In this document: one piece after another, positions 1 through 64,000 of the stretch
How the letters are laid out: each line of letters opens with the position of its first letter
How positions within the stretch are numbered: the stretch's first letter is position 1
NCBI RefSeq assembly: GCF_009931435.1
Contig: NZ_CP043414.1
Origin: Escherichia coli
GTDB lineage: Bacteria; Pseudomonadota; Gammaproteobacteria; Enterobacterales; Enterobacteriaceae
Length of the DNA: 64,000 nt
Direction: 5' to 3' (one strand)
Translations under genes and position numbers: made by a program
Notes under the pieces: generated by a model
Told to the model about the DNA's origin: nothing
The model's database searches: none
Seen by the model: only the letters and a program-made list of their open reading frames with translations

Positions 1-1
1 G

Positions 2-388
2 CGTTTCAGCCTGGTAGAAGTGACCCAAAGCCCGTCTCTGCTGTTGCAAGGGATGGTGGGTTCGCAGATGCCGATTGCTGTCTCTCACGGCGAAGGGCGC
101 GTGGAAGTGCGCGATGCGGCGCATCTGGCGGCACTGGAAAGCAAAGGGCTGGTGGCACTGCGCTATGTCGATAACTTTGGTAAAGTCACCGAAACCTACC
201 CGGCTAACCCGAACGGTTCTCCGAATGGTATTACGGCGGTCACGACTGAAAGTGGTCGAGTCACCATTATGATGCCGCACCCGGAACGTGTTTTCCGTAC
301 TGTCAGTAACTCCTGGTATCCGGAAAACTGGGGCGAGGATGGCCCATGGATGCGTATTTTCCGCAATGCGCGTAAGCAGTTGGGGTAA
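2..388 (+). CDS. purL: Phosphoribosylformylglycinamidine synthase, C-terminal fragment (5' end outside window)
   Basis: Open frame from window edge to stop at 388; the C-terminal sequence is recognised as PurL, and K-12 synteny (purL next to glmY-glrK) supports it. Confidence 0.85.
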
Positions 389-397
389 GTCGTAAAA

Positions 398-452
398 CTA
401 TTGGTTTTGCTGCCCGGATGTGGCATTCACGCCGCATCCGGCATTAAACGCC
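398..452. repeat. REP-like extragenic palindrome
   Basis: Imperfect inverted repeat cccggatgtggc ... gccgcatccggc resembling the REP consensus GCCGGATGCGGCGT. Confidence 0.45.
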
Positions 453-465
453 GACCACTATCATA

Positions 466-491
466 AGCTCCCAGCTCCGGGAGCTTTTTTT
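466..491 (+). terminator. Rho-independent terminator downstream of purL
   Basis: GC stem agctccc / gggagct with a short loop, followed by a run of seven T. Confidence 0.6.
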
Positions 492-492
492 G

Positions 493-722
493 TGTCTGTA
501 AATCACGACAATGGGTGGTTTACCGTGTCGCTTTTTGGCGACATTTAATTGATTGATTTTATTTGGATCTAATAAATTTATCTTAAGGTGTCTCTTTTTA
601 GCGACACAATGGCTGATTTACAGCCAAATAGCGAAGAAGTCATAAATCCATCAAAACAACGTATAATCAGTACGTTACCAAACTATTTTATTTATTGGCA
701 CAGTTACTGCATAATAGTCATC
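493..722 (+). promoter_or_regulatory. glmY upstream control region: three TGTC-N10-GACA sites and a sigma54-type promoter
   Basis: TGTC-N10-GACA read at about 493-510, 526-543 and 589-606; TGGCAC-N5-CTGCA at about 696-711 fits the -24/-12 sigma54 consensus, with CATAAT overlapping as a possible sigma70 -10. Confidence 0.7.
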
Positions 723-906
723 AGTGGCTCATTCACCGACTTATGTCAGCCCCTTCGGGACGTGCTACATAAAATTCGAATGACGCACAACAAGGTGCCT
801 GCCGTCCAACTTCTGATATCAGCTTAGCTATATCAACCCTCGGGCGAAACGTCGAGTTAGGCACCGCCTTATTCCATAACAAAGCCGGGTCATTCCCGGC
901 TTTGTT
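723..906 (+). ncRNA. glmY: GlmY small RNA
   Basis: Sequence starting AGTGGCTCATTCACCGACTTATGTCAGCCCCTTCGGGACG matches the recalled GlmY 5' end; it ends in a hairpin (agccggg tcatt cccggct) plus T-run at about 884-907, immediately upstream of glrK. Confidence 0.75.
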
Positions 907-964
907 GTATCTGAACTTCCCCTCGGTTAGCATCAGGCTATTCGCGTCTGACGAGAGTAACACC

Positions 965-2392
965 TTGAAACGCTGGCCCGTTTTTCCCCGCTCATTACGA
1001 CAACTGGTAATGCTGGCATTTTTGCTGATTCTGCTACCCCTGTTGGTGCTGGCATGGCAAGCCTGGCAAAGCCTGAATGCGCTTAGCGATCAGGCGGCGC
1101 TGGTTAACCGTACTACGCTTATTGATGCCCGGCGCAGTGAAGCGATGACCAACGCGGCGCTGGAGATGGAGCGTAGCTACCGTCAGTATTGCGTGCTGGA
1201 TGACCCAACCCTGGCGAAGGTTTATCAAAGCCAGCGCAAGCGTTATAGCGAAATGCTCGATGCCCACGCAGGCGTACTGCCGGACGATAAACTTTACCAG
1301 GCATTGCGTCAGGACTTGAACAATCTGGCTCAACTTCAGTGTAACAACAGCGGTCCCGATGCTGCCGCCGCCGCGCGTCTGGAAGCCTTTGCCAGCGCCA
1401 ATACCGAAATGGTACAGGCCACGCGCACAGTGGTGTTCTCTCGTGGGCAGCAGCTTCAGCGTGAAATCGCCGAACGTGGGCAATATTTTGGTTGGCAATC
1501 GCTGGTGTTATTTCTGGTAAGTCTGGTGATGGTACTGCTCTTCACGCGGATGATTATCGGCCCGGTAAAAAATATTGAACGGATGATCAACCGTCTGGGG
1601 GAAGGGCGTTCTCTGGGCAATAGCGTTTCGTTCAGTGGCCCGAGTGAGTTACGCTCGGTTGGGCAACGTATTCTTTGGTTAAGTGAGCGCCTGTCATGGC
1701 TGGAATCCCAGCGCCATCAATTCTTAAGACATTTATCTCATGAATTAAAAACCCCGCTGGCGAGTATGCGCGAGGGCACTGAATTACTGGCTGACCAGGT
1801 TGTCGGGCCGCTTACGCCCGAGCAAAAAGAGGTGGTGAGCATCCTTGATAGCAGCAGCCGCAATTTGCAAAAACTGATCGAACAACTGCTTGATTACAAC
1901 CGTAAACAGGCGGACGGCGCGGTGGAACTGGAGAGTGTAGAGTTGGCACCGCTGGTGGAAATGGTGGTTTCTGCTCATAGCCTGCCCGCACGGGCTAAAA
2001 TGATGCATACCGACGTCGATCTCAAAGCAACTGCTTGCCTGGCGGAGCCAATGCTGCTGATGAGCGTACTGGATAATCTTTACTCCAATGCGGTGCACTA
2101 CGGGGCTGAATCCGGTAACATTTGCCTTCGCAGCAGTTTACATGGCGCGCGGGTTTATATTGATGTCATCAATACAGGCACACCCATTCCGCAAGAGGAA
2201 CGCGCCATGATCTTCGAACCCTTTTTTCAGGGAAGCCACCAGCGAAAAGGGGCGGTGAAGGGCAGCGGTCTGGGATTAAGCATTGCCAGGGATTGTATTC
2301 GCCGTATGCAGGGGGAACTGTATCTGGTCGACGAGAGCGGGCAAGAGGTTTGCTTCCGCATTGAATTACCGTCGTCGAAAAACACGAAATAA
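965..2392 (+). CDS. glrK: Sensor histidine kinase GlrK (QseE)
   Basis: ORF track 902..2392; the internal TTG start at 965 gives 475 aa beginning KRWPVFPRSL as in K-12 GlrK. Contains the HELKTPL histidine-kinase H-box. Confidence 0.85.
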   Translation: MKRWPVFPRSLRQLVMLAFLLILLPLLVLAWQAWQSLNALSDQAALVNRTTLIDARRSEAMTNAALEMERSYRQYCVLDDPTLAKVYQSQRKRYSEMLDAHAGVLPDDKLYQALRQDLNNLAQLQCNNSGPDAAAAARLEAFASANTEMVQATRTVVFSRGQQLQREIAERGQYFGWQSLVLFLVSLVMVLLFTRMIIGPVKNIERMINRLGEGRSLGNSVSFSGPSELRSVGQRILWLSERLSWLESQRHQFLRHLSHELKTPLASMREGTELLADQVVGPLTPEQKEVVSILDSSSRNLQKLIEQLLDYNRKQADGAVELESVELAPLVEMVVSAHSLPARAKMMHTDVDLKATACLAEPMLLMSVLDNLYSNAVHYGAESGNICLRSSLHGARVYIDVINTGTPIPQEERAMIFEPFFQGSHQRKGAVKGSGLGLSIARDCIRRMQGELYLVDESGQEVCFRIELPSSKNTK

Positions 2393-2556
2393 TGTTAAGA
2401 GCCTATCCCATCAGGCTATTTTATTTGCCAGTTTGGCCTCGTGCAGTGCTCGAAATCCTTACGTACTACGTGTACGCTCCGGTTTCTCCGCGCTGTCCAT
2501 GTCCAAACTGCCTGCAACAATTACGCCCACTGGGATAGGTTTTAAGTCTGGTGAAT

Positions 2557-3270
2557 ATGCGACACATTTTTCAACGATTATTGCCCCGACGGCTATGGCT
2601 GGCAGGGCTGCCATGTCTGGCATTGCTGGGTTGCGTGCAGAGTCACAATAAGCCAGCTATTGATGCGCCAGCAGAAGAAAAAATTCCGGTTTATCAACTG
2701 GCTGACTATCTTTCTACTGAATGCAGCGACATCTGGGCACTGCAAGGTAAGTCAACCGAAACCAATCCGCTTTACTGGCTGCGGGCGATGGATTGTGCTG
2801 AACGTTTAATGCCTGCGCAGTCGCGTCAGCAAGCCCGCCAATATGACGACGGCAGCTGGCAAAATATCTTCAAACAAGGGATTTTGCTCGCTGACGCCAA
2901 AATTACGCCTTATGAGCGCCGCCAGCTGGTCGCGCGCATTGATGCGTTAAGTACCGAGATCCCGGCACAGGTTCGCCCACTGTATCAACTCTGGCGCGAA
3001 GGTCAGGCGCTGCAACTGCAACTGGCGGAAGAGCGCCAACGCTACAGCAAACTCCAGCAGTCCAGCGACAGCGAACTGGATACTTTACGCCAGCAACATC
3101 ACGTTCTACAGCAGCAACTGGAACTCACTACCCGCAAGCTGGAAAACCTGACCGATATTGAACGCCAGCTCTCGACTCGCAAACCGGCTGGCAATTTCTC
3201 GCCGGATACGCCGCACGAGAGTGAAAAGCCCGCGCCATCTACCCATGAGGTCACTCCTGATGAGCCATAA
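2557..3270 (+). CDS. qseG: Outer-membrane lipoprotein QseG (YfhG)
   Basis: 237 aa from the ATG at 2557; N-terminal signal with LLGC lipobox and a coiled-coil-like Q-rich C-terminus; located between glrK and glrR. Confidence 0.8.
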   Translation: MRHIFQRLLPRRLWLAGLPCLALLGCVQSHNKPAIDAPAEEKIPVYQLADYLSTECSDIWALQGKSTETNPLYWLRAMDCAERLMPAQSRQQARQYDDGSWQNIFKQGILLADAKITPYERRQLVARIDALSTEIPAQVRPLYQLWREGQALQLQLAEERQRYSKLQQSSDSELDTLRQQHHVLQQQLELTTRKLENLTDIERQLSTRKPAGNFSPDTPHESEKPAPSTHEVTPDEP

Positions 3271-4594
3271 ACCTGCGCATTTATTACTGGTCGATGACGA
3301 TCCAGGATTGCTGAAACTGCTTGGTCTGCGTCTGACCAGCGAAGGTTATAGCGTGGTTACGGCGGAAAGTGGAGCTGAAGGATTGCGGATACTGAATCGT
3401 GAAAAAGTAGATTTAGTCATCAGCGACCTGCGGATGGATGAAATGGATGGTATGCAACTGTTTGCTGAAATCCAGAAAGTGCAGCCAGGTATGCCAGTAA
3501 TCATCCTCACCGCGCATGGCTCCATTCCCGATGCGGTTGCCGCGACACAGCAGGGCGTGTTCAGTTTCCTCACCAAGCCCGTCGATAAAGACGCGCTGTA
3601 TCAGGCAATTGATGATGCGCTGGAACAATCCGCGCCAACCACCGACGAACGCTGGCGCGAGGCGATTGTCACCCGCAGCCCGCTGATGCTGCGTTTGCTG
3701 GAACAGGCGAGGCTGGTGGCGCAGTCAGATGTTAGCGTTTTGATTAACGGTCAGAGCGGTACCGGGAAAGAGATTTTTGCCCAGGCGATCCACAACGCCA
3801 GCCCGCGCAACAGCAAGCCGTTTATTGCTATTAACTGTGGCGCATTGCCCGAGCAATTACTGGAGTCCGAGCTGTTTGGTCATGCGCGCGGTGCGTTTAC
3901 TGGCGCTGTCAGCAATCGCGAAGGTTTATTCCAGGCGGCGGAAGGCGGTACGCTGTTTCTCGATGAGATTGGCGACATGCCCGCACCGTTGCAGGTCAAA
4001 CTGCTACGCGTGTTGCAGGAGCGCAAAGTGCGCCCGCTGGGCAGCAACCGCGATATTGATATCGACGTGCGGATTATTTCCGCCACTCACCGTGACCTGC
4101 CAAAGGCGATGGCGCGCGGGGAATTCCGTGAAGATCTCTACTATCGCCTCAACGTTGTCAGTCTGAAAATTCCGGCATTGGCGGAGCGCACAGAAGACAT
4201 TCCGCTACTGGCAAACCACTTATTGCGCCAGGCGGCAGAGCGACATAAACCGTTTGTCCGCGCATTCTCCACCGATGCAATGAAACGCCTGATGACCGCG
4301 AGCTGGCCGGGCAACGTGCGCCAGTTGGTCAACGTGATTGAACAGTGCGTGGCGCTAACATCATCTCCGGTGATTAGTGATGCGTTAGTCGAGCAGGCGC
4401 TGGAGGGCGAAAATACGGCTCTGCCAACCTTTGTTGAGGCGCGTAATCAGTTTGAACTCAACTACTTGCGTAAGCTGCTGCAAATCACCAAAGGTAATGT
4501 CACCCACGCGGCGAGAATGGCGGGGCGCAACCGGACAGAATTTTATAAACTGCTTTCCCGACACGAGCTGGATGCAAACGATTTCAAGGAATGA
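3260..4594 (+). CDS. glrR: Sigma54-dependent response regulator GlrR (QseF)
   Basis: 444 aa from [14 protein letters not shown]; receiver domain, AAA+ sigma54-activator domain (GAFTGA motif) and C-terminal HTH; GAGG RBS upstream; start overlaps the qseG 3' end. Confidence 0.9.
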
Positions 4595-4618
4595 ATTGGC
4601 GTTATGTGTTACGTTTAG

Positions 4619-4993
<375 letters not shown>

Positions 4994-5003
4994 ACCGCGT
5001 CAG

Positions 5004-5031
5004 GGTTGCCGGATGTCTCCATCCGGCAACC
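5004..5031. terminator. Hairpin between convergent glnB and hmp (possible bidirectional terminator)
   Basis: 11-bp stem ggttgccggat / atccggcaacc with a 6-nt loop in the 43-bp gap between the two stops; no strong T-run on either side. Confidence 0.4.
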
Positions 5032-5036
5032 TCAAA

Positions 5037-6227
5037 TCACAGCACTTTATGCGGGCCAAAGCATTCGTAATGAATGTTTTCCTGTTTCACACCCAGGTCC
5101 ACTAACTGTTTCGCGGCAAACTGCATGAAGCCAACCGGGCCGCAGAGATAGAACTGCATTGTCGGATCGCTGAACGCACCTTCCAGTTTGCTCAAATCCA
5201 TCAGACCTTCACTATCAAACTGACCTTTAGCGCGATCGGCTTCGCTCGGCTGACGATACCAGGTGTGCGCGGTAAAGCGTGGCAGTGCTTGCCCCAGTTC
5301 CTTAACTTCATCGGCAAAGGCATGAACATCGCCATTTTCTGCCGCATGGAACCAGTTTACCTGAGCGCTATGACCTGCTTTTGCCAGCGTGTCGAGCATT
5401 GCCAGCATTGGTGTTTGACCGACACCGGCAGAGATTAACGTCACCGGCGTGTCATCTGCGATAGCCATAAAGAAATCACCTGCCGGAGCGACCAGTTTCA
5501 CGACATCGCCAACGTTGGCGTGATTGTGTAACCAGTTTGATACCTGCCCACCCTCTTCGCGTTTCACTGCAATACGATAGCCTTTGCCATCCGGTTTGCG
5601 CGTCAAAGAGTACTGACGAATTTCCTGATGTGGGAAACCTTCCGGTTTCAGCCAGACGCCGAGATATTGCCCTGGACGGTATTCCGCCACTGCGCCGCCG
5701 TCCACCGGCTCAAGTTCGAAACTGGTGATAAGCGTGCTGCGCGGTGTTTTAGCTACAATGCGGAAATCGCGAGTACCTTCCCAGCCACCGGCTTTGCTGG
5801 CGTTTTCGTTATAGATTTCCGCCTCGCGATTAATAAATACATTAGCCAGTACGCCATAGGCTTTACCCCACGCGTCCAGTACTTCCTGGCCCGGGCTGAA
5901 CATTTCGTCCAGCGTCGCCAACAGGTGTTCACCGACGATATTGTATTGTTCCGGTTTGATCTGGAAGCTGGTGTGTTTCTGAGCGATTTTTTCTACCGCT
6001 GGTAACAGCGCAGGCAGGTTTTCAATATTGCTGGCGTAGGCGGCAATAGCGTTAAACAGGGCTTCACGTTGATCGCCATTACGCTGGTTACTCATGTTAA
6101 AAATTTCTTTGAGTTCTGGGTTATGAGTAAACATACGGTCGTAGAAATGGGCGGTTAACTTTGGCCCTGTTTCCACCAGTAAAGGGATGGTGGCTTTTAC
6201 TGTAGCGATGGTTTGAGCGTCAAGCAT
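5037..6227 (-). CDS. hmp: Flavohemoglobin (nitric oxide dioxygenase)
   Basis: 396 aa from [15 protein letters not shown]; globin domain plus FAD/NAD-binding reductase domain; the ORF track extends 7 codons further upstream. Confidence 0.95.
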
Positions 6228-6233
6228 ATGGTC

Positions 6234-6290
6234 TTCCTTTTTTTGCATCTTAATTGATGTATCTCAAATGCATCTTATAAAAAATAGCCC
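6234..6290 (-). promoter_or_regulatory. hmp promoter with NsrR-type operator
   Basis: Minus strand reads AAGATGCATTTGAGATACATCAATTAAGATGCAAAAAAAGGAAGACCAT-ATG, with an inverted repeat AAGATGCAT / ATACATC and a further AAGATGC half-site. Confidence 0.6.
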
Positions 6291-6554
6291 TGCAATGTAA
6301 ATGGTTCTTTGGTGTTTTTCATGAAGAATGTGATGAAGTGAAAAATTTGCATCACAAACCTGAAAAGAAATCCGTTTACGGTTGCAAGCTCTTTATTCTC
6401 CAAAGCCTTGCGCAGACTGAAGGTAATCGTTTGCGTAAATTCCTTTGTCAAGACCTGTTATCGCACAATGATTCGGTTATACTGTTCGCCGTTGTCCAAC
6501 AGGACCGCCTATAAAGGCCGAAAATTTTATTGTTAGCTGAGTCAGGAGATGCGG

Positions 6555-7808
6555 ATGTTAAAGCGTGAAATGAACATTGCCGATTATGATGCCGAACTGT
6601 GGCAGGCTATGGAGCAGGAAAAAGTACGTCAGGAAGAGCACATCGAACTGATCGCCTCCGAAAACTACACTAGCCCGCGCGTAATGCAGGCGCAGGGTTC
6701 TCAGCTGACCAACAAATATGCTGAAGGTTATCCGGGCAAACGCTACTACGGCGGTTGCGAGTATGTTGATATCGTTGAACAACTGGCGATCGATCGCGCG
6801 AAAGAACTGTTCGGCGCTGACTACGCTAACGTCCAGCCGCACTCCGGCTCCCAGGCGAACTTTGCGGTCTACACCGCGCTGCTGGAACCCGGCGACACCG
6901 TTCTGGGTATGAACCTGGCGCATGGCGGTCACCTGACTCACGGTTCTCCGGTTAACTTCTCCGGTAAACTGTACAACATCGTTCCTTACGGTATCGATGC
7001 TACCGGTCATATCGACTACGCCGATCTGGAAAAACAAGCCAAAGAACACAAGCCGAAAATGATCATCGGTGGCTTCTCTGCATATTCCGGCGTGGTTGAC
7101 TGGGCGAAAATGCGTGAAATCGCTGACAGCATCGGTGCTTACCTGTTCGTTGATATGGCGCACGTTGCGGGACTGGTCGCTGCTGGCGTCTACCCGAACC
7201 CGGTTCCTCATGCTCACGTAGTGACTACCACCACTCACAAAACCCTGGCGGGTCCGCGCGGCGGCCTGATCCTGGCGAAAGGCGGTAGCGAAGAACTGTA
7301 CAAAAAACTGAACTCTGCCGTTTTCCCTGGTGGTCAGGGCGGCCCGTTGATGCACGTAATCGCTGGTAAAGCGGTTGCTCTGAAAGAAGCGATGGAGCCT
7401 GAGTTCAAAACTTACCAACAGCAGGTCGCGAAAAACGCTAAAGCGATGGTAGAAGTATTCCTGGAGCGCGGTTACAAAGTGGTTTCCGGCGGTACTGATA
7501 ACCACCTGTTCCTGGTTGATCTGGTTGATAAAAACCTGACCGGTAAAGAAGCTGACGCCGCTCTGGGCCGTGCTAACATCACCGTCAACAAAAACAGCGT
7601 ACCGAACGATCCGAAGAGCCCGTTTGTAACCTCCGGTATTCGCGTGGGTACTCCGGCGATTACACGTCGTGGCTTTAAAGAAGCCGAAGCGAAAGAACTG
7701 GCTGGCTGGATGTGTGACGTGCTGGACAGCATCAATGATGAAGCCGTTATCGAGCGCATCAAAGGTAAAGTTCTCGACATCTGCGCACGTTATCCGGTTT
7801 ACGCATAA
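6555..7808 (+). CDS. glyA: Serine hydroxymethyltransferase
   Basis: 417 aa from [22 protein letters not shown]; PLP-binding region [14 protein letters not shown] present. Confidence 0.95.
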
Positions 7809-7845
7809 GCGAAACGGTGATTTGCTGACAATGTGCTCGTTGTTC

Positions 7846-7948
7846 ATGCCGAATGCGGCGTGAACGCCTTATCCGGCCTACAAATTATTGCAAATTCAAG
7901 ATATTGCAATCTCCGTGTAGACCTGATAAGCGTAGCGCATCAGGTAAT
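7846..7948. repeat. BIME: two REP elements in inverted orientation
   Basis: gccgaatgcggcgtgaacgccttatccggcctac followed by the inverted copy gtagacctgataagcgtagcgcatcaggta. Confidence 0.7.
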
Positions 7949-8005
7949 TTTTCGTTTGTGATCATCAAGGCTTCCTTAGGGAAGCCTTGTTACGTTATCG
8001 CGTCA

Positions 8006-9199
8006 TCAAATCTGTCGTAACTGCGCCTCAACATACAAATAGCCAATCCCCAGCACCTGCTGTGCGCGGCTTAATTGCCCAAAGCCAATTTGCGTCGCTT
8101 TCACGCTCGGTCCTTCGTCACGGTCGAACGGGTTAAATCCTGTCTGGCGAATAATGGAATTAAGCCAGTTCTCACCAAAGGCGCAGCTGCGACCATACAG
8201 CCAAATCTGATTAATATTGAGGATATTGAGGAAGTTATACAGACTCAAACCAATGGCGTTGGCACTGCGGTCAACCCAGCTGGTGATCCACGGTTCTCCA
8301 CTCTGCCAGGCAGCGATTAACTGCGCGGTAGTCAGTTTTTCAGGATCAAGCTGAGTATTAACCGGTTGTGATTTTAGCCATACCCGCGCCTGTTTTTTTA
8401 ATGCGCTTAACGAGGCGACGGTTTCCAGGCAGCCATAACGTCCACAGTCGCAGGCGACGCCATCCGGATTAACGATGGTGTGACCAATCTGTCCGCTACC
8501 ATACAAACTGCCGCGATAAATTTGCTCGTTAATCACGAACGACGAGCCAATACCGTAATCAACGTTGATCACGCAGAAATCCCGTCCTTGCGAATTATTT
8601 TGCCATTTCTCCGCCAGCGCCAGCATCACGCAGTCATTATCGACCATCACCCGAATGCCCAGCTTCTCTTCCAGCAGATACTTCACCTCAACCGGTGTTG
8701 TCCACGGCGCTTGCGGCATGGTTTGCGACACGCCAGTCACTGGATCAACCTGACCGTGGATAGCCAGCGCCAGGTTGATGGTACGGTCTGACCACAGTTT
8801 ACGATGGCGATGCCAGCATTTTTCGATTTCGGACAACAGAGCCTGCGGTGTCGGTGCATCAATCTGAAAATACTCAAATTCGCCTTTCGGACTTAAACAG
8901 GCATTAGCGACCTGACACTCAATGCTGGTGGGCGTTACGTTCAGGCACAGCGTCCAGTCACCTTCCGGCGCGATCAGCCATGTACCGCTACTGTGCCCGC
9001 GCGTCTGGCTTTCATCGTCGATATTCACCACCCGCTTTTCGCTTTCCAGTTCCTGCAAAATATTACTGACTGCCGGAATTGAAATTTGCGCCAGCCGGGC
9101 CAGCGTTGATTTATTGGCGCGCTTTTGCCGGTACAGCAGTTCCAGAATCACGCATTTGTTATGGTGGCGGATCTGTTGATTGTTAATGCAGGCTCTCAT
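8006..9199 (-). CDS. yphH: ROK-family transcriptional regulator (NagC/Mlc-like)
   Basis: About 397 aa; N-terminal HTH-like segment (STLARLAQISIPAVSNILQEL) plus ROK sugar-kinase-like fold with a CxCGxxGC zinc motif; divergent from yphG. Confidence 0.8.
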   Translation of the reverse strand: MRACINNQQIRHHNKCVILELLYRQKRANKSTLARLAQISIPAVSNILQELESEKRVVNIDDESQTRGHSSGTWLIAPEGDWTLCLNVTPTSIECQVANACLSPKGEFEYFQIDAPTPQALLSEIEKCWHRHRKLWSDRTINLALAIHGQVDPVTGVSQTMPQAPWTTPVEVKYLLEEKLGIRVMVDNDCVMLALAEKWQNNSQGRDFCVINVDYGIGSSFVINEQIYRGSLYGSGQIGHTIVNPDGVACDCGRYGCLETVASLSALKKQARVWLKSQPVNTQLDPEKLTTAQLIAAWQSGEPWITSWVDRSANAIGLSLYNFLNILNINQIWLYGRSCAFGENWLNSIIRQTGFNPFDRDEGPSVKATQIGFGQLSRAQQVLGIGYLYVEAQLRQI

Positions 9200-9316
9200 A
9201 TTCACTAAACCTTGTTTAGTTAATTGCGTGATTATTCCGCGAAAACATTGCCAGATTGTTCAATACACTGCCACAAATCTTTTAATTCAGTATGTCTTGT
9301 TAATATTGAGGGCACC

Positions 9317-12300
9317 ATGACTCCAGTAAAAGTGTGGCAAGAGCGCGTTGAGATCCCGACTTATGAAACAGGTCCGCAGGATATACACCCTATGTTCCTG
9401 GAAAATCGCGTTTATCAGGGATCGTCCGGTGCGGTTTATCCCTACGGCGTGACCGATACGCTGAGCGAGCAGAAAGTCCTGAAATCCTGGCAAGCGGTGT
9501 GGCTGGCAAACGACTATATCAAAGTGATGATCCTGCCGGAGTTGGGCGGTCGGGTGCATCGCGCTTGGGATAAAGTGAAACAGCGCGATTTTGTCTATCA
9601 CAATGAGGTGATTAAACCGGCGCTGGTAGGGCTATTGGGGCCGTGGATTTCGGGCGGGATTGAGTTTAACTGGCCACAACACCATCGCCCGACTACCTTT
9701 ATGCCCGTTGATTTCACCATCGAAGCCCATGAAGACGGCGCACAAACTGTGTGGGTTGGCGAAACGGAGCCGATGCACGGTTTACAGGTGATGACCGGTT
9801 TCACACTACGCCCTGACCGGGCGGCGCTGGAGATTGCCAGCCGCGTCTATAACGGCAATGCCACGCCGCGTCATTTCTTGTGGTGGGCCAACCCGGCAGT
9901 GAAAGGTGGCGAAGGGCATCAGAGCGTTTTCCCGCCGGATGTAACGGCGGTGTTTGATCACGGCAAACGGGCTGTTTCAGCTTTCCCTATCGCTACCGGC
10001 ACTTACTACAAAGTGGACTACTCCGCCGGAGTGGATATTTCTCGCTATAAAAATGTGCCAGTGCCGACTTCGTATATGGCCGAAAAATCGCAGTACGATT
10101 TTGTTGGCGCATGGTGTCACGATGAAGATGGCGGTTTGCTACACGTTGCCAACCACCACATCGCGCCAGGTAAAAAACAGTGGAGCTGGGGACACAGTGA
10201 ATTCGGCCAGGCGTGGGATAAGAGCCTGACCGACAATAACGGCCCGTATATCGAACTGATGACGGGTATTTTTGCCGATAACCAGCCCGATTTTACCTGG
10301 CTTGATGCTTACGAAGAGAAGCGTTTCGAGCAGTATTTCCTGCCTTATCATTCTCTGGGCATGGTGCAAAACGCCTCCCGCGATGCGGTGATTAAACTCC
10401 AGCGTAGTGAGCGGGGGATTGAGTGGGGGCTGTATGCCATCTCCCCGTTGAACGGATACCGGCTGGCGATCCGCGAAATCGGCAGATGCAACGCGTTACT
10501 CGACGATGCCGTGGCTCTGACACCAGCGAACGCCATTCAGGGCGTGTTGCATGGTATCAATCCTGACAGACTAACCATTGAACTCTCCGATACTGACGGC
10601 AATATCGTACTGAGTTATCAGGAACATCAGCCACAAGAGTTGCCGTTGCCGGACGTCGCCAAAGCGCCACTGGCAGCACAAGACATTACTAGTACAGATG
10701 AAGCCTGGTTTATCGGTCAGCATCTGGAGCAATATCATCATGCCAGCCGTTCACCGTTCGATTACTACCTGCGCGGTGTGGCGCTGGATCAGCTGGATTA
10801 TCGCTGTAACCTGGCGTTGGCAATGCTGGAATATAACCGCGCCGATTACCCACAAGCGGTGTCGTATGCCACTCAGGCGCTGAAACGCGCACATGTGCTG
10901 AACAAAAACCCGCAGTGCGGACAGGCGAGTTTGATTCGCGCCAGTGCTTACGAACGTCAGGGGCAATATCAACAAGCCGAAGAGGATTTCTGGCGTGCGG
11001 TCTGGAGCGGAAACAGTAAAGCCGGTGGCTATTATGGTCTGGCACGGCTGGCGGCGCGTAATGGTCACTTCGACGCGGGTCTGGATTTTTGCCAACAAAG
11101 TCTTCGCGCCTGCCCAACCAATCAGGAAGTGCTTTGCCTGCATAACCTGCTGCTGGTGTTAAGTGGTCGTCAGGACAACGCGCGTTTACAGCGAGAGAAG
11201 TTGCTGCGCGATTATCCGCTGAACGCCACCTTTTGGTGGCTGAACTGGTTCGATGGTTGTAGCGAATCTGCCCTCGTACAGTGGCGAGGTCTGTGTCAGG
11301 GACGCGACGTTAACGCCCTGATGACCGCCGGGCAACTGATTAACTGGGGCATGCCCGCTCTGGCGGCAGAGATGCTGAACGCACTGGACTGTCAGCGCAC
11401 GCTACCGCTTTACCTGCAAGCCAGTTTGCTGCCAAAAGCTGAACGCGGAGAACTGGTCGCAAAAGCTATTGATGTCTTCCCGCAGTTTGTCCGTTTCCCT
11501 AATACGCTGGAAGAAGTGGCGGCGCTGGAGAGTATCGAAGAGTGCTGGTTTGCCCGGCATTTACTGGCCTGTTTCTACTACAACAAGCGCAGCTACGGCA
11601 AAGCAATTGCCTTATGGCAACGTTGCGTTGAGATGTCGCCGGAGTTTGCCGACGGCTGGCGTGGGCTGGCAATCCATGCATGGAATAAGCAGCATGATTA
11701 TGAACTGGCCGCGCGTTATCTTGATAGTGCTTATCAGCTTGCGCCGCAGGATGCTCGTCTGCTTTTTGAACGGGATTTGCTGGATAAGCTAACCGGAGCC
11801 GCACCGGAGAAACGACTGGCTCGTCTGGAAAATAATCTGGAAATTGCTCTGAAACGCGACGACATGACCGCAGAACTGCTCAATTTGTGGCATCTCACTG
11901 GTCAGGCAGACAAAGCGGCGGACATTCTCGCCAAGCGCAAATTCCACCCGTGGGAAGGTGGGGAAGGGAAGGTCACCAGCCAGTTTATCCTCAACCAGTT
12001 ATTACGCGCCTGGCAGCATCTTGATGCCAGAGAGCCGCAGCAGGCCAGCGAACTGCTTCATGCCGCGTTGCATTATCCGGAGAATTTAAGCGAAGGCCGT
12101 TTACCGGGGCAAACTGACAACGACATCTGGTTCTGGCAGGCGATATGCGCCAAGGCGCAGGGCGATGAAACTGAAGCGACGCGTTGTTTACGTCTGGCGG
12201 CGACCGGCGATCGCACCATTAACATCCACAGTTATTACAACGATCAGCCGGTTGATTATCTCTTCTGGCAAGGGATGGCGCTGCGATTACTGGGCGAACA

Positions 12301-12598
12301 ACAAACCGCACAGCAACTGTTTAGTGAAATGAAACAGTGGGCACAAGAGATGGCAAAAACCAGTATCGAAGCGGATTTCTTTGCCGTCTCGCAACCTGAC
12401 TTGTTATCGCTGTATGGCGATTTACAACAGCAACATAAAGAAAAATGTCTGATGGTGGCGATGCTGGCGGCTGCGGGATTAGGCGAGATTGCGCAATACG
12501 AATCTGCTCGCGCTGAATTGACGGCGATTAATCCAGCCTGGCCGAAAGCGGCATTATTCACCACCGTGATGCCTTTTATTTTTAGCTACGTTCACTAA
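9317..12598 (+). CDS. yphG: Large conserved protein of unknown function with C-terminal TPR-like repeats
   Basis: 1093 aa from the ATG at 9317 (GAGGG RBS); the ORF track extends the frame to 9224; K-12 synteny. Confidence 0.75.
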   Translation: MTPVKVWQERVEIPTYETGPQDIHPMFLENRVYQGSSGAVYPYGVTDTLSEQKVLKSWQAVWLANDYIKVMILPELGGRVHRAWDKVKQRDFVYHNEVIKPALVGLLGPWISGGIEFNWPQHHRPTTFMPVDFTIEAHEDGAQTVWVGETEPMHGLQVMTGFTLRPDRAALEIASRVYNGNATPRHFLWWANPAVKGGEGHQSVFPPDVTAVFDHGKRAVSAFPIATGTYYKVDYSAGVDISRYKNVPVPTSYMAEKSQYDFVGAWCHDEDGGLLHVANHHIAPGKKQWSWGHSEFGQAWDKSLTDNNGPYIELMTGIFADNQPDFTWLDAYEEKRFEQYFLPYHSLGMVQNASRDAVIKLQRSERGIEWGLYAISPLNGYRLAIREIGRCNALLDDAVALTPANAIQGVLHGINPDRLTIELSDTDGNIVLSYQEHQPQELPLPDVAKAPLAAQDITSTDEAWFIGQHLEQYHHASRSPFDYYLRGVALDQLDYRCNLALAMLEYNRADYPQAVSYATQALKRAHVLNKNPQCGQASLIRASAYERQGQYQQAEEDFWRAVWSGNSKAGGYYGLARLAARNGHFDAGLDFCQQSLRACPTNQEVLCLHNLLLVLSGRQDNARLQREKLLRDYPLNATFWWLNWFDGCSESALVQWRGLCQGRDVNALMTAGQLINWGMPALAAEMLNALDCQRTLPLYLQASLLPKAERGELVAKAIDVFPQFVRFPNTLEEVAALESIEECWFARHLLACFYYNKRSYGKAIALWQRCVEMSPEFADGWRGLAIHAWNKQHDYELAARYLDSAYQLAPQDARLLFERDLLDKLTGAAPEKRLARLENNLEIALKRDDMTAELLNLWHLTGQADKAADILAKRKFHPWEGGEGKVTSQFILNQLLRAWQHLDAREPQQASELLHAALHYPENLSEGRLPGQTDNDIWFWQAICAKAQGDETEATRCLRLAATGDRTINIHSYYNDQPVDYLFWQGMALRLLGEQQTAQQLFSEMKQWAQEMAKTSIEADFFAVSQPDLLSLYGDLQQQHKEKCLMVAMLAAAGLGEIAQYESARAELTAINPAWPKAALFTTVMPFIFSYVH

Positions 12599-12694
12599 AC
12601 ACTATTAACTGTAATATTTGAGCGGCACGCGCTGCCGCTCACGCTCAAATAATTAAAATAAGCCGTTGTAAATAAAAACCCTACAGGAGGCACT

Positions 12695-13678
12695 ATGCCT
12701 AAAAAAATGAGAACAACCCGTAATCTATTATTAATGGCTACGCTATTAGGTAGCACACTATTTGCCAACGCTGCGGAAAAAGAAATGACCATTGGTGCAA
12801 TATACCTTGATACCCAGGGATATTACGCCGGAGTGCGCCAGGGCGTTCAGGATGCGGCAAAAGATTCTTCAGTACAGGTACAGTTAATTGAAACTAACGC
12901 CCAGGGCGATATTTCGAAAGAAAGTACCTTTGTTGATACCCTCGTGGCGCGTAATGTCGATGCCATTATTTTGTCGGCAGTGTCCGAAAATGGCAGTAGC
13001 CGCACCGTTCGCCGCGCCAGTGAGGCGGGTATTCCGGTGATTTGCTACAACACCTGTATTAATCAAAAGGGTGTCGATAAATATGTCTCGGCATATCTGG
13101 TTGGCGATCCGCTGGAATTTGGTAAAAAACTGGGTAACGCTGCCGCAGATTATTTTATTGCCAACAAAATTGACCAGCCGAAAATTGCTGTCATCAATTG
13201 CGAAGCCTTTGAAGTTTGTGTGCAACGACGTAAAGGGTTTGAAGAAGTATTAAAAGCCCGCGTTCCCGGCGCGAAAATTGTCGCTAATCAGGAAGGGACT
13301 GTTTTAGATAAAGCGATTTCTGTTGGTGAAAAACTGATTATCTCCACGCCAGATCTCAACGCCATTATGGGGGAATCGGGTGGAGCGACACTCGGCGCGG
13401 TAAAAGCGGTACGTAATCAAAATCAGGCTGGAAAAATTGCCGTTTTCGGTTCAGATATGACCACTGAAATTGCTCAGGAACTGGAAAATAACCAGGTGCT
13501 GAAAGCGGTAGTGGATATTTCCGGTAAGAAAATGGGCAATGCTGTTTTCGCGCAAACATTGAAGGTTATCAATAAACAAGCCGACGGTGAAAAAGTGATT
13601 CAGGTACCAATCGATCTCTATACCAAAACGGAAGACGGTAAACAGTGGCTGGCAACGCACGTTGATGGTCTGCCCTAA
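12695..13678 (+). CDS. yphF: ABC sugar transporter, periplasmic binding protein
   Basis: 327 aa with signal peptide; AGGAGG RBS upstream; LacI/ribose-binding-protein-like fold inferred from the sequence. Confidence 0.85.
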   Translation: MPKKMRTTRNLLLMATLLGSTLFANAAEKEMTIGAIYLDTQGYYAGVRQGVQDAAKDSSVQVQLIETNAQGDISKESTFVDTLVARNVDAIILSAVSENGSSRTVRRASEAGIPVICYNTCINQKGVDKYVSAYLVGDPLEFGKKLGNAAADYFIANKIDQPKIAVINCEAFEVCVQRRKGFEEVLKARVPGAKIVANQEGTVLDKAISVGEKLIISTPDLNAIMGESGGATLGAVKAVRNQNQAGKIAVFGSDMTTEIAQELENNQVLKAVVDISGKKMGNAVFAQTLKVINKQADGEKVIQVPIDLYTKTEDGKQWLATHVDGLP

Positions 13679-13700
13679 TCGCTGATTCGCAGAGGTCCCT

Positions 13701-15212
13701 ATGTTCACGGCAACAGAGGCAGTTCCGGTAGCAAAAGTGGTGGCAGGAAATAAGCGTTACCCCGGCGTCGTTGCGCTGGATAACGTTAACTTTACGCTCA
13801 ATAAAGGCGAAGTTCGCGCGCTGTTAGGCAAAAACGGTGCGGGAAAATCGACCCTCATTCGAATGCTTACCGGTAGCGAACGTCCGGATAGCGGTGATAT
13901 CTGGATTGGCGAGACGCGACTGGAAGGCGACGAAGCTACGCTGACTCGCCGTGCCGCTGAACTGGGGGTACGCGCGGTTTATCAGGAATTAAGTCTGGTG
14001 GAGGGGCTGACGGTGGCGGAAAATCTCTGCCTCGGTCAGTGGCCCCGCCGCAACGGCATGATTGATTACCTGCAAATGGCGCAGGATGCCCAACGTTGCT
14101 TACAGGCGCTGGGCGTCGATGTTAGCCCTGAACAACTTGTTTCGACACTAAGCCCGGCGCAAAAGCAACTGGTGGAAATTGCGCGGGTGATGAAAGGCGA
14201 GCCGCGCGTGGTCATTCTTGATGAACCTACCAGTTCGCTTGCCAGTACGGAAGTTGAACTGGTGATCAGCGCCGTGAAAAAGATGTCGGCACTGGGCGTG
14301 GCGGTGATTTATGTCAGCCACCGAATGGAAGAAATCCGCCGCATTGCCTCCTGTGCCACCGTCATGCGCGATGGTCAGGTGGCGGGCGATGTGATGCTCG
14401 AAAACACCTCAACCCGTCATATTGTGTCGCTGATGCTCGGGCGCGATCACGTTGATCTTGCACCGGTTGTAGCTCAGGAGATTGCGGACCAGACCGTACT
14501 GGAAGTTCGCGCGTTACGCCACAGACCAAAACTTACGGAGATCAGTTTTTCCCTGCGTCGTGGCGAAGTGCTCGGCATTGCTGGCCTGCTGGGGGCAGGG
14601 CGCAGTGAATTGCTGAAGGCGATTGTTGGACTGGAGACGTATGAACAGGGCGAAATTGTTATCAACGGCGAGAAAATCACGCGCCCCGATTACGGCGACA
14701 TGCTGAAACGCGGCATTGGCTATACGCCAGAAAACCGCAAAGAAGCGGGGATCATTCCCTGGCTGGGCGTTGACGAAAATACGGTACTGACCAATCGGCA
14801 AAAAATCAGCGCCAACGGTGTGCTGCAATGGTCCACCATCCGCCGCCTGACCGAAGAGGTGATGCAGCGGATGACGGTCAAGGCCGCCAGTAGCGAAACG
14901 CCCATCGGCACGCTTTCTGGCGGCAATCAGCAAAAAGTGGTGATCGGTCGTTGGGTCTATGCCGCCAGCCAGATTTTATTGCTCGACGAGCCAACGCGCG
15001 GCGTCGATATCGAAGCCAAACAGCAGATTTACCGTATTGTCCGCGAGCTGGCTGCCGAAGGGAAAAGCGTGGTGTTTATCTCCAGTGAAGTGGAGGAGTT
15101 GCCGCTGGTGTGCGACCGCATCCTGTTATTACAGCACGGTACGTTCTCGCAGGAGTTTCACTCGCCGGTCAATGTGGATGAGCTGATGTCCGCCATTCTG
15201 TCTGTGCACTGA
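13701..15212 (+). CDS. yphE: ABC sugar transporter ATPase (tandem ATP-binding cassettes)
   Basis: 503 aa; Walker A GKNGAGKST, signature LSGGNQQK, Walker B ILLLDEPT. Confidence 0.9.
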   Translation: MFTATEAVPVAKVVAGNKRYPGVVALDNVNFTLNKGEVRALLGKNGAGKSTLIRMLTGSERPDSGDIWIGETRLEGDEATLTRRAAELGVRAVYQELSLVEGLTVAENLCLGQWPRRNGMIDYLQMAQDAQRCLQALGVDVSPEQLVSTLSPAQKQLVEIARVMKGEPRVVILDEPTSSLASTEVELVISAVKKMSALGVAVIYVSHRMEEIRRIASCATVMRDGQVAGDVMLENTSTRHIVSLMLGRDHVDLAPVVAQEIADQTVLEVRALRHRPKLTEISFSLRRGEVLGIAGLLGAGRSELLKAIVGLETYEQGEIVINGEKITRPDYGDMLKRGIGYTPENRKEAGIIPWLGVDENTVLTNRQKISANGVLQWSTIRRLTEEVMQRMTVKAASSETPIGTLSGGNQQKVVIGRWVYAASQILLLDEPTRGVDIEAKQQIYRIVRELAAEGKSVVFISSEVEELPLVCDRILLLQHGTFSQEFHSPVNVDELMSAILSVH

Positions 15213-15236
15213 TGAATTTTACCGAGGAACCTGAAG

Positions 15237-16235
15237 ATGTCTGCTTCGTCATTACCATTGCCGCAGGGCAAGAGCGTCTCGCTCAAACAATTTGTCAGTC
15301 GCCATATTAATGAGATCGGTTTGCTGGTGGTAATCGCCATTCTTTATCTGGTCTTCTCCCTGAATGCGCCTGGCTTTATCTCATTGAATAACCAAATGAA
15401 CGTGCTGCGCGATGCTGCCACCATCGGGATCGCCGCCTGGGCGATGACGCTGATTATTATCTCCGGTGAAATTGATGTCAGCGTTGGACCGATGGTGGCT
15501 TTTGTCTCGGTGTGCCTGGCATTTTTGCTGCAATTTGACGTTCCGCTGGCGATTGCTTGTCTGCTGGTGTTGCTGTTAGGCGCGCTGATGGGGACGCTGG
15601 CCGGCGTGCTGCGCGGCGTGTTTAACGTGCCCAGTTTCGTTGCCACGCTGGGGCTGTGGAGCGCCCTGCGCGGAATGGGGCTGTTTATGACTAACGCCCT
15701 GCCAGTGCCGATTGACGAAAACGAGGTACTGGACTGGCTGGGGGGACAATTTCTCGGTGTGCCAGTATCCGCGCTGATCATGATGGTGTTGTTTGCGCTG
15801 TTTGTGTTCATCAGCCGCAAAACCGCCTTCGGGCGCTCGGTTTTTGCTGTTGGCGGTAATGCGACGGCAGCGCAGTTGTGCGGTATCAACGTTCGTCGGG
15901 TGCGCATTCTTATTTTTACCCTTTCGGGATTATTAGCGGCGGTGACCGGCATTTTGCTGGCAGCTCGCCTCGGTTCTGGTAACGCAGGTGCGGCAAACGG
16001 TCTGGAGTTTGACGTCATCGCTGCGGTCGTGGTCGGCGGTACGGCACTTTCCGGCGGTCGCGGTTCCTTGTTCGGTACGTTGCTTGGTGTGCTGGTGATT
16101 ACGCTAATCGGTAACGGTCTGGTGTTGCTCGGGATTAACTCTTTTTTCCAGCAGGTGGTGCGCGGCGTCATCATCGTGGTGGCGGTTCTGGCGAATATCT
16201 TGCTGACCCAGCGAAGCAGTAAAGCGAAACGCTAA
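15237..16235 (+). CDS. yphD: ABC sugar transporter permease
   Basis: 332 aa, strongly hydrophobic multi-pass protein of the ribose/xylose permease type. Confidence 0.9.
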   Translation: MSASSLPLPQGKSVSLKQFVSRHINEIGLLVVIAILYLVFSLNAPGFISLNNQMNVLRDAATIGIAAWAMTLIIISGEIDVSVGPMVAFVSVCLAFLLQFDVPLAIACLLVLLLGALMGTLAGVLRGVFNVPSFVATLGLWSALRGMGLFMTNALPVPIDENEVLDWLGGQFLGVPVSALIMMVLFALFVFISRKTAFGRSVFAVGGNATAAQLCGINVRRVRILIFTLSGLLAAVTGILLAARLGSGNAGAANGLEFDVIAAVVVGGTALSGGRGSLFGTLLGVLVITLIGNGLVLLGINSFFQQVVRGVIIVVAVLANILLTQRSSKAKR

Positions 16236-16300
16236 ACCTTAACGCCCCTGGCGCGGGTGCGGCAGGGATGAAAATTAATCGTATTGTTAATGAGGGAATT

Positions 16301-17362
16301 ATGAAAACGATGCTGGCAGCTTATTTACCAGGAAATTCGACCGTCGATCTGCGGGAAGTTGCGGTGCCGACACCGGGGATTAACCAGGTACTGATTAAAA
16401 TGAAATCCTCCGGGATTTGCGGAAGCGATGTCCACTATATCTATCATCAACACCGCGCCACAGCGGCGGCTCCCGATAAACCGTTATACCAGGGATTTAT
16501 CAACGGTCATGAACCGTGCGGGCAAATTGTGGCGATGGGGCAAGGTTGTCGCCATTTTAAAGAGGGCGACCGCGTGCTGGTGTATCACATTTCTGGCTGT
16601 GGTTTTTGCCCGAACTGCCGTCGCGGTTTTCCTATCTCTTGTACTGGCGAAGGAAAAGCTGCTTACGGCTGGCAGCGTGACGGCGGTCATGCTGAATATC
16701 TGCTGGCGGAAGAAAAAGATCTGATCCTCCTGCCGGATGCGTTGAGCTACGAAGATGGTGCGTTTATCAGTTGTGGCGTTGGCACAGCGTATGAAGGGAT
16801 TTTGCGTGGCGAAGTTTCCGGCAGTGATAACGTGCTGGTGGTCGGTCTGGGGCCGGTCGGCATGATGGCGATGATGCTGGCGAAAGGTCGCGGTGCAAAA
16901 AGGATCATCGGCGTTGATATGCTGCCGGAACGTCTGGCGATGGCGAAACAGTTAGGGGTGATGGATCATGGTTATTTAGCAACCACTGAAGGTCTGCCGC
17001 AGATTATCGCCGAACTTACCCACGGCGGCGCGGATGTTGCGCTCGATTGTTCCGGTAATGCCGCAGGTCGCTTACTGGCTTTGCAATCCACCGCTGACTG
17101 GGGACGCGTGGTTTACATCGGAGAAACCGGAAAAGTCGAGTTCGAGGTTAGCGCCGACCTGATGCACCATCAACGGCGGATTATTGGCTCCTGGGTGACC
17201 AGTTTGTTCCATATGGAAAAATGTGCCCATGATTTGACTGACTGGAAACTGTGGCCGCGTAACGCCATTACCCACCGCTTCACGCTGGAACAGGCAGGTG
17301 ATGCCTATGCGCTGATGGCGAGCGGCAAATGCGGGAAAGTTGTGATTAACTTCCCGGATTAA
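16301..17362 (+). CDS. yphC: Zn-dependent alcohol/polyol dehydrogenase
   Basis: 353 aa from the ATG at 16301 (GAGGGA RBS); GHEPCG zinc motif and GxGxxG Rossmann motif (VVGLGPVG). Confidence 0.85.
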   Translation: MKTMLAAYLPGNSTVDLREVAVPTPGINQVLIKMKSSGICGSDVHYIYHQHRATAAAPDKPLYQGFINGHEPCGQIVAMGQGCRHFKEGDRVLVYHISGCGFCPNCRRGFPISCTGEGKAAYGWQRDGGHAEYLLAEEKDLILLPDALSYEDGAFISCGVGTAYEGILRGEVSGSDNVLVVGLGPVGMMAMMLAKGRGAKRIIGVDMLPERLAMAKQLGVMDHGYLATTEGLPQIIAELTHGGADVALDCSGNAAGRLLALQSTADWGRVVYIGETGKVEFEVSADLMHHQRRIIGSWVTSLFHMEKCAHDLTDWKLWPRNAITHRFTLEQAGDAYALMASGKCGKVVINFPD

Positions 17363-17373
17363 GGAGTCAGCGG

Positions 17374-18246
17374 ATGACCATCTATACCTTATCTCACGGG
17401 CCGCTAAAGCTGGACGTTTCTGACCGGGGCGGCGTCATCGAAGGCTTCTGGCGTGACGTGACGCCGCTCTTACGTCTCGGTAAAAAAAGCGGTGTGGCAA
17501 CCGATGCCTCTTGTTTTCCGCTGGTGCCGTTTGCAAACCGGGTGAGCGGCAACCATTTTGTCTGGCAGGGGCGTGAGTATCAACTGCAACCGAATATTGA
17601 ATGGGATGCGCACTATCTGCACGGCGACGGCTGGCTGGGCGAGTGGCAATGTGTCTCGCGCAGCGATGATAGCTTGTGTCTGGTGTATGAACATCGCAGC
17701 GGTGTTTATCACTATCGGGTAAGTCAGGCGTTTCATTTAACGGCAGATACGCTGACGGTGACGCTCTCTGTCACCAACCAAGGGACAGAGACGCTGCCAT
17801 TTGGTACCGGCTGGCATCCTTATTTTCCGTTGTCACCACAAACGCGGATTCAGGCGCAGGCGAGCGGTTACTGGCTGGAGCGGGAGCAGTGGCTGGCGGG
17901 GGAGTTTTGCAAGCAGCTACCGCAGCAGCTGGATTTCAACCAGCTCGCGCCGTTGCCGCGCCAGTGGGTAAACAATGGCTTTGCCGGATGGAATGGTCAG
18001 GCCCGCATCGAGCAGCCGCAGGAGGGTTATGCCATCATCATGGAAACGACGCCGCCGGCACCGTGTTATTTCATCTTTGTTTCCGATCCGGCGTTTGATA
18101 AAGGATATGCGTTTGATTTCTTCTGTCTGGAACCGATGAGTCATGCGCCGGATGACCATCATCGCCCGGAAGGAGGTGACCTCATTGCGCTTGCGCCGGG
18201 GGAATCAACAACGTCAGAGATGTCGTTGCGGGTTGCGTTACTGTAA
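17374..18246 (+). CDS. yphB: Aldose 1-epimerase (mutarotase) family protein
   Basis: 290 aa; K-12 synteny and family recognition. Confidence 0.8.
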   Translation: MTIYTLSHGPLKLDVSDRGGVIEGFWRDVTPLLRLGKKSGVATDASCFPLVPFANRVSGNHFVWQGREYQLQPNIEWDAHYLHGDGWLGEWQCVSRSDDSLCLVYEHRSGVYHYRVSQAFHLTADTLTVTLSVTNQGTETLPFGTGWHPYFPLSPQTRIQAQASGYWLEREQWLAGEFCKQLPQQLDFNQLAPLPRQWVNNGFAGWNGQARIEQPQEGYAIIMETTPPAPCYFIFVSDPAFDKGYAFDFFCLEPMSHAPDDHHRPEGGDLIALAPGESTTSEMSLRVALL

Positions 18247-18254
18247 TTTATAAA

Positions 18255-18291
18255 ATGCCGGATAAGGCGTTCACGCCGCATCCGGCATCTT
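18255..18291. repeat. REP element
   Basis: atgccggataaggcgttcacgccgcatccggcat fits the REP consensus. Confidence 0.6.
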
Positions 18292-18293
18292 TC

Positions 18294-18716
18294 CTAACGC
18301 CGATCGAGAGAAATTGCCCCCGGCCCGGTAATTGCCAACAGCAGGAATGCGCCAGCGATACTGACATTCTTCCAGAAATTAATCATATTTGGCCCAACCG
18401 CATCGCCGGTCATATCCCAGTAATGGTGACCAATCACCGCCGTACCCAGCGTGTAGAAAATAAACAGCACCGCCAGCGGACGGGTGAAAAAGCCAAGCAC
18501 GATTAAAATCGCGGCGGGCACTTCCATAACTACCGCAATAATCGCTGCCAGCATCGGCATTGGCGCGCCCAGCGAGGCCATATATTGGACCGTACCGTCA
18601 AAGCCCATCATTTTGGGAAAACCAAAAATAATGAAAATTAAGACCACGGCGATACGGGCAATTAATAACAAAACGGGGCGTGCAACACCAAAATCAAAAT
18701 AACGTAGTGAGTTCAT
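18294..18716 (-). CDS. yphA: DoxX-family inner membrane protein
   Basis: 140 aa from [10 protein letters not shown] (AAGGGA RBS); hydrophobic; the ORF track extends 15 codons further upstream. Confidence 0.8.
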
Positions 18717-18812
18717 AACCAATCCCTTTGCAAGATAATGTGATTTAAACGTAATACACACTCTGGCACCTCGCCACGCCCCAGGAGTTGAGATATTCGC
18801 TAATTATCCTGG

Positions 18813-20024
<1,212 letters not shown>

Positions 20025-20837
20025 TTAAAGATCCAGCCCAGCCGCTACGTGGCGAATGCCGCGAATCGCTAAACCCGCATCAGCGTTGATCATCACACCG
20101 CTTAATGCGCGATTATTGCGCCGCGATGCCAACATCACATACGGACCCGTAAAATCCGCCGGTTGCGGGAAAAATTGCAGCGGTAATATGGCGGCAATTT
20201 TCTCCGGCGTCAGAGACTGCATTATCGAGGTTTCACTTTGCCCGAGCGCCTGTGGGCCGCGCAGGTCGCTGGCCATACCACACGGGCCGACGCCATTCAC
20301 CCGCACTTTCGGTGCCAGTTCATAAGCCAGTTGGCGAATAAGTCCGGTTGCGGCATGTTTACTGGCGGTGTACAGCGGGCCACCGCCGCCGGGATACCAG
20401 GCGGCATTTGACAGTGTGAAAATCATGCTGCCTTCACTGGCGATTAACGCCGGAGCGCTGGCTTTTGCGCCCAGCAGGTAACCGAGTACGTTGACGTTAA
20501 ACAGCTCGTGGAAGCCGGTTTCGAGCGTCTCTGCGGGAGTATTAACCAGTGAGGCATTGTGATCCCAGATGCCCGCATTGCCGATAAAACAATCCAGCTT
20601 GCCGGAACGAGTCAGGATCTGATCGATCGCGCGTTGATAATCGGCATAACAGGTCACGTTGCCTTCCACCGCCAGAATATGTTCACCAAATCGCTGACGC
20701 AGACTGGCGACTTTCGCCGCCGACAGTTCCAGCGTGGCAACCTGCGCGCCTTCTTCGATAAATCGCTCGACCAGCGCCAGGCCTAATCCCGATCCGCCGC
20801 CGGTAATAAAGATGGACTCGTTATGCAGATCGCTCAT
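20025..20837 (-). CDS. hcaB: cis-dihydrodiol dehydrogenase (short-chain dehydrogenase/reductase)
   Basis: 270 aa; TGGGSGLG Rossmann motif and YxxxK catalytic motif. Confidence 0.9.
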
Positions 20838-21153
20838 GGCTGCGCCTCCGGTAAGTCGATGAAGATGTCACCACCTTCAACGTGTACTGGATAAGTGGTT
20901 AGCGGATCGGTGGCGGGCAGGCATAATGCTTTCCCCGTTTTCAGGCAAAAACTGGCGGCGTGCAGCGGGCACTCCACCGTGGCGTCATCTTCCAGATACC
21001 CTTCTGACATCGACGCATTACCATGGCTGCAACGATCGTTAATGGCATAAAACTCGCCGCCCACGTTGAACAAGGCGATGACGGGCGAGGTATCTATCCG
21101 GAGAGCCTCACCCTCCGGCACATCCGCAACGGGACACGCATAAATTCGATTCA

Positions 21154-21154
<1 letters not shown>
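20834..21154 (-). CDS. hcaC: Rieske-type ferredoxin subunit of 3-phenylpropionate dioxygenase
   Basis: 106 aa; CSH ... CPLH Rieske motifs; 4-bp overlap with hcaB. Confidence 0.9.
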
Positions 21155-23066
<1,912 letters not shown>

Positions 23067-23165
23067 CTATTTTTGTGCCATAAGGATGTTGCTGGTTGGT
23101 TGCTGATATGTGAAATAGTTAATTTCTACCAACTGAGACGTTTTTTCGATAACAAGGGGAAGGTG

Positions 23166-24056
23166 ATGGAACTACGGCATTTACGCTATTTCGTCGCAGT
23201 GGCGCAGGCACTGAACTTTACCCGTGCGGCGGAAAAACTGCATACCTCACAGCCTTCGTTAAGCAGCCAGATCCGCGATCTCGAAAACTGTGTTGGTGTT
23301 CCGCTACTGGTACGTGATAAACGTAAAGTCGCGTTGACGGCGGCGGGAGAATGTTTTCTCCAGGACGCGCAGGCAATCCTGGAACAAGCGGAAAATGCCA
23401 AACAACGGGCGCGGAAAATTGTTCAGGAAGATAAGCATTTAATCATCGGTTTTGTGCCATCGGCGGAAGTGAATTTACTGCCAAAAGTATTGCCCATGTT
23501 CCGACTGAAACAGCCAGAAACTTTGATCGAATTGGTGAGTTTAATTACCACGGAACAGGAAGAAAAAATTCGCCGTGGTGAACTGGATGTCGGCTTAATG
23601 CGTCATCCTGTCTATAGCCCGGAGATTGATTATCTGGAACTTTTTGACGAACCATTAGTGGTGGTGTTGCCGGTTGATCATCCTTTAGCACAAGAAAAAG
23701 AGATCACCGCCGCGCAGCTGGATGGCGTGAATTTCGTTAGTACCGATCCGGCGTATTCCGGTTCGCTTGCGCCGATCGTTAAGGAGTGGTTTGCGCAAGA
23801 AAACAGCCAGCCGAATATCGTCCAGGTGGCAACCAATATTCTGGTAACGATGAATTTGGTGGGGATGGGGCTTGGCGTAACTTTGATACCCGGTTATATG
23901 AATAATTTTAATACCGGGCAGGTGGTATTTCGGCCAATTGCCGGAAATGTGCCTTCCATTGCCCTACTAATGGCGTGGAAGAAAGGCGAAATGAAACCGG
24001 CATTACGCGATTTCATCGCCATTGTGCAGGAACGTTTGGCAAGCGTAACGGCATAA
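23166..24056 (+). CDS. hcaR: LysR-family transcriptional activator of the hca operon
   Basis: 296 aa from MELRHLRYFVAVAQ (typical LysR N-terminal HTH); divergent from hcaE; the ORF track extends the frame to 23073. Confidence 0.85.
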   Translation: MELRHLRYFVAVAQALNFTRAAEKLHTSQPSLSSQIRDLENCVGVPLLVRDKRKVALTAAGECFLQDAQAILEQAENAKQRARKIVQEDKHLIIGFVPSAEVNLLPKVLPMFRLKQPETLIELVSLITTEQEEKIRRGELDVGLMRHPVYSPEIDYLELFDEPLVVVLPVDHPLAQEKEITAAQLDGVNFVSTDPAYSGSLAPIVKEWFAQENSQPNIVQVATNILVTMNLVGMGLGVTLIPGYMNNFNTGQVVFRPIAGNVPSIALLMAWKKGEMKPALRDFIAIVQERLASVTA

Positions 24057-24217
24057 ATACGCAATAATTTTGCAAGGTGCGTTGTGGGGCGCAGCTTTTT
24101 TAGTGCTTGCGAACAGGCGTTACAGACATCGGGAAGCAGGCTCGAATATTCTTATTTTTTCAACTTGCACCAACATTCGATTAACCCCAGACTAACGCCT
24201 CCTGACGGGAGGGACTC

Positions 24218-25357
24218 ATGGTTTTGCAATCCACGCGCTGGTTGGCGCTCGGTTATTTCACATACTTTTTTAGTTACGGCATTTTTCTACCTTTCTGGAG
24301 CGTCTGGCTTAAGGGGATTGGCTTAACGCCAGAAACTATCGGCCTGTTATTGGGGGCTGGTCTGGTTGCCCGTTTTCTCGGGAGTTTGCTCATCGCGCCA
24401 CGCGTTAGCGATCCTTCCCGCCTGATTTCCGCCTTGCGCGTACTGGCACTGTTGACACTTCTCTTTGCTGTCGCCTTCTGGGCGGGGGCGCATGTAGCGT
24501 GGTTGATGGTGGTGATGATTGGCTTTAACCTCTTTTTCTCACCGCTGGTACCGTTGACCGATGCACTGGCGAATACATGGCAAAAACAGTTCCCGCTTGA
24601 TTACGGCAAAGTGCGACTGTGGGGCTCGGTGGCGTTTGTCATTGGCTCGGCGCTGACAGGCAAACTGGTCAGTATGTTGGATTATCGGGTGATCCTCGCG
24701 CTGTTGACGTTGGGCGTGGCGTCCATGCTGCTCGGATTTCTCATTCGTCCAACGATTCAGCCACAAGGGGCTAGCCGTCAGCAGGAGAGCACGGGAGGGC
24801 CAGCCTGGCTGACACTGGTCCGCCAGAACTGGCGCTTTCTGGCCTGCGTTTGTTTATTACAGGGAGCGCATGCAGCCTATTACGGTTTTAGCGCTATTTA
24901 CTGGCAGGCAGCTGGGTATTCTGCTTCAGCGGTGGGCTATTTGTGGTCGCTGGGCGTGGTGGCAGAAGTCATTATTTTTGCGCTGAGTAATAAACTTTTC
25001 CGCCGTTGTAGTGCACGCGATATGCTGCTGATCTCGGCGATTAGCGGCGTAATGCGCTGGGGAATTATGGGAGCAACGACGGCGTTGTCGTGGTTGATAG
25101 TAGTGCAAATTCTGCATTGCGGCACCTTCACGGTCTGCCACCTGGCGGCCATGCGTTATATTGCCGCCCGCCAGGGTAGCGAAGTCATTCGTTTGCAGGC
25201 GGTTTACTCTGCCGTTGCAATGGGCGGTAGTATCGCCATCATGACCGTCTTCGCCGGTTTCCTGTATCAATATCTGGGCCACGGCGTGTTCTGGGTGATG
25301 GCGCTGGTGGCGCTTCCGGCAATGTTCTTGCGCCCGAAAGTTGTTCCCTCATGCTGA
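24218..25357 (+). CDS. hcaT: MFS transporter (probable 3-phenylpropionate uptake)
   Basis: 379 aa, multi-pass hydrophobic protein; K-12 synteny. Confidence 0.85.
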   Translation: MVLQSTRWLALGYFTYFFSYGIFLPFWSVWLKGIGLTPETIGLLLGAGLVARFLGSLLIAPRVSDPSRLISALRVLALLTLLFAVAFWAGAHVAWLMVVMIGFNLFFSPLVPLTDALANTWQKQFPLDYGKVRLWGSVAFVIGSALTGKLVSMLDYRVILALLTLGVASMLLGFLIRPTIQPQGASRQQESTGGPAWLTLVRQNWRFLACVCLLQGAHAAYYGFSAIYWQAAGYSASAVGYLWSLGVVAEVIIFALSNKLFRRCSARDMLLISAISGVMRWGIMGATTALSWLIVVQILHCGTFTVCHLAAMRYIAARQGSEVIRLQAVYSAVAMGGSIAIMTVFAGFLYQYLGHGVFWVMALVALPAMFLRPKVVPSC

Positions 25358-26629
25358 TTCGAGCATTTTGCGGATCTGATCCTGTTGGTGTGTTGTCAGC
25401 GTCAGATCTGTGTAGATCAGCGGTGGTGAAAAGAGCGGTAACGGCGTGGTGTAAGGCGCAATAATCAGTGCCGCGCCGCGTGGAGCACCTCTCTGCAAAA
25501 ATGCTTTTACCGACATATGCTTAATGTTGAGCGGCAGTAACGTTAGTTCACGTAACTGCTGCTCAATCTGCGCTTCACGCTCGCTATCATTCCCGGTCAG
25601 TAGAATAATCTGTTTTTCATGCAGGTCGTTTTCCTGCATTAGCCAGGCACCGAAAATCACCGCGACCAGACCGCTTTCCTCATCAGAAAGATGGACGCTG
25701 TATTCACTTTCAAATCCGGTCAGCGCCGCGCGGGTGGTGCGCACCAGGCGTGGGTACAGTCTGGAGAACTCTTCTGGCAGGGTGTTATCAATACCGATGG
25801 CAAACAAACTGCGATTTAACGCCTGGGCGAGGTGAGTATAAAGCTGATCGCATAACCCCTGTTCATCATAAAAACGAACATTTCCCAGCTCACGAAAATG
25901 GTTTACCAGATGTTTGATAGACTGACGCAATTGTCTATCCCGCTGATGCGCATCCCGAATTGGATCGGGAACTCGCAACATGGAAAAAAGTAATGCCATA
26001 AATAGTGGCTCATCAGGCGGTACAGGCTGAAGCGCCCGACGCTGCCAGTGGCGTCCAATTTCCTGCGCTACCTGAAATTCCAGGCAGGATTCTGCCCAGC
26101 GACGTTGGAGCGGATTAAACTGAGGCGTAATGCCAGCGTGGTGTTGCAGCAAGCAATATTGCAGATACAGACACAGGAAATGAATATCGCGCGATTCAAA
26201 GCGTTTTTGTAGCCGTCGAGAGCAGAGATTCACTAACGCTTGTAGATTGGTATCGTCGTAAAAGTTACGCGAAATTCCGCGCCGCTTTAGTTCACTCTTC
26301 AGAGCAGGTGTGAATTGGCTGGTAATAAATGACGGACACAGACGGAAACCACGTCGTAGCCAATGAAATAAACACAAACGTTGGTTAAGCACTGTGCCTT
26401 CAACCCGATAGCTACCGTCATAACCAGTAGTCAGTGTGAGTTGATGATAGCGCAGGATCTCCCGTCCTGTTTCGCTGATATCAAGACTGGCAATATCATC
26501 ATCCACACCATTAAGCTTGCTGAAGGTTGCCGTGGTGGCGGTCAACCCCGGCTGAAAGAGTGTCAGCAAGATCTGGCAGCGGCGCTGGGGAGCCGAAAGG
26601 ACAGATGGTGAAGCAAGCGTAGGCATCAT
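25349..26629 (-). CDS. csiE: Stationary-phase inducible protein CsiE
   Basis: 426 aa from MMPTLASPSVLSAPQRRCQ; 3' end overlaps the hcaT 3' end by 9 bp (convergent). Confidence 0.85.
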   Translation of the reverse strand: MMPTLASPSVLSAPQRRCQILLTLFQPGLTATTATFSKLNGVDDDIASLDISETGREILRYHQLTLTTGYDGSYRVEGTVLNQRLCLFHWLRRGFRLCPSFITSQFTPALKSELKRRGISRNFYDDTNLQALVNLCSRRLQKRFESRDIHFLCLYLQYCLLQHHAGITPQFNPLQRRWAESCLEFQVAQEIGRHWQRRALQPVPPDEPLFMALLFSMLRVPDPIRDAHQRDRQLRQSIKHLVNHFRELGNVRFYDEQGLCDQLYTHLAQALNRSLFAIGIDNTLPEEFSRLYPRLVRTTRAALTGFESEYSVHLSDEESGLVAVIFGAWLMQENDLHEKQIILLTGNDSEREAQIEQQLRELTLLPLNIKHMSVKAFLQRGAPRGAALIIAPYTTPLPLFSPPLIYTDLTLTTHQQDQIRKMLESA

Positions 26630-26819
26630 CTGTAGATCTCCCATAAGCATAATTGATAAGAATAGCTAAAGTTTGCTCAGGGAAATGGCGAAGGGAATGC
26701 TAATCATCAGAAATGTTGGCAAGCGTCACAGAATTTTTCTCATCTTAAACTGTTCTGACCAGTGGATTAGCTCGTCTAAAGGTGGATTTGTGAATGATTA
26801 TCGCGCTAGCGATCATGGG

Positions 26820-27674
26820 TTAGTTCTGCGGATTCAACGCGCTAAGGATAAAATCCACTATTTGTTCGCGATAAACATCACCGTGACGATCGGAAAAAGC
26901 ATCAATGTGTTCGCCGTCAGGGATTAAGATTAAACGTTTTGGCTCTTTTGCCAGATCATACAACTTTTGGCTGTGCTGCCATGGGATAACGTGATCGGCC
27001 TTACCGTGAATGAGTAAAACTGGGATCGGGCTGACGCTGGCGATGTAATTTTCGCCGCTGTAACTCTCATCAAGTAAGTAGCCACTGCCGGGGATCATCT
27101 GGTTGGCAATGGTTGCATAAGAGGCAAATGTGGAGTCGAGGATCACTGCACGTATGCCCTCACGATCCCCCTGACCAACGACATCAAGAATATTCGCCCC
27201 GCCAATACTCTGCCCGAACAGCACCAGTCGTTGTTGGTTTACATCACTGCGATGGCGCACCACATTGATGGCACTTAGCGTATCGTCCAGCAATCCGGCC
27301 TGAGACGGTGTGCCTTTTGATTTACCAAACCCGCGATAATCAAACATAAAAACGTTGAAATTACGCTCGGGTAACCAACTGACCAGCGGCCAGTGGGCGG
27401 ACATATTTCCGGCATTGCCGTGAGCATGAATGATGGTTGCGATGGCGTTGTCAGCGGGGCCTGTCGAAGAAGGGATAAACCAGCCTTGCAGACGAGTACC
27501 GTCCTTAGCTGTAAATTCGACGGATTCCGCCGACCAGGGGTCGGGACCGTAAATTTTGTCGTCGGGATAATAGAAGAAGTTGATGGCAACGCGCGGCACT
27601 AAATAAACGCAGAAGACAACAACAAAGAGAATAAACAGAATTTTGAGAACGCGTGTGTTCACTGGCAGTGCCAT
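26820..27674 (-). CDS. yfhR: Alpha/beta hydrolase (S9 peptidase-like)
   Basis: 284 aa from MALPVNTRV with AGGAAAGG RBS; GQSIGG nucleophile-elbow motif; an alternative start at 27701 would add 9 aa. Confidence 0.8.
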   Translation of the reverse strand: MALPVNTRVLKILFILFVVVFCVYLVPRVAINFFYYPDDKIYGPDPWSAESVEFTAKDGTRLQGWFIPSSTGPADNAIATIIHAHGNAGNMSAHWPLVSWLPERNFNVFMFDYRGFGKSKGTPSQAGLLDDTLSAINVVRHRSDVNQQRLVLFGQSIGGANILDVVGQGDREGIRAVILDSTFASYATIANQMIPGSGYLLDESYSGENYIASVSPIPVLLIHGKADHVIPWQHSQKLYDLAKEPKRLILIPDGEHIDAFSDRHGDVYREQIVDFILSALNPQN

Positions 27675-27818
27675 AACCTTTCCTTGCGACTTCTTTATCA
27701 TCCATTAATCGGGGAAAGATGGTGGGAGAGTGACGAAAGAAAGTAAAGCAGAGCGGAAGCATTTCGGAATAGCGCCTGAAAGGCGAGGGCGGGTGAGAGA
27801 AATCACCCGCCAGAGAAA

Positions 27819-28622
27819 TTAACGCTTCAGGGCGTCGCTTAACTCGTCACGCATGTTCGCCAGCATGGCTTTAACAACGCGCGGGTTACCGGCAACGATG
27901 TTACCGGTCAGCATGTAGTTATGACCACCGGTGAAGTCGCTGACGATACCGCCCGCTTCACGAACCAGCAGCTCACCTGCGGCGAAATCCCACGGACGCA
28001 GACCGATTTCAAAGAAACCGTCAACACGACCTGCGGCAACGTAAGCCAGATCCAGCGCCGCAGAACCAGTACGACGGAAGTCTGCACATTCGTTGAACAG
28101 TTTGCCGACGATGTTGATGTAAGTGGTAGCGTACTGTTTTGCTTTGAACGGGAAGCCGGTCGCCAGAATAGTACCGTCGAGATCGCGAGCGGTGCTGCCG
28201 CGCAGACGGTAGCCGTTCAGCTGTGCGCCCTGACCGCGAGTCGCGGTGAACAGTTCGTTACGCATAGGATCATAAACCACAGCAACTTCAGTGCGGCCTT
28301 TGATACGAACGGCAATAGATACCGCGAAGTGCGGCAGGCGTTTGATAAAGTTGGTAGTGCCATCCAGTGGATCGATAACCCATTGAACATCCTGATCGGT
28401 ACCTTCAAGTTCACCGCTTTCTTCGGTGATGATGGTGTGCTGTGGGTAAGATTTACGAATCGTGTCGATAATCACCGCTTCGGCAGCTTTATCTACGTTG
28501 GTCACGAAATCGTTACTGCCTTTCTGGCTCGCTTCTACAGCGTCCGGGGTTTCATAGTTTTTGGCAATTAAATTACCCGCCTTGCGCGCTGCGCGCACGG
28601 CGATGTTCAGCATCGGATGCAT
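27819..28622 (-). CDS. suhB: Inositol monophosphatase family protein SuhB
   Basis: 267 aa; IMPase motifs DPLDGT and WDFAAG. Confidence 0.95.
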   Translation of the reverse strand: MHPMLNIAVRAARKAGNLIAKNYETPDAVEASQKGSNDFVTNVDKAAEAVIIDTIRKSYPQHTIITEESGELEGTDQDVQWVIDPLDGTTNFIKRLPHFAVSIAVRIKGRTEVAVVYDPMRNELFTATRGQGAQLNGYRLRGSTARDLDGTILATGFPFKAKQYATTYINIVGKLFNECADFRRTGSAALDLAYVAAGRVDGFFEIGLRPWDFAAGELLVREAGGIVSDFTGGHNYMLTGNIVAGNPRVVKAMLANMRDELSDALKR

Positions 28623-28740
28623 CGGTCTCTCTCACTGGATGTTAAAGAACGGGAAAACGGCGCAGAGTATAGCAGCGAGATCGGCATCTGTCTTCGTTTT
28701 ATGATAAGATGCGTGAATAATCTTTAGATGAAGAAAGACA

Positions 28741-29478
28741 ATGCTGCAAAATATTCGAATTGTGCTGGTGGAGACGTCACACACCGGTAATATGGGTTCT
28801 GTTGCCCGTGCCATGAAAACAATGGGCTTAACCAATCTGTGGCTGGTTAATCCACTAGTGAAACCTGACTCCCAGGCGATTGCTCTGGCAGCAGGGGCCA
28901 GCGATGTGATTGGTAATGCTCACATTGTCGATACACTCGACGAAGCGTTAGCCGGTTGTAGCCTGGTGGTTGGCACCAGTGCACGCTCGCGCACGCTGCC
29001 GTGGCCGATGCTCGACCCGCGCGAATGCGGTTTGAAAAGCGTCGCTGAAGCGGCAAATACGCCGGTGGCACTGGTTTTTGGTCGTGAGCGTGTCGGCTTG
29101 ACCAATGAAGAGTTGCAAAAGTGCCATTATCATGTCGCCATTGCCGCTAACCCGGAATACAGTTCGCTGAACCTGGCGATGGCTGTTCAGGTTATTGCCT
29201 ATGAAGTGCGCATGGCCTGGCTGGCGACTCAGGAGAACAGCGAGCAGGTTGAACATGACGAGACGCCGTATCCGCTGGTCGATGATCTGGAACGTTTTTA
29301 CGGTCATCTTGAACAAACGCTGCTGGCAACCGGTTTTATCCGTGAAAACCATCCGGGGCAGGTGATGAATAAGCTACGTCGTCTGTTTACCCGTGCGCGC
29401 CCGGAAAGCCAGGAGTTGAATATCCTGCGCGGGATTCTGGCTTCTATTGAGCAGCAGAATAAAGGTAATAAGGCCTGA
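28741..29478 (+). CDS. trmJ: tRNA (cytidine/uridine-2'-O)-methyltransferase TrmJ
   Basis: 245 aa SpoU/TrmH-family methyltransferase; K-12 synteny upstream of iscR. Confidence 0.9.
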
Positions 29479-29507
29479 GGGCTAAGCCAGATAAGTGCAC
29501 GGACGGT

Positions 29508-29545
29508 CCCCTCGCCCCTTCGGGGAGAGGGTTAGGGTGAGGGGA
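29508..29545. repeat. GC-rich imperfect palindromic intergenic element
   Basis: tcccctcgcccc ttcg gggagaggg ttagggtgagggg: nested inverted repeats in the trmJ-iscR spacer; family not confidently identified. Confidence 0.3.
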
Positions 29546-29645
29546 ACAGGCCAGCGCTAATGCGAATAATTGCCCTCAACCCGCTCATGGTCTGGAAGGA
29601 CAACAGGTACAAACGCCACGATAAAAAAATGGCACTGAAGGTTAA

Positions 29646-29700
29646 ATACCCGACTAAATCAGTCAAGTAAATAGTTGACCAATTTACTCGGGAATGTCAG
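29646..29700 (+). promoter_or_regulatory. iscR promoter with IscR type-1 autoregulatory sites
   Basis: ATACCCGACTAAATCAGTCAAGTAA and AAATAGTTGACCAATTTACTCGGGAAT fit the IscR type-1 pattern ATASYYGACTRwwwYAGTCRRSTAT. Confidence 0.6.
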
Positions 29701-29778
29701 ACTTGACCCTGCTATGCAATACCCCCACTTTTACAATAAAAAACCCCGGGCAGGGGCGAGTTTGAGGTGAAGTAAGAC

Positions 29779-30267
29779 ATGAGACTGACATCTAAAGGGC
29801 GCTATGCCGTGACCGCAATGCTTGACGTTGCGCTCAACTCTGAAGCGGGCCCGGTACCGTTGGCTGATATTTCCGAACGTCAGGGAATTTCCCTTTCTTA
29901 TCTGGAACAACTGTTTTCCCGTCTGCGTAAAAATGGTCTGGTTTCCAGCGTACGCGGGCCAGGCGGTGGTTATTTGTTAGGCAAAGATGCCAGCAGCATC
30001 GCCGTTGGCGAAGTAATTAGCGCCGTTGATGAATCTGTAGATGCTACCCGTTGTCAGGGTAAAGGCGGCTGCCAGGGGGGCGATAAATGCCTGACCCACG
30101 CGCTGTGGCGTGATTTGAGCGACCGTCTCACCGGTTTTCTCAACAACATTACTTTAGGCGAACTGGTTAATAACCAGGAAGTGCTGGATGTATCTGGTCG
30201 TCAGCATACTCACGACGCGCCACGCACCCGCACACAAGACGCGATCGACGTTAAGTTACGCGCTTAA
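29779..30267 (+). CDS. iscR: Fe-S cluster assembly transcriptional regulator IscR
   Basis: 162 aa Rrf2-family regulator with a C-terminal cysteine cluster. Confidence 0.95.
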
Positions 30268-30277
30268 TTTAACCGTC

Positions 30278-30390
30278 CTGTTTCGTGTTGCATCTGCGTT
30301 GACTGCACATACTCACTCCGGTCACTTACTTATGTAAGCTCCCGGAGATTCGTAAGTTTGTCAACTTGCTGAAACCCGAAACAGTTAGGT
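30278..30390. repeat. ERIC/IRU-like imperfect palindrome in the iscR-iscS spacer
   Basis: Reverse complement reads GAATCTCCGGGAGCTTACATAAGTAAGTGACCGGAGTGAG, close to the ERIC core GTGAATCCCCAGGAGCTTACATAAGTAAGTGACTGGGGTGAGCG; flanked by the inverted repeat ctgtttcg ... cgaaacag. Confidence 0.55.
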
Positions 30391-30507
30391 TAAAGATAAC
30401 AAGATATTAGAATCAGGCCGGGGCGTATCGCGCTCCGTAAACACGGTCGTACATCCAGCCGGTAGCCTGGTTCCTTGCATTGAGTGATGTACGGAGTTTA
30501 TAGAGCA

Positions 30508-31722
30508 ATGAAATTACCGATTTATCTCGACTACTCCGCAACCACGCCGGTGGACCCGCGTGTTGCCGAGAAAATGATGCAGTTTATGACGATGGACGGA
30601 ACCTTTGGTAACCCGGCCTCCCGTTCTCACCGTTTCGGCTGGCAGGCTGAAGAAGCGGTAGATATCGCTCGTAATCAGATTGCCGATCTGGTTGGCGCTG
30701 ATCCGCGTGAAATCGTCTTTACCTCTGGTGCTACCGAATCTGACAACCTGGCGATCAAAGGTGCTGCTAACTTTTATCAGAAAAAAGGCAAGCACATCAT
30801 CACCAGCAAAACCGAACACAAAGCGGTACTGGATACCTGCCGTCAGCTGGAGCGCGAAGGTTTTGAAGTCACTTACCTGGCACCGCAGCGTAACGGTATT
30901 ATCGACCTGAAAGAACTCGAAGCAGCGATGCGTGACGACACCATCCTTGTTTCCATCATGCACGTAAATAACGAAATCGGCGTGGTGCAGGATATCGCGG
31001 CTATCGGTGAAATGTGCCGTGCTCGTGGCATTATCTATCACGTTGATGCAACCCAGAGCGTGGGCAAACTGCCTATCGACCTGAGCCAGTTGAAAGTTGA
31101 CCTGATGTCTTTCTCCGGTCACAAAATCTACGGCCCGAAAGGTATCGGTGCGCTGTATGTGCGTCGTAAACCGCGCGTACGTATCGAAGCACAAATGCAC
31201 GGCGGCGGTCACGAGCGCGGTATGCGTTCCGGTACTCTGCCTGTTCACCAGATCGTCGGGATGGGCGAAGCCTATCGCATCGCAAAAGAAGAGATGGCGA
31301 CCGAGATGGAACGCCTGCGCGGCCTGCGTAACCGTCTGTGGAACGGCATCAAAGATATCGAAGAAGTTTACCTGAACGGTGACCTGGAACACGGTGCGCC
31401 GAACATTCTCAACGTCAGCTTTAACTACGTTGAAGGTGAGTCGCTGATTATGGCGCTGAAAGACCTTGCGGTTTCTTCCGGTTCTGCCTGTACGTCAGCA
31501 AGCCTCGAACCGTCCTACGTGCTGCGCGCGCTGGGGCTGAACGACGAGCTGGCACATAGCTCTATCCGTTTCTCTTTAGGTCGTTTTACTACTGAAGAAG
31601 AGATCGACTACACCATCGAGTTAGTTCGTAAATCCATCGGTCGTCTGCGTGACCTTTCTCCGCTGTGGGAAATGTACAAGCAGGGCGTGGATCTGAACAG
31701 CATCGAATGGGCACATCATTAA
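30508..31722 (+). CDS. iscS: Cysteine desulfurase IscS
   Basis: 404 aa from [16 protein letters not shown]; PLP-lysine region [12 protein letters not shown] and active-site SSGSACTS. Confidence 0.95.
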
Positions 31723-31749
31723 TCGGTATCGGAATCAGGAGAATTTATA

Positions 31750-32136
31750 ATGGCTTACAGCGAAAAAGTTATCGATCATTACGAGAATCCGCGTAACGTG
31801 GGTTCCTTCGACAACAACGACGAGAACGTGGGCAGTGGCATGGTGGGTGCACCGGCCTGTGGCGACGTGATGAAGTTGCAGATTAAAGTCAACGATGAAG
31901 GTATCATTGAAGACGCGCGTTTTAAAACTTACGGCTGCGGTTCCGCTATCGCTTCCAGCTCCCTGGTCACCGAATGGGTGAAAGGGAAGTCTCTCGACGA
32001 AGCACAGGCGATCAAAAACACCGATATTGCTGAAGAACTTGAACTGCCGCCGGTGAAAATTCACTGTTCTATTCTGGCAGAAGACGCGATCAAAGCCGCC
32101 ATTGCGGACTATAAAAGCAAACGTGAAGCAAAATAA
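31750..32136 (+). CDS. iscU: Fe-S cluster scaffold IscU
   Basis: 128 aa; conserved Cys residues and the LPPVK motif. Confidence 0.95.
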   Translation: MAYSEKVIDHYENPRNVGSFDNNDENVGSGMVGAPACGDVMKLQIKVNDEGIIEDARFKTYGCGSAIASSSLVTEWVKGKSLDEAQAIKNTDIAEELELPPVKIHCSILAEDAIKAAIADYKSKREAK

Positions 32137-32152
32137 GAGTTGAGGTTTGGTT

Positions 32153-32476
32153 ATGTCGATTACACTGAGCGACAGTGCAGCAGCGCGAGTAAATACCTTT
32201 CTGGCTAACCGCGGCAAAGGGTTTGGCCTGCGTCTGGGTGTGAGAACCTCCGGATGTTCAGGTATGGCTTATGTACTGGAATTTGTTGACGAACCGACGC
32301 CGGAAGACATCGTGTTTGAAGACAAAGGCGTGAAAGTCGTGGTCGATGGCAAAAGCCTGCAATTTCTGGACGGTACGCAACTGGATTTCGTAAAAGAAGG
32401 CCTGAACGAAGGGTTTAAATTTACCAACCCGAACGTCAAAGATGAGTGTGGTTGCGGCGAAAGCTTCCACGTTTGA
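32153..32476 (+). CDS. iscA: Fe-S cluster insertion protein IscA
   Basis: 107 aa from [13 protein letters not shown]; C-terminal CGCGESF motif. Confidence 0.95.
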
Positions 32477-32571
32477 TGCGCATACCGATAACCCCACCGT
32501 GGTCAGCTGCGCGTGGGGTTTGTTTTACCTGATTCGTCGTTATTGCGGCGGATCGCAGCCCTGAGAATGTT

Positions 32572-33087
32572 ATGGATTACTTCACCCTCTTTGGCTTGCC
32601 TGCCCGTTATCAACTCGATACCCAGGCACTGAGCCTGCGTTTTCAGGATCTACAACGTCAGTATCATCCTGATAAATTCGCCAGCGGAAGCCAGGCGGAA
32701 CAACTCGCCGCCGTACAGCAATCTGCAACCATTAACCAGGCCTGGCAAACGCTGCGTCATCCGTTAATGCGCGCGGAATATTTACTTTCTTTGCACGGTT
32801 TTGATCTCGCCAGCGAGCAGCATACTGTGCGCGACACCGCGTTCCTGATGGAACAGCTGGAGCTTCGCGAAGAACTGGACGAGATCGAACAGGCGAAAGA
32901 TGAAGCACGGCTGGAAAGCTTTATCAAACGTGTGAAAAAGATGTTTGATACCCGCCATCAGTTGATGGTTGAACAGTTAGACAACGAGACGTGGGACGCG
33001 GCGGCGGATACCGTGCGTAAGCTGCGTTTTCTCGATAAACTGCGAAGCAGTGCCGAACAACTCGAAGAAAAACTGCTCGATTTTTAA
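32572..33087 (+). CDS. hscB: Co-chaperone HscB (J-domain protein)
   Basis: 171 aa; HPD motif in QRQYHPDKF. Confidence 0.9.
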
Positions 33088-33103
33088 TTTCTGGAAGCTA
33101 AAC

Positions 33104-34954
33104 ATGGCCTTATTACAAATTAGTGAACCTGGTTTGAGTGCTGCGCCGCATCAGCGTCGTCTGGCGGCCGGTATTGACCTGGGCACAACCAACTCGCTGG
33201 TGGCGACAGTACGCAGCGGTCAGGCCGAAACGTTAGCCGACCATGAAGGCCGTCACCTGCTGCCCTCTGTTGTTCACTATCAACAGCAGGGGCATTCGGT
33301 GGGTTATGACGCGCGCACTAACGCAGCGCTTGACACCGCCAACACCATTAGTTCTGTTAAACGCCTGATGGGGCGCTCGCTGGCTGATATCCAGCAACGC
33401 TACCCGCATTTGCCTTATCAATTCCAGGCCAGCGAAAACGGCTTGCCGATGATTGAAACAGCAGCGGGATTGCTGAATCCGGTGCGCGTTTCTGCGGACA
33501 TCCTCAAAGCACTGGCGGCGCGGGCAACTGAAGCCCTGGCAGGCGACTTGGATGGTGTCGTTATCACCGTTCCGGCGTACTTTGACGATGCCCAGCGTCA
33601 GGGCACCAAAGACGCGGCGCGTTTGGCTGGGCTGCATGTTCTGCGCTTGCTTAACGAACCGACCGCTGCGGCTATCGCCTACGGACTGGACTCCGGTCAG
33701 GAAGGCGTGATCGCTGTTTATGACCTCGGTGGCGGGACGTTTGATATTTCCATTCTTCGCTTAAGTCGCGGCGTGTTCGAAGTGCTGGCGACCGGCGGTG
33801 ATTCCGCGCTCGGCGGCGATGACTTTGACCATCTGTTAGCAGATTACATTCGCGAACAGGCGGGCATTCCTGACCGTAGCGATAACCGCGTTCAGCGTGA
33901 ACTGCTGGATGCCGCCATTGCGGCCAAAATCGCGCTGAGCGATGCGGACTCTGTGACCGTGAATGTTGCGGGCTGGCAGGGTGAAATCAGCCGTGAACAA
34001 TTCAATGAACTGATCGCGCCATTGGTAAAACGAACCTTACTGGCTTGTCGTCGTGCGCTGAAAGACGCGGGCGTTGAGGCTGACGACGTACTGGAAGTGG
34101 TGATGGTTGGTGGTTCTACCCGCGTGCCGCTGGTGCGTGAACGGGTGGGTGAATTTTTCGGTCGTCCACCGCTGACTTCCATCGACCCGGATAAAGTCGT
34201 CGCTATTGGCGCGGCGATTCAGGCGGATATTCTGGTGGGTAATAAGCCGGACAGCGAAATGCTGTTGCTTGATGTGATCCCGCTGTCGCTGGGCCTGGAA
34301 ACCATGGGCGGCCTGGTGGAGAAAGTGATCCCGCGTAACACCACAATTCCGGTGGCGCGCGCCCAGGATTTCACCACCTTTAAAGATGGTCAGACGGCGA
34401 TGTCTATCCATGTAATGCAGGGTGAGCGTGAGCTGGTGCAGGACTGCCGCTCGCTGGCGCGTTTTGCGCTGCGTGGTATTCCGGCGCTACCGGCTGGCGG
34501 CGCGCATATTCGCGTAACGTTTCAGGTCGATGCTGATGGTCTTTTGAGCGTGACGGCGATGGAGAAATCCACCGGCGTTGAGGCGTCTATTCAGGTTAAA
34601 CCGTCTTATGGTCTGACCGACAGTGAAATCGCTTCGATGATCAAAGACTCAATGAGCTATGCCGAGCAGGACGTAAAAGCCCGTATGCTGGCTGAACAAA
34701 AAGTAGAAGCAGCGCGTGTACTGGAAAGTTTGCACGGCGCGCTGGCTGCTGATGCCGCGCTGTTAAGCGCCGCAGAACGTCAGGTCATTGACGATGCTGC
34801 CGCTCACCTGAGTGAAGTGGCGCAGGGCGATGATGTTGACGCCATCGAACAAGCGATTAAAAACGTAGACAAACAAACCCAGGATTTCGCCGCTCGCCGC
34901 ATGGACCAGTCGGTTCGTCGTGCGCTGAAGGGCCATTCCGTGGACGAGGTTTAA
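33104..34954 (+). CDS. hscA: Hsp70-type chaperone HscA
   Basis: 616 aa from [10 protein letters not shown]; Hsp70 signatures IDLGTTNS and DLGGGTFD. Confidence 0.95.
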
Positions 34955-34955
34955 T

Positions 34956-35291
34956 ATGCCAAAGATTGTTATTTTACCTCATCAGGATCTCTGTCCTGAT
35001 GGCGCTGTTCTGGAAGCGAATAGCGGTGAAACCATTCTCGACGTTGCGCTGCGTAACGGCATCGAGATTGAACACGCCTGTGAAAAATCCTGTGCTTGCA
35101 CCACCTGCCACTGCATCGTTCGTGAAGGTTTTGATTCGCTGCCGGAAAGCTCAGAGCAGGAAGACGACATGCTGGACAAAGCCTGGGGGCTGGAGCCGGA
35201 AAGCCGTTTAAGCTGCCAGGCGCGCGTTACCGACGAAGATTTAGTGGTCGAAATTCCGCGTTACACTATCAACCATGCGCGTGAGCATTAA
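34956..35291 (+). CDS. fdx: [2Fe-2S] ferredoxin of the isc operon
   Basis: 111 aa; four-Cys cluster (CxxxxxC xxC ... C). Confidence 0.95.
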
Positions 35292-35302
35292 CAGAGGTTA
35301 GT

Positions 35303-35503
35303 ATGGGACTTAAGTGGACCGATAGCCGCGAAATTGGCGAAGCACTGTACGATGCATATCCCGATCTTGATCCGAAAACGGTTCGATTCACTGATATGCA
35401 TCAGTGGATTTGCGATCTGGAAGATTTCGACGACGACCCGCAGGCGTCCAACGAGAAAATCCTCGAAGCGATTTTATTAGTCTGGCTGGACGAAGCCGAG
35501 TGA
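35303..35503 (+). CDS. iscX: Fe-S assembly protein IscX (YfhJ)
   Basis: 66 aa acidic protein immediately after fdx. Confidence 0.9.
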
Positions 35504-35680
35504 TTTCCGCGTCATGCTTCACGCCGCAGATGCGTTGGCTGCGCTCGTTCACCCCAGTCACATAGTTATCTATGTTCCTGAGGCTTCACTCACTTGCCGC
35601 CTTCCTGCAACGCGAATCATTTAGCGGAAAAATCCTGGGGCTGCCAACTGGTGGCCCTTTTACAAATAAGGATAACTAAA

Positions 35681-36964
35681 ATGACAGAAGCGATGAAGAT
35701 TACCCTCTCGACCCAACCTGCCGACGCGCGCTGGGGAGAAAAAGCAACTTACAGCATTAATAATGACGGCATTACCCTGCATTTGAACGGGGCAGACGAT
35801 CTGGGGCTGATCCAGCGTGCGGCGCGCAAGATTGATGGTCTGGGCATCAAGCATGTTCAGTTAAGCGGTGAAGGCTGGGATGCGGATCGTTGCTGGGCAT
35901 TCTGGCAAGGTTACAAAGCCCCGAAAGGCACGCGTAAAGTGGAGTGGCCGGATCTGGACGATGCCCAGCGTCAGGAACTGGATAACCGCCTGATGATCAT
36001 CGACTGGGTGCGTGACACCATCAACGCACCAGCAGAAGAACTGGGGCCATCGCAACTGGCACAGCGTGCTGTTGATCTGATCAGCAACGTCGCAGGCGAT
36101 CGTGTGACTTACCGGATCACCAAAGGTGAAGATCTGCGCGATCAAGATTATATGGGGCTGCACACTGTCGGGCGTGGTTCAGAACGTTCCCCGGTATTGC
36201 TGGCGCTGGATTACAACCCAACTGGCGATAAAGAAGCGCCGGTGTACGCGTGCCTGGTAGGTAAAGGCATCACCTTTGATTCCGGCGGCTACAGCATCAA
36301 ACAGACCGCGTTTATGGACTCAATGAAGTCTGACATGGGCGGTGCGGCAACGGTTACCGGGGCGCTGGCATTTGCCATTACGCGCGGTCTGAACAAGCGT
36401 GTGAAGCTGTTCCTCTGCTGTGCGGATAACCTGATTAGCGGCAACGCGTTCAAACTGGGCGATATCATTACCTATCGCAACGGTAAAAAAGTCGAAGTCA
36501 TGAACACCGATGCGGAAGGGCGTCTGGTTCTGGCAGATGGCCTGATTGACGCCAGTGCGCAGAAACCGGAACTGATTATCGATGCCGCGACACTCACCGG
36601 GGCGGCGAAAACCGCGCTGGGTAATGATTATCACGCATTGTTCAGTTTTGACGATGCGCTTGCCGGTCGCTTGCTGGCGAGTGCTACACAAGAGAACGAA
36701 CCGTTCTGGCGTCTGCCGCTGGCTGAATTCCACCGCAGCCAGCTGCCATCTAACTTTGCGGAACTGAACAATACCGGAAGCGCGGCGTATCCGGCGGGTG
36801 CAAGTACGGCGGCGGGCTTCCTGTCGCACTTTGTTGAGAACTATAAACAAGGTTGGCTGCATATCGACTGTTCGGCGACTTACCGTAAAGCACCAGTTGA
36901 ACAGTGGTCTGCGGGTGCGACCGGGCTGGGTGTGCGCACGATTGCTAATCTGTTAACGGCGTAA
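35681..36964 (+). CDS. pepB: Peptidase B (M17 leucyl aminopeptidase family)
   Basis: 427 aa from [10 protein letters not shown] (AAGGA RBS); M17 signature NTDAEGRL. Confidence 0.9.
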
Positions 36965-36970
36965 ACTAAT

Positions 36971-37075
<105 letters not shown>

Positions 37076-37106
37076 TGCCCCGAACGTTGAATGAATTGTG
37101 GTTCTT

Positions 37107-37883
37107 ATGTCCGAAACAAAAAACGAACTTGAAGACCTGCTGGAAAAAGCAGCAACCGAACCGGCGCACCGCCCGGCCTTTTTCCGTACTCTACTGGAAT
37201 CCACTGTCTGGGTACCAGGTACGGCGGCGCAGGGCGAGGCAGTGGCTGAAGATAGCGCGCTTGATTTACAGCACTGGGAAAAAGAAGATGGCACCAGCGT
37301 TATTCCTTTTTTTACCTCGTTAGAAGCACTTCAACAGGCGGTTGAAGACGAACAGGCATTTGTCGTAATGCCCGTTCGCACATTGTTTGAGATGACCCTT
37401 GGCGAAACGCTCTTCCTTAATGCCAAACTGCCAACCGGTAAAGAATTTATGCCGCGTGAAATCAGTTTGCTGATTGGTGAAGAAGGGAATCCGCTGAGCA
37501 GTCAGGAAGTACTGGAAGGCGGTGAATCGCTGATATTATCGGAGGTCGCAGAGCCGCCAGCACAAATGATTGATTCACTTACCACCTTATTTAAAACCAT
37601 TAAGCCGGTGAAGCGTGCTTTTATTTGTTCAATTAAAGAGAACGAAGAGGCACAGCCTAATTTACTTATTGGCATTGAAGCTGATGGCGATATCGAAGAA
37701 ATTATTCAGGCGGCGGGAAGTGTAGCGACCGATACATTACCTGGTGATGAACCAATCGATATTTGCCAGGTGAAAAAAGGGGAAAAAGGAATTAGCCACT
37801 TTATTACCGAACATATTGCGCCATTCTATGAACGTCGCTGGGGTGGATTCCTGCGTGATTTTAAACAAAATCGGATAATTTAA
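37107..37883 (+). CDS. sseB: Serine sensitivity enhancing protein SseB
   Basis: 258 aa from MSETKNELEDLLEKAA; K-12 synteny. Confidence 0.8.
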   Translation: MSETKNELEDLLEKAATEPAHRPAFFRTLLESTVWVPGTAAQGEAVAEDSALDLQHWEKEDGTSVIPFFTSLEALQQAVEDEQAFVVMPVRTLFEMTLGETLFLNAKLPTGKEFMPREISLLIGEEGNPLSSQEVLEGGESLILSEVAEPPAQMIDSLTTLFKTIKPVKRAFICSIKENEEAQPNLLIGIEADGDIEEIIQAAGSVATDTLPGDEPIDICQVKKGEKGISHFITEHIAPFYERRWGGFLRDFKQNRII

Positions 37884-37889
37884 AATATG

Positions 37890-38372
37890 CCGCCCAAAGG
37901 GCGGCATTCGGGCTTACTTGCTGTTCTGAAGGTTGTTAACCATCAGTAAATTGTTGCCGGAGGGACTCCGGTTATTATTTACCTCGGTTAACAGCGCACC
38001 AGAAACAATAAGTACGATACAGAAGTACCGTATCTTCATTGTGCGGTCCATGCGAAGACCGCATCACGACAGCACCACTGGCGATATTGCCGCGATAGCA
38101 AGCGCTGTGGGGTGCCTGCATTTACGGTCATGGAACATCCTTTCCTAAAGCCAGCGCCCGTTTGCGAGACGGCGAAAAGGGCCGTCACGAATAATACTCT
38201 CATATTTGAATAATTACTCTATTTATTATCTTGACTTGGCCAGGCATAAAAGAGAGTATTTCAACACTGTGGGGTGCCTGCGTTGCTCCGGCAACACAAG
38301 TCAACCTGCTGGAAAGGCCGCGAACCAGACCAGCAATAAAAAACCGCCAAATTCGGCGGTTTTTTATTGCCT
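37890..38372. ncRNA. ryfA: sseB-sseA intergenic region corresponding to the K-12 ryfA sRNA locus (strand and boundaries not resolved)
   Basis: About 490 bp non-coding gap in the K-12 ryfA position; hairpins near both ends (about 37887-37915 and 38340-38372) and the motif ctgtggggtgcctgc present twice (about 38104 and 38268). Confidence 0.35.
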
Positions 38373-38381
38373 GTAAAAAGC

Positions 38382-39227
38382 TTATTTCAATGGCTCAACC
38401 GGTAAATCTGCCCGTGCGCCCCATTCACTCCATGCGCCGTCGTACAGTTTCACGTTTGGCACATCCAGCGTCGCGAGTGCCAACAAAACCACGGCTGCCG
38501 TTACACCAGAACCGCAGCTGACGATAATTGGTTTGTCGTAGCTGACACCGCGACCAAAAAATATCGCATCCAGTTCATCGGTCGTTTTTAGTTCGCCTTC
38601 ACGGACCAGTTCCGTCCACGGAACGTTCAATGCACCGGGAATATGTCCGCGACGTAAACCTGGGCGAGGTTCATCAACTTCTGCGTTAAAACGTGTAGCC
38701 GGGCGGGCATCAATAATTTGCGCCGTATTTTCATGGCTTGCCAATAATACATCGGTTACTTTCACCACGGCTTCAGGATTAAACGCGGCGTTAAACTCTC
38801 CTTCCGGCAGCTCTACTGCGCCTTCTTCTAATAGCAGATCATCACGCTGCCAGCCTGCAAGTCCACCACCCAGAATCGACACTTTCTCTACACCAAAGGT
38901 GCGCAGCATCCACCATGCGCGTGGGGCTGAGAAAAGATTACCTTCGTCATAGACAATCAGGTGCTTATCCTGGTTAACGCCTAACTCACGCATCGCCACG
39001 GCGAACGTTTCCGGGCGCGGCAGCATGTGCGGAAGCGGGGAAGTGTGATCAGAAAGCGCTTCGATATCGAAAAACACTGCGCCGGGAATATGTCCATTCA
39101 GATACTCCTGGGCAACGTTACGATCTTCCTGTCCAGGCGGTGCCATGCGGGCATCGATAATCTGAATTTCCGGGTCATCAATATGTTCGGCGAGCCAGTC
39201 GGCTCCTACAAACCATGTCGTGGACAT
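38382..39227 (-). CDS. sseA: 3-mercaptopyruvate sulfurtransferase
   Basis: 281 aa from MSTTWFVGADWL; tandem rhodanese domains with active-site CGSGVTA. Confidence 0.9.
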   Translation of the reverse strand: MSTTWFVGADWLAEHIDDPEIQIIDARMAPPGQEDRNVAQEYLNGHIPGAVFFDIEALSDHTSPLPHMLPRPETFAVAMRELGVNQDKHLIVYDEGNLFSAPRAWWMLRTFGVEKVSILGGGLAGWQRDDLLLEEGAVELPEGEFNAAFNPEAVVKVTDVLLASHENTAQIIDARPATRFNAEVDEPRPGLRRGHIPGALNVPWTELVREGELKTTDELDAIFFGRGVSYDKPIIVSCGSGVTAAVVLLALATLDVPNVKLYDGAWSEWGARADLPVEPLK

Positions 39228-39432
39228 AGGCATCTCCATTTTTGCCGGGTTAGGCTAAATTGTCGGATGTTTAGTGAAAAGCGACAAGCAAAAGAGGCTG
39301 ATTTGGCTGTCTGAGCCACAATTCTCACTAAAATTCGGATTCCATGGGCGCGATACTGAATTACATAACGTAAATTCTCACGCATAATAATTATTCGACG
39401 TTGCTAACGGGCCATTGTGGCAGGGATGAAAA

Positions 39433-42400
39433 ATGAAAAAGTTACGCGTAGCCGCCTGCATGCTAATGCTGGCGCTGGCAGGGTGCGACAACGACAACAA
39501 CGATAACGCGCCAACAGCGGTGAAAAAAGATGCACCTTCTGAAGTTACTAAAGCGGCATCTTCAGAAAACGCGAGTTCAGCAAAACTCTCTGCACCGGAG
39601 CGACAAAAACTGGCACAACAGAGTGCCGGTAAGGCGCTGACATTGCTGGATCTCTCTGAAGTCCAACTCGATGGCGCAGCCACGCTGGTGCTGACCTTCT
39701 CTATCCCTCTCGACCCGGATCAGGATTTCTCGCGCGTTATTCACGTCGTTGATAAAAAAAGCGGCAAAGTGGATGGGGCCTGGGAGCTGTCAGATAATCT
39801 TAAAGAGCTGCGTTTACGCCACCTCGAGCCGAAACGTGATTTGATCGTTACTATTGGCAAGGAGGTCAAGGCACTCAACAACGCAACCTTCAGTAAAGAT
39901 TACGAAAAAACTATAACTACCCGCGATATCCAGCCCAGCGTCGGTTTTGCCAGCCGTGGTTCGCTGCTGCCTGGAAAAGTCATTGAAGGGCTGCCGGTAA
40001 TGGCGCTCAATGTTAACAATGTCGATGTTAACTTCTTCCGTGTTAAGCCAGAATCTCTGCCAGCATTTATTAGCCAATGGGAATACCGAAATTCGCTGGC
40101 GAACTGGCAGTCAGACAAACTGCTGCAAATGGCGGATCTGGTTTATACCGGACGTTTTGATCTCAATCCTGCGCGTAACACCCGTGAAAAATTATTGCTG
40201 CCGCTGGGTGATATCAAACCGCTTCAGCAGGCGGGTGTGTATCTGGCTGTGATGAATCAGGCTGGACGTTACGATTACAGTAATCCCGCGACGCTGTTTA
40301 CATTAAGTGATATCGGCGTATCGGCCCACCGTTATCACAATCGTCTGGATATCTTTACCCAAAGCCTGGAAAACGGCGCGGCCCAGCAAGGAGTTGAAGT
40401 CTCATTATTAAATGAGAAAGGGCAGACTCTGACTCAGGCAACCAGTGATGCCCAGGGGCATGTGCAGCTGGAAAATGATAAAAACGCGGCATTACTGTTG
40501 GCGCGTAAAGACGGTCAGACAACGCTACTCGATTTAAAACTTCCGGCGCTGGACTTAGCAGAATTTAACATTGCTGGCGCGCCAGGCTATAACAAACAGT
40601 TTTTCATGTTTGGCCCGCGCGATCTTTATCGCCCGGGTGAAACAGTCATCCTTAATGGTTTATTGCGTGATGCAGACGGTAAAGCGTTGCCCGATCAACC
40701 CATCAAGCTGGACGTAATTAAACCCGACGGGCAGGTACTCAGGAGCGTCGTTAGTCAGCCGGAGAATGGCCTCTATCACTTTACGTGGCCACTCGATAGT
40801 AATGCGGCCACCGGCATGTGGCATATCCGAGCCAATACGGGCGATAACCAGTATCGGATGTGGGATTTCCACGTCGAAGATTTTATGCCAGAGCGTATGG
40901 CGCTGAATCTGACCGGTGAGAAAACCCCGCTAACGCCGAAAGATGAAGTGAAATTCTCCGTGGTGGGTTACTACCTGTACGGGGCGCCTGCTAATGGTAA
41001 TACTTTGCAAGGGCAACTTTTCCTGCGCCCACTGCGTGAAGCTGTGTCAGCCTTACCTGGTTTCGAATTCGGCGATATAGCTGCTGAAAACCTTTCGCGC
41101 ACGCTGGATGAAGTTCAGTTGACGCTGGATGATAAAGGGCGCGGCGAAGTTTCTACAGAAAGCCAGTGGAAGGAAACGCATTCCCCATTACAGGTTATTT
41201 TCCAGGGCAGTTTGCTGGAGTCTGGCGGTCGCCCGGTGACGCGCCGTGCTGAGCAGGCTATCTGGCCTGCCGATGCATTGCCGGGGATCCGTCCGCAATT
41301 CGCCTCGAAATCGGTTTACGATTATCGCACTGACAGTACGGTAAAACAGCCCATTGTTGATGAAGGCAGTAACGCCGCTTTCGACATCGTTTATAGCGAT
41401 GCACAGGGCGTCAAAAAAGCTGTGTCTGGCTTACAAGTGCGCCTGATTCGCGAACGCCGCGATTACTACTGGAACTGGTCAGAAGATGAAGGCTGGCAGT
41501 CACAGTTTGATCAAAAAGATCTGATCGAAAATGAACAAACACTGGATCTTCAGGCTGATGAAACCGGTAAAGTCAGTTTCCCGGTAGAGTGGGGCGCTTA
41601 TCGTCTGGAAGTCAAAGCGCCGAATGAAGCGGTCAGTAGTGTGCGTTTCTGGGCTGGCTATAGCTGGCAGGACAATAGCGACGGTAGCGGTGCTGTGCGA
41701 CCAGACCGTGTCACGCTGAAACTGGATAAAGCCAGTTATCGCCCTGGTGATACCATTAAGTTGCACATTGCCGCACCAACGGCGGGTAAAGGCTATGCGA
41801 TGGTCGAGTCCAGTGAAGGGCCGCTGTGGTGGCAGGAGATTGATGTTCCGGCACAAGGGCTGGATCTGACGATTCCGGTCGATAAAACCTGGAATCGTCA
41901 TGATCTTTATTTAAGTACGCTGGTGGTACGTCCTGGCGATAAATCTCGCTCCGCGACGCCAAAACGCGCAGTTGGCGTGTTGCATTTGCCGCTTGGCGAT
42001 GAAAACCGTCGTCTCGATCTGGCGCTGGAAACTCCAGCGAAAATACGCCCCAATCAGCCATTAACCGTGAAAATTAAAGCCAGCAATAAAAATGGTGAGA
42101 TGCCAAAACAGGTGAATGTGCTGGTGTCTGCGGTTGATAGCGGTGTGTTGAATATTACTGATTATGTCACGCCAGATCCGTGGCAGGCATTCTTTGGTCA
42201 GAAACGCTATGGCGCAGATATTTACGATATTTACGGTCAGGTCATTGAAGGTCAGGGGCGTCTGGCAGCTCTGCGTTTTGGTGGCGATGGTGATGAACTG
42301 AAACGCGGTGGTAAACCGCCAGTAAATCACGTCAATATTGTTGCGCAACAGGCGCTACCGGTAACACTCAACGAACAGGGCGAAGGCACGGTTACATTGC

Positions 42401-44400
42401 CGATTGGTGATTTTAACGGTGAATTGCGCGTCATGGCACAAGCATGGACGGCAGATGATTTCGGTAGCAACGAAAGCAAAGTGGTTGTTGCCGCACCGGT
42501 GATAGCAGAACTGAATATGCCGCGCTTTATGGCCAGCGGTGACACCTCACGTCTGACGCTGGATATCACTAATCTTACCGATAAACCGCAAAAACTGAAC
42601 GTTGCTCTGACCGCCAGTGGCTTGCTTGAACTGGTTAGCGATTCACCCGCAGCCGTTGAATTAGCGCCGGGCGTGCGAACCACGCTGTTTATCCCGGTGC
42701 GAGCATTGCCGGGTTATGGTGATGGTGAAATTCAGGCCACTATTAGCGGGTTAGCGTTACCGGGCGAAACCGCTGCCGATCAGCATAAGCAGTGGAAAAT
42801 GGGTGTCCGTCCGGCATTTCCGGCACAAACCGTCAATTACGGTACGGCGTTGCAGCCTGGTGAGACATGGGCGATTCCAGCTGATGGATTGCAAAACTTC
42901 TCGCCTGTTACGCTGGAAGGGCAATTGTTGTTGAGCGGCAAACCACCGTTGAATATTGCACGTTATATCAAAGAGTTAAAAGCGTATCCGTACGGTTGTC
43001 TGGAGCAAACCGCCAGCGGCCTGTTCCCGTCACTTTACACCAACGCAGCCCAACTGCAGGCGTTGGGAATCAAAGGCGACAGTGATGAGAAGCGCCGTAC
43101 GGCAGTCGATATCGGCATTTCTCGTTTACTGCAAATGCAACGTGATAACGGTGGCTTTGCGCTGTGGGATAAAAACGGTGATGAAGAGTACTGGCTGACG
43201 GCTTACGTGATGGATTTTCTGGTCCGCGCAGGTGAGCAGGGTTACAGCGTGCCGACAGAAGCCATTAACCGGGGGAATGAGCGTCTACTGCGCTATTTAC
43301 AAGATCCGGGCATGATGTCGATTCCGTATGCGGATAATCTCAAAGCCAGTAAATTCGCCGTACAGTCTTACGCTGCGCTGGTGCTGGCCCGTCAGCAAAA
43401 GGCACCGCTGGGTGCGCTGCGTGAAATCTGGGAGCATCGTGCCGATGCTGCGTCTGGATTACCGCTGCTGCAACTTGGCGTTGCGCTGAAAACCATGGGC
43501 GATGCAACGCGTGGTGAAGAAGCGATTGTGCTGGCGCTGAAAACGCCGCGCAATAGTGATGAGCGGATATGGCTGGGTGATTACGGAAGTCCACTGCGCG
43601 ACAACGCATTGATGCTCTCCTTGCTGGAAGAGAACAAATTGCTACCCGATGAGCAGTACCCTCTGCTGAACACACTTTCGCAGCAGGCGTTCGGTGAACG
43701 CTGGTTATCAACTCAGGAAAGTAACGCGCTGTTCCTGGCTGCCCGTACGATTCAGGATTTACCGGGCAAATGGCAGGCGCAAACGTCTTTCTCTGCTGAG
43801 CTGCTGACAGGTGAGAAAGCGCAAACCAGCAATCTGAATAGCGATCAACTTGCCACCTTACAGGTGACCAACAGTGGCGATCAGCCGTTATGGCTGCGTG
43901 TGGATGCCAGCGGATATCCGCAATCCGCCCCTTTACCGGCGAGCAATGTGCTGCAAATCGAGCGCCATATTCTTGGCACTGACGGTAAGAGCAAATCGCT
44001 GGATTCGTTACGTAGCGGCGATCTGGTACTGGTCTGGTTGCAGGTCAAAGCCAGTAACAGCGTGCCGGATGCTTTGGTCGTTGATTTACTGCCTGCTGGC
44101 CTGGAACTGGAAAACCAGAACCTGGCTAACGGCAGCGCCAGCCTGGAGCAAAGTGGTAGCGAAGTGCAAAACCTACTCAGTCAAATGCAACAAGCGAACA
44201 TTAAGCATATTGAGTTTCGTGACGATCGCTTTGTGGCGGCGGTTGCCGTTGATGAATATCAACCAGTCACGCTGGTGTATCTGGCGCGGGCGGTAACGCC
44301 GGGAACATACAATGTTCCGCAACCAATGGTGGAATCGATGTATGTTCCCCACTGGCGGGCGACTGGCGCGGCTGAAGATCTGTTGATTGTCAGACCGTAA
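39433..44400 (+). CDS. yfhM: Alpha-2-macroglobulin family lipoprotein
   Basis: 1655 aa; lipoprotein signal LALAGC; thioester motif CLEQ within YGCLEQTASG. Confidence 0.9.
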   Translation: MKKLRVAACMLMLALAGCDNDNNDNAPTAVKKDAPSEVTKAASSENASSAKLSAPERQKLAQQSAGKALTLLDLSEVQLDGAATLVLTFSIPLDPDQDFSRVIHVVDKKSGKVDGAWELSDNLKELRLRHLEPKRDLIVTIGKEVKALNNATFSKDYEKTITTRDIQPSVGFASRGSLLPGKVIEGLPVMALNVNNVDVNFFRVKPESLPAFISQWEYRNSLANWQSDKLLQMADLVYTGRFDLNPARNTREKLLLPLGDIKPLQQAGVYLAVMNQAGRYDYSNPATLFTLSDIGVSAHRYHNRLDIFTQSLENGAAQQGVEVSLLNEKGQTLTQATSDAQGHVQLENDKNAALLLARKDGQTTLLDLKLPALDLAEFNIAGAPGYNKQFFMFGPRDLYRPGETVILNGLLRDADGKALPDQPIKLDVIKPDGQVLRSVVSQPENGLYHFTWPLDSNAATGMWHIRANTGDNQYRMWDFHVEDFMPERMALNLTGEKTPLTPKDEVKFSVVGYYLYGAPANGNTLQGQLFLRPLREAVSALPGFEFGDIAAENLSRTLDEVQLTLDDKGRGEVSTESQWKETHSPLQVIFQGSLLESGGRPVTRRAEQAIWPADALPGIRPQFASKSVYDYRTDSTVKQPIVDEGSNAAFDIVYSDAQGVKKAVSGLQVRLIRERRDYYWNWSEDEGWQSQFDQKDLIENEQTLDLQADETGKVSFPVEWGAYRLEVKAPNEAVSSVRFWAGYSWQDNSDGSGAVRPDRVTLKLDKASYRPGDTIKLHIAAPTAGKGYAMVESSEGPLWWQEIDVPAQGLDLTIPVDKTWNRHDLYLSTLVVRPGDKSRSATPKRAVGVLHLPLGDENRRLDLALETPAKIRPNQPLTVKIKASNKNGEMPKQVNVLVSAVDSGVLNITDYVTPDPWQAFFGQKRYGADIYDIYGQVIEGQGRLAALRFGGDGDELKRGGKPPVNHVNIVAQQALPVTLNEQGEGTVTLPIGDFNGELRVMAQAWTADDFGSNESKVVVAAPVIAELNMPRFMASGDTSRLTLDITNLTDKPQKLNVALTASGLLELVSDSPAAVELAPGVRTTLFIPVRALPGYGDGEIQATISGLALPGETAADQHKQWKMGVRPAFPAQTVNYGTALQPGETWAIPADGLQNFSPVTLEGQLLLSGKPPLNIARYIKELKAYPYGCLEQTASGLFPSLYTNAAQLQALGIKGDSDEKRRTAVDIGISRLLQMQRDNGGFALWDKNGDEEYWLTAYVMDFLVRAGEQGYSVPTEAINRGNERLLRYLQDPGMMSIPYADNLKASKFAVQSYAALVLARQQKAPLGALREIWEHRADAASGLPLLQLGVALKTMGDATRGEEAIVLALKTPRNSDERIWLGDYGSPLRDNALMLSLLEENKLLPDEQYPLLNTLSQQAFGERWLSTQESNALFLAARTIQDLPGKWQAQTSFSAELLTGEKAQTSNLNSDQLATLQVTNSGDQPLWLRVDASGYPQSAPLPASNVLQIERHILGTDGKSKSLDSLRSGDLVLVWLQVKASNSVPDALVVDLLPAGLELENQNLANGSASLEQSGSEVQNLLSQMQQANIKHIEFRDDRFVAAVAVDEYQPVTLVYLARAVTPGTYNVPQPMVESMYVPHWRATGAAEDLLIVRP

Positions 44401-46713
44401 ATGCCTCGCCTGTTAACCAAACGCGGCTGCTGGATAGCGCTGGCAGCTGCGCCTTTTCTCCTTTTTTTTGCCGCGTGGGGAGCAGATAAACTCTGGCCCC
44501 TGCCATTGCATGAAGTCAATCCCGCACGCGTAGTCGTGGCGCAGGATGGTACGCCACTCTGGCGTTTCGCCGATGCTGAGGGCATCTGGCGCTATCCGGT
44601 AACCATCGAAGATGTCTCTCCGCGTTACCTTGAAGCACTGATCAATTATGAAGATCGCTGGTTCTGGAAGCATCCGGGGGTGAATCCATTCTCGGTGGCG
44701 CGCGCAGCATGGCAAGATCTCACTTCGGGACGGGTTATTTCCGGCGGCAGCACACTCACCATGCAGGTTGCTCGTCTGCTTGATCCTCACCCCAAAACTT
44801 TTGGCGGCAAAATTCGCCAGCTCTGGCGCGCGTTTCAACTGGAATGGCACTTGTCTAAACGTGACATTCTGACCTTGTATCTTAATCGCGCTCCGTTTGG
44901 TGGTACGTTGCAGGGGATCGGTGCGGCAAGTTGGGCATATCTCGGAAAATCGCCTGCGAATTTAAGCTATTCCGAGGCGGCAATGCTGGCGGTGTTACCA
45001 CAAGCGCCCAGCCGACTGCGTCCGGATCGCTGGCCGGAACGTGCCGAGGCCGCACGTAATAAAGTGCTCAATCGGATGGCTGCGCAAGGTGTGTGGTCCC
45101 GTGAGCAGGTAAAAGAATCTAGTGAAGAGCCCATCTGGTTGGCACCCAGACAAATGCCGCAACTGGCACCGCTGTTTTCGCGCATGATGCTCGGTAAAAG
45201 CAAAAGCGACAAAATCGTTACTACGCTGGATGCTGGTTTACAGCGTCGTCTGGAAGAACTGGCGCAAAACTGGAAAGGACGATTGCCACCGCGCAGTTCG
45301 TTGGCAATGATCGTTGTTGATCATACTGATATGAGTGTGCGCGGCTGGATAGGATCGGTTGATCTTAATGATGATTCCCGCTTTGGGCATGTCGATATGG
45401 TCAATGCGATCCGATCGCCGGGATCGGTACTCAAACCGTTTGTTTATGGTCTGGCGCTGGATGAAGGCTTGATCCACCCTGCATCGCTGTTGCAAGACGT
45501 TCCCCGGCGCACTGGTGATTATCGACCAGGCAACTTTGACAGCGGTTTTCATGGCCCGATCAGCATGAGTGAGGCGCTGGTGCGCTCGCTGAATTTACCT
45601 GCTGTGCAGGTGCTGGAAGCCTATGGACCGAAACGGTTTGCGGCAAAGTTACGCAATGTTGGATTGCCGTTATATTTGCCCAACGGTGCTGCACCGAATC
45701 TTTCGCTCATTCTCGGCGGCGCAGGTGCAAAACTGGAGGATATGGCTGCAGCGTATACCGCATTTGCTCGCCACGGTAAGGCGGGTAAGTTGCGCTTACA
45801 GCCGGGGGACCCATTACTTGAGCGACCGTTAATGTCGCCGGGGGCCGCGTGGATTATCCGCCGTATTATGGCAGATGAAGCGCAGCCGCTTCCGGATGGC
45901 GCTTTGCCACGCGTCGTACCACTGGCGTGGAAAACAGGAACCAGTTATGGCTATCGCGATGCATGGGCTATTGGCGTTAACGCTCGTTACGTAATTGGGA
46001 TCTGGACTGGCAGACCGGACGGTACGCCCGTTGTCGGTCAGTTTGGCTTTGCCAGCGCCGTACCGCTGTTGAATCAGGTCAATAATATCTTACTGTCGCG
46101 CAGTGCGAATCTGCCGGAAGACCCGCGTCCTGATTCTGTAAGCCGTGGCGTTATCTGCTGGCCTGGTGGGCAATCATTGCCAGAAGGCGATAGCAATTGC
46201 CGCCGTCGTCTTGCCACCTGGCTGCTCGAAGATAGCCAGCCACCAACATTACTTTTACCGGAGCAAGAAGGAATAAGTGGGATTCGTTTCCCCATCTGGC
46301 TTGATGAGCAAGGCAAACGTGTTGCCGCTGATTGTCCTCAGGCTCGACAAGAAATGATTAATGTCTGGCCATTACCACTTGAACCCTGGCTACCTGCTGC
46401 TGAACGACGAGCAGCGCGCTTACCTGGGGCATCAACAAATTGCCCGCCGTATGGTCGTGATGCTCAGGTACCTTTACAGTTGATTGGTGTGCGTGATGGC
46501 GTAATTATCAAACGTCTGCCAGGAGCTACTGATGCGTCATTACCAGTACAATTAAGCGGAGGAACAGGCGAACGCTGGTGGTTTCTTAATGGTGAACCGT
46601 TAGCTGAACGCGGGCGTAACGTGACTCTGCATTTGACAGAGAAAGGCGATTATCAATTGCTGGTAATGGACGAAATGGGGCAGGTGGCGACAGTGAGATT
46701 TGTCATGCAGTAG
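44401..46713 (+). CDS. pbpC: Penicillin-binding protein 1C (bifunctional transglycosylase/transpeptidase)
   Basis: 770 aa; ATG immediately follows the yfhM stop; transpeptidase motifs SxxK (SVLK) and KTGT. Confidence 0.9.
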   Translation: MPRLLTKRGCWIALAAAPFLLFFAAWGADKLWPLPLHEVNPARVVVAQDGTPLWRFADAEGIWRYPVTIEDVSPRYLEALINYEDRWFWKHPGVNPFSVARAAWQDLTSGRVISGGSTLTMQVARLLDPHPKTFGGKIRQLWRAFQLEWHLSKRDILTLYLNRAPFGGTLQGIGAASWAYLGKSPANLSYSEAAMLAVLPQAPSRLRPDRWPERAEAARNKVLNRMAAQGVWSREQVKESSEEPIWLAPRQMPQLAPLFSRMMLGKSKSDKIVTTLDAGLQRRLEELAQNWKGRLPPRSSLAMIVVDHTDMSVRGWIGSVDLNDDSRFGHVDMVNAIRSPGSVLKPFVYGLALDEGLIHPASLLQDVPRRTGDYRPGNFDSGFHGPISMSEALVRSLNLPAVQVLEAYGPKRFAAKLRNVGLPLYLPNGAAPNLSLILGGAGAKLEDMAAAYTAFARHGKAGKLRLQPGDPLLERPLMSPGAAWIIRRIMADEAQPLPDGALPRVVPLAWKTGTSYGYRDAWAIGVNARYVIGIWTGRPDGTPVVGQFGFASAVPLLNQVNNILLSRSANLPEDPRPDSVSRGVICWPGGQSLPEGDSNCRRRLATWLLEDSQPPTLLLPEQEGISGIRFPIWLDEQGKRVAADCPQARQEMINVWPLPLEPWLPAAERRAARLPGASTNCPPYGRDAQVPLQLIGVRDGVIIKRLPGATDASLPVQLSGGTGERWWFLNGEPLAERGRNVTLHLTEKGDYQLLVMDEMGQVATVRFVMQ

Positions 46714-46861
46714 TCTGTTTTGCTCATATTTGTTGCTTAAACTCGTTTTATTTTAAAAAAATGTTACCTTCATCAATAGTCAACGGCCCTGTTGCTCATT
46801 ATAATCCGCGCCATCTCGTACGCTGGTACAGACAACAACAGAATAATTTACAGAGGTAAAA

Positions 46862-47293
46862 ATGGCTATTGAACGTACTTTTTCCATCATCAAACCGAAC
46901 GCGGTAGCAAAAAACGTCATTGGCAATATCTTTGCGCGCTTTGAAGCTGCAGGGTTCAAAATTGTCGGCACCAAAATGCTGCACCTGACCGTTGAACAGG
47001 CTCGTGGCTTTTATGCTGAACACGATGGAAAACCGTTCTTTGATGGTCTGGTTGAATTCATGACCTCTGGCCCGATCGTGGTTTCCGTGCTGGAGGGTGA
47101 AAACGCCGTTCAGCGTCACCGCGATCTGCTGGGCGCGACCAATCCGGCAAACGCACTGGCCGGTACTCTGCGTGCTGATTACGCTGACAGCCTGACCGAA
47201 AATGGTACCCACGGTTCTGATTCCGTCGAATCTGCCGCTCGCGAAATCGCTTATTTCTTCGGCGAAGGCGAAGTGTGCCCGCGCACCCGTTAA
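46862..47293 (+). CDS. ndk: Nucleoside diphosphate kinase
   Basis: 143 aa; active-site region NGTHGSDS. Confidence 0.95.
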
Positions 47294-47442
47294 TAATTTC
47301 GTAAATGCCGCGTGCAAACGTGGCATCCATGCGCCAGAATTTGTACAATGCAGCGCCCCCGGACGAGCAGCCGCTCACCGGGGCGTTTCTTTTTTCAACC
47401 CTCCAGGGGCCATAACGTGTAATAACGAGGCCGGAATAGCAT

Positions 47443-48597
47443 ATGTCTGAACAATTAGTCACACCTGAAAACGTCACCACGAAAGATGGAAAAATCAACC
47501 TGCTGGATCTCAACCGTCAGCAGATGCGGGAGTTTTTTAAAGATTTAGGTGAAAAACCCTTCCGCGCCGATCAGGTGATGAAGTGGATGTATCACTATTG
47601 CTGCGACAACTTTGATGAGATGACCGACATCAACAAAGTGTTGCGCGGTAAACTAAAAGAGGTGGCGGAAATCCGCGCACCGGAAGTGGTTGAAGAACAG
47701 CGTTCATCTGACGGCACCATTAAATGGGCGATTGCCGTTGGCGATCAGCGCGTCGAAACGGTGTATATCCCGGAAGACGACCGTGCCACGCTTTGCGTTT
47801 CCTCGCAGGTGGGGTGTGCGCTGGAGTGTAAATTCTGTTCCACCGCCCAGCAGGGCTTTAACCGCAATCTGCGGGTGTCGGAAATTATCGGCCAGGTGTG
47901 GCGTGCAGCGAAAATCGTTGGCGCAGCAAAAGTCACCGGTCAGCGCCCAATCACTAACGTAGTGATGATGGGTATGGGCGAGCCGCTGCTCAACCTGAAC
48001 AACGTCGTTCCGGCGATGGAAATCATGCTCGATGATTTCGGTTTTGGTCTGTCTAAACGTCGCGTTACGCTCTCTACATCAGGCGTTGTTCCGGCGCTGG
48101 ATAAACTGGGCGATATGATCGACGTAGCGCTGGCAATTTCCCTGCATGCGCCGAACGACGAAATTCGTGACGAAATTGTGCCGATCAACAAAAAGTACAA
48201 TATCGAAACGTTCCTTGCTGCGGTGCGCCGCTATCTGGAGAAATCTAACGCCAATCAGGGCCGAGTCACTATTGAATACGTGATGCTTGATCACGTTAAC
48301 GACGGCACTGAACACGCGCACCAACTGGCGGAGCTGCTGAAAGATACGCCGTGTAAGATCAACCTGATCCCGTGGAACCCGTTCCCTGGCGCGCCGTATG
48401 GACGCAGCTCAAACAGTCGTATCGACCGTTTCTCTAAAGTGCTGATGAGCTACGGTTTCACCACTATTGTGCGTAAAACTCGTGGTGATGATATCGATGC
48501 TGCCTGTGGTCAGTTGGCGGGCGATGTTATCGACCGTACGAAACGTACCCTGCGTAAACGAATGCAGGGTGAGGCCATCGACATTAAAGCGGTCTGA
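47443..48597 (+). CDS. rlmN: 23S rRNA/tRNA m2A methyltransferase RlmN (radical SAM)
   Basis: 384 aa; radical-SAM Cys motif CALECKFC. Confidence 0.95.
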
Positions 48598-48602
48598 TAG
48601 CC

Positions 48603-48645
48603 ATTACGCCACGGTTACTTTATGTACCGTGGCGTAATCTTTTAT
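48603..48645 (+). terminator. Hairpin terminator downstream of rlmN
   Basis: 12-bp stem attacgccacgg / ccgtggcgtaat followed by a T-rich tail. Confidence 0.55.
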
Positions 48646-48881
48646 GAATGAAGTATTAAGTTGCAATTGTCTGGTCAATATTAACGGTGCGTTTTTGCTG
48701 ACTTTAAGGCAGTATGTAACGATGCAACAGTAAGTTAGCCTTAGTGAATGTGGGCTTTGTCACGAGCACACAGACGGTCTTATACTGTATGATAACGGTT
48801 AACTTAACGGATGTTTCGCGGTGTGGGTGAGCATGATGGTTCACCGGCATCTCAATTCTCATTTAAACGTACCTGCAGCGA

Positions 48882-49895
48882 ATGAATACTGAAGCCACGC
48901 ACGACCAAAATGAAGCACTTACTACCGGCGCTCGCCTGCGTAATGCTCGCGAACAACTAGGACTTAGTCAGCAGGCCGTTGCTGAGCGACTTTGCCTGAA
49001 GGTTTCCACGGTACGCGACATTGAAGAAGATAAGGCACCTGCCGATCTTGCTTCAACATTCCTGCGCGGATATATCCGCTCTTATGCGCGTCTGGTACAT
49101 ATTCCAGAAGAAGAACTGCTACCGGGGCTGGAAAAACAGGCTCCACTACGAGCTGCAAAAGTTGCGCCGATGCAGAGTTTTTCCCTCGGTAAACGCCGCA
49201 AAAAACGTGACGGCTGGCTGATGACCTTCACCTGGCTGGTGTTGTTTGTGGTTATTGGCCTGAGCGGTGCCTGGTGGTGGCAAGACCACAAAGCTCAGCA
49301 GGAAGAGATCACTACTATGGCCGATCAATCTTCTGCGGAACTGAGCAGTAATAACGAACAGGGGCAGAGTGTTCCGTTAGATACGTCGACAACCACAGAC
49401 CCGACTACGACGTCCACGCCGCCAGCGTCTGTGGATACTACCGCAACTAACACGCAAACACCTGCCATAACTTCGCCAGCACCAGCTGTTGATTCACAAC
49501 AGAATGCAGTTGTTTCACCTTCGCAGGCAAATGTTGATACCGCTGCGACCCCGGCACCAACGGCAACAACAACGCCAGATGGTGCTGCGCCGTTGCCAAC
49601 CGATCAGGCTGGCGTGACCACGCCGGCGGCTGACCCGAATGCGTTGGTGATGAACTTTACTGCCGATTGCTGGCTGGAAGTCACTGACGCTACCGGTAAA
49701 AAACTGTTTAGCGGTATGCAGCGTAAAGACGGTAATTTGAACTTAACCGGCCAGGCTCCGTACAAACTGAAAATTGGTGCGCCAGCCGCAGTACAGATCC
49801 AGTATCAAGGGAAACCTGTCGATCTGAGTCGTTTTATCAGAACTAACCAGGTTGCGCGTCTGACCCTAAATGCCGAACAATCACCGGCGCAGTAA
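48882..49895 (+). CDS. rodZ: Cytoskeleton protein RodZ
   Basis: 337 aa; N-terminal HTH, a single TM segment and a Thr/Pro-rich periplasmic linker. Confidence 0.9.
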
Positions 49896-49921
49896 CAGAC
49901 GGGTAACGCGGGAGATTTTTC

Positions 49922-51040
49922 ATGCATAACCAGGCTCCAATTCAACGTAGAAAATCAACACGTATTTACGTTGGGAATGTGCCGATTGGCGATGGTGCCC
50001 CCATCGCCGTACAGTCCATGACCAATACGCGTACGACAGACGTCGAAGCTACGGTCAATCAAATTAAGGCGCTGGAACGTGTTGGCGCTGATATCGTCCG
50101 TGTCTCCGTACCGACGATGGACGCGGCAGAAGCGTTCAAGCTCATCAAACAACAGGTTAACGTGCCGCTGGTGGCTGACATCCACTTCGACTATCGCATT
50201 GCGCTGAAAGTAGCGGAATACGGCGTCGATTGTCTGCGTATTAACCCTGGCAATATCGGCAATGAAGAACGCATCCGCATGGTGGTTGACTGTGCGCGCG
50301 ATAAAAACATTCCGATCCGTATTGGCGTTAACGCTGGATCGCTGGAAAAAGATCTGCAAGAAAAGTATGGCGAACCGACGCCGCAGGCGTTGCTGGAATC
50401 TGCCATGCGTCATGTTGATCATCTCGATCGCCTGAACTTCGATCAGTTCAAAGTCAGCGTGAAAGCGTCTGACGTCTTCCTCGCTGTTGAGTCTTATCGT
50501 TTGCTGGCAAAACAGATCGATCAACCGCTGCATCTTGGGATCACCGAAGCGGGTGGCGCACGTAGTGGGGCAGTAAAATCTGCCATTGGTTTAGGCCTGC
50601 TGCTGTCTGAAGGCATCGGCGACACGCTGCGCGTATCGCTGGCGGCCGATCCGGTCGAAGAGATCAAAGTCGGTTTCGATATTTTGAAATCGCTGCGTAT
50701 CCGTTCGCGCGGGATCAACTTCATCGCCTGCCCGACCTGTTCGCGTCAGGAGTTTGACGTTATCGGTACGGTTAACGCCCTGGAGCAACGCCTGGAAGAT
50801 ATCATCACCCCGATGGACGTTTCGATTATCGGCTGCGTGGTGAATGGACCAGGTGAGGCGCTGGTTTCTACACTCGGCGTCACCGGCGGCAACAAGAAAA
50901 GCGGCCTCTATGAAGATGGCGTGCGCAAAGACCGTCTGGACAACAACGATATGATCGACCAGCTGGAAGCGCGCATTCGTGCGAAAGCCAGCCAACTGGA
51001 TGAAGCGCGTCGAATTGACGTTCAGCAGGTTGAAAAATAA
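49922..51040 (+). CDS. ispG: 4-hydroxy-3-methylbut-2-en-1-yl diphosphate synthase
   Basis: 372 aa; C-terminal [4Fe-4S] Cys motif CPTCSR ... GCVVNGPGE. Confidence 0.95.
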
Positions 51041-51150
51041 TAACGTGATGGGAAGCGCCTCGCTTCCCGTGTATGATTGAACCCGCATGGCTCCCGAAAT
51101 ATTGAGGGGCGCGTTGAGGGTTCATTTTTATATTCAGAAAGAGAATAAAC

Positions 51151-52440
51151 GTGTCGAAGAAAATTCAGTCTGTACGCGGTATGAATGATTATTTGCCAGT
51201 GGAAACCGCTGTATGGCAACGCGTTGAGCGCATAATTAAAAGCGTTGTTGAGTCTTACGGATACAGTGAGATTCGCACACCTATTCTTGAGCAAACGCCA
51301 CTGTTTAAGCGCGCTATCGGTGAAGTTACCGATGTTGTTGAAAAGGAGATGTACACCTTCAACGATCGTGAGCGTGATGCAAAAGAGGTTGTCTCGTTAA
51401 CTCTTCGCCCTGAAGGTACAGCAGGATGTGTACGCGCCGGTATAGAGCATGGCCTTCTGTACAATCAGGAACAGCGTTTGTGGTATATGGGGCCGATGTT
51501 CCGTCACGAACGCCCGCAAAAAGGTCGTTATCGACAGTTCCACCAAATCGGTCTCGAAGTTTTTGGCCTACAGGGTCCAGATATCGACGCCGAACTCATT
51601 ATGCTTACTGCTCGTTGGTGGCGTGAACTGGGTATCTCTGAACACGTAACTCTTGAGCTGAACTCTATCGGTTCGCTGGAAGCACGCGCCAATTATCGCG
51701 ATGCGCTGGTTGCATTCCTTGAGCAGCATAAAGAAAAGCTGGACGAAGACTGCAAACGCCGCATGTACACTAACCCGCTGCGCGTGCTGGATTCCAAAAA
51801 TCCGGAAGTGCAGGCCCTTCTCAACGACGCCCCAGCATTAGGTGACTATCTTGACGAGGAATCTCGTGAGCACTTTGCTGGTCTGTGCAAACTGCTGGAG
51901 AGCGCGGGTATCGCTTACACCGTAAACCAGCGTCTGGTGCGTGGTCTGGATTACTATAACCGTACTGTTTTTGAGTGGGTGACTAACAGCCTCGGTTCCC
52001 AGGGCACCGTGTGCGCAGGCGGTCGTTATGACGGTCTGGTGGAACAACTGGGTGGTCGTGCAACACCGGCAGTCGGTTTCGCGATGGGCCTCGAACGTCT
52101 TGTATTGTTAGTTCAGGCCGTTAATCCGGAATTTAAAGCCGATCCTGTTGTCGATATATATCTGGTGGCTTCAGGTGCTGACACACAATCTGCGGCTATG
52201 GCATTAGCAGAGCGTCTGCGTGATGAATTACCGGGCGTGAAACTGATGACCAACCACGGCGGCGGCAACTTTAAGAAGCAGTTTGCCCGTGCTGATAAAT
52301 GGGGCGCCCGCGTTGCTGTGGTGCTGGGTGAGTCTGAAGTGGCTAACGGCACAGCAGTAGTGAAGGATTTGCGCTCTGGTGAGCAAACGGCAGTTGCGCA
52401 GGATAGCGTAGCCGCGCATTTGCGCACGTTACTGGGTTAA
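51151..52440 (+). CDS. hisS: Histidine--tRNA ligase (N-terminal ~150 codons divergent from the K-12 allele)
   Basis: 429 aa from a GTG start; class II aaRS motifs present; the C-terminal ~280 aa match K-12 HisRS as recalled, while the N-terminal region differs and is 5 aa longer. Confidence 0.9.
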
Positions 52441-52457
52441 GGAAGGAGAAGGACAGC

Positions 52458-53078
52458 GTGGAAATTTACGAGAACGAAAACGACCAGGTTGAAGCGGTTA
52501 AACGCTTTTTTGCTGAAAATGGCAAAGCACTGGCTGTTGGGGTGATTTTGGGCGTTGGCGCATTGATTGGCTGGCGCTACTGGAACAGCCATCAGGTTGA
52601 TTCTACACGCTCCGCTTCTCTTGCCTATCAAAATGCGGTTACCGCAGTGAGCGAAGGCAAACCGGATAGCATCCCGGCGGCGGAAAAATTTGCTGCTGAA
52701 AATAAAAATACCTATGGTGCGCTGGCTTCTTTGGAACTTGCGCAGCAATTTGTTGACAAAAATGAACTAGAGAAAGCTGCCACCCAGTTACAACAGGGAT
52801 TGGCAGACACGAGCGATGAAAATCTCAAAGCCGTGATAAATCTGCGTCTTGCCCGCGTTCAGGTACAGCTCAAGCAGGCTGATGCCGCGCTGAAAACCCT
52901 CGATACCATCAAAGGTGAAGGGTGGGCTGCCATTGTTGCCGACCTGCGTGGCGAAGCATTGCTGAGCAAAGGTGATAAGCAAGGTGCGCGTAGTGCATGG
53001 GAAGCTGGCGTGAAAAGCGATGTTACCCCGGCACTGAGCGAAATGATGCAGATGAAAATTAATAATTTGTCCATCTGA
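52458..53078 (+). CDS. yfgM: Membrane-anchored TPR-like protein YfgM
   Basis: 206 aa; N-terminal TM anchor; K-12 synteny between hisS and bamB. Confidence 0.85.
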   Translation: MEIYENENDQVEAVKRFFAENGKALAVGVILGVGALIGWRYWNSHQVDSTRSASLAYQNAVTAVSEGKPDSIPAAEKFAAENKNTYGALASLELAQQFVDKNELEKAATQLQQGLADTSDENLKAVINLRLARVQVQLKQADAALKTLDTIKGEGWAAIVADLRGEALLSKGDKQGARSAWEAGVKSDVTPALSEMMQMKINNLSI

Positions 53079-53088
53079 GAGGGACCCG

Positions 53089-54267
53089 ATGCAATTGCGT
53101 AAATTACTGCTGCCAGGACTGCTTTCCGTTACCCTTTTAAGCGGCTGTTCGCTGTTTAACAGCGAAGAAGATGTGGTAAAGATGTCCCCATTGCCGACCG
53201 TTGAAAACCAGTTTACGCCGACCACGGCGTGGAGCACTTCCGTGGGTAGCGGCATTGGCAACTTCTATTCCAATCTTCATCCGGCACTGGCGGACAACGT
53301 TGTCTATGCAGCAGACCGCGCTGGTTTAGTAAAAGCGCTGAATGCGGATGATGGCAAAGAAATCTGGTCTGTCAGTCTGGCCGAGAAAGATGGCTGGTTC
53401 TCTAAAGAGCCTGCATTACTTTCTGGCGGCGTGACCGTGTCTGGCGGACATGTCTACATTGGTAGCGAAAAGGCGCAGGTTTACGCGCTGAATACCAGTG
53501 ATGGTACTGTGGCATGGCAGACTAAAGTCGCGGGTGAAGCGCTTTCTCGCCCGGTGGTCAGCGACGGTCTGGTGTTAATCCACACCAGTAATGGTCAGTT
53601 GCAAGCCCTGAACGAAGCTGACGGCGCTGTCAAATGGACAGTTAACCTCGATATGCCTTCACTCTCTTTGCGTGGCGAGTCTGCGCCAGCAACGGCTTTT
53701 GGTGCGGCCGTCGTGGGTGGCGATAATGGTCGCGTCAGCGCAGTGCTAATGGAACAGGGCCAGATGATTTGGCAGCAGCGTATTTCCCAGGCGACCGGTT
53801 CTACCGAAATTGACCGCCTGAGCGATGTTGACACGACTCCCGTCATTGTTAACGGCGTTGTTTTCGCGCTGGCCTATAATGGTAACCTGACGGCGCTTGA
53901 TCTGCGCAGCGGTCAGATTATGTGGAAGCGCGAACTGGGTTCGGTGAATGATTTCATCGTCGACGGCAACCGCATCTATCTGGTCGATCAAAATGACCGG
54001 GTGATGGCGTTGACCATTGATGGCGGCGTTACGCTGTGGACACAAAGCGATCTGCTGCATCGCCTGTTGACTTCTCCGGTGCTGTATAATGGCAACCTGG
54101 TGGTAGGTGACAGTGAAGGTTATCTGCACTGGATCAACGTCGAAGATGGTCGTTTCGTTGCCCAGCAAAAAGTTGATAGCTCCGGTTTCCAGACTGAACC
54201 GGTTGCCGCTGACGGCAAACTGCTGATCCAGGCAAAAGACGGGACTGTGTACTCTATTACACGTTAA
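53089..54267 (+). CDS. bamB: Outer membrane protein assembly lipoprotein BamB
   Basis: 392 aa; lipobox LLSGC; PQQ-like beta-propeller repeats. Confidence 0.9.
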   Translation: MQLRKLLLPGLLSVTLLSGCSLFNSEEDVVKMSPLPTVENQFTPTTAWSTSVGSGIGNFYSNLHPALADNVVYAADRAGLVKALNADDGKEIWSVSLAEKDGWFSKEPALLSGGVTVSGGHVYIGSEKAQVYALNTSDGTVAWQTKVAGEALSRPVVSDGLVLIHTSNGQLQALNEADGAVKWTVNLDMPSLSLRGESAPATAFGAAVVGGDNGRVSAVLMEQGQMIWQQRISQATGSTEIDRLSDVDTTPVIVNGVVFALAYNGNLTALDLRSGQIMWKRELGSVNDFIVDGNRIYLVDQNDRVMALTIDGGVTLWTQSDLLHRLLTSPVLYNGNLVVGDSEGYLHWINVEDGRFVAQQKVDSSGFQTEPVAADGKLLIQAKDGTVYSITR

Positions 54268-54384
54268 TCGTCTCTGTCGTTCACTTTGAAAACGGCTCCT
54301 GGACAGGGGCCGTTTTCCTGTTTTTAACAACGACACGAATATAGCGTGCGTTGTCTGATGATTTATAAAAATGAGGCTTTAAAC

Positions 54385-55857
54385 ATGGTACCTGTGGTCG
54401 CGCTTGTCGGGCGCCCTAACGTAGGAAAATCCACGTTATTTAACCGTCTAACTCGCACCCGAGATGCGCTGGTTGCGGATTTCCCGGGTCTGACTCGTGA
54501 CCGTAAGTACGGTCGTGCGGAAATTGAAGGCCGCGAGTTTATCTGTATTGATACCGGCGGGATTGACGGAACAGAAGACGGTGTAGAAACCCGCATGGCG
54601 GAACAGTCGCTGCTGGCGATTGAAGAAGCGGACGTCGTACTGTTTATGGTGGATGCGCGCGCGGGCCTGATGCCTGCGGATGAAGCGATTGCTAAACATC
54701 TGCGCTCCCGCGAAAAACCGACCTTCCTGGTGGCAAACAAAACCGATGGTCTGGATCCGGATCAGGCCGTTGTTGATTTCTATTCGCTCGGTTTAGGTGA
54801 AATCTATCCTATCGCCGCGTCTCACGGTCGTGGCGTATTAAGTCTGCTGGAGCACGTGCTGTTGCCGTGGATGGAAGATATCGCACCACAAGAAGAAGTG
54901 GATGAAGACGCTGAATACTGGGCGCAATTTGAAGCAGAAGAAAACGGCGAAGAAGAAGAGGAAGATGACTTTGACCCGCAAAGTCTGCCAATCAAACTGG
55001 CGATAGTGGGTCGTCCTAACGTCGGTAAGTCGACACTCACTAACCGTATCCTTGGCGAAGAACGCGTCGTGGTTTACGACATGCCGGGCACTACGCGTGA
55101 CAGTATCTACATTCCAATGGAACGCGATGGGCGTGAGTATGTACTCATTGACACTGCGGGCGTACGTAAACGCGGCAAAATCACCGATGCGGTAGAGAAA
55201 TTCTCCGTAATCAAAACATTGCAGGCGATTGAAGATGCCAACGTGGTGATGTTGGTGATTGATGCTCGCGAGGGTATTTCCGATCAGGATCTCTCCTTAC
55301 TGGGCTTTATTCTCAATAGTGGGCGCTCACTTGTGATTGTAGTGAACAAGTGGGACGGCCTGAGCCAGGAAGTGAAAGAGCAAGTAAAAGAGACGCTGGA
55401 CTTCCGTCTGGGCTTTATCGACTTCGCCCGTGTGCATTTTATCTCTGCATTACACGGCAGCGGCGTTGGTAACCTGTTTGAGTCAGTACGTGAAGCGTAT
55501 GACAGCTCCACCCGTCGCGTGGGTACGTCAATGCTGACGCGTATCATGACCATGGCGGTTGAAGATCACCAGCCGCCGCTGGTTCGCGGGCGTCGTGTGA
55601 AGCTGAAATATGCCCACGCCGGGGGTTATAACCCGCCAATTGTGGTGATTCATGGCAACCAGGTGAAAGACCTGCCTGATTCCTATAAGCGTTATCTGAT
55701 GAACTACTTCCGCAAGTCTCTGGACGTGATGGGTACGCCGATTCGTATTCAGTTCAAAGAAGGGGAAAACCCATATGCGAACAAGCGTAACACCCTGACG
55801 CCGACCCAGATGCGCAAGCGTAAGCGTTTGATGAAGCATATTAAGAAAAGTAAGTAA
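54385..55857 (+). CDS. der: Ribosome-associated GTPase Der (EngA)
   Basis: 490 aa from [16 protein letters not shown]; two G domains (GRPNVGKST twice) separated by an acidic linker; the ORF track extends the frame to 54346. Confidence 0.95.
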
Positions 55858-55919
55858 TCACTTATCTGGTTTCCCTTTCCAAACGGAGAGGGAAACTGAA
55901 CAACAGGCGAGGAGTATTT

Positions 55920-56135
55920 ATGGAACTCAACTGCCCAACCTGCCATAACCCTCTCGAACGCAACGGTGAAACTGCCCACTGTGCAACTTGTGCCAAAGAT
56001 TTCACCATTCAGGCGCTTTGTCCTGACTGCCATCAGCCATTACAGGTGTTAAAAGCTTGTGGTGCAGTAGATTATTTCTGCCAGCATGGGCACGGTTTAA
56101 TATCCAAAAAGCGCGTTGAATTTATTGTTGCTTAA
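55920..56135 (+). CDS. yfgJ: Small Cys-rich zinc-ribbon-like protein
   Basis: 71 aa with CPTC ... CATC ... CPDC ... CQHGH motifs; K-12 synteny after der. Confidence 0.8.
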   Translation: MELNCPTCHNPLERNGETAHCATCAKDFTIQALCPDCHQPLQVLKACGAVDYFCQHGHGLISKKRVEFIVA

Positions 56136-56326
56136 TATTATTTAAATATATGGTGTAATCATTTGTATTCATAATATAAATGATTGCATCCTATTTTATT
56201 TGTTGAAACGCAAATGTAAGTGAGCGAAATCACTGTGTTATAAATTTAAGATTATATTTAGTTTTCCTGGCGTGCCTTTCTGAATAATCTGGAATAGAAT
56301 ATTAGAGCTAATTTTAAGCATTATTA
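56136..56326. other. AT-rich core/accessory junction and probable sinH promoter region
   Basis: About 190 bp markedly AT-rich compared with flanking coding DNA; lies where K-12 has the short yfgJ-xseA spacer. Confidence 0.5.
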
Positions 56327-58519
56327 ATGTCACAGGGGATGTGCATGCTGCGATGGAAACGCTGTATTATGCTAACATTTATCTCTGGAGCTGCTTTTGC
56401 GGCTCCAGAGATAAATGTTGAGCATAAAGAATCGTTACCTGATTTAGGTAGTCAGGCCGCACAACAGGAAGAGCAAACTAACAAGGGTAAATCGCTAAAA
56501 GAGCGTGGTGCCGATTACGTCATTAACTCTGCCACGCAAGGGTTTGAAAACCTCACACCCGAGGCGCTGGAGTCCCAGGCCAGAAGCTATCTGCAAAGTC
56601 AAATTACCTCTACGACACAATCTTATATTGAGGATACACTCTCCCCCTACGGTAAGGTCCGAACGAATCTTTCTCTTGGTCAGGGCGGCGATCTGGATGG
56701 CAGTTCCATCGACTATTTTGTTCCCTGGTATGATAATCAAACTACTGTTTATTTCAGCCAATTTTCTGCACAACGAAAAGAAGATCGTACGATCGGGAAT
56801 ATTGGGCTTGGTGTAAGACATAATTTTGATAGATGGTTATTGGGTGGAAATATATTTTATGATTATGATTTTACCCGTGGGCATCGCCGTTTAGGTTTAG
56901 GTGCCGAAGCCTGGACTGATTATTTAAAATTCTCTGGCAACTATTATCATCCGCTTTCTGACTGGAAAGACTCCGAAGATTTCGATTTTTATGAGGAGCG
57001 TCCTGCGCGCGGTTGGGATATTCGCGCCGAAGCCTGGCTACCTGCTTACCCGCAGCTTGGCGGTAAAATCGTTTTCGAACAGTATTACGGTGATGAAGTC
57101 GCGCTTTTTGGCACCGATAATCTGGAGAAAGATCCCTTCGCCGTCACGCTGGGTGTGAAATACCAGCCCGTACCGCTCATTGCCGTAGGAACGGATTTCA
57201 AAGCCGGCACTGGCGATAATACCGATCTTTCTGTTAACGCAACGCTGAACTACCAGTTTGGCGTCTCGCTCAAAGACCAGCTTGATCCTGACAAAGTAAG
57301 CGCGGCTCACTCGCTCATGGGCAGCCGTCACGACTTTGTTGAACGTAACAACTTTATTGTTCTGGAATACAAAGAGAAAGATCCCCTCGATGTCACTTTG
57401 TGGCTGAAAGCTGATGCGACGAATGAACATCCCGAGTGCGTGATTAAAGATACGCCAGAAGCAGCCATCGGGCTGGAAAAATGTAAGTGGACCATTAACG
57501 CGCTCATTAATCATCATTACAAAATCGTTGCTGCCTCCTGGCAGGCGAAAAACAATGCTGCACGTACGCTGGTGATGCCGGTTATCAAAGAAAATACGCT
57601 TACCGAAGGGAACAACAATCACTGGAATCTGGTGCTGCCTGCCTGGCAGTACAGCTCTGATAAAGCCGACCAGGAAAAACTCAATACCTGGCGGGTACGC
57701 CTGGCGCTGGAAGATGAAAAAGGCAATCGGCAGAACTCCGGCGTGGTGGAAATTACCGTTCAGCAGGACCGTAAAATTGAGCTCATTGTTAACAACATCG
57801 CCAATGTACCGGATGAGAACAATCACAGCCACGAAGCCAGCGCGCAAGCGGATGGTGTAGATGGTGTCGTCATGGATCTCGACGTTACCGATAGCTTTGG
57901 CGACAACACTGACCGTAACGGTAATGTCTTGCCGCAGGATAATCTCAGCCCGCAGCTGTTTGATGCCAACGATAAAAAAGTGACGCTGACGAATAAACCC
58001 TGCACCACCGAAGTGCCGTGCGTTTTTATCGTCAAACAAGATAAAGAAAAGGGGACCGTTACGCTCTCCAGTACGTTGCCCGGCACTTTCCGCTGGAAGG
58101 CGAAAGCCGCCCCTTATGATGACAGTAACTATGTTGACGTAACGTTCCTGGGTTCTGACATCGGCGGGCTGAATGCTTTTATCTACCGCGTTGGTGCAGC
58201 TAAGCCCGTCAATCTTATCGGCAACAAAGAACCGTTGCCTCTCAATAGCCGCTATCGCTTTGTGCTGTGGCGCGACGCTAACAAAGACGGCGTGTTCCAG
58301 CTTTCTGAGAAGCTCACTGACGATGAGATGAAACAGTATGACTATCAGTGGGAATTCACGGGGCATAGCGTAAATGGCAATACCGGTGCGCAAACCAATA
58401 CCACGAACGTCGATATAGAGATCCCGGCAACCAACAAGGAAGCGGCAGCAAAGTTTAGTGCCCAGGTAACCGATGGCGTGCAGGGATACGGTTTGCAGGT
58501 CAATTACAGCAAGAAATAG
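56327..58519 (+). CDS. sinH: Intimin/invasin-family outer membrane protein (inverse autotransporter)
   Basis: 730 aa; signal peptide ending AFA; beta-barrel-like segment with aromatic-rich strands (GWDIRAEAWLPAYPQLGGKIVFEQYYGDE); in-frame alternative starts at 56339 and 56345. Confidence 0.7.
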   Translation: MSQGMCMLRWKRCIMLTFISGAAFAAPEINVEHKESLPDLGSQAAQQEEQTNKGKSLKERGADYVINSATQGFENLTPEALESQARSYLQSQITSTTQSYIEDTLSPYGKVRTNLSLGQGGDLDGSSIDYFVPWYDNQTTVYFSQFSAQRKEDRTIGNIGLGVRHNFDRWLLGGNIFYDYDFTRGHRRLGLGAEAWTDYLKFSGNYYHPLSDWKDSEDFDFYEERPARGWDIRAEAWLPAYPQLGGKIVFEQYYGDEVALFGTDNLEKDPFAVTLGVKYQPVPLIAVGTDFKAGTGDNTDLSVNATLNYQFGVSLKDQLDPDKVSAAHSLMGSRHDFVERNNFIVLEYKEKDPLDVTLWLKADATNEHPECVIKDTPEAAIGLEKCKWTINALINHHYKIVAASWQAKNNAARTLVMPVIKENTLTEGNNNHWNLVLPAWQYSSDKADQEKLNTWRVRLALEDEKGNRQNSGVVEITVQQDRKIELIVNNIANVPDENNHSHEASAQADGVDGVVMDLDVTDSFGDNTDRNGNVLPQDNLSPQLFDANDKKVTLTNKPCTTEVPCVFIVKQDKEKGTVTLSSTLPGTFRWKAKAAPYDDSNYVDVTFLGSDIGGLNAFIYRVGAAKPVNLIGNKEPLPLNSRYRFVLWRDANKDGVFQLSEKLTDDEMKQYDYQWEFTGHSVNGNTGAQTNTTNVDIEIPATNKEAAAKFSAQVTDGVQGYGLQVNYSKK

Positions 58520-58574
58520 GGTCGGCGCCATGGCTGATCGGGCCACCGCTGAATATTAATCAAGGAGAGTGTTT

Positions 58575-59567
58575 ATGAAACCTGATATGAAACGTGGCCT
58601 GACAAAAGTCGCGCTCGCGTTGATGCTGGCTGGATACTGTGCCGTACCAGCCGCTATGGCGGAAGATGCCGCCTGGGTCGCCAGTGGAGCGACCGCTGAA
58701 TTCGAAGGGACTATACCCTGGCTCTATCGCGAAGGGGGGAATGCCACGATTAACTCGGAAGATGCGGATCACATTAAAGTGACGTCTGATGGTAAAGGGA
58801 CCCGCCCTGCAGGTAGCGAGACGGATAAACGCCTTTACTCAGGGGATACCATCACGCTGGGATGGGATATCGGCGATACCGAAGGGGATGTTGATGATGG
58901 TCCCGCAGGCATTGATGCGAAAACGACGGCCACTATCAAATGGTACAGCTACAGCAATAATGCGGGTGGCGATAAAACGGAGCTGACCGCAGCGGCAGGC
59001 AAGACGAGTTATAAACTCACTGATGACGATCGTGGGCGTTATATCGGTGTTGAAATCCAGCCCATCACCCAGACCGGTAATCCCTTCGAGGGAACGTCGC
59101 TGACTCTGCTGGATATTTCAACGGCCAGCGGTGGCGGCAGCGATACGGACAATGTCGATCCCGGCCCGGTTGTGAACCAGAATCTGAAAGTTGCCATCTT
59201 CGAGAAAGGCACCACTACCAACCTTATCGGTGGTAACACGGCCATTGCGCTTAATAAAACGTATGTGGCCAAACTGTACTCGGATGAAAACCAGAACGAT
59301 AAATACGACGCAGGTACGGATATGGACGTTACCGCTAACTATGACTTTGCATGGGTCTTTAACGGTAACAGTAAACAACTTGCTGCGGCGGGCGGTATTG
59401 CTAATGCCAGCTTCGATAACAATGACATTGTTATCCCGCAAACTAACGAAGAAGCAAGAACCAGCCTTAATGGTAGTGACCGTAATGGTAAGAGTGGTCT
59501 TGCGATCCCGGCAAACGGCGACGGCGTTCAGGGCTATACGCTGTCTATCATTTACAAACACCACTAA
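58575..59567 (+). CDS. sinI: Secreted protein of unknown function, SinI/SivI-like
   Basis: About 330 aa from the ATG at 58575 (AAGGAG RBS); signal peptide ending AMA; position between sinH and ratA. Confidence 0.65.
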   Translation: MKPDMKRGLTKVALALMLAGYCAVPAAMAEDAAWVASGATAEFEGTIPWLYREGGNATINSEDADHIKVTSDGKGTRPAGSETDKRLYSGDTITLGWDIGDTEGDVDDGPAGIDAKTTATIKWYSYSNNAGGDKTELTAAAGKTSYKLTDDDRGRYIGVEIQPITQTGNPFEGTSLTLLDISTASGGGSDTDNVDPGPVVNQNLKVAIFEKGTTTNLIGGNTAIALNKTYVAKLYSDENQNDKYDAGTDMDVTANYDFAWVFNGNSKQLAAAGGIANASFDNNDIVIPQTNEEARTSLNGSDRNGKSGLAIPANGDGVQGYTLSIIYKHH

Positions 59568-59574
59568 TGCGCAC

Positions 59575-59613
59575 AACAGCATTCCCATATGGGAATGCTG
59601 TTTTCCGCCTGTT
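59575..59613 (+). terminator. Hairpin terminator downstream of sinI
   Basis: 12-bp stem aacagcattccc / gggaatgctgtt with loop atat, followed by a T-rich tail. Confidence 0.6.
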
Positions 59614-59676
59614 TTGCTTAGCGACGCGTTAAGCAAAACAGGTTGATGTTTTGTTTATCATGCTGGAGTTTTCTAC

Positions 59677-62600
59677 ATGTCGGTATGTCTGAAACCAGGG
59701 AAAATCATTATGCTTCTGGGCATGTTGGCAGCTTTTATGCTGTCTGACTTTGCACGGGCAGGGGCGGAATGGCAGACATATCCTGATTCTACAGGCGAGT
59801 TTAACGGAACCGTTCCTTTTGCCGACAGCGCCAGCGTACCCGTCTATCAGGGCAGTGTTCAGCTTAATCCTGCTGAATCTCATGATGTCGGGTTTTCTGC
59901 TAAACCGAATGAATTTAGTGTTGACGATGACGCTGCTAACCTGATTGTTGCTAATCCTCAGGACAATGAAGGCGACCAGTTTTCCACACCACCTGCGCTG
60001 CGCTGGGAAAATCAAACACCCCCTACCGTCAGCCTGGTGTGGGCCGATGCCGCCACGCCCGATGTGCCCCTTAACCCACAACCCATTGCTAACCGTAGCT
60101 TTTGCGCTCAGGGGCTCGCCGGACGCTCGCTGGTGGCCTGGCCGCAGATTGATGCGCAGCAAACCCTCCCACTGCTCTACCTGCTGACCTCGACCGGGTA
60201 TCCCTATGCGGGGACGGTGGCGCTGGTGGACCAGAAAGTGACCCTGAACATCGCGCCCGCGCAGGGCGATTTAATCTCGGTGAGCGCCAGCGGTTATAAC
60301 GAAACGATCGCGGCGGCAAAAACCACCGTTGGCGACACCATCACGCTCACCGTCACCACTAAAGATTGTCAGGGCAACGTCGCGGGTAATATTCCGTTTA
60401 TTATCAAACGTAAAGATGCTGAAAATCGCCAGGGGGCAGTGAATAATAGTGCGCCAGTGGTACTGGATAGCACCGAGTTAACGACGACGGCTACCGAATA
60501 CCATGGCACCTCTGATTCCAACGGCACGGCCACCATCACGGTGAGCCAACCGAACGGCCCTGGTGTCAAAACGCCACTGGTGGTCAGCATTTCCGGCATT
60601 GCGCAAACCAGCGAAACCGCAGTGATTTTTACCGTACTCACCAGCCCGGACGTGGCGCAGGCTACGATGTGGGGCCATATGGCGGAGACGGTAGAAGCCC
60701 ACGGTTACACCTTCAGTCGACCAAAGCTGGCGGCAGAAGTCAGCAATGAAAGCGCCACGGTTGTCGATCATAACGAAACCTGGTCCACCTTCACCTGGAG
60801 CGGCGCAGATAGCCACTGCACCGTGCTGCCCGGCATGCGCCACTTCGGCGCGCTGGCGACCGTTATCCCCACGTCGGTGCAGACAGCCCTTGGCTGGCCG
60901 ATGCAGGGGGATTATTACTGGTCATCGCTGGCGGGCACCACCGGGCAGCACCATGCGGCGGATGTCTCTAACCGTAGTGAAACGCAAAAGCCGGATAGCA
61001 CCCCGTTTCTTGTGAGCTGCGTGGATAAACCCGCGCCTGATGTCGAACCGAAAATCGTCCTTACGCCCGAAAACTATGATGATACGGCACAGGCGATGAA
61101 ATCGCAGGTGGGCGAAGACGCCACGATGCGTCTGACGATCACCGACAATAAAAATAACGATCAACCACTGGCGTATTACTACTTCTCGCTGCATCTGGAT
61201 GACGGCGTTAACCGCAAAAATCAAACCGATTCCGCCTGGGAAGCCCATCCGGTGCAGATTACTGGTGGTTCGAATTTACAACAGGTTGATGCTCACACCT
61301 ATGAAGGCATGACCGATGTCAACGGTCAGGCTTCGCTAACCCTGAGTCAGCCCGACGGCGCAGGCGTGAAAACCCATATCACGGCGAAAATGCGCAGCAA
61401 TTTTACGGCTACAGATGCCAAAGACGTGATTTTTACTGTGATCACCAGCCCGGACAGCGACAAGGCGCGGATGTGGGGCCATATGCGCGGCATTGTTGTA
61501 TCTGGCAGTCTGTTCAAACGCCCAGTGCTGGCGGATGAAACTGAGCATGAACTGGGATCGGTGCGGGAAAATGACGAAGACTGGGCGCTGTTCGATCAAG
61601 ACACCAGTATGCAGGCTGAATGCGGCGTCGGCCATACGCCACGTCAGAGTGGGCTGGAAAGCCTGTTTTCAGCCCATCCCGGTAACGCGATTGGCACTGA
61701 GTATGGCTGGCCCACCGCCCAACAGAGCTACTTAAGCGCGGTGGAGCAAGCCACGCATTCATCGGTGAATCTGGGGAACGGAAACGTCGACAGCTACTCC
61801 GGCTTTAAGCAGAATTACCTCTCCTGTTCGGGCAATGAGATGGTAGCGAAGGTTGAAGTCAGCACCGATCACGATATCACCCCTGGCAGCAAAGCGCAGG
61901 CCAAAGTAGGTGACACCATCGTGATGACCGTGCGTACGATTAACGCGCTCAATAATACCCCGGTACCCTTTACTGCATTCACCATTACCAAAGGCATGGG
62001 GTATAACCGAGCGGGGCTGGTGAGCGGGTTTGATGACCCGAGCAGCGGCGCAATCTCGATGAATGGCACGCAATACGGCACATCACAGCCGTCGATGGTC
62101 TACACAGGTACGACAGATGCACAAGGCGTGGCAACGGTCGAAATAGAGCAACCCCAGGGGGTGGGGTTAAGAACCGTGCTGAGCATTACGCCGGTCAATT
62201 CCCATCTACCAAATGCCATTAATTACAATGTTATTTTTACCACCCCAACCAGCCCGGATGTTAGTGGGGCGCAGATGTGGGGCCATATGGATGAAACGAT
62301 TACCGTTGATTCATTAACCTTTACCCGGCCTAAGCTGGCAGCAGAAATCGCCAGTCCGGATGGCACACTAACGGAAAAAAACGAAGTCTGGGCGCGCGTT
62401 AGCCAGGCCAGTACGGCCATTACCAGTAAAGGCGGTTGCGGAACCAATATGCTGCCGCGCCGCTCCCAGCTCAGTGCGCTTTATGACGCTAATAACGGTA
62501 ATGCGGTGCAAGCCACACACGGCTGGCCGACGCAGCGTCAGCCCTACTGGAGCAGTTCCCCCGCGGATTTAACGCCGCACAATTACACCATTGCCCTGGA

Positions 62601-64000
62601 TAACGGCGCACAGGCCATCGGCGGCGATACGCCGGTTTACGTCAGTTGCCTGACGACGGCGAACAAACCTGCCAGCAGCATTACGCTGGATGTGGTTGAT
62701 AACGCACAGTGGGCTGCCGGAAATAACGCGGCGAAGCTGAAAAAAGGCGAAACGCTACGGGTTAAGGTAACGGTAAAAGATGCGCAGGGTAATCCGCTCA
62801 CGGATATGCCATTTAAACTGAGTCGCGGAGACGGTTATACCCGCACGGGCGAAAAACATATTGCCGGTAGTGGCGATGCGCTGGTGGCACCGGTGGTGAT
62901 TAACAGTGGGCTGGCGGATGAAACGACGTTGAACGACACCGCGGGATTTTATACTGCCATGACCGGTAGCGACGGCAGCAAAATCCTCAATATTACCCGC
63001 CCGGATACTCACGGCACCAAAACGGCGCTGACGGCGACGTTGTATTCCGATCCAACAAAAAAAGACAGCCTGGATACAATCTTTACTGTGGTCACCAGCC
63101 CGGATAGTAGCAAAGCGAAAATGTGGGGGCATATGCCGGAAACGGTGACGGCTGCGGACGGTACGGTATTTAAACGCCCGCTGTTGTTGAAGGAACTGGC
63201 CTATCAGACTGGGCGAACATCGACGTCTGAAGACAATGAAAACTGGGCGTTGTTTAACATTAATTATGCGAGTTCTTCCACGACGTATAGTGGCTGTGGA
63301 ACCAACTATATTCCGACTCAAGCCGGTCTGACGTCACTGTTTGCTAATAATGCGGGCAACACCATGAAAACCGTGCAGGGCTGGCCGGTGGCAACACGCT
63401 ATTTGTCCAACACGTCCGACAACGGCAGCATGGAGCAGCGTAACTACAAGGCGGTAGATCTCAGCAATGGCACGAGTGCGGCAGTGTCATCAACGGCGCT
63501 GCAACTGCTGACCTGCCAGACCACGCCGGTAACCACGGTGGGCCAAATTCTGCTGGAAGCGGCAGATCCGGCGACGCTGGATACCACCTATAACGTGGTA
63601 AAAGCGAAAAAAGGCGAAGAATCCGTGGTGCGCGTCACCACCAAAGATACGCAAGGCAACCTGGTGGGCAATACGGCATTTATCCTGACGCGTGCCAACA
63701 GCGTGAGTCGGGCTAACGCATCAGCAACCGCGAGCGTGGGCGCGCTGACGGTGACGGATGCTTGGGGAAATACGCGAAATAATTTCCAGTCGACGAGTGA
63801 AACGATTTACGGCGTGACTGGTGCAGACGGGTCAACGACATTTACCCTGAAACAGGATAACAGTACCGGGTTAAGAACCGATCTCACGGCAAAACTGGAT
63901 ACGTCCAGCAGCGTCAAGGCGACGCTACCGGTGGTCTTTACTGTCGTGACCAGCCCGGATTCGCCAAAAGCGAATTTTTGGGGACATATGGCCGAAACGG
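59677..64000 (+). CDS. ratA: Giant modular secreted/surface protein, RatA/RatB-like (5' partial; continues past window end)
   Basis: Single open frame with no stop from about 59677 to 64000 (at least 1441 codons), not in the ORF track because it has no in-window stop; signal peptide; repeated modules with the motif [VI][VI]FT..TSPD......WGHM. Confidence 0.75.
60500..64000 (+). repeat. Tandem protein-coding modules within ratA (period about 804-855 nt)
   Basis: Anchor motif starts at about 60622, 61426, 62230, 63076 and 63931, giving 268, 268, 282 and 285 aa spacing; flanking residues diverge, so the duplication is old. Confidence 0.65.

Follow-up and report, generated by a model that had tools for sequence, protein, structure and literature searches.

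The stretch of DNA analysed here (64,000 nucleotides, referred to as the window) carries near its upstream end the gene order purL-glmY-glrK-qseG-glrR-glnB-hmp, which is also found at the orthologous locus of Escherichia coli K-12. The C-terminus of PurL ends at position 388. An 18-bp REP-like segment at 425-442, upstream of the control region described below, is listed among the differences from K-12. A terminator scan located the intrinsic terminator of purL on the plus strand at 465-492, with the stem AAGCTCCC/GGGAGCTT followed by a run of T residues; it directly adjoins the first activator box of glmY and forms the upstream boundary of the glmY control region. Immediately downstream of glmY, as the initial annotation had proposed, lie the genes of the two-component system GlrK/GlrR and of the lipoprotein QseG, in the order glrK-qseG-glrR (965-4594). 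They are followed by glnB (4655-4993) and, on the opposite strand, by hmp (5037-6248). The A+T content of the region was 66%.

The window showed 94.8% identity to K-12 MG1655 over the 6 kb compared, and at least its first 5970 positions were identical to E. coli strain 2020CK-00188. Since only 8 of 5,426 complete E. coli genomes reached at least 99% identity in this region, we consider that it belongs to a divergent lineage. The segment 493-906 almost certainly corresponds to glmY and its enhancer-dependent promoter in such a lineage.

In E. coli K-12, GlrR (QseF) binds to three TGTCN10GACA motifs that lie over 100 bp upstream of glmY and activates a sigma-54 promoter (PMC3045617, PMC6075780). 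Three exact copies of TGTC-N10-GACA were present on the plus strand of the window, as previously annotated: ABS1 at 493-510 (TGTCTGTAAATCACGACA), ABS2 at 526-543 (TGTCGCTTTTTGGCGACA) and ABS3 at 589-606 (TGTCTCTTTTTAGCGACA), which correspond to positions -230 to -213, -197 to -180 and -134 to -117, respectively, relative to the GlmY start. The initial annotation had placed them 90-230 bp upstream of the promoter, a range that mixes two reference points: the interval of -230 to -117 from +1 is equivalent to 90-203 bp from the -24 element. ABS1 and ABS2 are 33 bp apart, centre to centre. Alignment with MG1655 showed that ABS1 and ABS3 are identical in both strains, that ABS2 differs in one spacer base (T instead of C at 535), and that all 24 half-site bases of the three boxes are the same. 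These data support the assignment of the three boxes as predicted homologues of the characterised K-12 GlrR sites, among which ABS2 and ABS3 are reported to be essential, ABS1 being dispensable (PMC3045617). In E. albertii, GACA is changed to GACG in all three boxes.

TGTC-N10-GACA occurred four times in the 64 kb, compared to 0.83 matches expected, and four matches were reached in none of 100 shuffles. Three of the four fall inside 114 bp, a cluster whose probability of arising by chance, calculated from the shuffle rate, is about 3e-5 per window. The fourth match, at 63404-63421, was considered as a further GlrR target and rejected as a chance match, as it lies inside the coding sequence of a large adhesin.

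The sigma-54 promoter was found on the plus strand at 696-711 (TGGCACAGTTACTGCA; TGGCAC-N5-CTGCA), spanning positions -27 to -12, with the GG dinucleotide at 697-698 and the GC dinucleotide at 709-710. Alignment with MG1655 revealed no difference in the -24/-12 element, over its entire length, or in the +1 region; the C in the -12 region that replaces the consensus T (CTGCA vs TTGCA) is present in K-12 as well. The -24/-12 pattern alone was not enriched in the 64-kb window (2 matches with at most one mismatch vs 2.0 expected); because the motif by itself does not exceed chance, its weight comes from position and conservation. A second sigma-54-like site on the minus strand (43952-43967) lies inside the yfhM coding sequence and was discarded as a chance match. 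Dependence of the glmY promoter on sigma-54 and GlrR has been demonstrated in K-12 (PMC3045617, PMC6075780), where the sigma-54 promoter provides most glmY expression and expression drops four- to five-fold in glrR or ihf mutants (PMC3045617). The published evidence for dependence on rpoN, glrR and ihf and for a start at the mapped +1 covers Salmonella and Yersinia in addition to K-12 (PMC3045617). The alignment supports the view that the promoter at 696-711 is the homologue of the K-12 element, with a predicted transcription start at 723 that is transferred by homology.

A sigma-70 promoter which overlaps the glmY sigma-54 promoter and shares its start nucleotide has CATAAT as its -10 hexamer (PMC3045617). 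The original mapping of both glmY promoters is attributed to Reichenbach et al. (2009) in PMC3045617 and PMC6075780, the accounts through which we refer to that study. In the window, CATAAT is located on the plus strand at 710-715 (-13 to -8) and overlaps the -12 element. The candidate -35 hexamer, TTTATT at 687-692, would be separated from it by a 17-bp spacer and matches three of six consensus positions, vs two of six in K-12, the difference being an A at position 690 where K-12 has a C. A generic sigma-70 promoter scan did not find the overlapping glmY promoter.

[quoted passage not shown] Perfect matches to this consensus were present between ABS2 and ABS3 on the minus strand at 546-558 (AATCAATCAATTA; -177 to -165), and between ABS3 and the promoter on the plus strand at 665-677 (AATCAGTACGTTA; -58 to -46). 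The consensus cores of both sites are identical to those of K-12; the N4 segment of the distal site contains two substitutions, and the proximal site is part of a block which is identical in K-12. We infer that 546-558 and 665-677 are the published IHF sites 1 and 2, respectively, as predicted from their match to the consensus. An alternative location of site 2 at about 606-618 on the minus strand, adjoining ABS3, failed to match the consensus with at most one mismatch; 665-677 was chosen because it is a perfect match and conserved. Both IHF sites, as well as the CATAAT hexamer, the 3' processing of GlmY and a separate qseEGF sigma-70 promoter, add to what had been noted previously for this locus.

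The predicted glmY primary transcript corresponds to positions 723-906 of the plus strand (184 nucleotides) and starts with AGTGGCTCATTC. The start at 723 proposed by the initial annotation is in agreement with two lines of evidence: the match to the Rfam GlmY model RF00128, which covers 723-870 and all of the model (positions 1-163 of 163) with 145.3 bits vs a gathering threshold of 33, and the annotated ends of MG1655 glmY (b4441), which project onto 723 and 906. GlmY is synthesised as a 184-nucleotide primary transcript whose 3' end is trimmed to give the active form of 148 nucleotides, and it sequesters RapZ, so that GlmZ is protected and glmS is activated (PMC4152352). Nucleotide +148 corresponds to position 870 of the window, which is also the end of the Rfam match. 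Folding of the RNA gave -64.2 kcal/mol (z = -4.95). Compared to K-12, GlmY contains four substitutions (776, 824, 839 and 891; 2.2%), all of them at unpaired positions (P = 0.02); in the central stem-loop only one loop base differs (824). An open reading frame for 79 amino acids with a GTG start (588-827), which runs across the promoter and GlmY, was rejected as a mechanical reading frame over a non-coding RNA gene.

The intrinsic terminator of GlmY occupies 878-908 on the plus strand. Its core stem (GCCGGG/CCCGGC, 884-889/895-900) encloses the loop TCATT (890-894) and is followed by the tail TTTGTTGT (901-908), consistent with the terminator previously placed at about 884-907, and folding extended the terminal hairpin to 12 bp (878-906). 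The sole difference from K-12 is at position 891 in the loop. A generic terminator scan found the purL terminator alone and missed that of GlmY, most likely because maximal extension of the stem consumes the T-tract. Given that the generic scans were uninformative on the GlmY terminator and on the weak sigma-70 promoter, folding and the literature were used instead.

On the plus strand, glrK (qseE; 965-2392) encodes a sensor histidine kinase of 475 amino acids with a TTG start, according to the RefSeq annotation of strain 2020CK-00188; qseG (2557-3270) encodes an outer-membrane lipoprotein that matched the NCBIfam equivalog NF007997 with 357.7 bits (cut-off 234); and glrR (qseF; 3260-4594) encodes a sigma-54-dependent response regulator of 444 amino acids that matched the equivalog NF011695 with 980.6 bits (cut-off 763). 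[quoted passage not shown] Amino-acid identity to the K-12 proteins was 98.9% for GlrK, 97.5% for QseG and 99.3% for GlrR. GlrK matched NCBIfam histidine-kinase families, in all cases below the cut-offs of models for other kinases; NCBIfam holds no GlrK-specific model, and hence the assignment of this protein rests on its identity to K-12 GlrK and on RefSeq naming. QseG is required for GlrK/GlrR activity (PMC6075780).

[quoted passage not shown] A candidate for this promoter was located on the plus strand of the window at 905-940, with putative hexamers TTGTAT (-35; 905-910) and TAGCAT (-10; 928-933) and a probable start at about A940. Alignment with K-12 gave 100% identity over 892-975.

The control region (491-722, 232 bp) differs from that of K-12 by 24 substitutions (10.3%). 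We defined 57 motif positions, comprising the three boxes, the consensus cores of the two IHF sites, the -24/-12 element and CATAAT, and none of the 24 substitutions fell within them (hypergeometric P = 7.6e-4). Twelve of the substitutions were found in the linker between ABS3 and the promoter (607-690). This pattern shows purifying selection acting on the architecture in a lineage that has diverged by about 5% from K-12.

We also analyzed conservation across genera. One genome per species was scanned for the conserved 3' pattern of GlmY, the promoter not being used in the selection, and 96 loci were retrieved that were followed on the same strand by a GlrK homologue. The 92 loci with enough upstream DNA, all from other Enterobacterales and each differing in sequence from the window, were scored. 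GG-N10-GC at -26/-14 from the GlmY 5' end was present in all 92 loci, and at least three boxes with no more than one mismatch each were found in 85 of them; in the remaining seven, ABS3 carries two mismatches. Among the 85, the spacing between ABS2 and ABS3 was 63 bp in 84 loci and that between ABS1 and ABS2 was 31-33 bp in every case. Between ABS2 and ABS3, 65 of the 92 loci had a perfect match to the IHF consensus, and 21 had a perfect proximal one, with the ATCA and GTTA cores of site 2 kept across genera. The per-position conservation profile peaked at the box half-sites, TTAATTGATTGATT (IHF site 1), ATCA...GTTA (IHF site 2), TGGCAC...TGCA and the 5' end of the RNA, and was low between them.

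CATAAT was found in half of the scored loci (46/92), belonging to Escherichia, Citrobacter, Enterobacter, Klebsiella and relatives; Serratia and Yersinia carry CATTAT and similar hexamers in its place. [quoted passage not shown] Two controls were included. Second matches in Serratia proved to be the paralogue glmZ (RF00083, 169-176 bits), which has the same sigma-54 and box architecture with spacings of 32 and 63 bp, and comparable architecture was absent from 11 chance-match loci in unrelated phyla. The 92 species-level loci extend a published comparison of 39 genomes, and the comparative additions are the invariant GG-N10-GC, the nearly constant spacing of 63 bp from box 2 to box 3, and the variable distance between box 3 and the promoter.

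The elements described above are present in the window at defined positions, they are clustered and conserved, the RNA is GlmY, and the genes for GlrK, QseG and GlrR are intact. By homology with K-12, GlrR binding, the dependence on sigma-54, IHF and QseG, the start shared by both promoters, the processing of the RNA and its role as a RapZ decoy would be carried over to this locus. Following the K-12 literature, GlrK (QseE), aided by QseG, would phosphorylate GlrR (QseF) on Asp56, and phosphorylated GlrR would occupy the boxes observed at -230, -197 and -134. IHF, whose requirement is likewise taken from the literature and whose sites are seen here at -177 and -58, would bend at one or both of them the linker, with an A+T content of 66-82%. 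The bend would let the AAA+ oligomer of GlrR contact the closed complex of sigma-54 RNA polymerase on TGGCAC-N5-CTGCA, and ATP hydrolysis by GlrR would open this complex for transcription from A723, a start transferred by alignment. As described in the literature, the weak sigma-70 promoter would drive basal transcription that begins at the same nucleotide, and would compete with sigma-54 for the overlapping site. The 184-nucleotide transcript would end at the 878-908 hairpin and be trimmed to about 148 nucleotides, and processed GlmY would then serve as a decoy for RapZ, the adaptor of RNase E, sparing GlmZ and allowing activation of glmS translation, again as reported.

The initial annotation had described the locus as a compact, self-contained regulatory module. 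"Self-contained" is an overstatement, because sigma-54 (rpoN), IHF (ihfA, ihfB), RapZ, GlmZ and glmS are encoded outside the module and outside the window, and because qseEGF, to judge from K-12, is not controlled by the module that GlrK/GlrR regulate. The description would be accurate if glmY and qseEGF formed one transcription unit, in which read-through of the GlmY terminator placed glrK-qseG-glrR under the control of GlrR and sigma-54 and created positive autoregulation. The short distance between the 3' end of GlmY (906) and the start of glrK (965), 58 bp, would be compatible with this arrangement, as would the overlap of the candidate qseE -35 hexamer with the T-tract of the GlmY terminator, and read-through coupling of glmY to qseEGF has been reported for Proteus. 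However, the K-12 qseEGF genes have their own mapped sigma-70 promoter and lack autoregulation (PMC6075780), a behaviour that should transfer to the window because 892-975 is 100% identical, and the GlmY terminator has a strong hairpin of 12 bp ahead of its T-tract. We thus regard a single transcription unit as unlikely.

A functional departure from K-12 could also reside in the changes outside the motifs. The substitutions in 607-690, the base at 690 and that in the ABS2 spacer might shift the balance between sigma-54 and sigma-70 or the geometry of the IHF-dependent loop, resulting in another set-point of glmY expression, or read-through might couple qseEGF to GlrR. We give little credence to a departure of either kind.

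Still less probable is that the sigma-54/GlrR apparatus is vestigial in this lineage and that glmY is transcribed essentially from the overlapping sigma-70 promoter alone, paralleling glmZ of Escherichia. The sigma-54 promoter of glmZ has indeed been replaced by a sigma-70 promoter in Escherichia and Klebsiella (PMC3045617), CATAAT is present in the window, and A690 slightly improves the -35 hexamer compared to K-12. Nevertheless, every motif base has been kept despite 10% divergence of the surrounding DNA (P = 7.6e-4), GlrK, QseG and GlrR are intact and share at least 97% identity with their K-12 counterparts, and glmY expression in K-12 comes mostly from the sigma-54 promoter, all of which favour an enhancer-dependent promoter that would still be used. 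Finally, despite the 66% A+T of the region and the roughly two -24/-12 matches (at most one mismatch) expected per window, the idea that AT-rich intergenic DNA produced the boxes and the -24/-12 element by chance can be practically dismissed, given that three palindromic boxes, each an exact 8-base match, fall within 114 bp (about 3e-5 per window) and that their positions and spacing are kept in 85-92 of 92 loci from many genera.

The module formed by glmY, GlrR, sigma-54 and IHF is already known from experiments in E. coli K-12, Salmonella and Yersinia, and the locus was recognised as a known system from the outset; alignment with MG1655 bore this out element by element. K-12 glmY (Göpel et al., 2011, PMC3045617) has exactly the same half-sites, IHF cores, -24/-12 element, CATAAT and +1 region, and the distances of -230, -197, -134 and -27 are equal. 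The locus is therefore of little weight as a discovery; it is useful as a positive control, in which a real enhancer-dependent promoter was recovered at its exact coordinates by reading the sequence without tools.

The glmY and glmZ promoters of Salmonella, Yersinia and Serratia (PMC3045617, groups I and II) resemble that in the window in having three boxes with spacings of 31-33 and 63 bp, an IHF site that separates box 2 from box 3, and GG-N10-GC at a constant distance from +1. In Yersinia, Serratia, Dickeya and Pectobacterium, by contrast, CATAAT is replaced and box 3 sits 17-38 bp further from the promoter than it does here; in these genera glmZ also has this architecture, whereas Escherichia glmZ has a sigma-70 promoter only. 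The sigma-54 promoter of E. coli rpoE, a target gene outside the window, is served by the same activator, QseF/GlrR, through similar upstream activating sequences (PMC6075780).

The system can also be compared with NtrC and glnAp2. Like NtrC, GlrR is a bacterial enhancer-binding protein composed of a receiver, an AAA+ domain with GAFTGA and a helix-turn-helix, and both systems rely on palindromic sites located over 100 bp upstream of the promoter and on DNA looping; GlrR reached 407 bits with the NtrC model, a score under the cut-off of that model. Unlike glnAp2, glmY has three sites of the TGTC-N10-GACA type and a strict requirement for IHF, its sigma-54 promoter is accompanied by a sigma-70 promoter with the same start, and its product is a small RNA.

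The window comes from a divergent lineage labelled E. coli. Comparison of region 1-6062 with strain MG1655 (K-12) gave a nucleotide identity of 94.8% over 6 kb, and identities of at least 99% across 380-970 were found in only 8 of 5,426 complete genomes. Strain 2020CK-00188, isolated from a human rectal swab in the USA, was 100% identical to the window region compared.

At the upstream edge of the control region, the T-run of the purL terminator (465-492) abuts the first base of ABS1 (493), the promoter-distal GlrR box, with no spacer, and therefore the purL terminator and the glmY enhancer are contiguous. The terminator sequence itself is not conserved among the genera compared. Between the purL stop codon and this terminator lies a REP-like palindrome, GCCCGGATGTGGCATTCACGCCGCATCCGGC (413-445), and alignment with MG1655 showed that its central 18 bp (425-442) are extra in the window and missing from K-12.

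Across 92 glmY loci (L003-L122), the spacing between ABS2 and ABS3 was fixed at 63 bp, and ABS3 was separated from the promoter by a distance that varied stepwise (about 107, 125, 134 and 145 bp). ABS3 carried one mismatch, typically TGTTG..., in most genera other than Escherichia, and 48 of the 85 loci with at least three boxes showed the mismatch pattern 0,0,1 for ABS1, ABS2 and ABS3, respectively.

In the locus of Escherichia albertii NBRC 107761 (L005), GACG replaces GACA at the end of all three GlrR boxes, ABS3 starts with AGTC and the -24 element of the promoter reads TGGCAT; no perfect IHF consensus was found in the glmY upstream region of this strain. Because the change is identical in the three boxes, the sequence hints that the replacement of GACA by GACG may co-vary with the recognition helix of GlrR.

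Five Serratia spp. loci (L019, L053, L073, L075 and L080), which were the second matches to the GlmY 3' pattern, are glmZ (RF00083, 169-176 bits). They carry a TGGCAC-N5-GTGCA promoter and TGTC-N10-GACA boxes with spacings of 32 and 63 bp, and tRNA/RtT arrays adjoin these loci.

Downstream of glmY, TTGTAT (905-910) is likely the -35 element of the sigma-70 promoter of qseEGF (candidate at 905-940). This hexamer shares bases with the T-tract of the GlmY terminator. Alignment of 892-975 with K-12 gave 100% identity over the whole segment, despite the diverged flanks.

At about 56.3-64.0 kb, the annotation of the identical strain shows der and a small zinc-ribbon gene, followed by genes for SinH (an intimin-like inverse autotransporter), for a member of the SinI family and for a very large adhesion-domain protein. 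K-12 probably lacks these genes at the corresponding place. The window also contains other known RNA elements, namely sroE (51040-51131, plus strand), the iscRS stability element (30397-30506, plus strand) and ryfA (37882-38185, minus strand), for which the annotation of the identical strain gives the small toxin TimP as the product.

Follow-up and report, generated by a model that had tools for sequence, protein, structure and literature searches.

The region between hmp and glyA raises the question of whether hmp in this Escherichia coli genome is governed by an intact NsrR operator, and of whether a second copy of the operator core AAGATGC, located close to the hmp ribosome-binding site, takes any part in that control.

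Locus organisation

The 64-kb window (i.e., the whole stretch of DNA that was analysed) carries the gene order glrR-glnB, hmp (minus strand), glyA (plus strand), yphH and yphG, on to the isc operon and ndk. A reading made from the letters of this DNA (referred to as the sequence-only reading) had named the two central genes as a divergently oriented hmp and glyA, and NCBIfam matches and RefSeq annotation agreed with both the identities and the layout:

5037–6227, minus strand: hmp (hmpA) coding sequence, 396 aa, NO-inducible flavohemoprotein (NO dioxygenase); ORF list, NCBIfam NF009805 (627 bits, full length) and RefSeq annotation of the identical locus
6555–7808, plus strand: glyA coding sequence, 417 aa, serine hydroxymethyltransferase; ORF list, NCBIfam NF000586 (678 bits) and RefSeq annotation
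6228–6554: spacer of 327 bp between the hmp ATG (6227, minus strand) and the glyA ATG (6555, plus strand)

The spacer is present as a single copy in 5425 of 5426 complete E. coli genomes, and the divergent glyA-hmp layout recurred in 109 of the 111 Enterobacterales species examined (median spacer of 327 bp). Moreover, MG1655 shows the same genes and a spacer of the same length (327 bp), and control of hmp by NsrR, FNR and MetR is already in the literature, so that the sequence-only reading was right to call this a known arrangement. The region is almost certainly the usual divergent control region of hmp and glyA in E. coli, with an intact NsrR operator, and the sequence itself offers nothing against this explanation. 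Both the operator and its arrangement are already known and ordinary; NsrR, FNR and MetR control of hmp is textbook for the NO stress response of E. coli, and the window carries the common, intact allele.

An NsrR operator overlaps the hmp –10 hexamer and start site

The hmp promoter could be positioned with a promoter scan and with the transcriptional start site mapped experimentally by Rodionov et al. 2005 (Fig. S3, PMC1274295), i.e., the A in TTTG[A]GATACA. On the hmp strand, the promoter-proximal sequence reads TTTACA-N18-TAAGAT GCATTTG[A]GATACATCAATTAAGATGCAAAAAAAGGAAGACCAT-ATG, and the following elements were recognised in it:

6296–6301, minus strand: hmp –35 hexamer TTTACA; promoter scan, and second conserved block of the cross-genus footprint (see below)
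6272–6277, minus strand: hmp –10 hexamer TAAGAT (–13 to –8), under the strong left arm of the operator; promoter scan and published start site
6254–6276, minus strand: NsrR operator, a 23-bp 11-1-11 imperfect inverted repeat AAGATGCATTT-G-AGATACATCAA (= AAGATGCATTTGAGATACATCAA), –12 to +11; matrix scan, identity with studied alleles, and conservation
6264, minus strand: hmp transcription start (+1), giving a 37-nt 5′UTR; mapped start transferred by sequence identity
6254–6267, no strand assigned: FNR box TTGAGATACATCAA, 9/10 to TTGAT-N4-ATCAA, inside the right NsrR arm, at about –3 to +11; consensus match
6241–6251, minus strand: half-site-like 11-mer AAGATGCAAAA, +14 to +24 of the hmp mRNA; 7.7 bits with the matrix, and listed in Table 2 of Mehta et al. 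2015
6233–6239, minus strand: hmp Shine-Dalgarno AAGGAAG, 5 nt before the ATG; read from the sequence

For the motif scan, a palindromised NsrR matrix was derived from the 25 published sites in Table 4 of Mehta et al. 2015 (PMC5320621), with hmp omitted. With this leave-hmp-out matrix, the hmp 23-mer was the best match in the 64-kb window (17.9 bits), and this score was attained anywhere in only 5 of 200 random 64-kb sequences. The NsrR-type inverted repeat that had been claimed for the hmp promoter is thus real, although the full published site spans 23 bp and not 21. The 21-mer quoted at the time (AAGATGCATTTGAGATACATC) occurs once in the window (6276–6256, minus strand), and no match to it with up to 3 mismatches appeared in 100 shuffles.

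The operator takes the form of an AAnATGCATTT inverted repeat with a 1-bp spacer. Its left arm (AAGATGCATTT) reaches 15.9 of the possible 15.97 bits and is the best half-site in the window, while the right arm (AGATACATCAA) reaches 2.4 bits only and is a poor NsrR half-site, its degeneracy being due to its double use as an FNR box. Since the two arms share no exact 6-nt seed, the palindrome was missed by repeat finding on the sequence. The ytfE and hcp operators of E. coli, which share the motif and the repressor, are near-perfect 11-1-11 palindromes with matrix scores of 32 and 27 bits, respectively, in contrast to the 17.9 bits of the hmp operator, which is strong in its left arm only. As to the FNR box, five FNR-type 9/10 matches were counted in the window versus 2.4 expected; the motif alone is therefore weak evidence, and it is the position over the start site, together with the literature, that supports the box.

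The second-best 23-bp match to the NsrR matrix (16.3 bits; 46743–46765, TCGTTTTATTTTAAAAAAATGTT) lies in the ndk-pbpC intergenic region upstream of ndk, and is probably a chance match, being A/T-rich and absent from the CFT073 ChIP-seq table. A further match, at 31873–31895, falls inside iscU and was treated as chance as well.

The operator is identical to that of studied strains

Alignment with MG1655 revealed not a single difference in the 75 bp that precede the hmp ATG, so that the –35 and –10 hexamers, operator, FNR box, second AAGATGC and Shine-Dalgarno of the b2551-b2552 region all recur unchanged. The six substitutions that distinguish the two spacers (window positions 6520, 6416, 6413, 6378, 6323 and 6322) are all located farther upstream. 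The 23-mer is also equal to the CFT073 site TTGATGTATCTCAAATGCATCTT, which lies under the NsrR ChIP-seq peak that Mehta et al. 2015 (PMC5320621) reported between glyA and hmp (3.79-fold enrichment, with the summit 34 bp from the start codon). Both 11-mers, AAGATGCATTT and AAGATGCAAAA, are identical in CFT073, at 44 and 19 nt from the start codon, and figure in Table 2 of that study as 'hmp (44) AAGATGCATTT' (PatSer 10.92) and 'hmp (19) AAGATGCAAAA' (PatSer 5.00, ln P –7.08; a possible half-site). The operator is therefore intact, as the sequence-only reading had stated, with no disrupting substitutions relative to either characterised site.

From the literature on this identical sequence, we infer how the operator would work in the present strain. 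NsrR, a [4Fe-4S] homodimer encoded elsewhere in the genome, would bind the 23-bp 11-1-11 site (6276–6254) and repress hmp. The position of the site (–12 to +11) permits repression, and since it covers both the –10 hexamer and the start site, bound NsrR would be expected to block initiation by RNA polymerase. Upon exposure to NO, nitrosylation of the cluster would cause NsrR to leave the DNA, allowing hmp to be transcribed; the published work on this sequence describes binding of holo-NsrR to the 11-1-11 site, and derepression of hmp when NO destroys the DNA-binding form. In addition, the FNR box in the right arm may provide for a second, anaerobic repressor, and MetR-type boxes farther upstream may serve both hmp and glyA, in keeping with literature that reports strong NsrR repression, anaerobic FNR repression and MetR modulation of hmp. 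Although the nsrR locus lies outside the window, 5425 of the 5426 complete E. coli genomes carry the gene, and its presence in the source genome is, judging from the species, almost certain.

The operator is conserved among Enterobacterales but weakest in Escherichia

A set of 120 Enterobacterales hmp loci was retrieved with a degenerate DNA pattern for the Hmp N-terminus, so without use of the promoter, and yielded 118 usable species. With the operator scored as present when the 23-bp site reached at least 15 bits, it was found approximately 48–50 nt before the hmp ATG in 115 of these 118 species, the three exceptions being Providencia. A footprint was then computed from the sequences anchored on the site, with weighting by genus (51 genera). 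Counted from the site start, columns –3 to +27 had a high information content, as did the –35 TTTACA, while columns 28–36 (i.e., most of the second half-site) ranged from 0.15 to 0.36 bits across the 51 genera. Within the leader, AAGGA or GGAAG was retained in most Enterobacteriaceae hmp 5′UTRs.

Across the retrieved loci, conservation extended 3–4 nt beyond the 23-mer on each side (–4 to –1 and +24 to +27), in the symmetric form TTAT-site-ATAA. These flanks suggest either that the effective operator is about 31 bp long, or that the –10 hexamer on one side is mirrored by unexplained conservation on the other.

The Escherichia operator (four loci) was the weakest of all 115 species, with 17.2 bits versus a median of 27.3, and this minimum coincides with the conversion of the right arm into an FNR box. 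Among the Enterobacterales species compared, an FNR box with at most one mismatch was confined to Escherichia and some Citrobacter. Rodionov et al. 2005 (PMC1274295) mark an FNR site upstream of hmp (legend of Fig. S3) and describe it as conserved in E. coli and Salmonella only. Since its restriction had thus been noted earlier, the overlay of a weak operator and an FNR box in Escherichia extends known facts rather than constituting a discovery. The poor right arm and the lowest score among 115 species nevertheless indicate that repression of hmp may be less tight than that of ytfE or hcp, and such a degenerate operator is relevant to any use of the E. coli hmp promoter in NO biosensing or as a model for NsrR sites.

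Two characterised relatives can be set beside the E. coli operator. The hmp NsrR site of Salmonella Typhimurium (AAGATGCATTTGATATACATCAT; PMC10783083) has the same position and strong left arm, and its right arm likewise contains an FNR-like box, albeit with two bases that differ from E. coli; in contrast to E. coli, its 5′UTR, which reads TAGATTTTCAC, carries no second AAGATGC. In Vibrio vulnificus, hmpA is repressed through one NsrR site over the start (NSRRB, –2 to +18; PMC8175989), but the divergent partner is nsrR instead of glyA, and the co-regulators are Lrp and CRP.

Variation of the hmp promoter within E. coli

Of 5418 complete E. coli genomes, 3630 carry exactly this 86-nt core promoter (6225–6310), among them K-12 derivatives and O157:H7, and the remaining 1788 genomes were 95–99% identical over this stretch. 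The run of A residues between the second AAGATGC and the Shine-Dalgarno (6238–6244) is A7 here and in the 3630 identical genomes. In strain 5-1, the sole genome with a minor allele that was inspected, this run is A8 and the operator is untouched, and an A8 run is found in Escherichia sp. E1V33 too.

A larger change was observed in E. coli MS14384 (NZ_LR130562.1), in which a 29-bp tandem duplication, equivalent to approximately 6240–6268, presents TTTGAGATACATCAATTAAGATGCAAAAA twice. Start site, FNR box and right NsrR arm are each present twice as a result, and AAGATGC three times, since its second copy is duplicated too. This duplication indicates that the region is prone to repeat-mediated rearrangement.

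Taken over its whole length, the spacer was found at 99% identity or more in only 18 genomes, pointing to an uncommon lineage as the source. Toward the end of the window (approximately 56300–64000), colinearity with strain 2020CK-00188 places sinH, a SinI-family gene and a large adhesin gene (an intimin-like inverse autotransporter cluster). We take this cluster not to be intact in K-12.

The second AAGATGC is most likely not an independent operator

The second AAGATGC (6251–6245, minus strand) opens the 11-mer AAGATGCAAAA, which ends 1 nt before the AAGGAAG Shine-Dalgarno. Together, the first and second copies form an exact 9-nt direct repeat (TAAGATGCA) with a start-to-start spacing of 25 bp. 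The sequence-only reading had counted this copy as a second half-site near the ribosome-binding site; the sequence is indeed there, but a functional role in NsrR binding is supported neither by the matrix score nor by conservation across genera. As both 11-mers already stand in a published table, the second half-site is no new observation either. Most likely, this copy does not act as an operator of its own, and it should not be taken as an established one.

Probably, this second copy has no role at the DNA level and is a chance or slippage repeat in an A/T-rich 5′UTR, with any constraint within Escherichia acting on the mRNA leader instead (i.e., on translation initiation, the A-rich spacer or sRNA pairing). 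Its 7.7 bits are at background, since random sequence of the spacer's composition yields such a score about every 166 bp, and it is reached or exceeded by 77 11-mers in the window, two others of which lie in the same spacer. As a 7-mer, AAGATGC occurs 16 times in the window versus 10.7 expected, and 8% of dinucleotide-shuffled spacers contained a 9-nt direct repeat within 60 nt. Only Escherichia (coli, albertii, whittamii and sp. E1V33) carried the GATGC core of this copy; beyond the genus only the first two A's are conserved, probably because they belong to the extended palindrome TTAT-site-ATAA. A role outside DNA binding also fits the polymorphism of the adjacent A-run (A7 or A8), the non-identical allele in about one third of the genomes, and the duplication of the segment in MS14384.

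The literature moreover names the hmpA mRNA as a target of the sRNA SdsN. However, RNAduplex prediction with SdsN137 of MG1655 and the hmp leader returned a long and unrealistic duplex that 212 of 300 shuffles equalled, and the calculation is uninformative on this point. An Rfam scan of 5900–6900 yielded only mir-67 (E = 0.33), which is far under the gathering score and meaningless. Set against a repeat of no consequence for the DNA is also the observation that the four Escherichia species sampled share this segment unchanged, apart from the A-run.

It is unlikely that AAGATGCAAAA (6251–6241) instead acts as an auxiliary NsrR half-site, which would recruit a further subunit or dimer 25 bp downstream of the left arm and thereby compensate in Escherichia for the right arm degraded by the FNR box. 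Such a role would be in keeping with the exact repetition of the operator core at a 25-bp spacing, precisely in the genus with the weakest main operator, and single 11-bp motifs have been reported as functional for E. coli NsrR. The 11-mer is also among the possible 11-bp NsrR motifs under the ChIP-seq peak, although two sites 25 bp apart fall below the resolution of that method. Across genera, the mean half-site score at offset 25 exceeded that at neighbouring offsets and in all 2000 shuffles, and scores of at least 7 bits at this offset were obtained in some Citrobacter, Enterobacter and Photorhabdus, some Proteus, and Y. pestis. Nevertheless, the genus-averaged score at offset 25 is negative (–5.6 bits), and a score of 5 bits is attained there in only about 15% of genera. 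The enrichment stems almost wholly from the two A's in columns 26–27, which flank the main site, the rest of the 11-mer being at the background conservation of columns 28–36, and a conserved third half-site at this offset was largely rejected on these grounds. Further arguments against an auxiliary half-site are the two equal or better 11-mers elsewhere in the spacer, the absence of the second copy from Salmonella and Klebsiella, the single protected site at V. vulnificus hmpA (PMC8175989) and the published finding that ScNsrR does not bind half-sites.

Still more doubtful is an evolutionary extension of this idea, in which Escherichia would have sacrificed the right arm (ancestrally given as AAATACATCTT) for the overlapping FNR box, leaving the weakest operator among the Enterobacterales sampled, and would have gained the second AAGATGC as a third half-site that compensates for this weakness and makes NsrR repression tight again. 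If this were true, the A7/A8 run and the 29-bp duplication in MS14384 would tune basal hmp expression. Finally, that the palindrome is primarily an FNR operator to which NsrR binds secondarily is very improbable: the box over the start site does agree with the consensus in 9 of 10 bases, and repression of hmp by FNR has been described, but the NsrR palindrome recurs in 115 of 118 species while the FNR box is restricted to a few, a clade restriction remarked on by Rodionov et al. (PMC1274295) as well, and the literature calls NsrR repression strong.

Apart from its likeness to a half-site, the second AAGATGC contains an ATG (6246–6248, minus strand) that is in frame with hmp and would add MQKKEDH to the N-terminus of the protein. 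This upstream ATG, at +17 of the mRNA, is specific to Escherichia and has no preceding Shine-Dalgarno; it is probably unused.

Candidate elements toward glyA

Farther upstream of hmp, three candidate elements were noted in the spacer:

6339–6351, no strand assigned: MetR-like box TGAAAAATTTGCA, 7/8 to TGAA-N5-TTCA, at about –75 to –87 from the hmp start; motif-level candidate
6421–6436, no strand assigned: PurR-box-like AGGTAATCGTTTGCGT, 13/16 to ACGCAAACGTTTGCGT, on the glyA side; motif match
6445–6472, plus strand: glyA-side sigma-70 promoter-like TTGTCA-16-AATGAT; consensus match only

The PurR-like box is presumably the one through which PurR controls glyA. The MetR pattern is not enriched in the window, with 25 matches versus 27.6 expected. 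The box falls in the part of the spacer whose regulatory sites both genes would share, and its assignment to MetR draws on literature that describes two MetR sites in the hmp-glyA region and on the block TGC.AATTTTTCA, which is conserved in the alignment of Rodionov et al. 2005 (PMC1274295).

Between the hmp –35 hexamer and the nearest MetR-like box, positions 6322–6323 (–58/–59 from the hmp start) read CA on the hmp strand, versus TC in MG1655. This allele is rare, a 66-nt stretch containing it being matched exactly in 8 of 5425 complete E. coli genomes, and the change creates an 8-bp palindrome, TTCATGAA (6318–6325).

Follow-up and report, generated by a model that had tools for sequence, protein, structure and literature searches.

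An intact sugar-uptake operon of Escherichia coli encodes YphG, a TPR protein with an apparently remodelled mutarotase site

The yph cluster is an intact Escherichia coli sugar-uptake operon. From its analysis within a 64,000-nt stretch of E. coli DNA (GCF_009931435.1, NZ_CP043414.1; the window), we tentatively propose that it is a functional, repressor-controlled monosaccharide-salvage operon in which YphG would serve as the committed cytoplasmic enzyme, acting on a sugar whose identity and conversion we infer.

Gene content and integrity of the yph locus

Genes were identified from the list of open reading frames (ORFs), the RefSeq genes annotated on the best E. coli match and Pfam searches:

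8006–9199, minus strand: yphH, 397 aa, ROK regulator, divergent from yphG
9317–12598, plus strand: yphG, 1,093 aa, DUF5107 followed by TPR repeats
12695–13678, plus strand: yphF, Peripla_BP_4 protein with a Sec signal peptide
13701–15212, plus strand: yphE, two fused ABC_tran cassettes
15237–16235, plus strand: yphD, BPD_transp_2, single permease subunit
16268–17362, plus strand: yphC, Zn-dependent medium-chain (polyol or sugar) dehydrogenase
17374–18246, plus strand: yphB, Aldose_epim, canonical aldose 1-epimerase (mutarotase)
18294–18716, minus strand: yphA, DoxX-family membrane protein

The ORFs, annotation and Pfam content agree with a preliminary description of this DNA, which had reported the genes that it listed in this order as an intact carbohydrate-type set; the extent that it gave, 8006–18761, is right for the yph genes but also takes in yphA, which it left undescribed. 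Its statement that the reading frames are intact is borne out: every frame has the length of the annotated RefSeq gene of the best E. coli match, and all eight genes give dN/dS values of 0.008–0.086 relative to E. albertii at dS 0.2–0.5 (0.012 for yphD and 0.033 for yphH). At least 80% of the locus was found in 5,370 of 5,426 complete E. coli genomes (99%). The literature searched assigns no substrate to the YphFED transporter and no activity to YphG, as the same description had held; YphH was termed uncharacterised in papers of 2014 and 2022, yphFED a 'putative sugar ABC transporter' in a paper of 2023, and YphF has been detected by published proteomics (PMC8753852).

YphG joins a mutarotase-like domain to a TPR solenoid

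Three parts can be distinguished in YphG:

9317–10351, plus strand: codons 1–345, DUF5107, aldose-1-epimerase fold with an apparently remodelled active site
10352–10624, plus strand: codons 346–436, small all-beta (Ig-like) linker domain
10694–12595, plus strand: codons 460–1093, about 34 helices forming a TPR-type solenoid

The protein belongs to the DUF5107/TPR family, having a DUF5107 domain (PF17128; 186 bits against a gathering cut-off of 24.4) followed by TPR repeats (TPR_16, 57.7 bits against 32.7; TPR_2, 46.3 against 27; TPR_14, above its cut-off). The preliminary description had recognised the C-terminal repeats but missed the N-terminal domain, which is the most informative part. In the predicted structure (pLDDT 96.1, pTM 0.94), this domain adopts the galactose-mutarotase beta-supersandwich fold, and its best structural matches are free-standing aldose 1-epimerases, not glycoside hydrolase (GH) catalytic domains; in Foldseek, the solenoid matches the TPR superhelices of OGT, Ctr9, Ski3 and SPINDLY. 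Pfam returned zero matches of YphG to GH or polysaccharide lyase (PL) families, and neither sequence nor fold revealed a GH or PL catalytic domain, which leaves unsupported the earlier suggestion that YphG serves as a scaffold or processes glycans by means of a GH or lyase fold.

The relationship of YphG to mutarotases is detectable only from profile to profile (hhalign probability 91–96%); its N-terminal domain has no Aldose_epim (PF01263) match at E ≤ 0.01, and hhalign against YphB alone found nothing. In the profile alignments, E313, which is invariant in 110 sequences, aligns with the catalytic base (E253 in YphB; Glu304 in Lactococcus lactis GalM), and the invariant N192 occupies in both alignments the position of the catalytic-acid His (H148 in YphB; His170 in L. 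lactis GalM; His175 in E. coli GalM). The near-invariant H122 and H123 lie in the loop equivalent to that of the first His (H83 in YphB; His96 in L. lactis GalM), where the two alignments differ by 2–3 residues; residues were mapped by profile alignment rather than from superposed coordinates, so that positions in this loop hold to within ±2–3 residues. Mapped in this way, the mutarotase site of YphG appears remodelled, with the Glu and the His loop kept and the second His changed to Asn, a feature that is new here.

About 30 polar residues are near-invariant in the family (110 sequences, identity down to 25%). Invariant acidic residues are E64, D85, E116, D208, D306, E313, D325, E333 and E880, and the solenoid contributes Q472, Y483, D491, W563, R782, E818 and E880 to the residues that are near-invariant family-wide. 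Conserved non-helical loops also interrupt the solenoid: FHPWEGGEG (876–884), NLSEGRLPGQTDND (923–936), YYNDQP (973–978) and DFFAVSQPD (1020–1028).

Compared with the aldose 1-epimerases (PF01263; GalM, YeaD, YihR and YphB), YphG differs in carrying DUF5107, in the invariant Asn, in a conserved 39-residue insertion (269–307) and in being fused to a beta-sandwich and a TPR stretch of about 630 residues. The presence of a distinct gene for a canonical mutarotase at the same locus makes it unlikely that YphG is simply another such enzyme. Among the closest known proteins, BDI_1685 of Parabacteroides distasonis (PDB 5cd6) was deposited by structural genomics as a 'TPR-domain containing protein' without a functional name, and no paper mentioning it was found in the literature searched; at 575 aa, it is half the length of YphG, with a short TPR part and 21% identity.

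Genomic neighbourhoods of the YphG family

The YphG family is very large and uncharacterised: 3,889 matching clusters at 50% identity were found, with relatives in at least 594 GTDB species representatives, a size that is new here. Gene context was surveyed in 80 genomes of four phyla, with loci taken from Proteobacteria, from Bacteroidota, from Firmicutes and from Bifidobacterium, and in none of them, whatever the phylum, does YphG or its homologue have a signal peptide. A monosaccharide-class importer of any type is encoded at 53 of the 80 loci, an AraC or ROK regulator at 61 and a separate mutarotase at 15. Sugar porters of the MFS class stand near YphG at 41 loci, 26 of them co-directional and within 100 nt; this partner scores 400–418 bits against the XylE model and matches XylE structures at E 3e-95, and the partner binding protein of Firmicutes is AraF-like (E 8e-28). 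The conserved core is regulator, YphG, importer and mutarotase, and YphC together with the ABC system marks the E. coli-type variant; the preliminary description had put the ABC transporter and the dehydrogenase on a par with the other genes, and comparative context recasts them as an E. coli-type addition to this core. Full-length YphG remains about 40% identical across phyla despite the differing partners.

Exo-glycosidases recur in these neighbourhoods, with GH2 at 30 of 80 loci, GH35 at 8, and GH95, GH97 and GH31 elsewhere. The GH2 neighbours match PDB 8U01 (E 6e-121), whose group is the GH2_20 subfamily of beta-galactosidases (PMC12243196). At Bacteroidota loci, the neighbouring GH2 and GH35 enzymes have signal peptides and YphG has none. 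In some Firmicutes and Bifidobacterium, YphG is translationally coupled to a cytoplasmic GH2. One Enterobacteriaceae locus also encodes GH53 and GH35 enzymes, LacY and a porin.

ABC systems of the oligosaccharide type (CUT1) occur at some Firmicute loci, and one Photobacterium locus has a GPH-type transporter beside YphG, observations that count against a monosaccharide substrate.

Importer and accessory enzymes

YphFED has the composition of a CUT2 system, namely a binding protein with a signal peptide (MPKKMRTTRNLLLMATLLGSTLFANA/AE), an ATPase with two fused cassettes and a permease of the BPD_transp_2 type (YphF, Peripla_BP_4, 117 bits; YphE, two ABC_tran stretches, 198 bits; YphD, 126 bits). 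By these sequence features, YphF is classed as the periplasmic solute-binding protein of a predicted CUT2 (monosaccharide-class) ABC importer. Its best solved relative, 5hsg (E 2e-24), was deposited as a putative ABC transporter protein without a functional name; binding proteins for ribose, galactofuranose, allose and galactose come next. The three-part architecture is that of the E. coli CUT2 importers RbsBAC, AlsBAC, MglBAC, XylFGH and YtfQRT-YjfF, whose binding proteins are matched at E 1e-11 to 1e-17, but unlike these importers YphFED reaches no equivalog cut-off, and for YphF none was reached in NCBIfam.

YphC matches ADH_N, ADH_zinc_N and Glu_dehyd_C in Pfam, and its translation contains the catalytic Cys/His/Glu, the structural Cys4 cluster and GxGxxG (motifs GICGSD, GHEPCG, C-GFC-PNC...C and GLGPVG), as in Zn-dependent medium-chain polyol dehydrogenases. 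Among proteins of solved structure, it is closest to alcohol, xylitol, threonine and sorbitol dehydrogenases, and the equivalog cut-offs for Tdh, IolM, GatD and IdnD were all missed. The gene is present in the ABC-type loci that reach that far (L006 and L012–L015) and absent from MFS-type loci. YphB is an aldose 1-epimerase (PF01263, 177 bits against a cut-off of 27) that is essentially identical to PDB 3nre (E 5e-200), and its His/His/Glu triad, H83, H148 and E253, shows no variation among 17 aligned YphG-linked mutarotases.

YphH and candidate regulatory elements

Like the sugar-responsive ROK repressors of the NagC, Mlc and XylR type, YphH combines a ROK domain (113 bits) with an N-terminal DNA-binding domain: a MarR-type helix-turn-helix at residues 16–53 gives a weak match just below its cut-off (20.9 bits against 24.6), and the Mlc model aligns from residue 9. 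NagC and Mlc were considered as orthologues and rejected, since the scores lie far under the NCBIfam cut-offs (112 bits against 650 and 109 against 530, respectively). YphH has been placed on a separate long branch among ROK proteins (PMC4288165). A divergent ROK gene adjoins the YphG gene at all 14 proteobacterial loci, and YphH is presumed to be the repressor of the yph operon. Five elements were delineated:

9200–9224, unstranded: Box A, candidate operator palindrome, ATTCACTAAAC-ctt-GTTTAGTTAAT, abutting the yphH start codon
9223–9244, unstranded: Box B, conserved element, ATTGCGTGA-N7-GCGMAA
9264–9269, plus strand: TACACT hexamer, likely −10 element of the yphG promoter, conserved as TA.ACT
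12591–12614, unstranded: Box A', second copy of Box A, TTCACTAAAC-acta-TTAACTGTAA, overlapping the yphG stop codon upstream of yphF
12619–12641, plus strand: conserved GC-rich hairpin between yphG and yphF, TGAGCGGC-N7-GCCGCTCA

Box A is an inverted repeat with 11-nt arms that are 91% complementary, and it recurs beyond E. coli in Serratia, Klebsiella, Limnobaculum and Aeromonas, although the proteins share only 57–74% identity; it is a putative binding site of YphH. Box A' fits the pattern with three mismatches. Since 8 of 100 shuffled sequences yielded that number of pattern matches, it is the conservation of the block in E. albertii, Enterobacter and Klebsiella that supports Box A'. A conserved palindrome in two copies, upstream of yphG and of yphF, is new here.

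Box B has a single exact match in the window, and the match count observed at up to two mismatches was reached in 0 of 100 shuffles; the core A.TGCGTGA is retained in 80% or more of the 19 intergenic regions that were aligned, and in other genera the element is a clearer palindrome, ATTGCG-N9-CGCAAT. The right half of Box B, read from the sequence, departs from the CRP consensus. The column block TA.ACTG is conserved across the 19 regions and contains TACACT, the likely −10 element; no good −35 hexamer was seen 17 nt upstream, and a simple promoter scan made no call there. The hairpin between yphG and yphF, whose stem is invariant and loop variable in five Enterobacteriaceae, has a folding energy of −16 kcal/mol with a modest z-score of −2.0. 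It lacks a T-run and is thus not a classical terminator; RNA stability or partial termination are candidate roles.

A proposed function for YphG and its alternatives

In the proposed operon, YphH would act on Box A and Box B before yphG and on the second Box A before yphF, and would be released by the sugar or by a product. YphFED, assigned by family to the CUT2 class, would bring the sugar in, a step for which a XylE-like proton symporter would substitute in sister clusters. The sugar would then be bound in the remodelled pocket of YphG, in which Glu313 and the His122/His123 loop are kept, the ring-oxygen His is replaced by Asn192 and the 39-residue insertion is added; conserved acidic loops of the solenoid probably supply the rest of this pocket. 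YphG would act on the anomeric centre of the sugar or on an adjacent position, yielding a sugar that central pathways already handle, with YphB supplying or removing the needed anomer; GalM, XylM, RhaM and FucU handle anomers in other sugar operons. YphC, which is confined to the ABC variant, probably connects the pathway with a polyol or an oxidised version of this sugar. Judged by gene neighbourhood only, the sugar is probably galactose- or arabinose-like, and context points to its release by the beta-galactosidases of other organisms. As E. coli is already fully equipped to use galactose and arabinose, yph would be superfluous if it simply served one of these two sugars. No kinase, isomerase or aldolase is conserved beside YphG in the loci compared, from which we assume that the product is handled elsewhere.

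Two features count against an enzymatic YphG: we know of no precedent for a monosaccharide-converting enzyme of 1,093 residues with a 630-residue TPR solenoid, and TPR solenoids usually bind proteins or peptides. The His-to-Asn change in the pocket could also mean sugar binding without catalysis.

It is possible, if unlikely, that YphG is a new cytoplasmic glycoside hydrolase or phosphorylase acting on an imported disaccharide or small glycoside, such as a galactoside remnant, with YphB equilibrating the anomer released. The recurrent exo-glycosidases, the coupling to cytoplasmic GH2, the CUT1-type ABC genes by one Firmicute homologue, the Photobacterium transporter and the many invariant acidic residues all fit such an enzyme, as does the order of a beta-sandwich and a helical domain, found also in GH15, GH65, GH94 and GH95; mutarotases are known to accompany glycosidases, as with YihQ and YihR (PMC5902678). 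However, the coupled importers are monosaccharide-class in three phyla (XylE-like porters, YphF-type and AraF-type CUT2 systems), GH and PL matches are absent by sequence, and the helical part is a true TPR solenoid and not an (alpha/alpha)6 barrel.

We consider it improbable that YphG is a non-enzymatic cytoplasmic sensor or scaffold, whose pocket would bind the sugar and whose TPR part would bind the regulator, the transporter or a metabolic enzyme, tuning uptake or expression. The loss of the second catalytic His, the protein-binding superhelices that are the closest analogues of the C-terminal 630 residues and the lack of a conserved downstream catabolic enzyme would suit this role. Yet the partners vary by phylum (ROK or AraC, MFS or ABC) while YphG stays similar over its full length, which a small-molecule substrate explains better than a changing protein partner; moreover, ROK and AraC regulators already contain sugar-binding domains, the catalytic Glu and the polar residues are near-invariant, and a separate mutarotase makes most sense beside an anomer-specific enzyme.

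The preliminary reading of YphG as a polymer-acting glycan hydrolase or lyase, or as a passive scaffold, is scarcely tenable: none of the 80 homologues carries a signal peptide, so that polymers lie out of reach of the protein, the adjacent monosaccharide-class importers argue against action on one, lyase and GH matches span only 200–300 residues and score below true mutarotases, and E. coli, like the minimal clusters, has no genes for an outer-membrane or surface glycan system. Equally hard to credit is a cryptic, decaying remnant without present function, for which speak the lack of a known phenotype or inducer, a yphG split into 810 and 244 aa in one E. coli genome (L011) and shortened YphG clusters in the protein database, but against which stand eight intact genes with low dN/dS, near-universal presence in E. 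coli and operators conserved across families.

Relation to known sugar operons

The monosaccharide-salvage reading places yph beside the gal, xyl (Lactococcus), rha and fuc operons, which comprise a regulator, an importer, a mutarotase and the first catabolic enzyme. The yph operon likewise has a sugar-responsive type of regulator, a monosaccharide-class importer and a mutarotase, with YphG in the position of the committed enzyme; it differs in that the enzyme type would be novel and no kinase or aldolase follows. It also resembles the yih (sulfoquinovose) cluster, another set of y-genes in which a dedicated mutarotase and an unusual first enzyme accompany a transporter and a regulator, and whose substrate and enzymes, unlike those of yph, are established; YihR has been compared with YphB (PMC5902678).

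YphA (DoxX, 73 bits) is encoded on the strand opposite to yphG–yphB and, in Klebsiella and several other Enterobacteriaceae, its gene lies at the opposite end of the cluster, between glyA and yphH; we regard it as a neighbour of the yph system, not as an established member.

The yph cluster is intact and under purifying selection

The yph genes form a chromosomal cluster flanked by glyA and hcaD, in which the open reading frame (ORF) list, Pfam and the RefSeq annotation of the best Escherichia coli match agree.

Genes of the yph cluster (window coordinates, strand)
8006–9199, minus strand: yphH, ROK regulator, 397 aa
9317–12598, plus strand: yphG, DUF5107 plus TPR, 1093 aa
12695–13678, plus strand: yphF, Peripla_BP_4, signal peptide detected
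13701–15212, plus strand: yphE, two ABC cassettes
15237–16235, plus strand: yphD, permease
16268–17362, plus strand: yphC, Zn medium-chain dehydrogenase with visible GxGxxG motif and Zn ligands
17374–18246, plus strand: yphB, aldose 1-epimerase, PDB 3nre at E 5e-200
18294–18716, minus strand: yphA, DoxX family

The preliminary description had reported an intact gene set at 8006–18761, and this is confirmed by the ORF list, RefSeq annotation, Pfam and low dN/dS. Codon-level comparison with E. albertii gave dN/dS values of 0.008–0.086 for all eight genes (dS 0.22–0.54), showing that the frames are under purifying selection; pseudogenisation, which had been put forward as a reason to abandon the claim, was looked for, and every gene proved intact. 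The genes named in the preliminary description are all present, but yphA, which lies silently inside the range, was left undescribed, and the C-terminal TPR repeats of YphG were correctly recognized while its N-terminal DUF5107 domain was overlooked. At least 80% of the locus was found in 5,370 of 5,426 complete E. coli genomes. A decaying remnant is scarcely credible for a locus that is near-universal in E. coli and has such low dN/dS.

Family-level tests placed YphB among mutarotases, YphFED among CUT2 importers, YphC among Zn dehydrogenases and YphH among ROK regulators, with none of them reaching any orthologue-level cut-off. The locus is already known and annotated in E. coli, and belongs to the familiar class of operons for sugar import under repressor control. 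Within this otherwise ordinary operon, YphG represents a sizeable and coherent orphan enzyme family that lends itself to experiment.

Searchable full text, which leaves subscription journals mostly outside, yielded no functional study of yph genes, DUF5107 or 5CD6, so the earlier statement that neither a substrate nor a YphG activity is established holds within the openly searchable literature. PMC4288165 counts YphH as a third ROK repressor in E. coli, still uncharacterised, and as late as 2022 it figured among the transcription factors without an assigned function (PMC9308461); a 2023 review (PMC10305011) gives yphFED as a putative ABC transporter for sugars. In the searched papers, yphG is mentioned only as a marker for PCR or in lists of expression data, and DUF5107 in a single unrelated paper. 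A levoglucosan proteomics signal of YphF was not taken as evidence of specificity, being a general carbon-source effect common to many other transporters, and name-alike text matches ('YpHCA' yields, the Bacillus YphC GTPase, PHB yields) were discarded. The cluster, carried by virtually every E. coli genome, is among the remaining sugar-type gene sets of this model organism that lack a substrate, and our analysis shifts the question from the transporter to YphG.

YphG carries a remodelled mutarotase domain

Residues 1–490 of YphG, searched against 1.8 billion representative proteins, matched 3,889 clusters at E ≤1e-3 and 878 at ≤1e-30, most of them sharing the same architecture of about 1,100 residues. 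By sequence, an unannotated structural-genomics protein, 5cd6 (BDI_1685 of Parabacteroides distasonis), is the sole relative with a solved structure for the N-terminal part. Final structure prediction used an alignment of 110 full-length family sequences with identity down to 25% and gave a model with a mean pLDDT of 96.1 and a pTM of 0.94, superseding an earlier model built with 32 close homologues, in which N-domain pLDDT was below 50 over the conserved motifs.

Segments of the predicted YphG model
Residues 1–345: beta-supersandwich
Residues 346–436: small beta-sandwich
Residues 460–1093: TPR-type solenoid of about 34 helices, with conserved non-helical loops in between

In fold comparison of the N-domain, the mutarotase-like accessory domains of GH38, GH36, GH2, GH94 and GH65 and several lyases scored at most 17. 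Foldseek agreed and matched the C-terminal part to protein-binding TPR superhelices (for example OGT, Ctr9 and Ski3). When compared with the mutarotase family, YphG passed the fold test and failed the sequence test and one catalytic-residue test; it failed every GH and PL test. YphG is built on a mutarotase scaffold and is not to be classed as a mutarotase or a glycoside hydrolase. No signal peptide was detected in YphG or in 80 examined homologues, in which the conserved N-terminus begins directly, and YphG is cytoplasmic. The preliminary description had suggested a scaffold or glycan-processing role and a search for glycoside hydrolase or lyase folds; with the signal peptide missing and the lyase and GH matches weak, an enzyme acting on polymers is very improbable.

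To locate the active site, we used a profile of 17 mutarotases encoded beside YphG homologues, which was needed because hhalign of the YphG family against the single YphB sequence gave no match. Residues H83, H148 and E253 (YphB numbering), which we take to be the counterparts of the GalM His/His/Glu catalytic set, are invariant in all 17. Profile–profile alignment matched the YphG N-domain to this profile with a probability of 91–96% and E values of 1e-6 to 3e-9; residue equivalences derived from it are approximate. YphG E313, invariant in 110 of 110 sequences, aligned with the catalytic Glu; the near-invariant H122/H123 lie in the first-His loop, with a mapping uncertain by 2–3 residues; and the position of the second catalytic His is occupied by the invariant N192. 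An insertion at residues 269–307 contains near-invariant G285, K286, K287, W291, W300 and D306. Because E313 is kept, N192 stands in for the second His and the insertion is present, the N-domain is, as judged from these alignments, a remodelled and not a canonical mutarotase. The His-to-Asn change, together with the TPR analogies, could also fit a non-catalytic sensor or scaffold, but the partners of YphG vary and its Glu is invariant, making such a role improbable.

A 324–332 aa protein adjoins the YphG homologue in Paenibacillus and Ruminiclostridium (L039 12303–13301, L053 12318–13292 and L048 6853–7851, in locus coordinates), its start overlapping the YphG stop in both Paenibacillus loci. 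It has weak matches to DUF4432, Aldose_epim and even DUF5107, and may represent an evolutionary intermediate between a canonical mutarotase and the YphG N-domain.

YphG belongs to a conserved sugar-import module

Scanning a single genome for each GTDB species yielded at least 594 YphG relatives. We analysed the best 80 of these loci, from Proteobacteria, Bacteroidota, Firmicutes and Bifidobacterium, by ORF calling, clustering of neighbours up to four genes away and Pfam naming of the clusters.

Genes within four genes of YphG among the best 80 loci
Any monosaccharide-class importer: 53
AraC-type regulator: 47
Sugar-porter MFS: 41, of which 26 are co-directional and at most 100 nt from YphG, often 3–20 nt
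GH2: 30
Separate mutarotase: 15
ROK regulator: 14, these being all 14 proteobacterial loci
GH35: 8
Sulfatase: 8
GDSL esterase: 7
GH95: 5
GH97: 4
GH31: 4

Pfam analysis of 30 YphG neighbours returned glycosidases, esterases, sulfatases and regulators, and no conserved kinase, isomerase or aldolase. The regulator, importer, YphG and mutarotase form a conserved core module in a glycosidase context. The E. coli-type cluster, ABC system and YphC included, also occurs in Klebsiella. A variant lacking both the ABC system and the dehydrogenase is found in Aeromonas, Serratia, Limnobaculum and one Enterobacteriaceae group; there YphG is accompanied by a divergent ROK gene, an MFS sugar porter resembling XylE and a mutarotase resembling YphB. 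Two Budvicia species carry one variant each, apparently in the same chromosomal slot, as judged by flanking ORFs alike in size and strand. A pairing of YphC and YphG as galactose dehydrogenase and lactonase feeding the dgo pathway was rejected, as YphC lies outside the conserved core.

In the window and in L004, L006, L014, L020, L024 and L007, the DoxX gene yphA is linked to the cluster on varying sides: it follows yphB in E. coli (18294–18716), whereas Klebsiella and further Enterobacteriaceae carry it between glyA and yphH, and in Limnobaculum a DoxX gene is found two genes upstream of the ROK gene although the flanks differ.

Several features of the neighbours bear on the sugar. Against the XylE model the MFS partner of YphG scored 400–418 bits, and its match to XylE structures had an E value of 3e-95; the CUT2 binding protein beside Firmicute YphG homologues is closest to E. 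coli AraF (E 8e-28). The GH2 neighbours matched PDB 8U01, which belongs to the GH2_20 beta-galactosidases (PMC12243196), at E 6e-121. In Bacteroidota, GH2/GH35 neighbours have signal peptides or lipoprotein signals and YphG has none; in Firmicutes and Bifidobacterium both are cytoplasmic; and in one Enterobacteriaceae locus GH53, GH35, LacY and a porin adjoin the YphG module. The recurrent picture is of a sugar freed in a beta-galactosidase context, taken up by a monosaccharide-class importer and met by cytoplasmic YphG, with a separate mutarotase nearby.

Since a role in the use of plain galactose or arabinose would be redundant in E. coli, we expect the substrate to be related to these sugars but modified or otherwise unusual. 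The same direction is indicated, only as a lead, by the pockets of the MFS partner and the Firmicute binding protein, which are partly conserved and partly changed relative to XylE and AraF, with residue roles taken from the structures of these two proteins, and hint at a pentose- or hexose-like but different ligand.

In the marine Flavobacteriia loci (L026, L041, L043, L045, L065, L073, L074) the order MFS, GDSL esterase, secreted GH2, YphG is strict, with a preceding sulfatase in six of seven and further sulfatases and a second GH2 downstream in four of these; it looks like a locus for utilisation of a sulfated, acetylated galactan.

Conserved palindromes in the yph operon

Candidate control elements of the yph cluster (window coordinates)
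9200–9224: Box A, a palindrome abutting the yphH start within the 117-nt yphH–yphG region
9223–9244: Box B, a second element between yphH and yphG
9264–9269: TA.ACT hexamer, between yphH and yphG
12591–12614: second Box A copy, overlapping the yphG stop codon, in the yphG–yphF spacer
12619–12641: GC-rich hairpin TGAGCGGC-N7-GCCGCTCA, 3′ of the second Box A copy

Across 19 intergenic regions, spanning E. coli to Aeromonas, Box A, Box B and the hexamer are all kept. Within the window Box B is matched exactly once, and none of the shuffled sequences gave as many matches as were observed; it was rejected as a CRP site because, although the left half-site is similar, the right half misfits in every species. 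E. albertii, Enterobacter and Klebsiella share the second Box A copy and the hairpin, and across Enterobacteriaceae the stem is invariant and the loop variable. Lacking a T-run, the hairpin was rejected as a classical terminator; together the two elements suggest that the transporter genes are separately controlled or that their RNA is processed. From position and conservation, we infer that YphH would bind Box A, Box B and the second Box A copy. A simple promoter scan gave no candidate above shuffled background, and no convincing terminator was found within the yph operon.

A candidate route for sugar salvage

Taken as a composite, the model that we tentatively favour, at a confidence just short of even, runs as follows. 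YphH would repress at Box A and Box B and be released by the sugar; YphFED would bring in a monosaccharide-sized, probably galactose- or arabinose-like sugar; YphG would perform a one-step conversion at or near the anomeric centre, giving a sugar handled elsewhere; YphB would supply or remove the required anomer; and, in the ABC-type variant, YphC may provide a link to a polyol or oxidised form. An alternative, a cytoplasmic glycosidase or phosphorylase acting on a small glycoside, draws support from neighbouring glycosidases and from certain transporters of the oligosaccharide type, but we regard it as unlikely given the monosaccharide importer class and a YphG without a GH fold.

In a more far-reaching reading, YphG could be the founder of an unrecognised cytoplasmic carbohydrate-converting class and the regulator–importer–YphG–mutarotase module a missed sugar-salvage route, a joint proposal that we hold as possible, at somewhat less than even confidence. 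If so, a mutarotase fold would have been rebuilt for new free-sugar chemistry, with the Glu kept, His replaced by Asn, a 39-residue insert and capping by TPR loops, and the salvage route downstream of beta-galactosidases would be shared, in at least four phyla, by bacteria from the gut, from soil and from the sea. The family comprises thousands of sequence clusters, in Bacteroides, Prevotella, Lachnospiraceae, Paenibacillus, Bifidobacterium and marine Flavobacteriia, hosts in which YphG would stand between periplasmic beta-galactosidases and cytoplasmic metabolism. Once identified, its reaction would supply a missing step for models of plant- and host-glycan breakdown and gut cross-feeding, a function for a large domain of unknown function and an example of the mutarotase fold adapted to other chemistry.

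Further observations on the locus and family

Relative to the closest E. coli genome (2020CK-00188), the yph locus is a mosaic, with yphD, yphC, yphB and yphA 100% identical and yphE, yphH and yphG at 99.9%, 98.5% and 97.96% identity, respectively. This looks like a recombination breakpoint within the operon of an otherwise divergent lineage; the whole locus is matched at ≥99% by 1 of 5,426 genomes and at 95–99% by most.

In E. coli SCPM-O-B-8794, yphG is broken into 810- and 244-aa ORFs (L011 2379–5657), and the protein database holds large clusters of shortened YphG (900, 741, 692 and 643 aa), some of which may merely be fragments from contig ends; yphG may thus have been inactivated now and then in particular lineages. 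Two rare family members, P0238 (1399 aa) and P0258 (1417 aa), carry additional C-terminal domains: one has an endonuclease/exonuclease/phosphatase (EEP) domain, the other a carbohydrate-binding domain resembling CBM9; as clues to function, these fusions were set aside as too rare for interpretation. Next to the cluster, a 429-aa ORF at 6558–7847 (minus strand) runs antisense to nearly all of glyA (6549–7808, plus strand) and most likely arises mechanically from codon usage.

Follow-up and report, generated by a model that had tools for sequence, protein, structure and literature searches.

The G+C-rich palindrome in the trmJ-iscR spacer of the Escherichia coli DNA analysed here (64,000 nt, hereafter the window) is one copy of the known BoxC/PIT/TMECO repeat family, real but ordinary. 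We hold with good confidence that this copy, of type A with one mismatch (type A mm) and lying in the remnant of a ~120-bp composite, has most likely no dedicated role in trmJ or iscR expression and is a structure-prone repeat in a permissive gap. Three readings were offered for the palindrome in the initial annotation, and only that of a dispersed repeat is supported, while those of a trmJ terminator and of a protein-binding site are not.

The genes around the palindrome are arranged as suhB (−), trmJ (+), iscR (+) and iscS, with 300 bp between trmJ and iscR. The nested inverted repeats described earlier at 29500-29560 are indeed present there: the sequence at 29508-29544 consists of three blocks, CCCCTCGCCCC-TTC-GGGGAGAGGG-TTA-GGGTGAGGGG, the first of which is complementary to both G-rich blocks (29509-29544 can also be written CCCTCGCCC-CTTCGG-GGGAGAGGG-TTA-GGGTGAGGG-G). 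In an inverted-repeat search and in folds, block 1 and block 2 make a 10-position stem with one G·A mismatch and a 3-nt loop, and block 1 and block 3 make 11 pairs including one G·T (91% complementary). The motif is intergenic, starting 30 nt past the trmJ stop codon and ending 234 nt ahead of the iscR ATG, and the trmJ stop codon is itself supplied by an allele-specific segment. The folding energy is modestly unusual for the composition (z = −2.15 and −0.99 for RNA of the + and − strands, respectively, and −1.55 for a DNA 43-mer; RNA MFE −37.3 kcal/mol for the 91-nt context on the + strand), and as a plain hairpin the palindrome is not exceptional for its G+C richness; what sets it apart from chance is the pattern and its repetition, rather than the energy of the fold.

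Table 1. Features of the trmJ-iscR region in window coordinates, with the basis of each assignment.
Feature	Position	Strand	Basis or remarks
trmJ CDS, 245 aa, ending GNKA before the stop	28741-29478	+	
Allele-specific 123-bp segment replacing the BIME of K-12-type strains; contains the trmJ stop TGA (29476-29478)	29476-29598	+	Alignments, population counts
Stretch homologous to E. coli paralogous copies	29489-29586 (about)	+	83-90% identity, alignment
BoxC/PIT/TMECO motif, type A (TTA second loop), one-mismatch form	29509-29544	+	Exact consensus match; identical 36-mer in Holder Table S8
Block 1, pyrimidine-rich (C-rich) arm CCCCTCGCCCC	29508-29518	+	Pairs with block 2 or block 3
Block 2, purine arm GGGGAGAGGG; in the triplex model it is Watson-Crick paired with block 1	29522-29531	+	Sequence, DNA fold
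Block 3, GGGTGAGGGG; would-be third strand, antiparallel to block 2	29535-29544	+	Sequence; class II triplex model, PMC4666352
Family spacer between the two composite arms, AACAGGCCAGCGCTAATGCGAATAA	29545-29569	+	Aligns to AACAGGCCAGCACTGGTGCGAATAA in six paralogues
Decayed remainder of the type-B arm (inverted), TTGCCCTCAACCCGCTCATGGTCTGGAAGG	29570-29598	+	Alignment against intact right arms; inverted-repeat search
iscR upstream/leader region	29599-29778	+	Identical to K-12; common to Enterobacteriaceae from ~29631 on
iscR CDS	29779-30267	+	

The assignment to the family comes from its published consensus. TMECO, a G/C-rich intrastrand triplex motif of E. coli, is defined by 5′-CCCTCNCCC N3-6 GGGNGAGGG N3 GGGNGAGGG[GTC-]-3′, with 27 specified bases (Holder et al., Nucleic Acids Res 2015, PMC4666352). 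This consensus has one exact match in the window, at 29509-29543 (+) and followed by a G at 29544, with none on the minus strand and 0 in 100 shuffles; together with the three-block Y-R-R layout, the exact match identifies the palindrome as a TMECO/BoxC family member. Subtypes are named from the second loop, TTA for type A and CCG for type B, with 'mm' for one mismatched triplet, and type A with one mismatch is the commonest subtype in K-12 (PMC4666352). Here loop 2 is TTA (29532-29534), and A26 of block 2 faces G14 of block 1, which makes the copy type A mm. When block 3 is placed antiparallel to block 2, inspection shows eight G·G, one A·A and one T·A combinations, all ten of them allowed in the purine motif, and the sequence of the motif is compatible with the class II purine-motif triplex proposed for the family.

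The same sequences have passed under the names BoxC (1990s), PIT (potential intrastrand triplex, 2000) and TMECO (PMC4666352). PIT elements (Hoyne/Maher 2000-2002, as summarised in PMC4666352), for which inverted A+B pairs were already noted, are the same sequences under another name, with no known difference. BoxC dates from the early 1990s, when it was given as a GC-rich repeat of 56 bp with ~32 copies in E. coli (as cited in PMC2267715), and Petrillo et al. list it at 50-56 bp and 22-32 copies, a size class and copy number that agree with the 17-19 BLAST places per genome found here, in which pairs are merged. We take the window element to be equivalent to BoxC on the strength of Holder's statement and of the flank and spacer common to its paralogues. 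It resembles the published TMECO in its exact consensus, its type A mm form, its intergenic position and its strain-variable locus, and differs in that it is absent from K-12, hence outside the 23 K-12 copies of PMC4666352, even though the motif itself is identical, and in that its inverted partner is decayed rather than intact.

Among the catalogued repeat families that had been proposed for comparison, boxC fits, and the element has neither a REP pattern nor an ERIC core. REP/BIME sequences are likewise small, intergenic, hairpin-forming and dispersed, but REP is a two-arm palindrome (GCCGGATGCGGCGTGAACGCCTTATCCGGCCTAC-like) of unrelated sequence, whereas BoxC is a Y-R-R motif in three blocks. 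Protein partners are known for REP, and none is known for BoxC. ERIC/IRU is also a dispersed enterobacterial intergenic repeat, of ~127 bp, but differs in sequence and structure. The variable segment of the window's trmJ-iscR spacer gave no match to the REP-like pattern, compared with 18 pattern matches in the K-12 allele. An Rfam scan of 28600-30400 by E-value returned at the element only a chance-level match to Antizyme_FSE (E = 1.1; 18.4 bits, with a gathering score of 40), a scan of the whole window at the gathering threshold had no match at the element, and the K-12 annotation of the trmJ-iscR spacer shows no repeat features. In the literature after 2015 on BoxC or E. coli intrastrand triplexes, only the unrelated 'boxC' of rRNA antitermination was found.

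The locus had in fact been catalogued. Table S8 of Holder et al. lists, for O157:H7 Sakai, TMECO no. 29 at NC_002695 3383056-3383021, a 36-mer identical to window 29509-29544 (PMC4666352). We computed the Sakai orthologue at 3383191-3383156 in NC_002695.2, with both ends offset by exactly 135 nt from TMECO no. 29; such a constant offset is consistent with a shift between record versions, and the two are almost certainly the same element, judging from their sequence and position. In the supplements of that study the locus was not found under the gene names iscR, trmJ, yfhQ or suhB, and was found by motif sequence. The family is therefore known, and so is the locus; what is new is minor, namely an account of the composite remnant, the frequencies of the BoxC and BIME alleles at the locus, the exchange of stop codons and a comparison of the site between genera.

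The element is multi-copy, not single-copy, in a sequence search of complete E. coli genomes (medians of 17-19 places per genome), which, with the exact consensus match, bears out its early reading as a member of a dispersed repeat family. A 71-mer query found 96,053 places in 5,425 of 5,426 genomes (median 19 per genome, range 2-35), and a 161-mer query at E ≤ 1e-3 gave a median of 17 places per genome over the 5,426 genomes and 19 places in K-12 MG1655. Published motif counts are ~11-29 per strain, with 23 in K-12, where five inverted close pairs occur (PMC4666352); the 19 K-12 places agree with these 23 motifs. Within the 64-kb window no second copy was found with up to 3 mismatches allowed.

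We fetched and aligned six paralogues (gcvP-ygfF of K-12, recA-recX, barA-gudD, yijF-gldA, fepB and alx), whose matches span positions 30/34-122/127 of the 161-mer query. In these the complete repeat is a composite of ~120 bp, made up of a conserved left flank (TGATGACAA...AAAAGTGCACGGACAG), the type-A motif, the spacer AACAGGCCAGCACTGGTGCGAATAATTA and, inverted, the type-B motif CCCTCACCCCGGCCCTCTCCCTGAAAGGGCGAGGGG. The window copy aligns to all six at 83-90% identity over its flank GTGCACGGAC(A/G)G, its motif and its spacer, and this sharing of flanks and spacer indicates that the family matches are not driven by composition. The arms of the paralogues are inverted repeats of 24-39 nt, and the palindromy of the composite beyond the two motifs is weak (~50% by eye). 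The window copy retains the flank, the type-A motif and the spacer, with its right arm reduced to a stub in which only the first block is recognisable. Compared with shuffles, an intact K-12 composite folds with z = −5.18 and the truncated window copy with z = −0.80, no better than chance. Decay of such a kind at paired sites has been described (PMC4666352).

At the trmJ-iscR locus E. coli has two alleles that share their boundaries. The BoxC allele was found in 1,431-1,432 of 5,426 genomes (26%), at 98-99% identity and including O157:H7 and O111:H8, and the non-BoxC genomes (74%), viewed in a 60-row spread, have a BIME with one to three REP pairs between the same boundaries. In that spread the BIME allele spans 293/294, 384 or 475 nt versus 321 for the BoxC allele, and none of the 60 rows has an empty site. 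In K-12, with a spacer of 451 bp, a BIME with three REP pairs (2790-3083 of the K-12 locus, L001) takes the place of 29476-29598; homology to the window restarts at GACAACAGGTACAAACGCC, and the last 180 nt before iscR are identical. The BIME alleles of L001, L009 and L010 differ in their number of REP pairs, which is one, two or three at a period of ~91 bp and gives spacers of ~269, 360 or 451 bp. The allele also determines how trmJ ends: in BoxC alleles with ...AAGGCC TGA (245 aa, ...GNKA and stop; window 29473-29478), and in BIME alleles with ...AAGGCC GAA TAA (246 aa, ...GNKAE and stop). Since E. albertii has the GAATAA and BIME form, the BoxC segment probably took the place of an older arrangement and did not simply insert. 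Across suhB-trmJ-iscRS (27000-31800) the window is 96-97.5% identical to the E. coli genomes compared and ~93% identical to E. albertii (97.5% being the best E. coli match over 4 kb), and the best match to the 321-bp locus among complete E. coli genomes is 98.8%. Such values may point to a divergent lineage of E. coli or to a close relative.

The same site was then viewed in other genera. A TrmJ scan of species-representative genomes gave 80 loci, in 66 of which both the trmJ stop and the iscR-upstream anchor AAATACCTGACTAAA could be placed. The stop-to-anchor segment in these 66 measures 6-341 nt (median 91.5); it has REP-like sequence in 37 and neither a REP-like nor a triplex-motif pattern in 25, with a few segments of only 6-15 nt. 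Pseudocitrobacter (L024, L025 and L029; 2242-2329) has a triplex-motif pair in the opposite arrangement, type A (−) followed by type B (+), two Enterobacter species (L062 and L064; ~2241-2275) have a single type-B motif directly past trmJ, two Klebsiella species match a relaxed pattern, and in several genera almost no sequence lies at the site. The 5′ flank of the type-A motif, GCAC..G.C.GTCCCC, remains conserved between genera, and two Enterobacter-like genomes (L083, 426-563, and L085, 455-566) have inverted triplex-motif pairs ~1 kb upstream of trmJ, past suhB. The element is thus dispensable across taxa. With a BIME in 74% of E. coli, and with REP sequences, triplex motifs or almost nothing in other genera, the site past trmJ appears to be a permissive landing zone, and the BoxC element would be dispensable for iscR control.

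What is known of the family bears on how such a locus could arise. A single strand forms an intrastrand triplex in vitro, as published for type A and type B oligonucleotides with or without a mismatch; the double-stranded form gives no triplex, and in vivo DMS footprinting gave no sign of one (PMC4666352). PIT elements block DNA polymerase in vitro and had no in vivo effect in the assays tried in an earlier functional study (cited in PMC4666352). TMECO loci are markedly more strain-variable than control intergenic regions, and what has been published to tie triplexes to instability is a correlation and not a demonstrated mechanism (PMC4666352). At trmJ-iscR the G-rich strand is the sense strand of both genes and, once single-stranded, would fold into a hairpin or, as published in vitro, a purine-motif intrastrand triplex. 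Judged by gene strand and map position in the syntenic K-12 and Sakai genomes, this strand probably serves as template for lagging-strand synthesis and is the non-template strand in trmJ transcription, which would provide two situations of transient single-strandedness. Folding during replication or repair is the proposed reason for small intergenic rearrangement hot spots, and its visible outcome here may be the two-allele polymorphism of BoxC segment and BIME together with the decayed partner arm. The repeat would then sit in a permissive gap that separates the trmJ stop codon from the conserved control region of iscR, with local sequence turnover as its main consequence. Structure would be the cause of the instability, and the element is most likely functionally neutral at this locus. 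The fit to active instability of the window copy is nevertheless poor, the allele being stable and nearly invariant (98-99%) in ~1,430 genomes.

Other explanations are less probable. As an intrinsic (Rho-independent) terminator of trmJ, it would halt RNA polymerase before the iscR promoter region, for which it is well placed, lying on the sense strand just past the stop codon as a stable RNA hairpin (energies as above), and a + strand scan found no other terminator-like site between trmJ and iscR. There is, however, no T/U run behind the stem (AACAGGCCAGCGC), and the K-12 gcvP-ygfF copy has a separate canonical terminator (AAAGGCGCTTCGGCGCCTTTTT) ahead of the composite. A promoter and terminator scan found nothing at the element itself; the scan also missed the real iscR promoter, so that its negative promoter result carries little weight. 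Moreover, PIT elements had neither promoter nor terminator activity in the functional study cited in PMC4666352, and copies of the family occur in both orientations and upstream of ORFs more often than downstream (PMC4666352). We therefore consider the terminator proposed for trmJ in the initial annotation very unlikely. The other function proposed there, a protein-binding site upstream of the iscR promoter, or more generally a regulatory protein-binding or structural DNA element modulating that promoter, is suggested by its position upstream of iscR and by the ability of non-B DNA to affect nearby promoters, but appears highly improbable: the downstream end of the element is 234 nt from the iscR ATG and ~85 nt from the start of the block that other genera share; most other genera lack the element, some Enterobacteriaceae having only 6-15 nt at the site, as do the 74% of E. 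coli genomes that have a BIME there with an identical 29599-29778 region; and no binding protein is reported for the family (PMC4666352). That the G-rich strand forms a G-quadruplex instead of a triplex would concern the structure formed and not the identity of the element. GGGG-AGA-GGG-TTA-GGG-TGA-GGGG (29522-29544) does fit the canonical four-tract G3+N1-7 rule, but the NMR imino-proton pattern of the full oligonucleotide indicates a well-defined triplex and not a G-quadruplex (PMC4666352), and the conserved C-rich block 1 would have no role in the latter, which makes it hardly probable. The same G-rich strand at 29522-29544 also contains the GGGTTAGGG core.

The main live rival, still an unlikely one, is that the element acts as a 3′-UTR stabiliser or insulator, a REP/BIME-like stem-loop that would block 3′-to-5′ exonucleases and protect the upstream trmJ mRNA. 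Protection of mRNA by stem-loops is established for the REP family. The RNA hairpin of the window copy is stable, two unrelated structured repeats, the BoxC composite and the BIME, share boundaries in E. coli, and REP-like or triplex-motif sequence is found at the site in most other genera. On the other hand, the 25 of 66 outgroup loci with neither pattern, a few of them reduced to 6-15 nt, indicate that a structured element is not required, and the motifs are unrelated to gene function, distance or operon position (PMC4666352). As to neutrality, BIME and BoxC are both strong stem-loop formers directly past the trmJ stop, and other genera usually have a structured repeat there as well, so that the site might owe its occupants to selection for a structured 3′ end and not be neutral. 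A bolder proposal, to which we give a low probability, is that the post-trmJ gap is under selection for some stable stem-loop repeat, with BoxC composites and BIMEs functionally interchangeable, for instance in shielding the 3′ end of trmJ mRNA or in insulating the iscR promoter from trmJ. If so, the exact-boundary swap between BoxC and one to three REP pairs, and the independent occupancy of the site by triplex motifs in Pseudocitrobacter and Enterobacter, would amount to convergent recruitment and not neutral landing, and this would be the first cellular role for BoxC.

The window has further repeats and RNA genes. An ERIC/IRU-like insertion of 129 bp (30268-30396, core CACTCCGGTCACTTACTTATGTAAGCTCCCGGAG) lies inside the iscRSUA transcript ~700 nt downstream of the BoxC element, between the iscR stop (30267) and the Rfam 'iscRS' stability element (30397-30506, 118 bits). 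K-12 is without this insertion (111-bp spacer); a copy at ≥99% identity is present in 489 E. coli records, with a median of 7 places per genome at ~70-73% identity, and weak Rfam matches to CssrA, V_AS5 and RmaA overlap it. Ordinary REP/BIME copies are at 414-444, 7846-7949, 18257-18302 and 36957-37074, and sRNA genes at the Rfam gathering threshold are GlmY (723-870), ryfA (37882-38185) and sroE (51040-51131). At 60626-64000 a conserved 66-nt segment is present five times, at intervals of 804-855 nt, in an array cut by the end of the window. It points to a very large gene for a repetitive protein downstream of der, where K-12 is not known to have one.

Returning to the reading we favour, a BoxC copy in a composite remnant most likely without a dedicated role, the correct annotation of the palindrome is a BoxC/TMECO repeat remnant, neither a terminator nor an iscR operator, and otherwise the distinction matters little. 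The locus is a tidy natural example of the family, a strain-variable patch with a decayed inverted partner and an unrelated repeat, the BIME, as its other allele. Moreover, the repeat swap alters the last codons of trmJ, and the two natural alleles make a pair suited to testing the effect of BoxC and BIME on the 3′ end of a neighbouring gene.

Follow-up and report, generated by a model that had tools for sequence, protein, structure and literature searches.

An ERIC/IRU copy directly after the iscR stop codon in the iscR-iscS spacer of Escherichia coli

Positions 30268-30394 of the Escherichia coli DNA analysed here (a stretch of 64,000 nucleotides from GCF_009931435.1, NZ_CP043414.1, referred to below as the window) are almost certainly a copy of ERIC/IRU, a miniature inverted-repeat element, and constitute one allele of the spacer between iscR and iscS. 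We have equally little doubt about its place, right after the iscR stop codon and 5' of the native iscRS element; the target of the insertion was probably a TA. The isc element is a further copy of a well-known repeat family, and as a kind ERIC is itself ordinary. The parts of the locus are the following.

29779-30267, plus strand: iscR, 162 aa, an Rrf2-type Fe-S regulator (ORF list; RefSeq annotation of identical loci)
30265-30267, plus strand: iscR stop codon TAA (sequence)
30268-30394, plus strand: ERIC (IRU / RU-1), 127 nt (consensus alignment, nhmmer, K-12-type genomes without the insert)
30268-30292, plus strand: ERIC left arm with the terminal inverted repeat TTTAACC, pairing with 30370-30394 (MFE structures)
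30316-30347, plus strand: ERIC core hairpin, CTCCGGTCACTTAC / GTAAGCTCCCGGAG, with apical loop TTAT
30370-30394, plus strand: ERIC right arm with the 3' terminal inverted repeat GGTTAAA, relatively A/U-rich
30391-30393, plus strand: TAA repeat matching the stop-codon TAA at 30265-30267, a direct repeat flanking the ERIC
30397-30506, plus strand: iscRS "iscR stability element" (RF01517), 110 nt, a native intergenic structure and not part of the ERIC
30508-31722, plus strand: iscS, cysteine desulfurase, 404 aa (ORF list; RefSeq annotation of identical loci)

The spacer thus laid out measures 240 nt in the window, and the left arm of the element starts at the base right after the iscR stop codon. 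Its borders follow from an ungapped alignment to the family consensus and from comparison with genomes that do not have the insert. Against the published 127-nt E. coli ERIC consensus (Delihas 2007, PMC2759123, Table 1a), 30268-30394 aligns without a gap at 92 of 127 identical positions (72%), rising to 36 of 40 (90%) in the core, and K-12-type genomes have a 111-nt spacer without the 129 nt at 30268-30396. An nhmmer profile built non-circularly from nine ERICs, with all isc copies left out, scores 91.3 bits on the element (E=1.8e-27, envelope 30268-30394) and matches exactly two places in the 64-kb window, this one and 35504-35630. Over its full length the isc ERIC also aligns with the classical E. 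coli copies at cusC-cusF, aceF-lpdA, pgk-fbaA, ybiT and ahpC-ahpF, and blastn against other E. coli copies gives 87-89% coverage at 70-73% identity (E 9e-9 to 7e-4). Note that, relative to the orientation in which Hulton and Wilson-Sharp give the ERIC consensus, the strand transcribed at isc is the reverse complement; the E. coli consensus of PMC2759123 Table 1a is likewise the reverse complement of the Wilson & Sharp 2006 consensus.

The initial annotation of this DNA had already proposed an ERIC-like palindrome here, and full-length alignment, conserved core, hairpin and presence/absence polymorphism all agree with that call; the ungapped alignment over the full 127 nt (92/127) excludes a poor match to the family. 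The core that it quoted, GAGCTTACATAAGTAAGTGAC, is found on the minus strand at 30321-30341 with 0 mismatches, where shuffles of the window are expected to give 0 matches. Its coordinates, 30278-30390, do fall on the element, but the true borders lie about 10 nt further out on the left and 4 nt further out on the right.

The second profile match in the window, 35504-35630 (98 bits), adjoins the iscX stop codon TGA (35501-35503) and is followed by pepB. It is oriented like the iscR copy, differs from it by a divergent core, CACATAGTTATCTATGTTCC, and is also present in the K-12-like genome used for comparison, so that the isc operon in the window has two ERICs of the same orientation, one after iscR and one after the last gene, iscX.

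With the ERIC/IRU/RU-1 family (Sharples & Lloyd 1990; Hulton et al. 1991; Wilson & Sharp 2006) the isc copy shares its length of 127 nt, the ungapped fit to the consensus with a 90% core, the terminal inverted repeats, the long hairpin, the intergenic position within an operon, the multi-copy habit and the presence/absence polymorphism. It differs in being a divergent singleton (72% identical to the consensus, 65-73% to the other copies compared) and in its termini, both of which depart mirror-symmetrically from the consensus: TATACCC...GGGTATA has become TTTAACC...GGTTAAA, a symmetric change that leaves the terminal TAs no longer intact. The terminal dinucleotides are accordingly TT...AA and not TA...TA, and there is no pristine empty site of the same haplotype to set beside them. 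The TAA at 30391-30393 may be the remnant of a TA target-site duplication. Compared with the 115-nt iscR-iscS spacer found in E. albertii and E. coli 33E, the filled site has 125 nt more (127 minus 2), which is the length expected of a 127-nt element that includes one duplicated TA.

Other families can be set aside. REP/BIME elements resemble the isc ERIC in being repeated extragenic palindromes within operons, able to shape segmental mRNA stability, but they form another family of roughly 35-nt, G+C-rich units of unrelated sequence; 30268-30394 is a 127-nt ERIC, unrelated to the REP-like units in the trmJ-iscR spacer of K-12. Nor does the element belong to RF01517, as 30268-30394 lies wholly outside the model match, which starts at 30397. 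Rfam contains no ERIC family, and over the ERIC region it yields only weak sub-threshold matches, to CssrA (a Shigella sRNA) and V_AS5 (a Vibrio antisense RNA). These lie at 30223-30322 and 30272-30394 on the minus strand and suggest that both families probably include ERIC-derived sequence. A search of the literature for ERIC at iscR, iscS or yfhP, which did not cover Wilson & Sharp 2006, found no mention of the locus.

How widespread is the filled allele? Counting the insert with a junction-spanning query, we find it in 489 of 5,426 complete E. coli genomes (~9%), in 486 of the 489 at 99% identity or more, so that strains do vary at this spacer, as had been anticipated. Carriers include O26:H11 and O111 strains. 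A query consisting of the ERIC alone detects other ERICs in every E. coli genome, at a median of seven detectable places for this divergent query, but no copy 80-99% identical to the isc ERIC exists in the 5,426 genomes; with no such paralogue, recent transposition within E. coli is ruled out.

The near-invariance of the ERIC-bearing spacer across divergent Escherichia backgrounds implies that it behaves as a separate haplotype, carried from one background to another by homologous recombination over short tracts. Over 24 kb the window is about 95% identical both to a K-12-like genome and to the ERIC-bearing strain DEC9B. Between 30234 and 30620, a tract that includes the whole spacer, window and DEC9B show 0 differences in 387 nt, and the flanking genes differ at 9 of 489 (iscR) and 24 of 1215 (iscS) positions. 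Among seven carriers the 240-nt spacer shows 0-6 differences and iscS up to 28; in some carriers iscS is near-identical to that of K-12 (4 differences), and the trmJ-iscR spacer comes in three lengths (~270, 300 and 451 nt). The right flank linked to the ERIC is present at 95% identity or more in 454 genomes, as against 489 carriers, and in ERIC-bearing genomes only. Splitting haplotypes by identity bands, we see no precisely excised derivative of the ERIC haplotype in the 5,426 genomes.

Several further observations concern the same neighbourhood. The tract 30234-30620 is in itself consistent with recent short-tract recombination that carried the ERIC spacer across divergent backgrounds. Window positions 20001-44000 reach 99% identity to only 9 of 5,426 genomes (about 18 reach 98.6%; the K-12-like comparator is 7FA), and the window appears to come from a divergent lineage of Escherichia that is filed under E. 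coli. The trmJ-iscR spacer (29479-29600) has been replaced between strains: K-12 has three tandem REP/BIME-like units (451 nt), window and DEC9B have another, G-rich palindromic repeat, CCCCTCGCCCCTTCGGGGAGAGGGTTAGGGTGAGGGG (300 nt), and other carriers have about 270 nt. In E. coli 33E (L003, 361-555) the 3' end of iscR and the 115-nt spacer match E. albertii (L013) and not E. coli, which suggests that this segment was introgressed.

ERIC is also found at the same site outside Escherichia. Spacer lengths and a profile scan were obtained for at least 80 loci from species-representative genomes with IscR, and among the matches listed only Citrobacter werkmanii NBRC 105721 has an ERIC between iscR and iscS, in a 242-nt spacer and in the same position and orientation as in the window. 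A pattern search of metagenomes combined with a protein-identity look-up revealed a third lineage with the ERIC in this position and orientation, which includes CP026193.1, named Enterobacteriaceae bacterium ENNIH1 in PMC6721500; the metagenome scan for an ERIC followed by the iscRS element returned three loci only. GCA_048351055.1, which has the same IscR as C. werkmanii, carries an internally deleted ERIC of about 81 nt at the site (L115, 1993-2073), and nine other genomes sharing that IscR have a 112-nt spacer without ERIC. The remnant derives from a C. werkmanii-type copy and shows CGCC microhomology at the junction, consistent with slippage across the palindrome. ERIC is absent from the site in E. 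albertii and in 20 Citrobacter/Salmonella-like genomes sharing IscR or IscU, and the long iscR-iscS spacers of Pectobacterium, Brenneria, Rahnella, Rouxiella, Providencia, Shimwellia and Pluralibacter contain no ERIC-like palindromic repeats, and in Pectobacterium, Rahnella, Rouxiella and Providencia no large palindrome of any kind.

The three isc copies are 76-80% identical to each other but only 65-73% identical to genomic copies at other loci, and window and C. werkmanii have the right-flank variant GATAAYAAGATATTAG in common; because of this higher mutual identity and the shared right flank we read the three copies as orthologous. Their divergence of 23-25% is somewhat below that of 4-fold sites in iscS from the same genomes (27-40%; for example 25% versus 36%), which fits an old insertion and not a recent import. 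Recent import from Citrobacter in particular can be rejected, the E. coli copy being 24-25% diverged from both foreign copies, which agrees with the distance between the species. As to the right flank itself, 30395-30410 (GATAACAAGATATTAG) has a single difference from C. werkmanii even though the ERIC copies are 25% diverged, and in E. coli this variant occurs in ERIC-bearing genomes only. A separate ERIC lies in the iscA-hscB spacer of GCA_021288085.1 (L107, 3339-3459), in the opposite orientation; different lineages have thus acquired ERICs at several places within the isc operon.

If the copies are orthologous, the differences between them can be asked what they do to the hairpin. When the window is compared with C. 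werkmanii, differences are seen at 17 of 62 paired positions; 14 of these 17 belong to seven pairs that have changed on both sides with pairing kept (7/31 pairs; P=7.5e-5 under random placement of differences). The other two comparisons among isc copies give P=1.5e-3 and 8e-5. Paired compensatory changes of this kind indicate that the hairpin has been maintained in place, and they could stem either from selection on the RNA or from arm-to-arm repair or conversion of the palindrome at the DNA level. The family as a whole behaves similarly. A consensus hairpin across 15 ERIC copies has 91.8% of cells paired, compared with 80.9% in shuffles and about 40% in slid controls, and 16 of its pairs have changed on both sides, a number that 0 of 500 shuffles reach; the changes nearly always replace one Watson-Crick pair by another, and G-U intermediates are few.

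That a palindrome is really present between iscR and iscS, and not there by chance, is borne out both by inverted repeats and by folding. An inverted-repeat search recovers the core hairpin arms (30316-30329 / 30334-30347), which form the best-conserved block of the ERIC family alignment, and outer arms of 25 nt (30268-30292 / 30370-30394) that are 80% complementary. The right arm, AAACAGUUAGGUUAAA, is poorer in A/U than the consensus, AAUUAUUUUGGGUAUA. As RNA, 30265-30396 folds at -45.8 kcal/mol, compared with -25.5 +/- 3.3 for shuffles (z -6.1, 0/200), into a predicted duplex of about 45 bp that is imperfect, with many internal loops and mismatches. The whole 240-nt spacer, whose stable folding had been proposed as a check, reaches -79.3 kcal/mol (z -3.5) in two separate domains.

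The two domains are predicted to ignore each other. A partition-function fold of 30208-30567 gives 0.02 expected base pairs between the ERIC and its flanks, and the mean unpaired probability is the same with and without the ERIC both for the iscS Shine-Dalgarno/AUG region (0.37 and 0.37) and for the P1 hairpin of the iscRS element (0.16 and 0.16). The ERIC is therefore predicted to be an insulated folding module that leaves the iscRS element and the iscS start region unaffected. Since we find no sigma-70-like promoter in 29600-30700, and the two terminator-like sites in that interval both lie outside the spacer (30268-30507), the ERIC should belong to the iscRSUA transcript, and we infer that it is co-transcribed in iscRSUA mRNA. 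No U-run follows the hairpin.

Orientation follows a pattern too. The strand transcribed at isc folds 6-21 kcal/mol more weakly than its complement in 15 of 15 ERIC copies. All five E. coli ERICs situated at most 6 nt from an upstream stop codon (iscR, iscX, ahpC, ybiT, cusC) have one and the same orientation, and the copies at pgk-fbaA and aceF-lpdA, which are 58-165 nt away from a stop codon, are both inverted relative to them. At isc, the stop codon adjoins the left arm in all three lineages, Escherichia, C. werkmanii and ENNIH1. When a terminating ribosome is modelled by forcing 30250-30280 to be unpaired, the mean unpaired probability over 30378-30396, on the right-arm side, rises from 0.24 to 0.64.

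Any role for the ERIC has to be considered next to that of its neighbour. The iscRS element, 2 nt downstream of the ERIC, is recognised by cmscan as RF01517 with 118.3 bits (gathering score 40; E=1.6e-31; model positions 1-110). It is intact downstream of the ERIC in C. werkmanii, ENNIH1 and GCA_048351055.1 and occurs also in ERIC-less genomes. According to PMC12533949 (Massé laboratory, citing Desnoyers 2009), the iscRS structure is the cause of the RyhB-dependent accumulation of an iscR fragment. ERIC and iscRS element are alike in sharing a spacer and a transcript and in being structured RNAs that bear on differential decay of the operon; they are unlike in that the iscRS element is a separate, adjacent sequence, independent of the ERIC and without predicted pairing to it. 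The initial annotation had suggested that a structure in this spacer might uncouple iscR from iscSUA. The suggestion is plausible, and a structure of this sort does exist in the spacer, but the one that is known is the neighbouring iscRS element and not the ERIC: unrecognised at the time, it already does the job that had been proposed for the ERIC.

Two observations on the neighbouring structures may be added. The first hairpin of the iscRS element (30417-30437) has three E. coli alleles with compensatory stem changes, GGAGUGCUAAAUACUCC in K-12, GGGGCGUAUCGCGCUCC in the window, CX08 and about 1,860 genomes, and GGAGUGUUUAACACUCC in isolate 362, which supports this hairpin of the Rfam element. 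In Brenneria roseae, the stretch where iscR ends and its long spacer to iscS begins (L036, 1896-2087) matches RF02783, the IscS1 thermometer, with 62 bits, just over the threshold of 58.

What might the ERIC do in this setting? The role we consider the most likely, though at less than even odds, is that of a ribosome-sensitive hairpin by which the decay of the iscR segment would be modulated. It takes its lead from the stop-adjacent "B-oriented" ERICs of Yersinia enterocolitica (De Gregorio et al. 2005), as these are summarised in the reviews PMC2229807, PMC3184786 and PMC10969869. There, ERICs adjacent to a stop codon are described as lowering the levels of the upstream transcript, and RNase E is the nuclease named. 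The isc copy resembles the Yersinia ERICs in several ways: it is situated at the 3' end of a gene with which we infer it to be co-transcribed; it abuts the stop codon; it shares the orientation of the stop-adjacent copies, if "B" can be equated with it on the basis of position; and the base of its hairpin would, according to the model, be within reach of the terminating ribosome. It is unlike them in having a less A/U-rich right arm and a stability element right downstream, an arrangement undescribed in Yersinia. Cleavage by RNase E and the effect on the transcript are put forward for the Yersinia system, and are proposed at isc by analogy.

On this analogy, the ERIC, co-transcribed in iscRSUA mRNA, would form an autonomous hairpin of about 127 nt in the weaker-folding orientation. 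Because not a single base separates the left arm from the stop codon, a ribosome terminating on iscR would melt the basal helices and free the right arm and linker (~30378-30411). RNase E might then cut the freed A/U-rich stretch, as proposed for stop-adjacent ERICs in Yersinia, and the cut would leave the iscR segment without the protective iscRS structure that follows it. In ERIC strains one would then expect iscR to turn over faster, or the iscR:iscSUA ratio to be lower, although autoregulation by IscR would buffer part of the effect. Melting by the ribosome, cleavage by RNase E and the sign of the effect would all have to carry over from the Yersinia case, and the effect of the ERIC on iscR stability could be destabilising, not protective. 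Several points count against this role. The ERIC is dispensable, because 91% of E. coli and most sampled relatives do not have it and an internally deleted copy exists; the iscRS element and the iscS start region are predicted to fold alike with and without it; its right arm is poorer in A/U than the consensus; and the compensatory changes could reflect arm-to-arm repair or conversion of DNA.

The most serious rival is a neutral passenger, co-transcribed and folded but without measurable effect on iscR/iscSUA, whose distribution is set by drift, linkage and recombination. That 91% of E. coli, E. albertii and 20 Citrobacter/Salmonella-like genomes lack it is what one would expect of such a passenger, as is the internally deleted derivative in GCA_048351055.1. 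Insulation points the same way: 0.02 pairs are expected between the domains, and neither the ribosome-binding site nor the P1 hairpin is predicted to change in accessibility. IscR autoregulation, too, would buffer small changes (PMC12533949). However, copies at the same site keep their hairpin by paired changes (P=7.5e-5), the ERIC diverges more slowly than synonymous sites, its geometry fits the class of ERIC reported to affect upstream transcripts, and no precise excision of the ERIC haplotype is seen in 5,426 genomes. We consider a passenger unlikely on balance, but a reading to be taken seriously.

A second alternative takes up the idea of the initial annotation: the ERIC would be an extra 3' stabiliser, a second barrier to 3'-to-5' exonucleases that protects the iscR fragment once RyhB has induced cleavage of iscSUA. 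REP and other intercistronic palindromes are classical stabilisers of mRNA, the isc hairpin is stable and lies right 3' of iscR, and the iscRS structure demonstrates that the position can hold a protective structure. Yet with an intact protective element already downstream the ERIC would be redundant, it is present in the weaker-folding orientation, and the base of its hairpin is predicted to be reachable by the terminating ribosome. In the reviews, moreover, stop-adjacent ERICs are described as lowering upstream transcripts. Stabilisation therefore strikes us as distinctly improbable. Less probable still is that the duplex serves as an RNase III site, the cut parting iscR from iscSUA constitutively and independently of RyhB and translation: the predicted duplex of about 45 bp would offer a substrate, and cleavage at MITE hairpins is documented for Correia elements (PMC10969869), but the duplex is imperfect, broken by many internal loops and mismatches, and for ERIC the reviews consulted name RNase E only. 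Least credible of all is a role in DNA or initiation, be it as an iscSUA promoter escaping IscR repression, a terminator or attenuator, a cruciform or a recombination hotspot, which could draw on the apparent movement of the spacer haplotype by short-tract recombination and on the deletion with CGCC microhomology in GCA_048351055.1, consistent with slippage across the palindrome, but is at odds with the lack of sigma-70-like promoters in 29600-30700, the position of both terminator-like sites outside the spacer, the missing U-run after the hairpin, and the fact that the 91% of strains with no ERIC express iscS from this operon as well.

Returning to the ribosome-sensitive hairpin, one may string the observations together into a bolder proposal: the ERIC spacer would be a functional regulatory allele and not junk, inserted before the Escherichia/Citrobacter split, kept foldable by compensatory change, now spreading among divergent Escherichia backgrounds by short-tract recombination, and changing IscR:IscSUA. 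We regard the proposal in this full form as rather unlikely, but if it were true, IscR:IscSUA and the Isc/Suf switch under iron limitation would be altered in about 9% of E. coli, O26 and O111 strains among them.

The operon in question is the textbook example of a polycistronic mRNA of which an sRNA, RyhB, causes only a part to be degraded, and the switch from Isc to Suf has been linked to iron-stress responses and aminoglycoside tolerance. To our knowledge, all work on RyhB and iscRSUA was done in K-12, which does not have this insert. About one in 11 E. coli genomes, then, has a further hairpin of 127 nt placed right between the iscR stop codon and the structure that shields iscR, and if the hairpin alters iscR decay, strains would differ in IscR dosage and in the Isc-to-Suf switch. 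Both filled and empty alleles are available on near-identical backgrounds, which makes the locus a clean natural test of ERICs as RNA regulators in E. coli. Should there be no effect, the isc element would be one more ERIC copy, together with a caution that intergenic maps of K-12 are not valid for all strains. The value of the finding lies in a filled/empty polymorphism at a model sRNA-regulated operon, together with the evidence for conservation of the hairpin in place across genera.

Follow-up and report, generated by a model that had tools for sequence, protein, structure and literature searches.

The spacer between sseB and sseA in the window (by which we mean the whole 64-kb stretch of Escherichia coli DNA that was analysed) raises the question of what a short intergenic region can encode when its open reading frames are all small. 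It runs from 37884 to 38381, flanked by the sseB stop (37883, plus strand) and the sseA stop (38382, minus strand), and it was found in 5425 of 5426 complete E. coli genomes, with the RefSeq gene timP under the match. A preliminary description had placed the ryfA locus here, had pointed to two hairpins and a motif present twice, and had suggested a small toxin/antisense pair like timP/timR of Salmonella, with a minus-strand ORF as the candidate toxin. We conclude that the spacer very probably holds a type I toxin-antitoxin module known from enterobacteria, timPR (ryfA/ryfB), in a single copy. The module is an already described system, with nothing beyond the literature in kind; its value for annotation would lie in a 41-codon toxin gene and an sRNA gene, both of which are missed by ORF tracks that apply a length cut-off.

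Sites resembling intrinsic terminators are enriched about five-fold around the spacer (six between 37700 and 38600, vs. 1.1 expected), and both hairpins that had been pointed out are real, with adjusted limits. Hairpin 1, ATGCCGCCCAAAGGGCGGCAT, originally put near 37887-37915, occupies 37887-37907. Hairpin 2, AAAAAACCGCCAAATTCGGCGGTTTTTT (A6-CCGCC...GGCGG-T6), originally put at 38340-38372, is bidirectional as claimed and occupies 38338-38365, with inverted-repeat arms (38333-38351 and 38352-38370) that are 95% complementary. The ryfA assignment was likewise borne out: read on the minus strand from 38185 to 37882, the sequence matches the Rfam ryfA family RF00126 over the full length of the model (1-296 of 296) at 308.1 bits (E 3.5e-86), against a gathering score of 80. 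The transcript and its principal parts are as follows.

37882..38185, minus strand: timP mRNA (formerly ryfA sRNA), 304 nt, predicted to begin at 38185 and to finish in the T-run of the terminator; Rfam RF00126.
37914..38039, minus strand: timP coding sequence, 41 aa, MKIRYFCIVLIVSGALLTEVNNNRSPSGNNLLMVNNLQNSK, at +147..+272; RefSeq timP, NF040796.
37887..37907, minus strand: intrinsic terminator hairpin of timP, nine pairs of which seven are G-C, then ATTTTAAATT, the T-run reaching 37882; it coincides with the 3' end of the Rfam ryfA model.

In a RefSeq E. coli genome whose spacer matches that of the window at 100% identity, the PGAP annotation names the product of this ORF 'small toxic inner membrane protein TimP' (WP_244591678.1), and the 41-aa sequence scores 83.1 bits against NCBIfam NF040796 (toxic_TimP), for which the cut-off is 45 bits. 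TimP is small, and its N-terminus is hydrophobic and signal-like: Kyte-Doolittle hydropathy is 2.57 over residues 5-17 and falls to -1.28 over residues 21-41. With +1 set at 38185 its ATG falls at +147, and a further in-frame ATG upstream, at 38051, would give a 45-aa version beginning at +135, where the 45-codon ORF also begins in the numbering used for strain CFT073 (PMC8205139); the Salmonella TimP ORF is at +145..+261 (PMC7667032). The ORF at 37914..38039 (minus strand) was absent from the list of the preliminary description.

Conservation was judged from an alignment of 17 loci, namely the window, K-12 and 15 further ryfA loci from Escherichia, Citrobacter, Superficieibacter, Yersinia, Rahnella and Erwinia. 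A scan of contigs with the loose pattern GCGGTCNNNGCANNGACCGCAC had returned at least 120 loci, mostly chance matches in G+C-rich genomes, and 15 of them, from Enterobacterales, were usable. No Salmonella record was among the matches listed; Salmonella was compared by way of published descriptions (PMC7667032, Andresen et al. 2020; PMC11228461, Eleftheraki & Holmqvist 2024; PMC13000454, Eleftheraki et al. 2026). All 17 Enterobacterales loci have the timP ATG and an uninterrupted frame of 38-42 aa, and the indels inside the ORF are all of 3 or 6 nt, while those in the 5'UTR include 1- and 2-nt changes. We judge a purely non-coding RNA unlikely because the ORF is intact at every locus and carries in-frame indels only. 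What told the frames apart was whether start and stop were kept and the phase of the indels; variability by codon position failed to separate the TimP frame from the upstream-ORF frame, in an RNA that is under structural constraint and encodes a protein with a variable C-terminal half. Toxicity and inner-membrane targeting have been demonstrated for the Salmonella protein only, whose insertion into the inner membrane causes leakage (PMC7667032); by analogy, the TimP allele of the window would be translated and toxic.

The region ahead of the ORF contains all three control elements that have been published for timP: a Shine-Dalgarno sequence hidden in stem-loop 4, a pseudoknot between stem-loops 1 and 3, and a complementarity of site 2 to stem-loop 4.

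38140..38179, minus strand: stem-loop 1 (SL1), +7..+46, from the Rfam structure line.
38150-38156, minus strand: pseudoknot site 1, CGCUGGC, +30..+36, in SL1.
38124-38129, minus strand: site 2, GACCGU, +57..+62, complementary to the 5' arm of SL4.
38076..38082, minus strand: site 3, GCCAGUG, +104..+110, in the SL3 loop; pairs with site 1.
38043..38062, minus strand: stem-loop 4 (SL4), +124..+143, enclosing the timP Shine-Dalgarno sequence.

Over the 17 sequences, helices 1 and 2 of SL1 are 93% and 100% paired, respectively, and SL4, which sequesters the Shine-Dalgarno GGA (+137..+139, 7 nt ahead of the AUG), is 100% paired with all seven of its pairs invariant. The pseudoknot of sites 1 and 3 has 7 bp in the window and is 93.8% paired in the alignment, three of the seven pairs having changed on both sides, and the interaction of site 2 with site 4 is 94% paired. 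For the 5'UTR structure as a whole, 94% of cells are paired, vs. 37-49% when partners are slid by one to three columns. In Salmonella the SL1-SL3 pseudoknot is essential for translation (PMC11228461), and the SL4/site 2 mechanism and the structural switch have been described there (PMC13000454, PMC11228461).

These structures bear on the competing explanation that survives best, namely that E. coli RyfA is mainly a base-pairing regulatory RNA with TimR (RyfB) as its sponge or partner, the TimP ORF being dispensable or rarely used; the locus would then be an sRNA/sRNA pair or a dual-function RNA and not a working toxin-antitoxin system. We consider this possible but doubtful. Phenotypes of ryfA deletion in UPEC (in stress resistance, fimbriae and virulence) are restored by three alleles without the TimP ORF (PMC8205139), an APEC ryfA deletion is attenuated and the ryfA-timR double deletion behaves like wild type (PMC13188913), and in Shigella RyfA1 lowers ompC mRNA, with no protein detected from ryfA1 (Fris et al., PMC5333039). 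Deletion of timR has little effect on growth in APEC (PMC13188913) or in Salmonella (PMC7667032). An RNA with a dispensable ORF, however, accords poorly with a frame that stays intact over such large distances and accepts in-frame indels only, or with the conservation in the window of the devices that govern the ribosome-binding site (SL4, the pseudoknot and site 2). Moreover, regulatory and toxin roles do not exclude one another, and a dual role as regulatory RNA is a live, non-exclusive alternative to the toxin-antitoxin reading that we prefer.

The toxin of this module is TimP, encoded downstream on the same strand, and not the ORF that had been proposed in the preliminary description, which was in the wrong frame. 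That ORF, given there as 56 codons at 38033-38203, does exist, with slightly different limits, as does an internal ATG at 38131, 7 nt past the Shine-Dalgarno-like AGGAAAGG.

38036..38203, minus strand: 55-codon ORF (55 aa plus stop), beginning MRVLFVTALFAVSQTGAGF; not a gene, but promoter sequence plus timP 5'UTR.
38036-38131, minus strand: internal upstream ORF, 31 codons, its TGA overlapping the timP ATG (ATGA).

It is very improbable that the 55-codon ORF, or its internal 31-codon version, encodes a small membrane toxin. Its N-terminus is hydrophobic in appearance, the internal start has the upstream sequence just mentioned, and 60-68 codons can be read without a stop in Escherichia and one Citrobacter; but the first ATG (38201-38203) lies 18 nt upstream of the RNA 5' end (-18), inside the -10 region of the timP promoter, and is missing in K-12, E. 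whittamii and Citrobacter, and the product has no family match. As for the internal version, its start is ATG in only six of the 17 loci (GTG in K-12, GCG in E. whittamii), and it runs for no more than 8-25 codons in Yersinia, Rahnella and Erwinia, where the RNA structure is conserved; a frame disrupted while the structure persists is the pattern that had been named beforehand as counting against the ORF. The sequence AGGAAAGG is the 3' arm of SL1, paired with CCUUUUC, so that no free ribosome-binding site is left. In Salmonella the upstream ORF has 8 codons, and mutation of its start left timP translation unchanged (PMC11228461). Comparison already rules out a toxin in this frame for the most part. 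We also rejected as genes two further 5'UTR ORFs, which have no family match either and whose starts are not general: one of 24 codons (+48), whose start is present in nine of the 17 loci, and one of 48 codons (+65), whose start is present in four.

A lesser role can be imagined for the 31-codon ORF (38131..38036, minus strand), which spans the TimR site, SL3 and SL4 and has its own Shine-Dalgarno-like AGGAAAGG: its translation on opening of SL1 might bring in ribosomes that unwind SL4 and pass on into timP. This would amount to a mok-like extra route to toxin synthesis, likewise blocked by TimR, and one that Salmonella would lack because the upstream ORF there is only 8 codons long. We give it a slim chance. 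The pattern is not that of hok/mok-type coupling (upstream start ATG at six of 17 loci, truncation in Yersinia, Rahnella and Erwinia, a dispensable counterpart in Salmonella), and a contribution of this ORF to toxin translation in Escherichia alleles appears unlikely.

The antitoxin side of the module involves the duplicated motif. The 64-kb window has just two exact copies of CTGTGGGGTGCCTGC, one at 38105 and the other at 38267; the distance is 162 nt (about 165 nt in the preliminary description), and the identity extends to 17 of 18 bases; shuffled sequence gave 0.16 matches with two or fewer mismatches. By our own estimate, an exact 15-mer repeat would be expected about 1e-4 times by chance within some 500 bp. 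The elements concerned are these.

38105..38122, minus strand: TimR binding site, motif copy 1, +64..+81, in the 5' arm and loop of SL2; direct repeat D1.
38267..38284, plus strand: TimR seed, motif copy 2, CUGUGGGGUGCCUGCGUU; direct repeat, pairing with the timP target.
38266..38368, plus strand: timR (ryfB-type) sRNA, about 100 nt, with a 5' seed, two stem-loops and a terminator; 5' end predicted.
38338..38365, both strands: bidirectional intrinsic terminator common to timR (plus) and sseA (minus); inverted repeat I1, with flanking A- and T-runs on both strands.

The two copies are direct repeats on the plus strand; a plus-strand RNA from copy 2 is therefore complementary to the minus-strand timP RNA at copy 1. 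Such an RNA, of about 100 nt, is defined by a promoter-like TTGACT-17 nt-GAGTAT ahead of copy 2 and a terminator about 100 nt beyond. Its sequence is without AUG. Between TimR (38267-38284) and timP (+64..+81) a contiguous helix of 18 bp can form, with one G-U pair and an energy of -36.1 kcal/mol. The duplicated motif is where TimR and timP pair, copy 1 being the target and copy 2 the seed, and the regulator is a divergently transcribed sRNA that pairs via the 18-nt motif, rather than a cis-antisense RNA. Thus of the suggested Salmonella-like toxin/antisense pair, the homology and the control by an sRNA stand, but not the choice of ORF or the antisense arrangement. The preliminary description had not connected the repeat with the antisense RNA that it postulated. 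In Salmonella, TimR/timP pairing over 18 nt has been established with compensatory mutants and in vitro translation (PMC7667032), and the position of the TimR site in SL2 has been published (PMC11228461); divergent transcripts of about 100 nt are known in Shigella, where the TimR counterpart is named RyfB1 (PMC5333039), and E. coli strains CFT073 and CH138 are reported to express both ryfA and timR (PMC13188913).

Seed and target co-vary across species. In 12 of the 17, a stretch of 10 nt or longer is repeated at matching positions (-97..-64 upstream and +66..+87), with sequences that differ between species, and for these 12 species the longest seed-target helix averages 17.2 bp for cognate pairs vs. 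9.6 bp for non-cognate ones. Mismatches break several cognate helices, which reach 10-12 bp in the two Escherichia relatives closest to the window. Contiguous-helix length was adopted as the measure of pairing instead of RNAduplex energy: for full-length TimR paired with the timP mRNA, or with the window in 300-nt tiles, energies were much the same once TimR had been shuffled, a failure to discriminate that arises because RNAduplex allows long interior loops. The body of TimR is conserved at 12 Enterobacterales loci; their consensus fold has two stem-loops and a terminator (the 38338-38365 hairpin) and comprises 23 pairs, four of them with compensatory changes, and the unpaired 5' seed is its most variable part. 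No Rfam family for timR was matched; the AgrB family gave a weak hit of 30.7 bits, under its threshold of 40, spanning one stem-loop and the terminator.

Within E. coli the TimR binding site of the window includes a variable region of five nucleotides, CACCC, which has been known in four versions since 2017 (PMC5333039). The exact 51-mer around the target in the window occurs in 82 of 5426 E. coli genomes, and the window-type timR 51-mer in 579 of 5426, including O157:H7 and O145:H28. The number of timPR units ranges from one (the window, O157) to three in tandem (strain 19KM1831). That the repeat is a chance match or a functionless relic of local duplication is extremely improbable: the locus does undergo tandem duplication (one to three units in E. 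coli genomes), but chance would rarely give such a repeat, the flanks of the two copies are unrelated to each other, the copies of other species differ from those of the window yet match each other at equal positions from the timP 5' end, and the pairing has been proven by compensatory mutations in Salmonella (PMC7667032).

Transcription of the two RNAs would start from the A+T-rich stretch between them, where the following putative elements were read from the sequence.

38186..38265, both strands: putative A+T-rich divergent promoter region.
38191-38196, minus strand: putative timP -10, TATTAT.
38231-38236 and 38254-38259, plus strand: putative timR -35 (TTGACT) and -10 (GAGTAT), with a 17-nt spacer.

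A consensus promoter scan scored neither the timP nor the timR promoter, and the timR -10 (GAGTAT) and the timP -35 are weak. We assign both promoters provisionally, by position and by the conservation of TTGAC-N-GAGTAT, which precedes each timR copy of the O157, K-12 and 19KM1831 loci. An inverted repeat, I3 (38193-38208 and 38245-38260), carries both GAGAGTATT boxes. The transcription start sites in the window, and repression of its TimP by TimR, are likewise proposed by analogy with the published systems.

The most likely mechanism for the window is the switch published for Salmonella, given that the same elements can be identified here, that the ORF is conserved, and that co-variation is observed both between seed and target and between the two sides of the pseudoknot. 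The minus strand would yield the 304-nt timP mRNA, with a long structured 5'UTR (SL1-SL4) followed by the 41-codon TimP ORF, and a promoter some 80 bp off, facing in the opposite direction, would drive the TimR sRNA of about 100 nt from the plus strand. With the timP Shine-Dalgarno sequence locked within SL4, translation would require the 7-bp SL1-SL3 pseudoknot together with pairing of the 6-nt site 2 with the 5' arm of SL4. The unpaired 5' end of TimR would form its 18-bp duplex with SL2, disrupting the active conformation and blocking initiation. The allele of the window is a clean single-copy example of the 'ryfA1-like' (CACCC) type with an exactly cognate TimR, and such an allele could be used to decide whether any E. 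coli TimP is made and toxic.

In its general layout the module resembles several other systems. The toxins of tisB/istR-1, shoB/ohsC, zorO/orzO and dinQ/agrB are small hydrophobic inner-membrane proteins, and their antitoxin sRNAs adjoin the toxin gene and pair with the 5'UTR over about 18-20 nt; the toxin mRNA in these systems is activated by nucleolytic processing. To our knowledge, timPR has no sequence relationship to any of the four. Activation of timP is a purely structural switch (PMC11228461, PMC13000454).

The closest parallel to the proposed mechanism is timP/timR of Salmonella Typhimurium SL1344. Both loci belong to the RNA family ryfA, their ORFs begin at nearly the same position (+147 in the window, +145 in Salmonella), and both have SL1-SL4, the 7-bp pseudoknot, the site 2-site 4 pairing and a sequestered Shine-Dalgarno sequence; Salmonella timR is also divergent, with an 18-nt 5' seed directed to SL2. 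They differ in the length of TimP (41 aa in the window vs. 38 aa in Salmonella), the C-terminal half being divergent, in the seed and target sequences, in the upstream ORF of the 5'UTR (31 codons vs. 8), and in an extra gene, STM2534, that lies between sseA and timP in Salmonella.

Shigella dysenteriae ryfA1/ryfB1 is, like the locus in the window, a divergent pair with a RyfB transcript of about 100 nt (PMC5333039), and the CACCC of the window is one of the three 'ryfA1-like' versions of the variable region (Fris et al. 2017, PMC5333039). S. dysenteriae, however, has two tandem copies where the window has one, and its seed and target are complementary at 16 of 18 positions, vs. 18 of 18 (counting one G-U) in the window. 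In E. coli K-12 (MG1655/BW25113), ryfA/timP lies between sseB and sseA, as in the window, with a timP mRNA that is about 95% identical and a TimP identical at 36 of 41 residues (our own count). The K-12 target, CTGTGAAACACCTGC, has TGTTT as its variable region where the window has CACCC, a difference of five adjacent bases that is accompanied by the matching change in TimR. The K-12 spacer is longer by about 320 bp, containing two timR copies and the remnant of a second timP (the Rfam IS128 region), whereas the window has a single, exactly cognate pair.

Judged from sequence, the window's pairing between the 5' seed of TimR, the divergent antitoxin sRNA, and its complementary target in SL2 of the timP (ryfA) 5'UTR is among the better matched ones in E. 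coli. The window-type timR 51-mer (window 38250-38300) is present in 579 E. coli genomes, the window-type target 51-mer (window 38088-38138) in only 82, and in the targets of O157:H7 and SCPM-O-B-8794 one or two substitutions place a mismatch within the helix.

The K-12 spacer (E. coli BW25113, locus L002, 634-1188) is about 320 bp longer than the window's, containing a segment without counterpart there, and holds two timR-like genes. The one adjoining timP has the seed CTGAGACGCGCTTGC, which is mismatched to K-12's own timP target and is an exact match to that of E. whittamii; the seed of the distal gene, CTGTGAAGCACCTGC, is the cognate of the K-12 target, with one G-U pair. Because the neighboring seed fits the E. 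whittamii target and the distal timR is the cognate, the neighboring sRNA looks like an orphan from another specificity class. One Rfam family spans the K-12-specific insert:

L002 766-974, minus strand: IS128 (RF00125), 261 bits

This match starts at 16 nt left over from the 5' end of a second timP, with its promoter, and runs to the terminator of the proximal timR, so that IS128 looks like a transcript from a truncated second copy of timP. The window has only a partial IS128 match (27 bits), over the terminator.

Matches to the timP/ryfA spacer were found at 7003 places in 5425 genomes of the E. coli collection, with a maximum of three per genome. E. coli 19KM1831 (locus L123, 1-2070) carries a tandem array of three units, each composed of an sseB 3' fragment, timP and timR; by seed and target type, its targets are G, K and G' and its seeds W, K and G, leaving seed W without a cognate among the three targets of the array.

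The predicted divergent timP and timR promoters of the window have an inverted copy of GAGAGTATT in common, and their -10 regions are therefore mirror images:

38193-38208 and 38245-38260: inverted copies of GAGAGTATT, arms 81% complementary, 36 nt apart

This arrangement could be the site of a common regulator, or just two similar -10 boxes.

Two other frames lie in the timP 5'UTR:

38036-38131, minus strand: 31-codon upstream ORF, its TGA stop overlapping the timP ATG (ATGA)
38064-38138, minus strand: 24-codon frame MFHDRKCRHPTALAIAAISPVVLS, open in 13 of the 17 aligned Enterobacterales loci

The ATGA overlap is a layout typical of translational coupling, as read from the sequence; the start codon of this ORF is unconserved (ATG in 6 of the 17 loci, GTG in K-12). 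The 24-codon frame is open also in Yersinia, Erwinia and Rahnella, with the conserved end SPVVL(S/T), and begins with ATG in just 9 of the loci; it likely stays open because SL2 and SL3 are constrained by RNA structure.

Rfam AgrB, the antitoxin sRNA of dinQ, matched TimR over its 3' two-thirds (window 38287-38368, plus strand) at 30.7 bits (E = 0.014), short of the gathering score of 40; the match takes in one stem-loop and the terminator and probably means little. In Yersinia similis and Y. aleksiciae, where the 5' parts of ryfA are rearranged, the 450 bp upstream of ryfA yielded no TimR-like seed; directly upstream of the Y. similis ryfA copy, on the same strand, is another Rfam family:

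L070 (Y. similis) 4361-4467, plus strand: Ysr224, 133.9 bits
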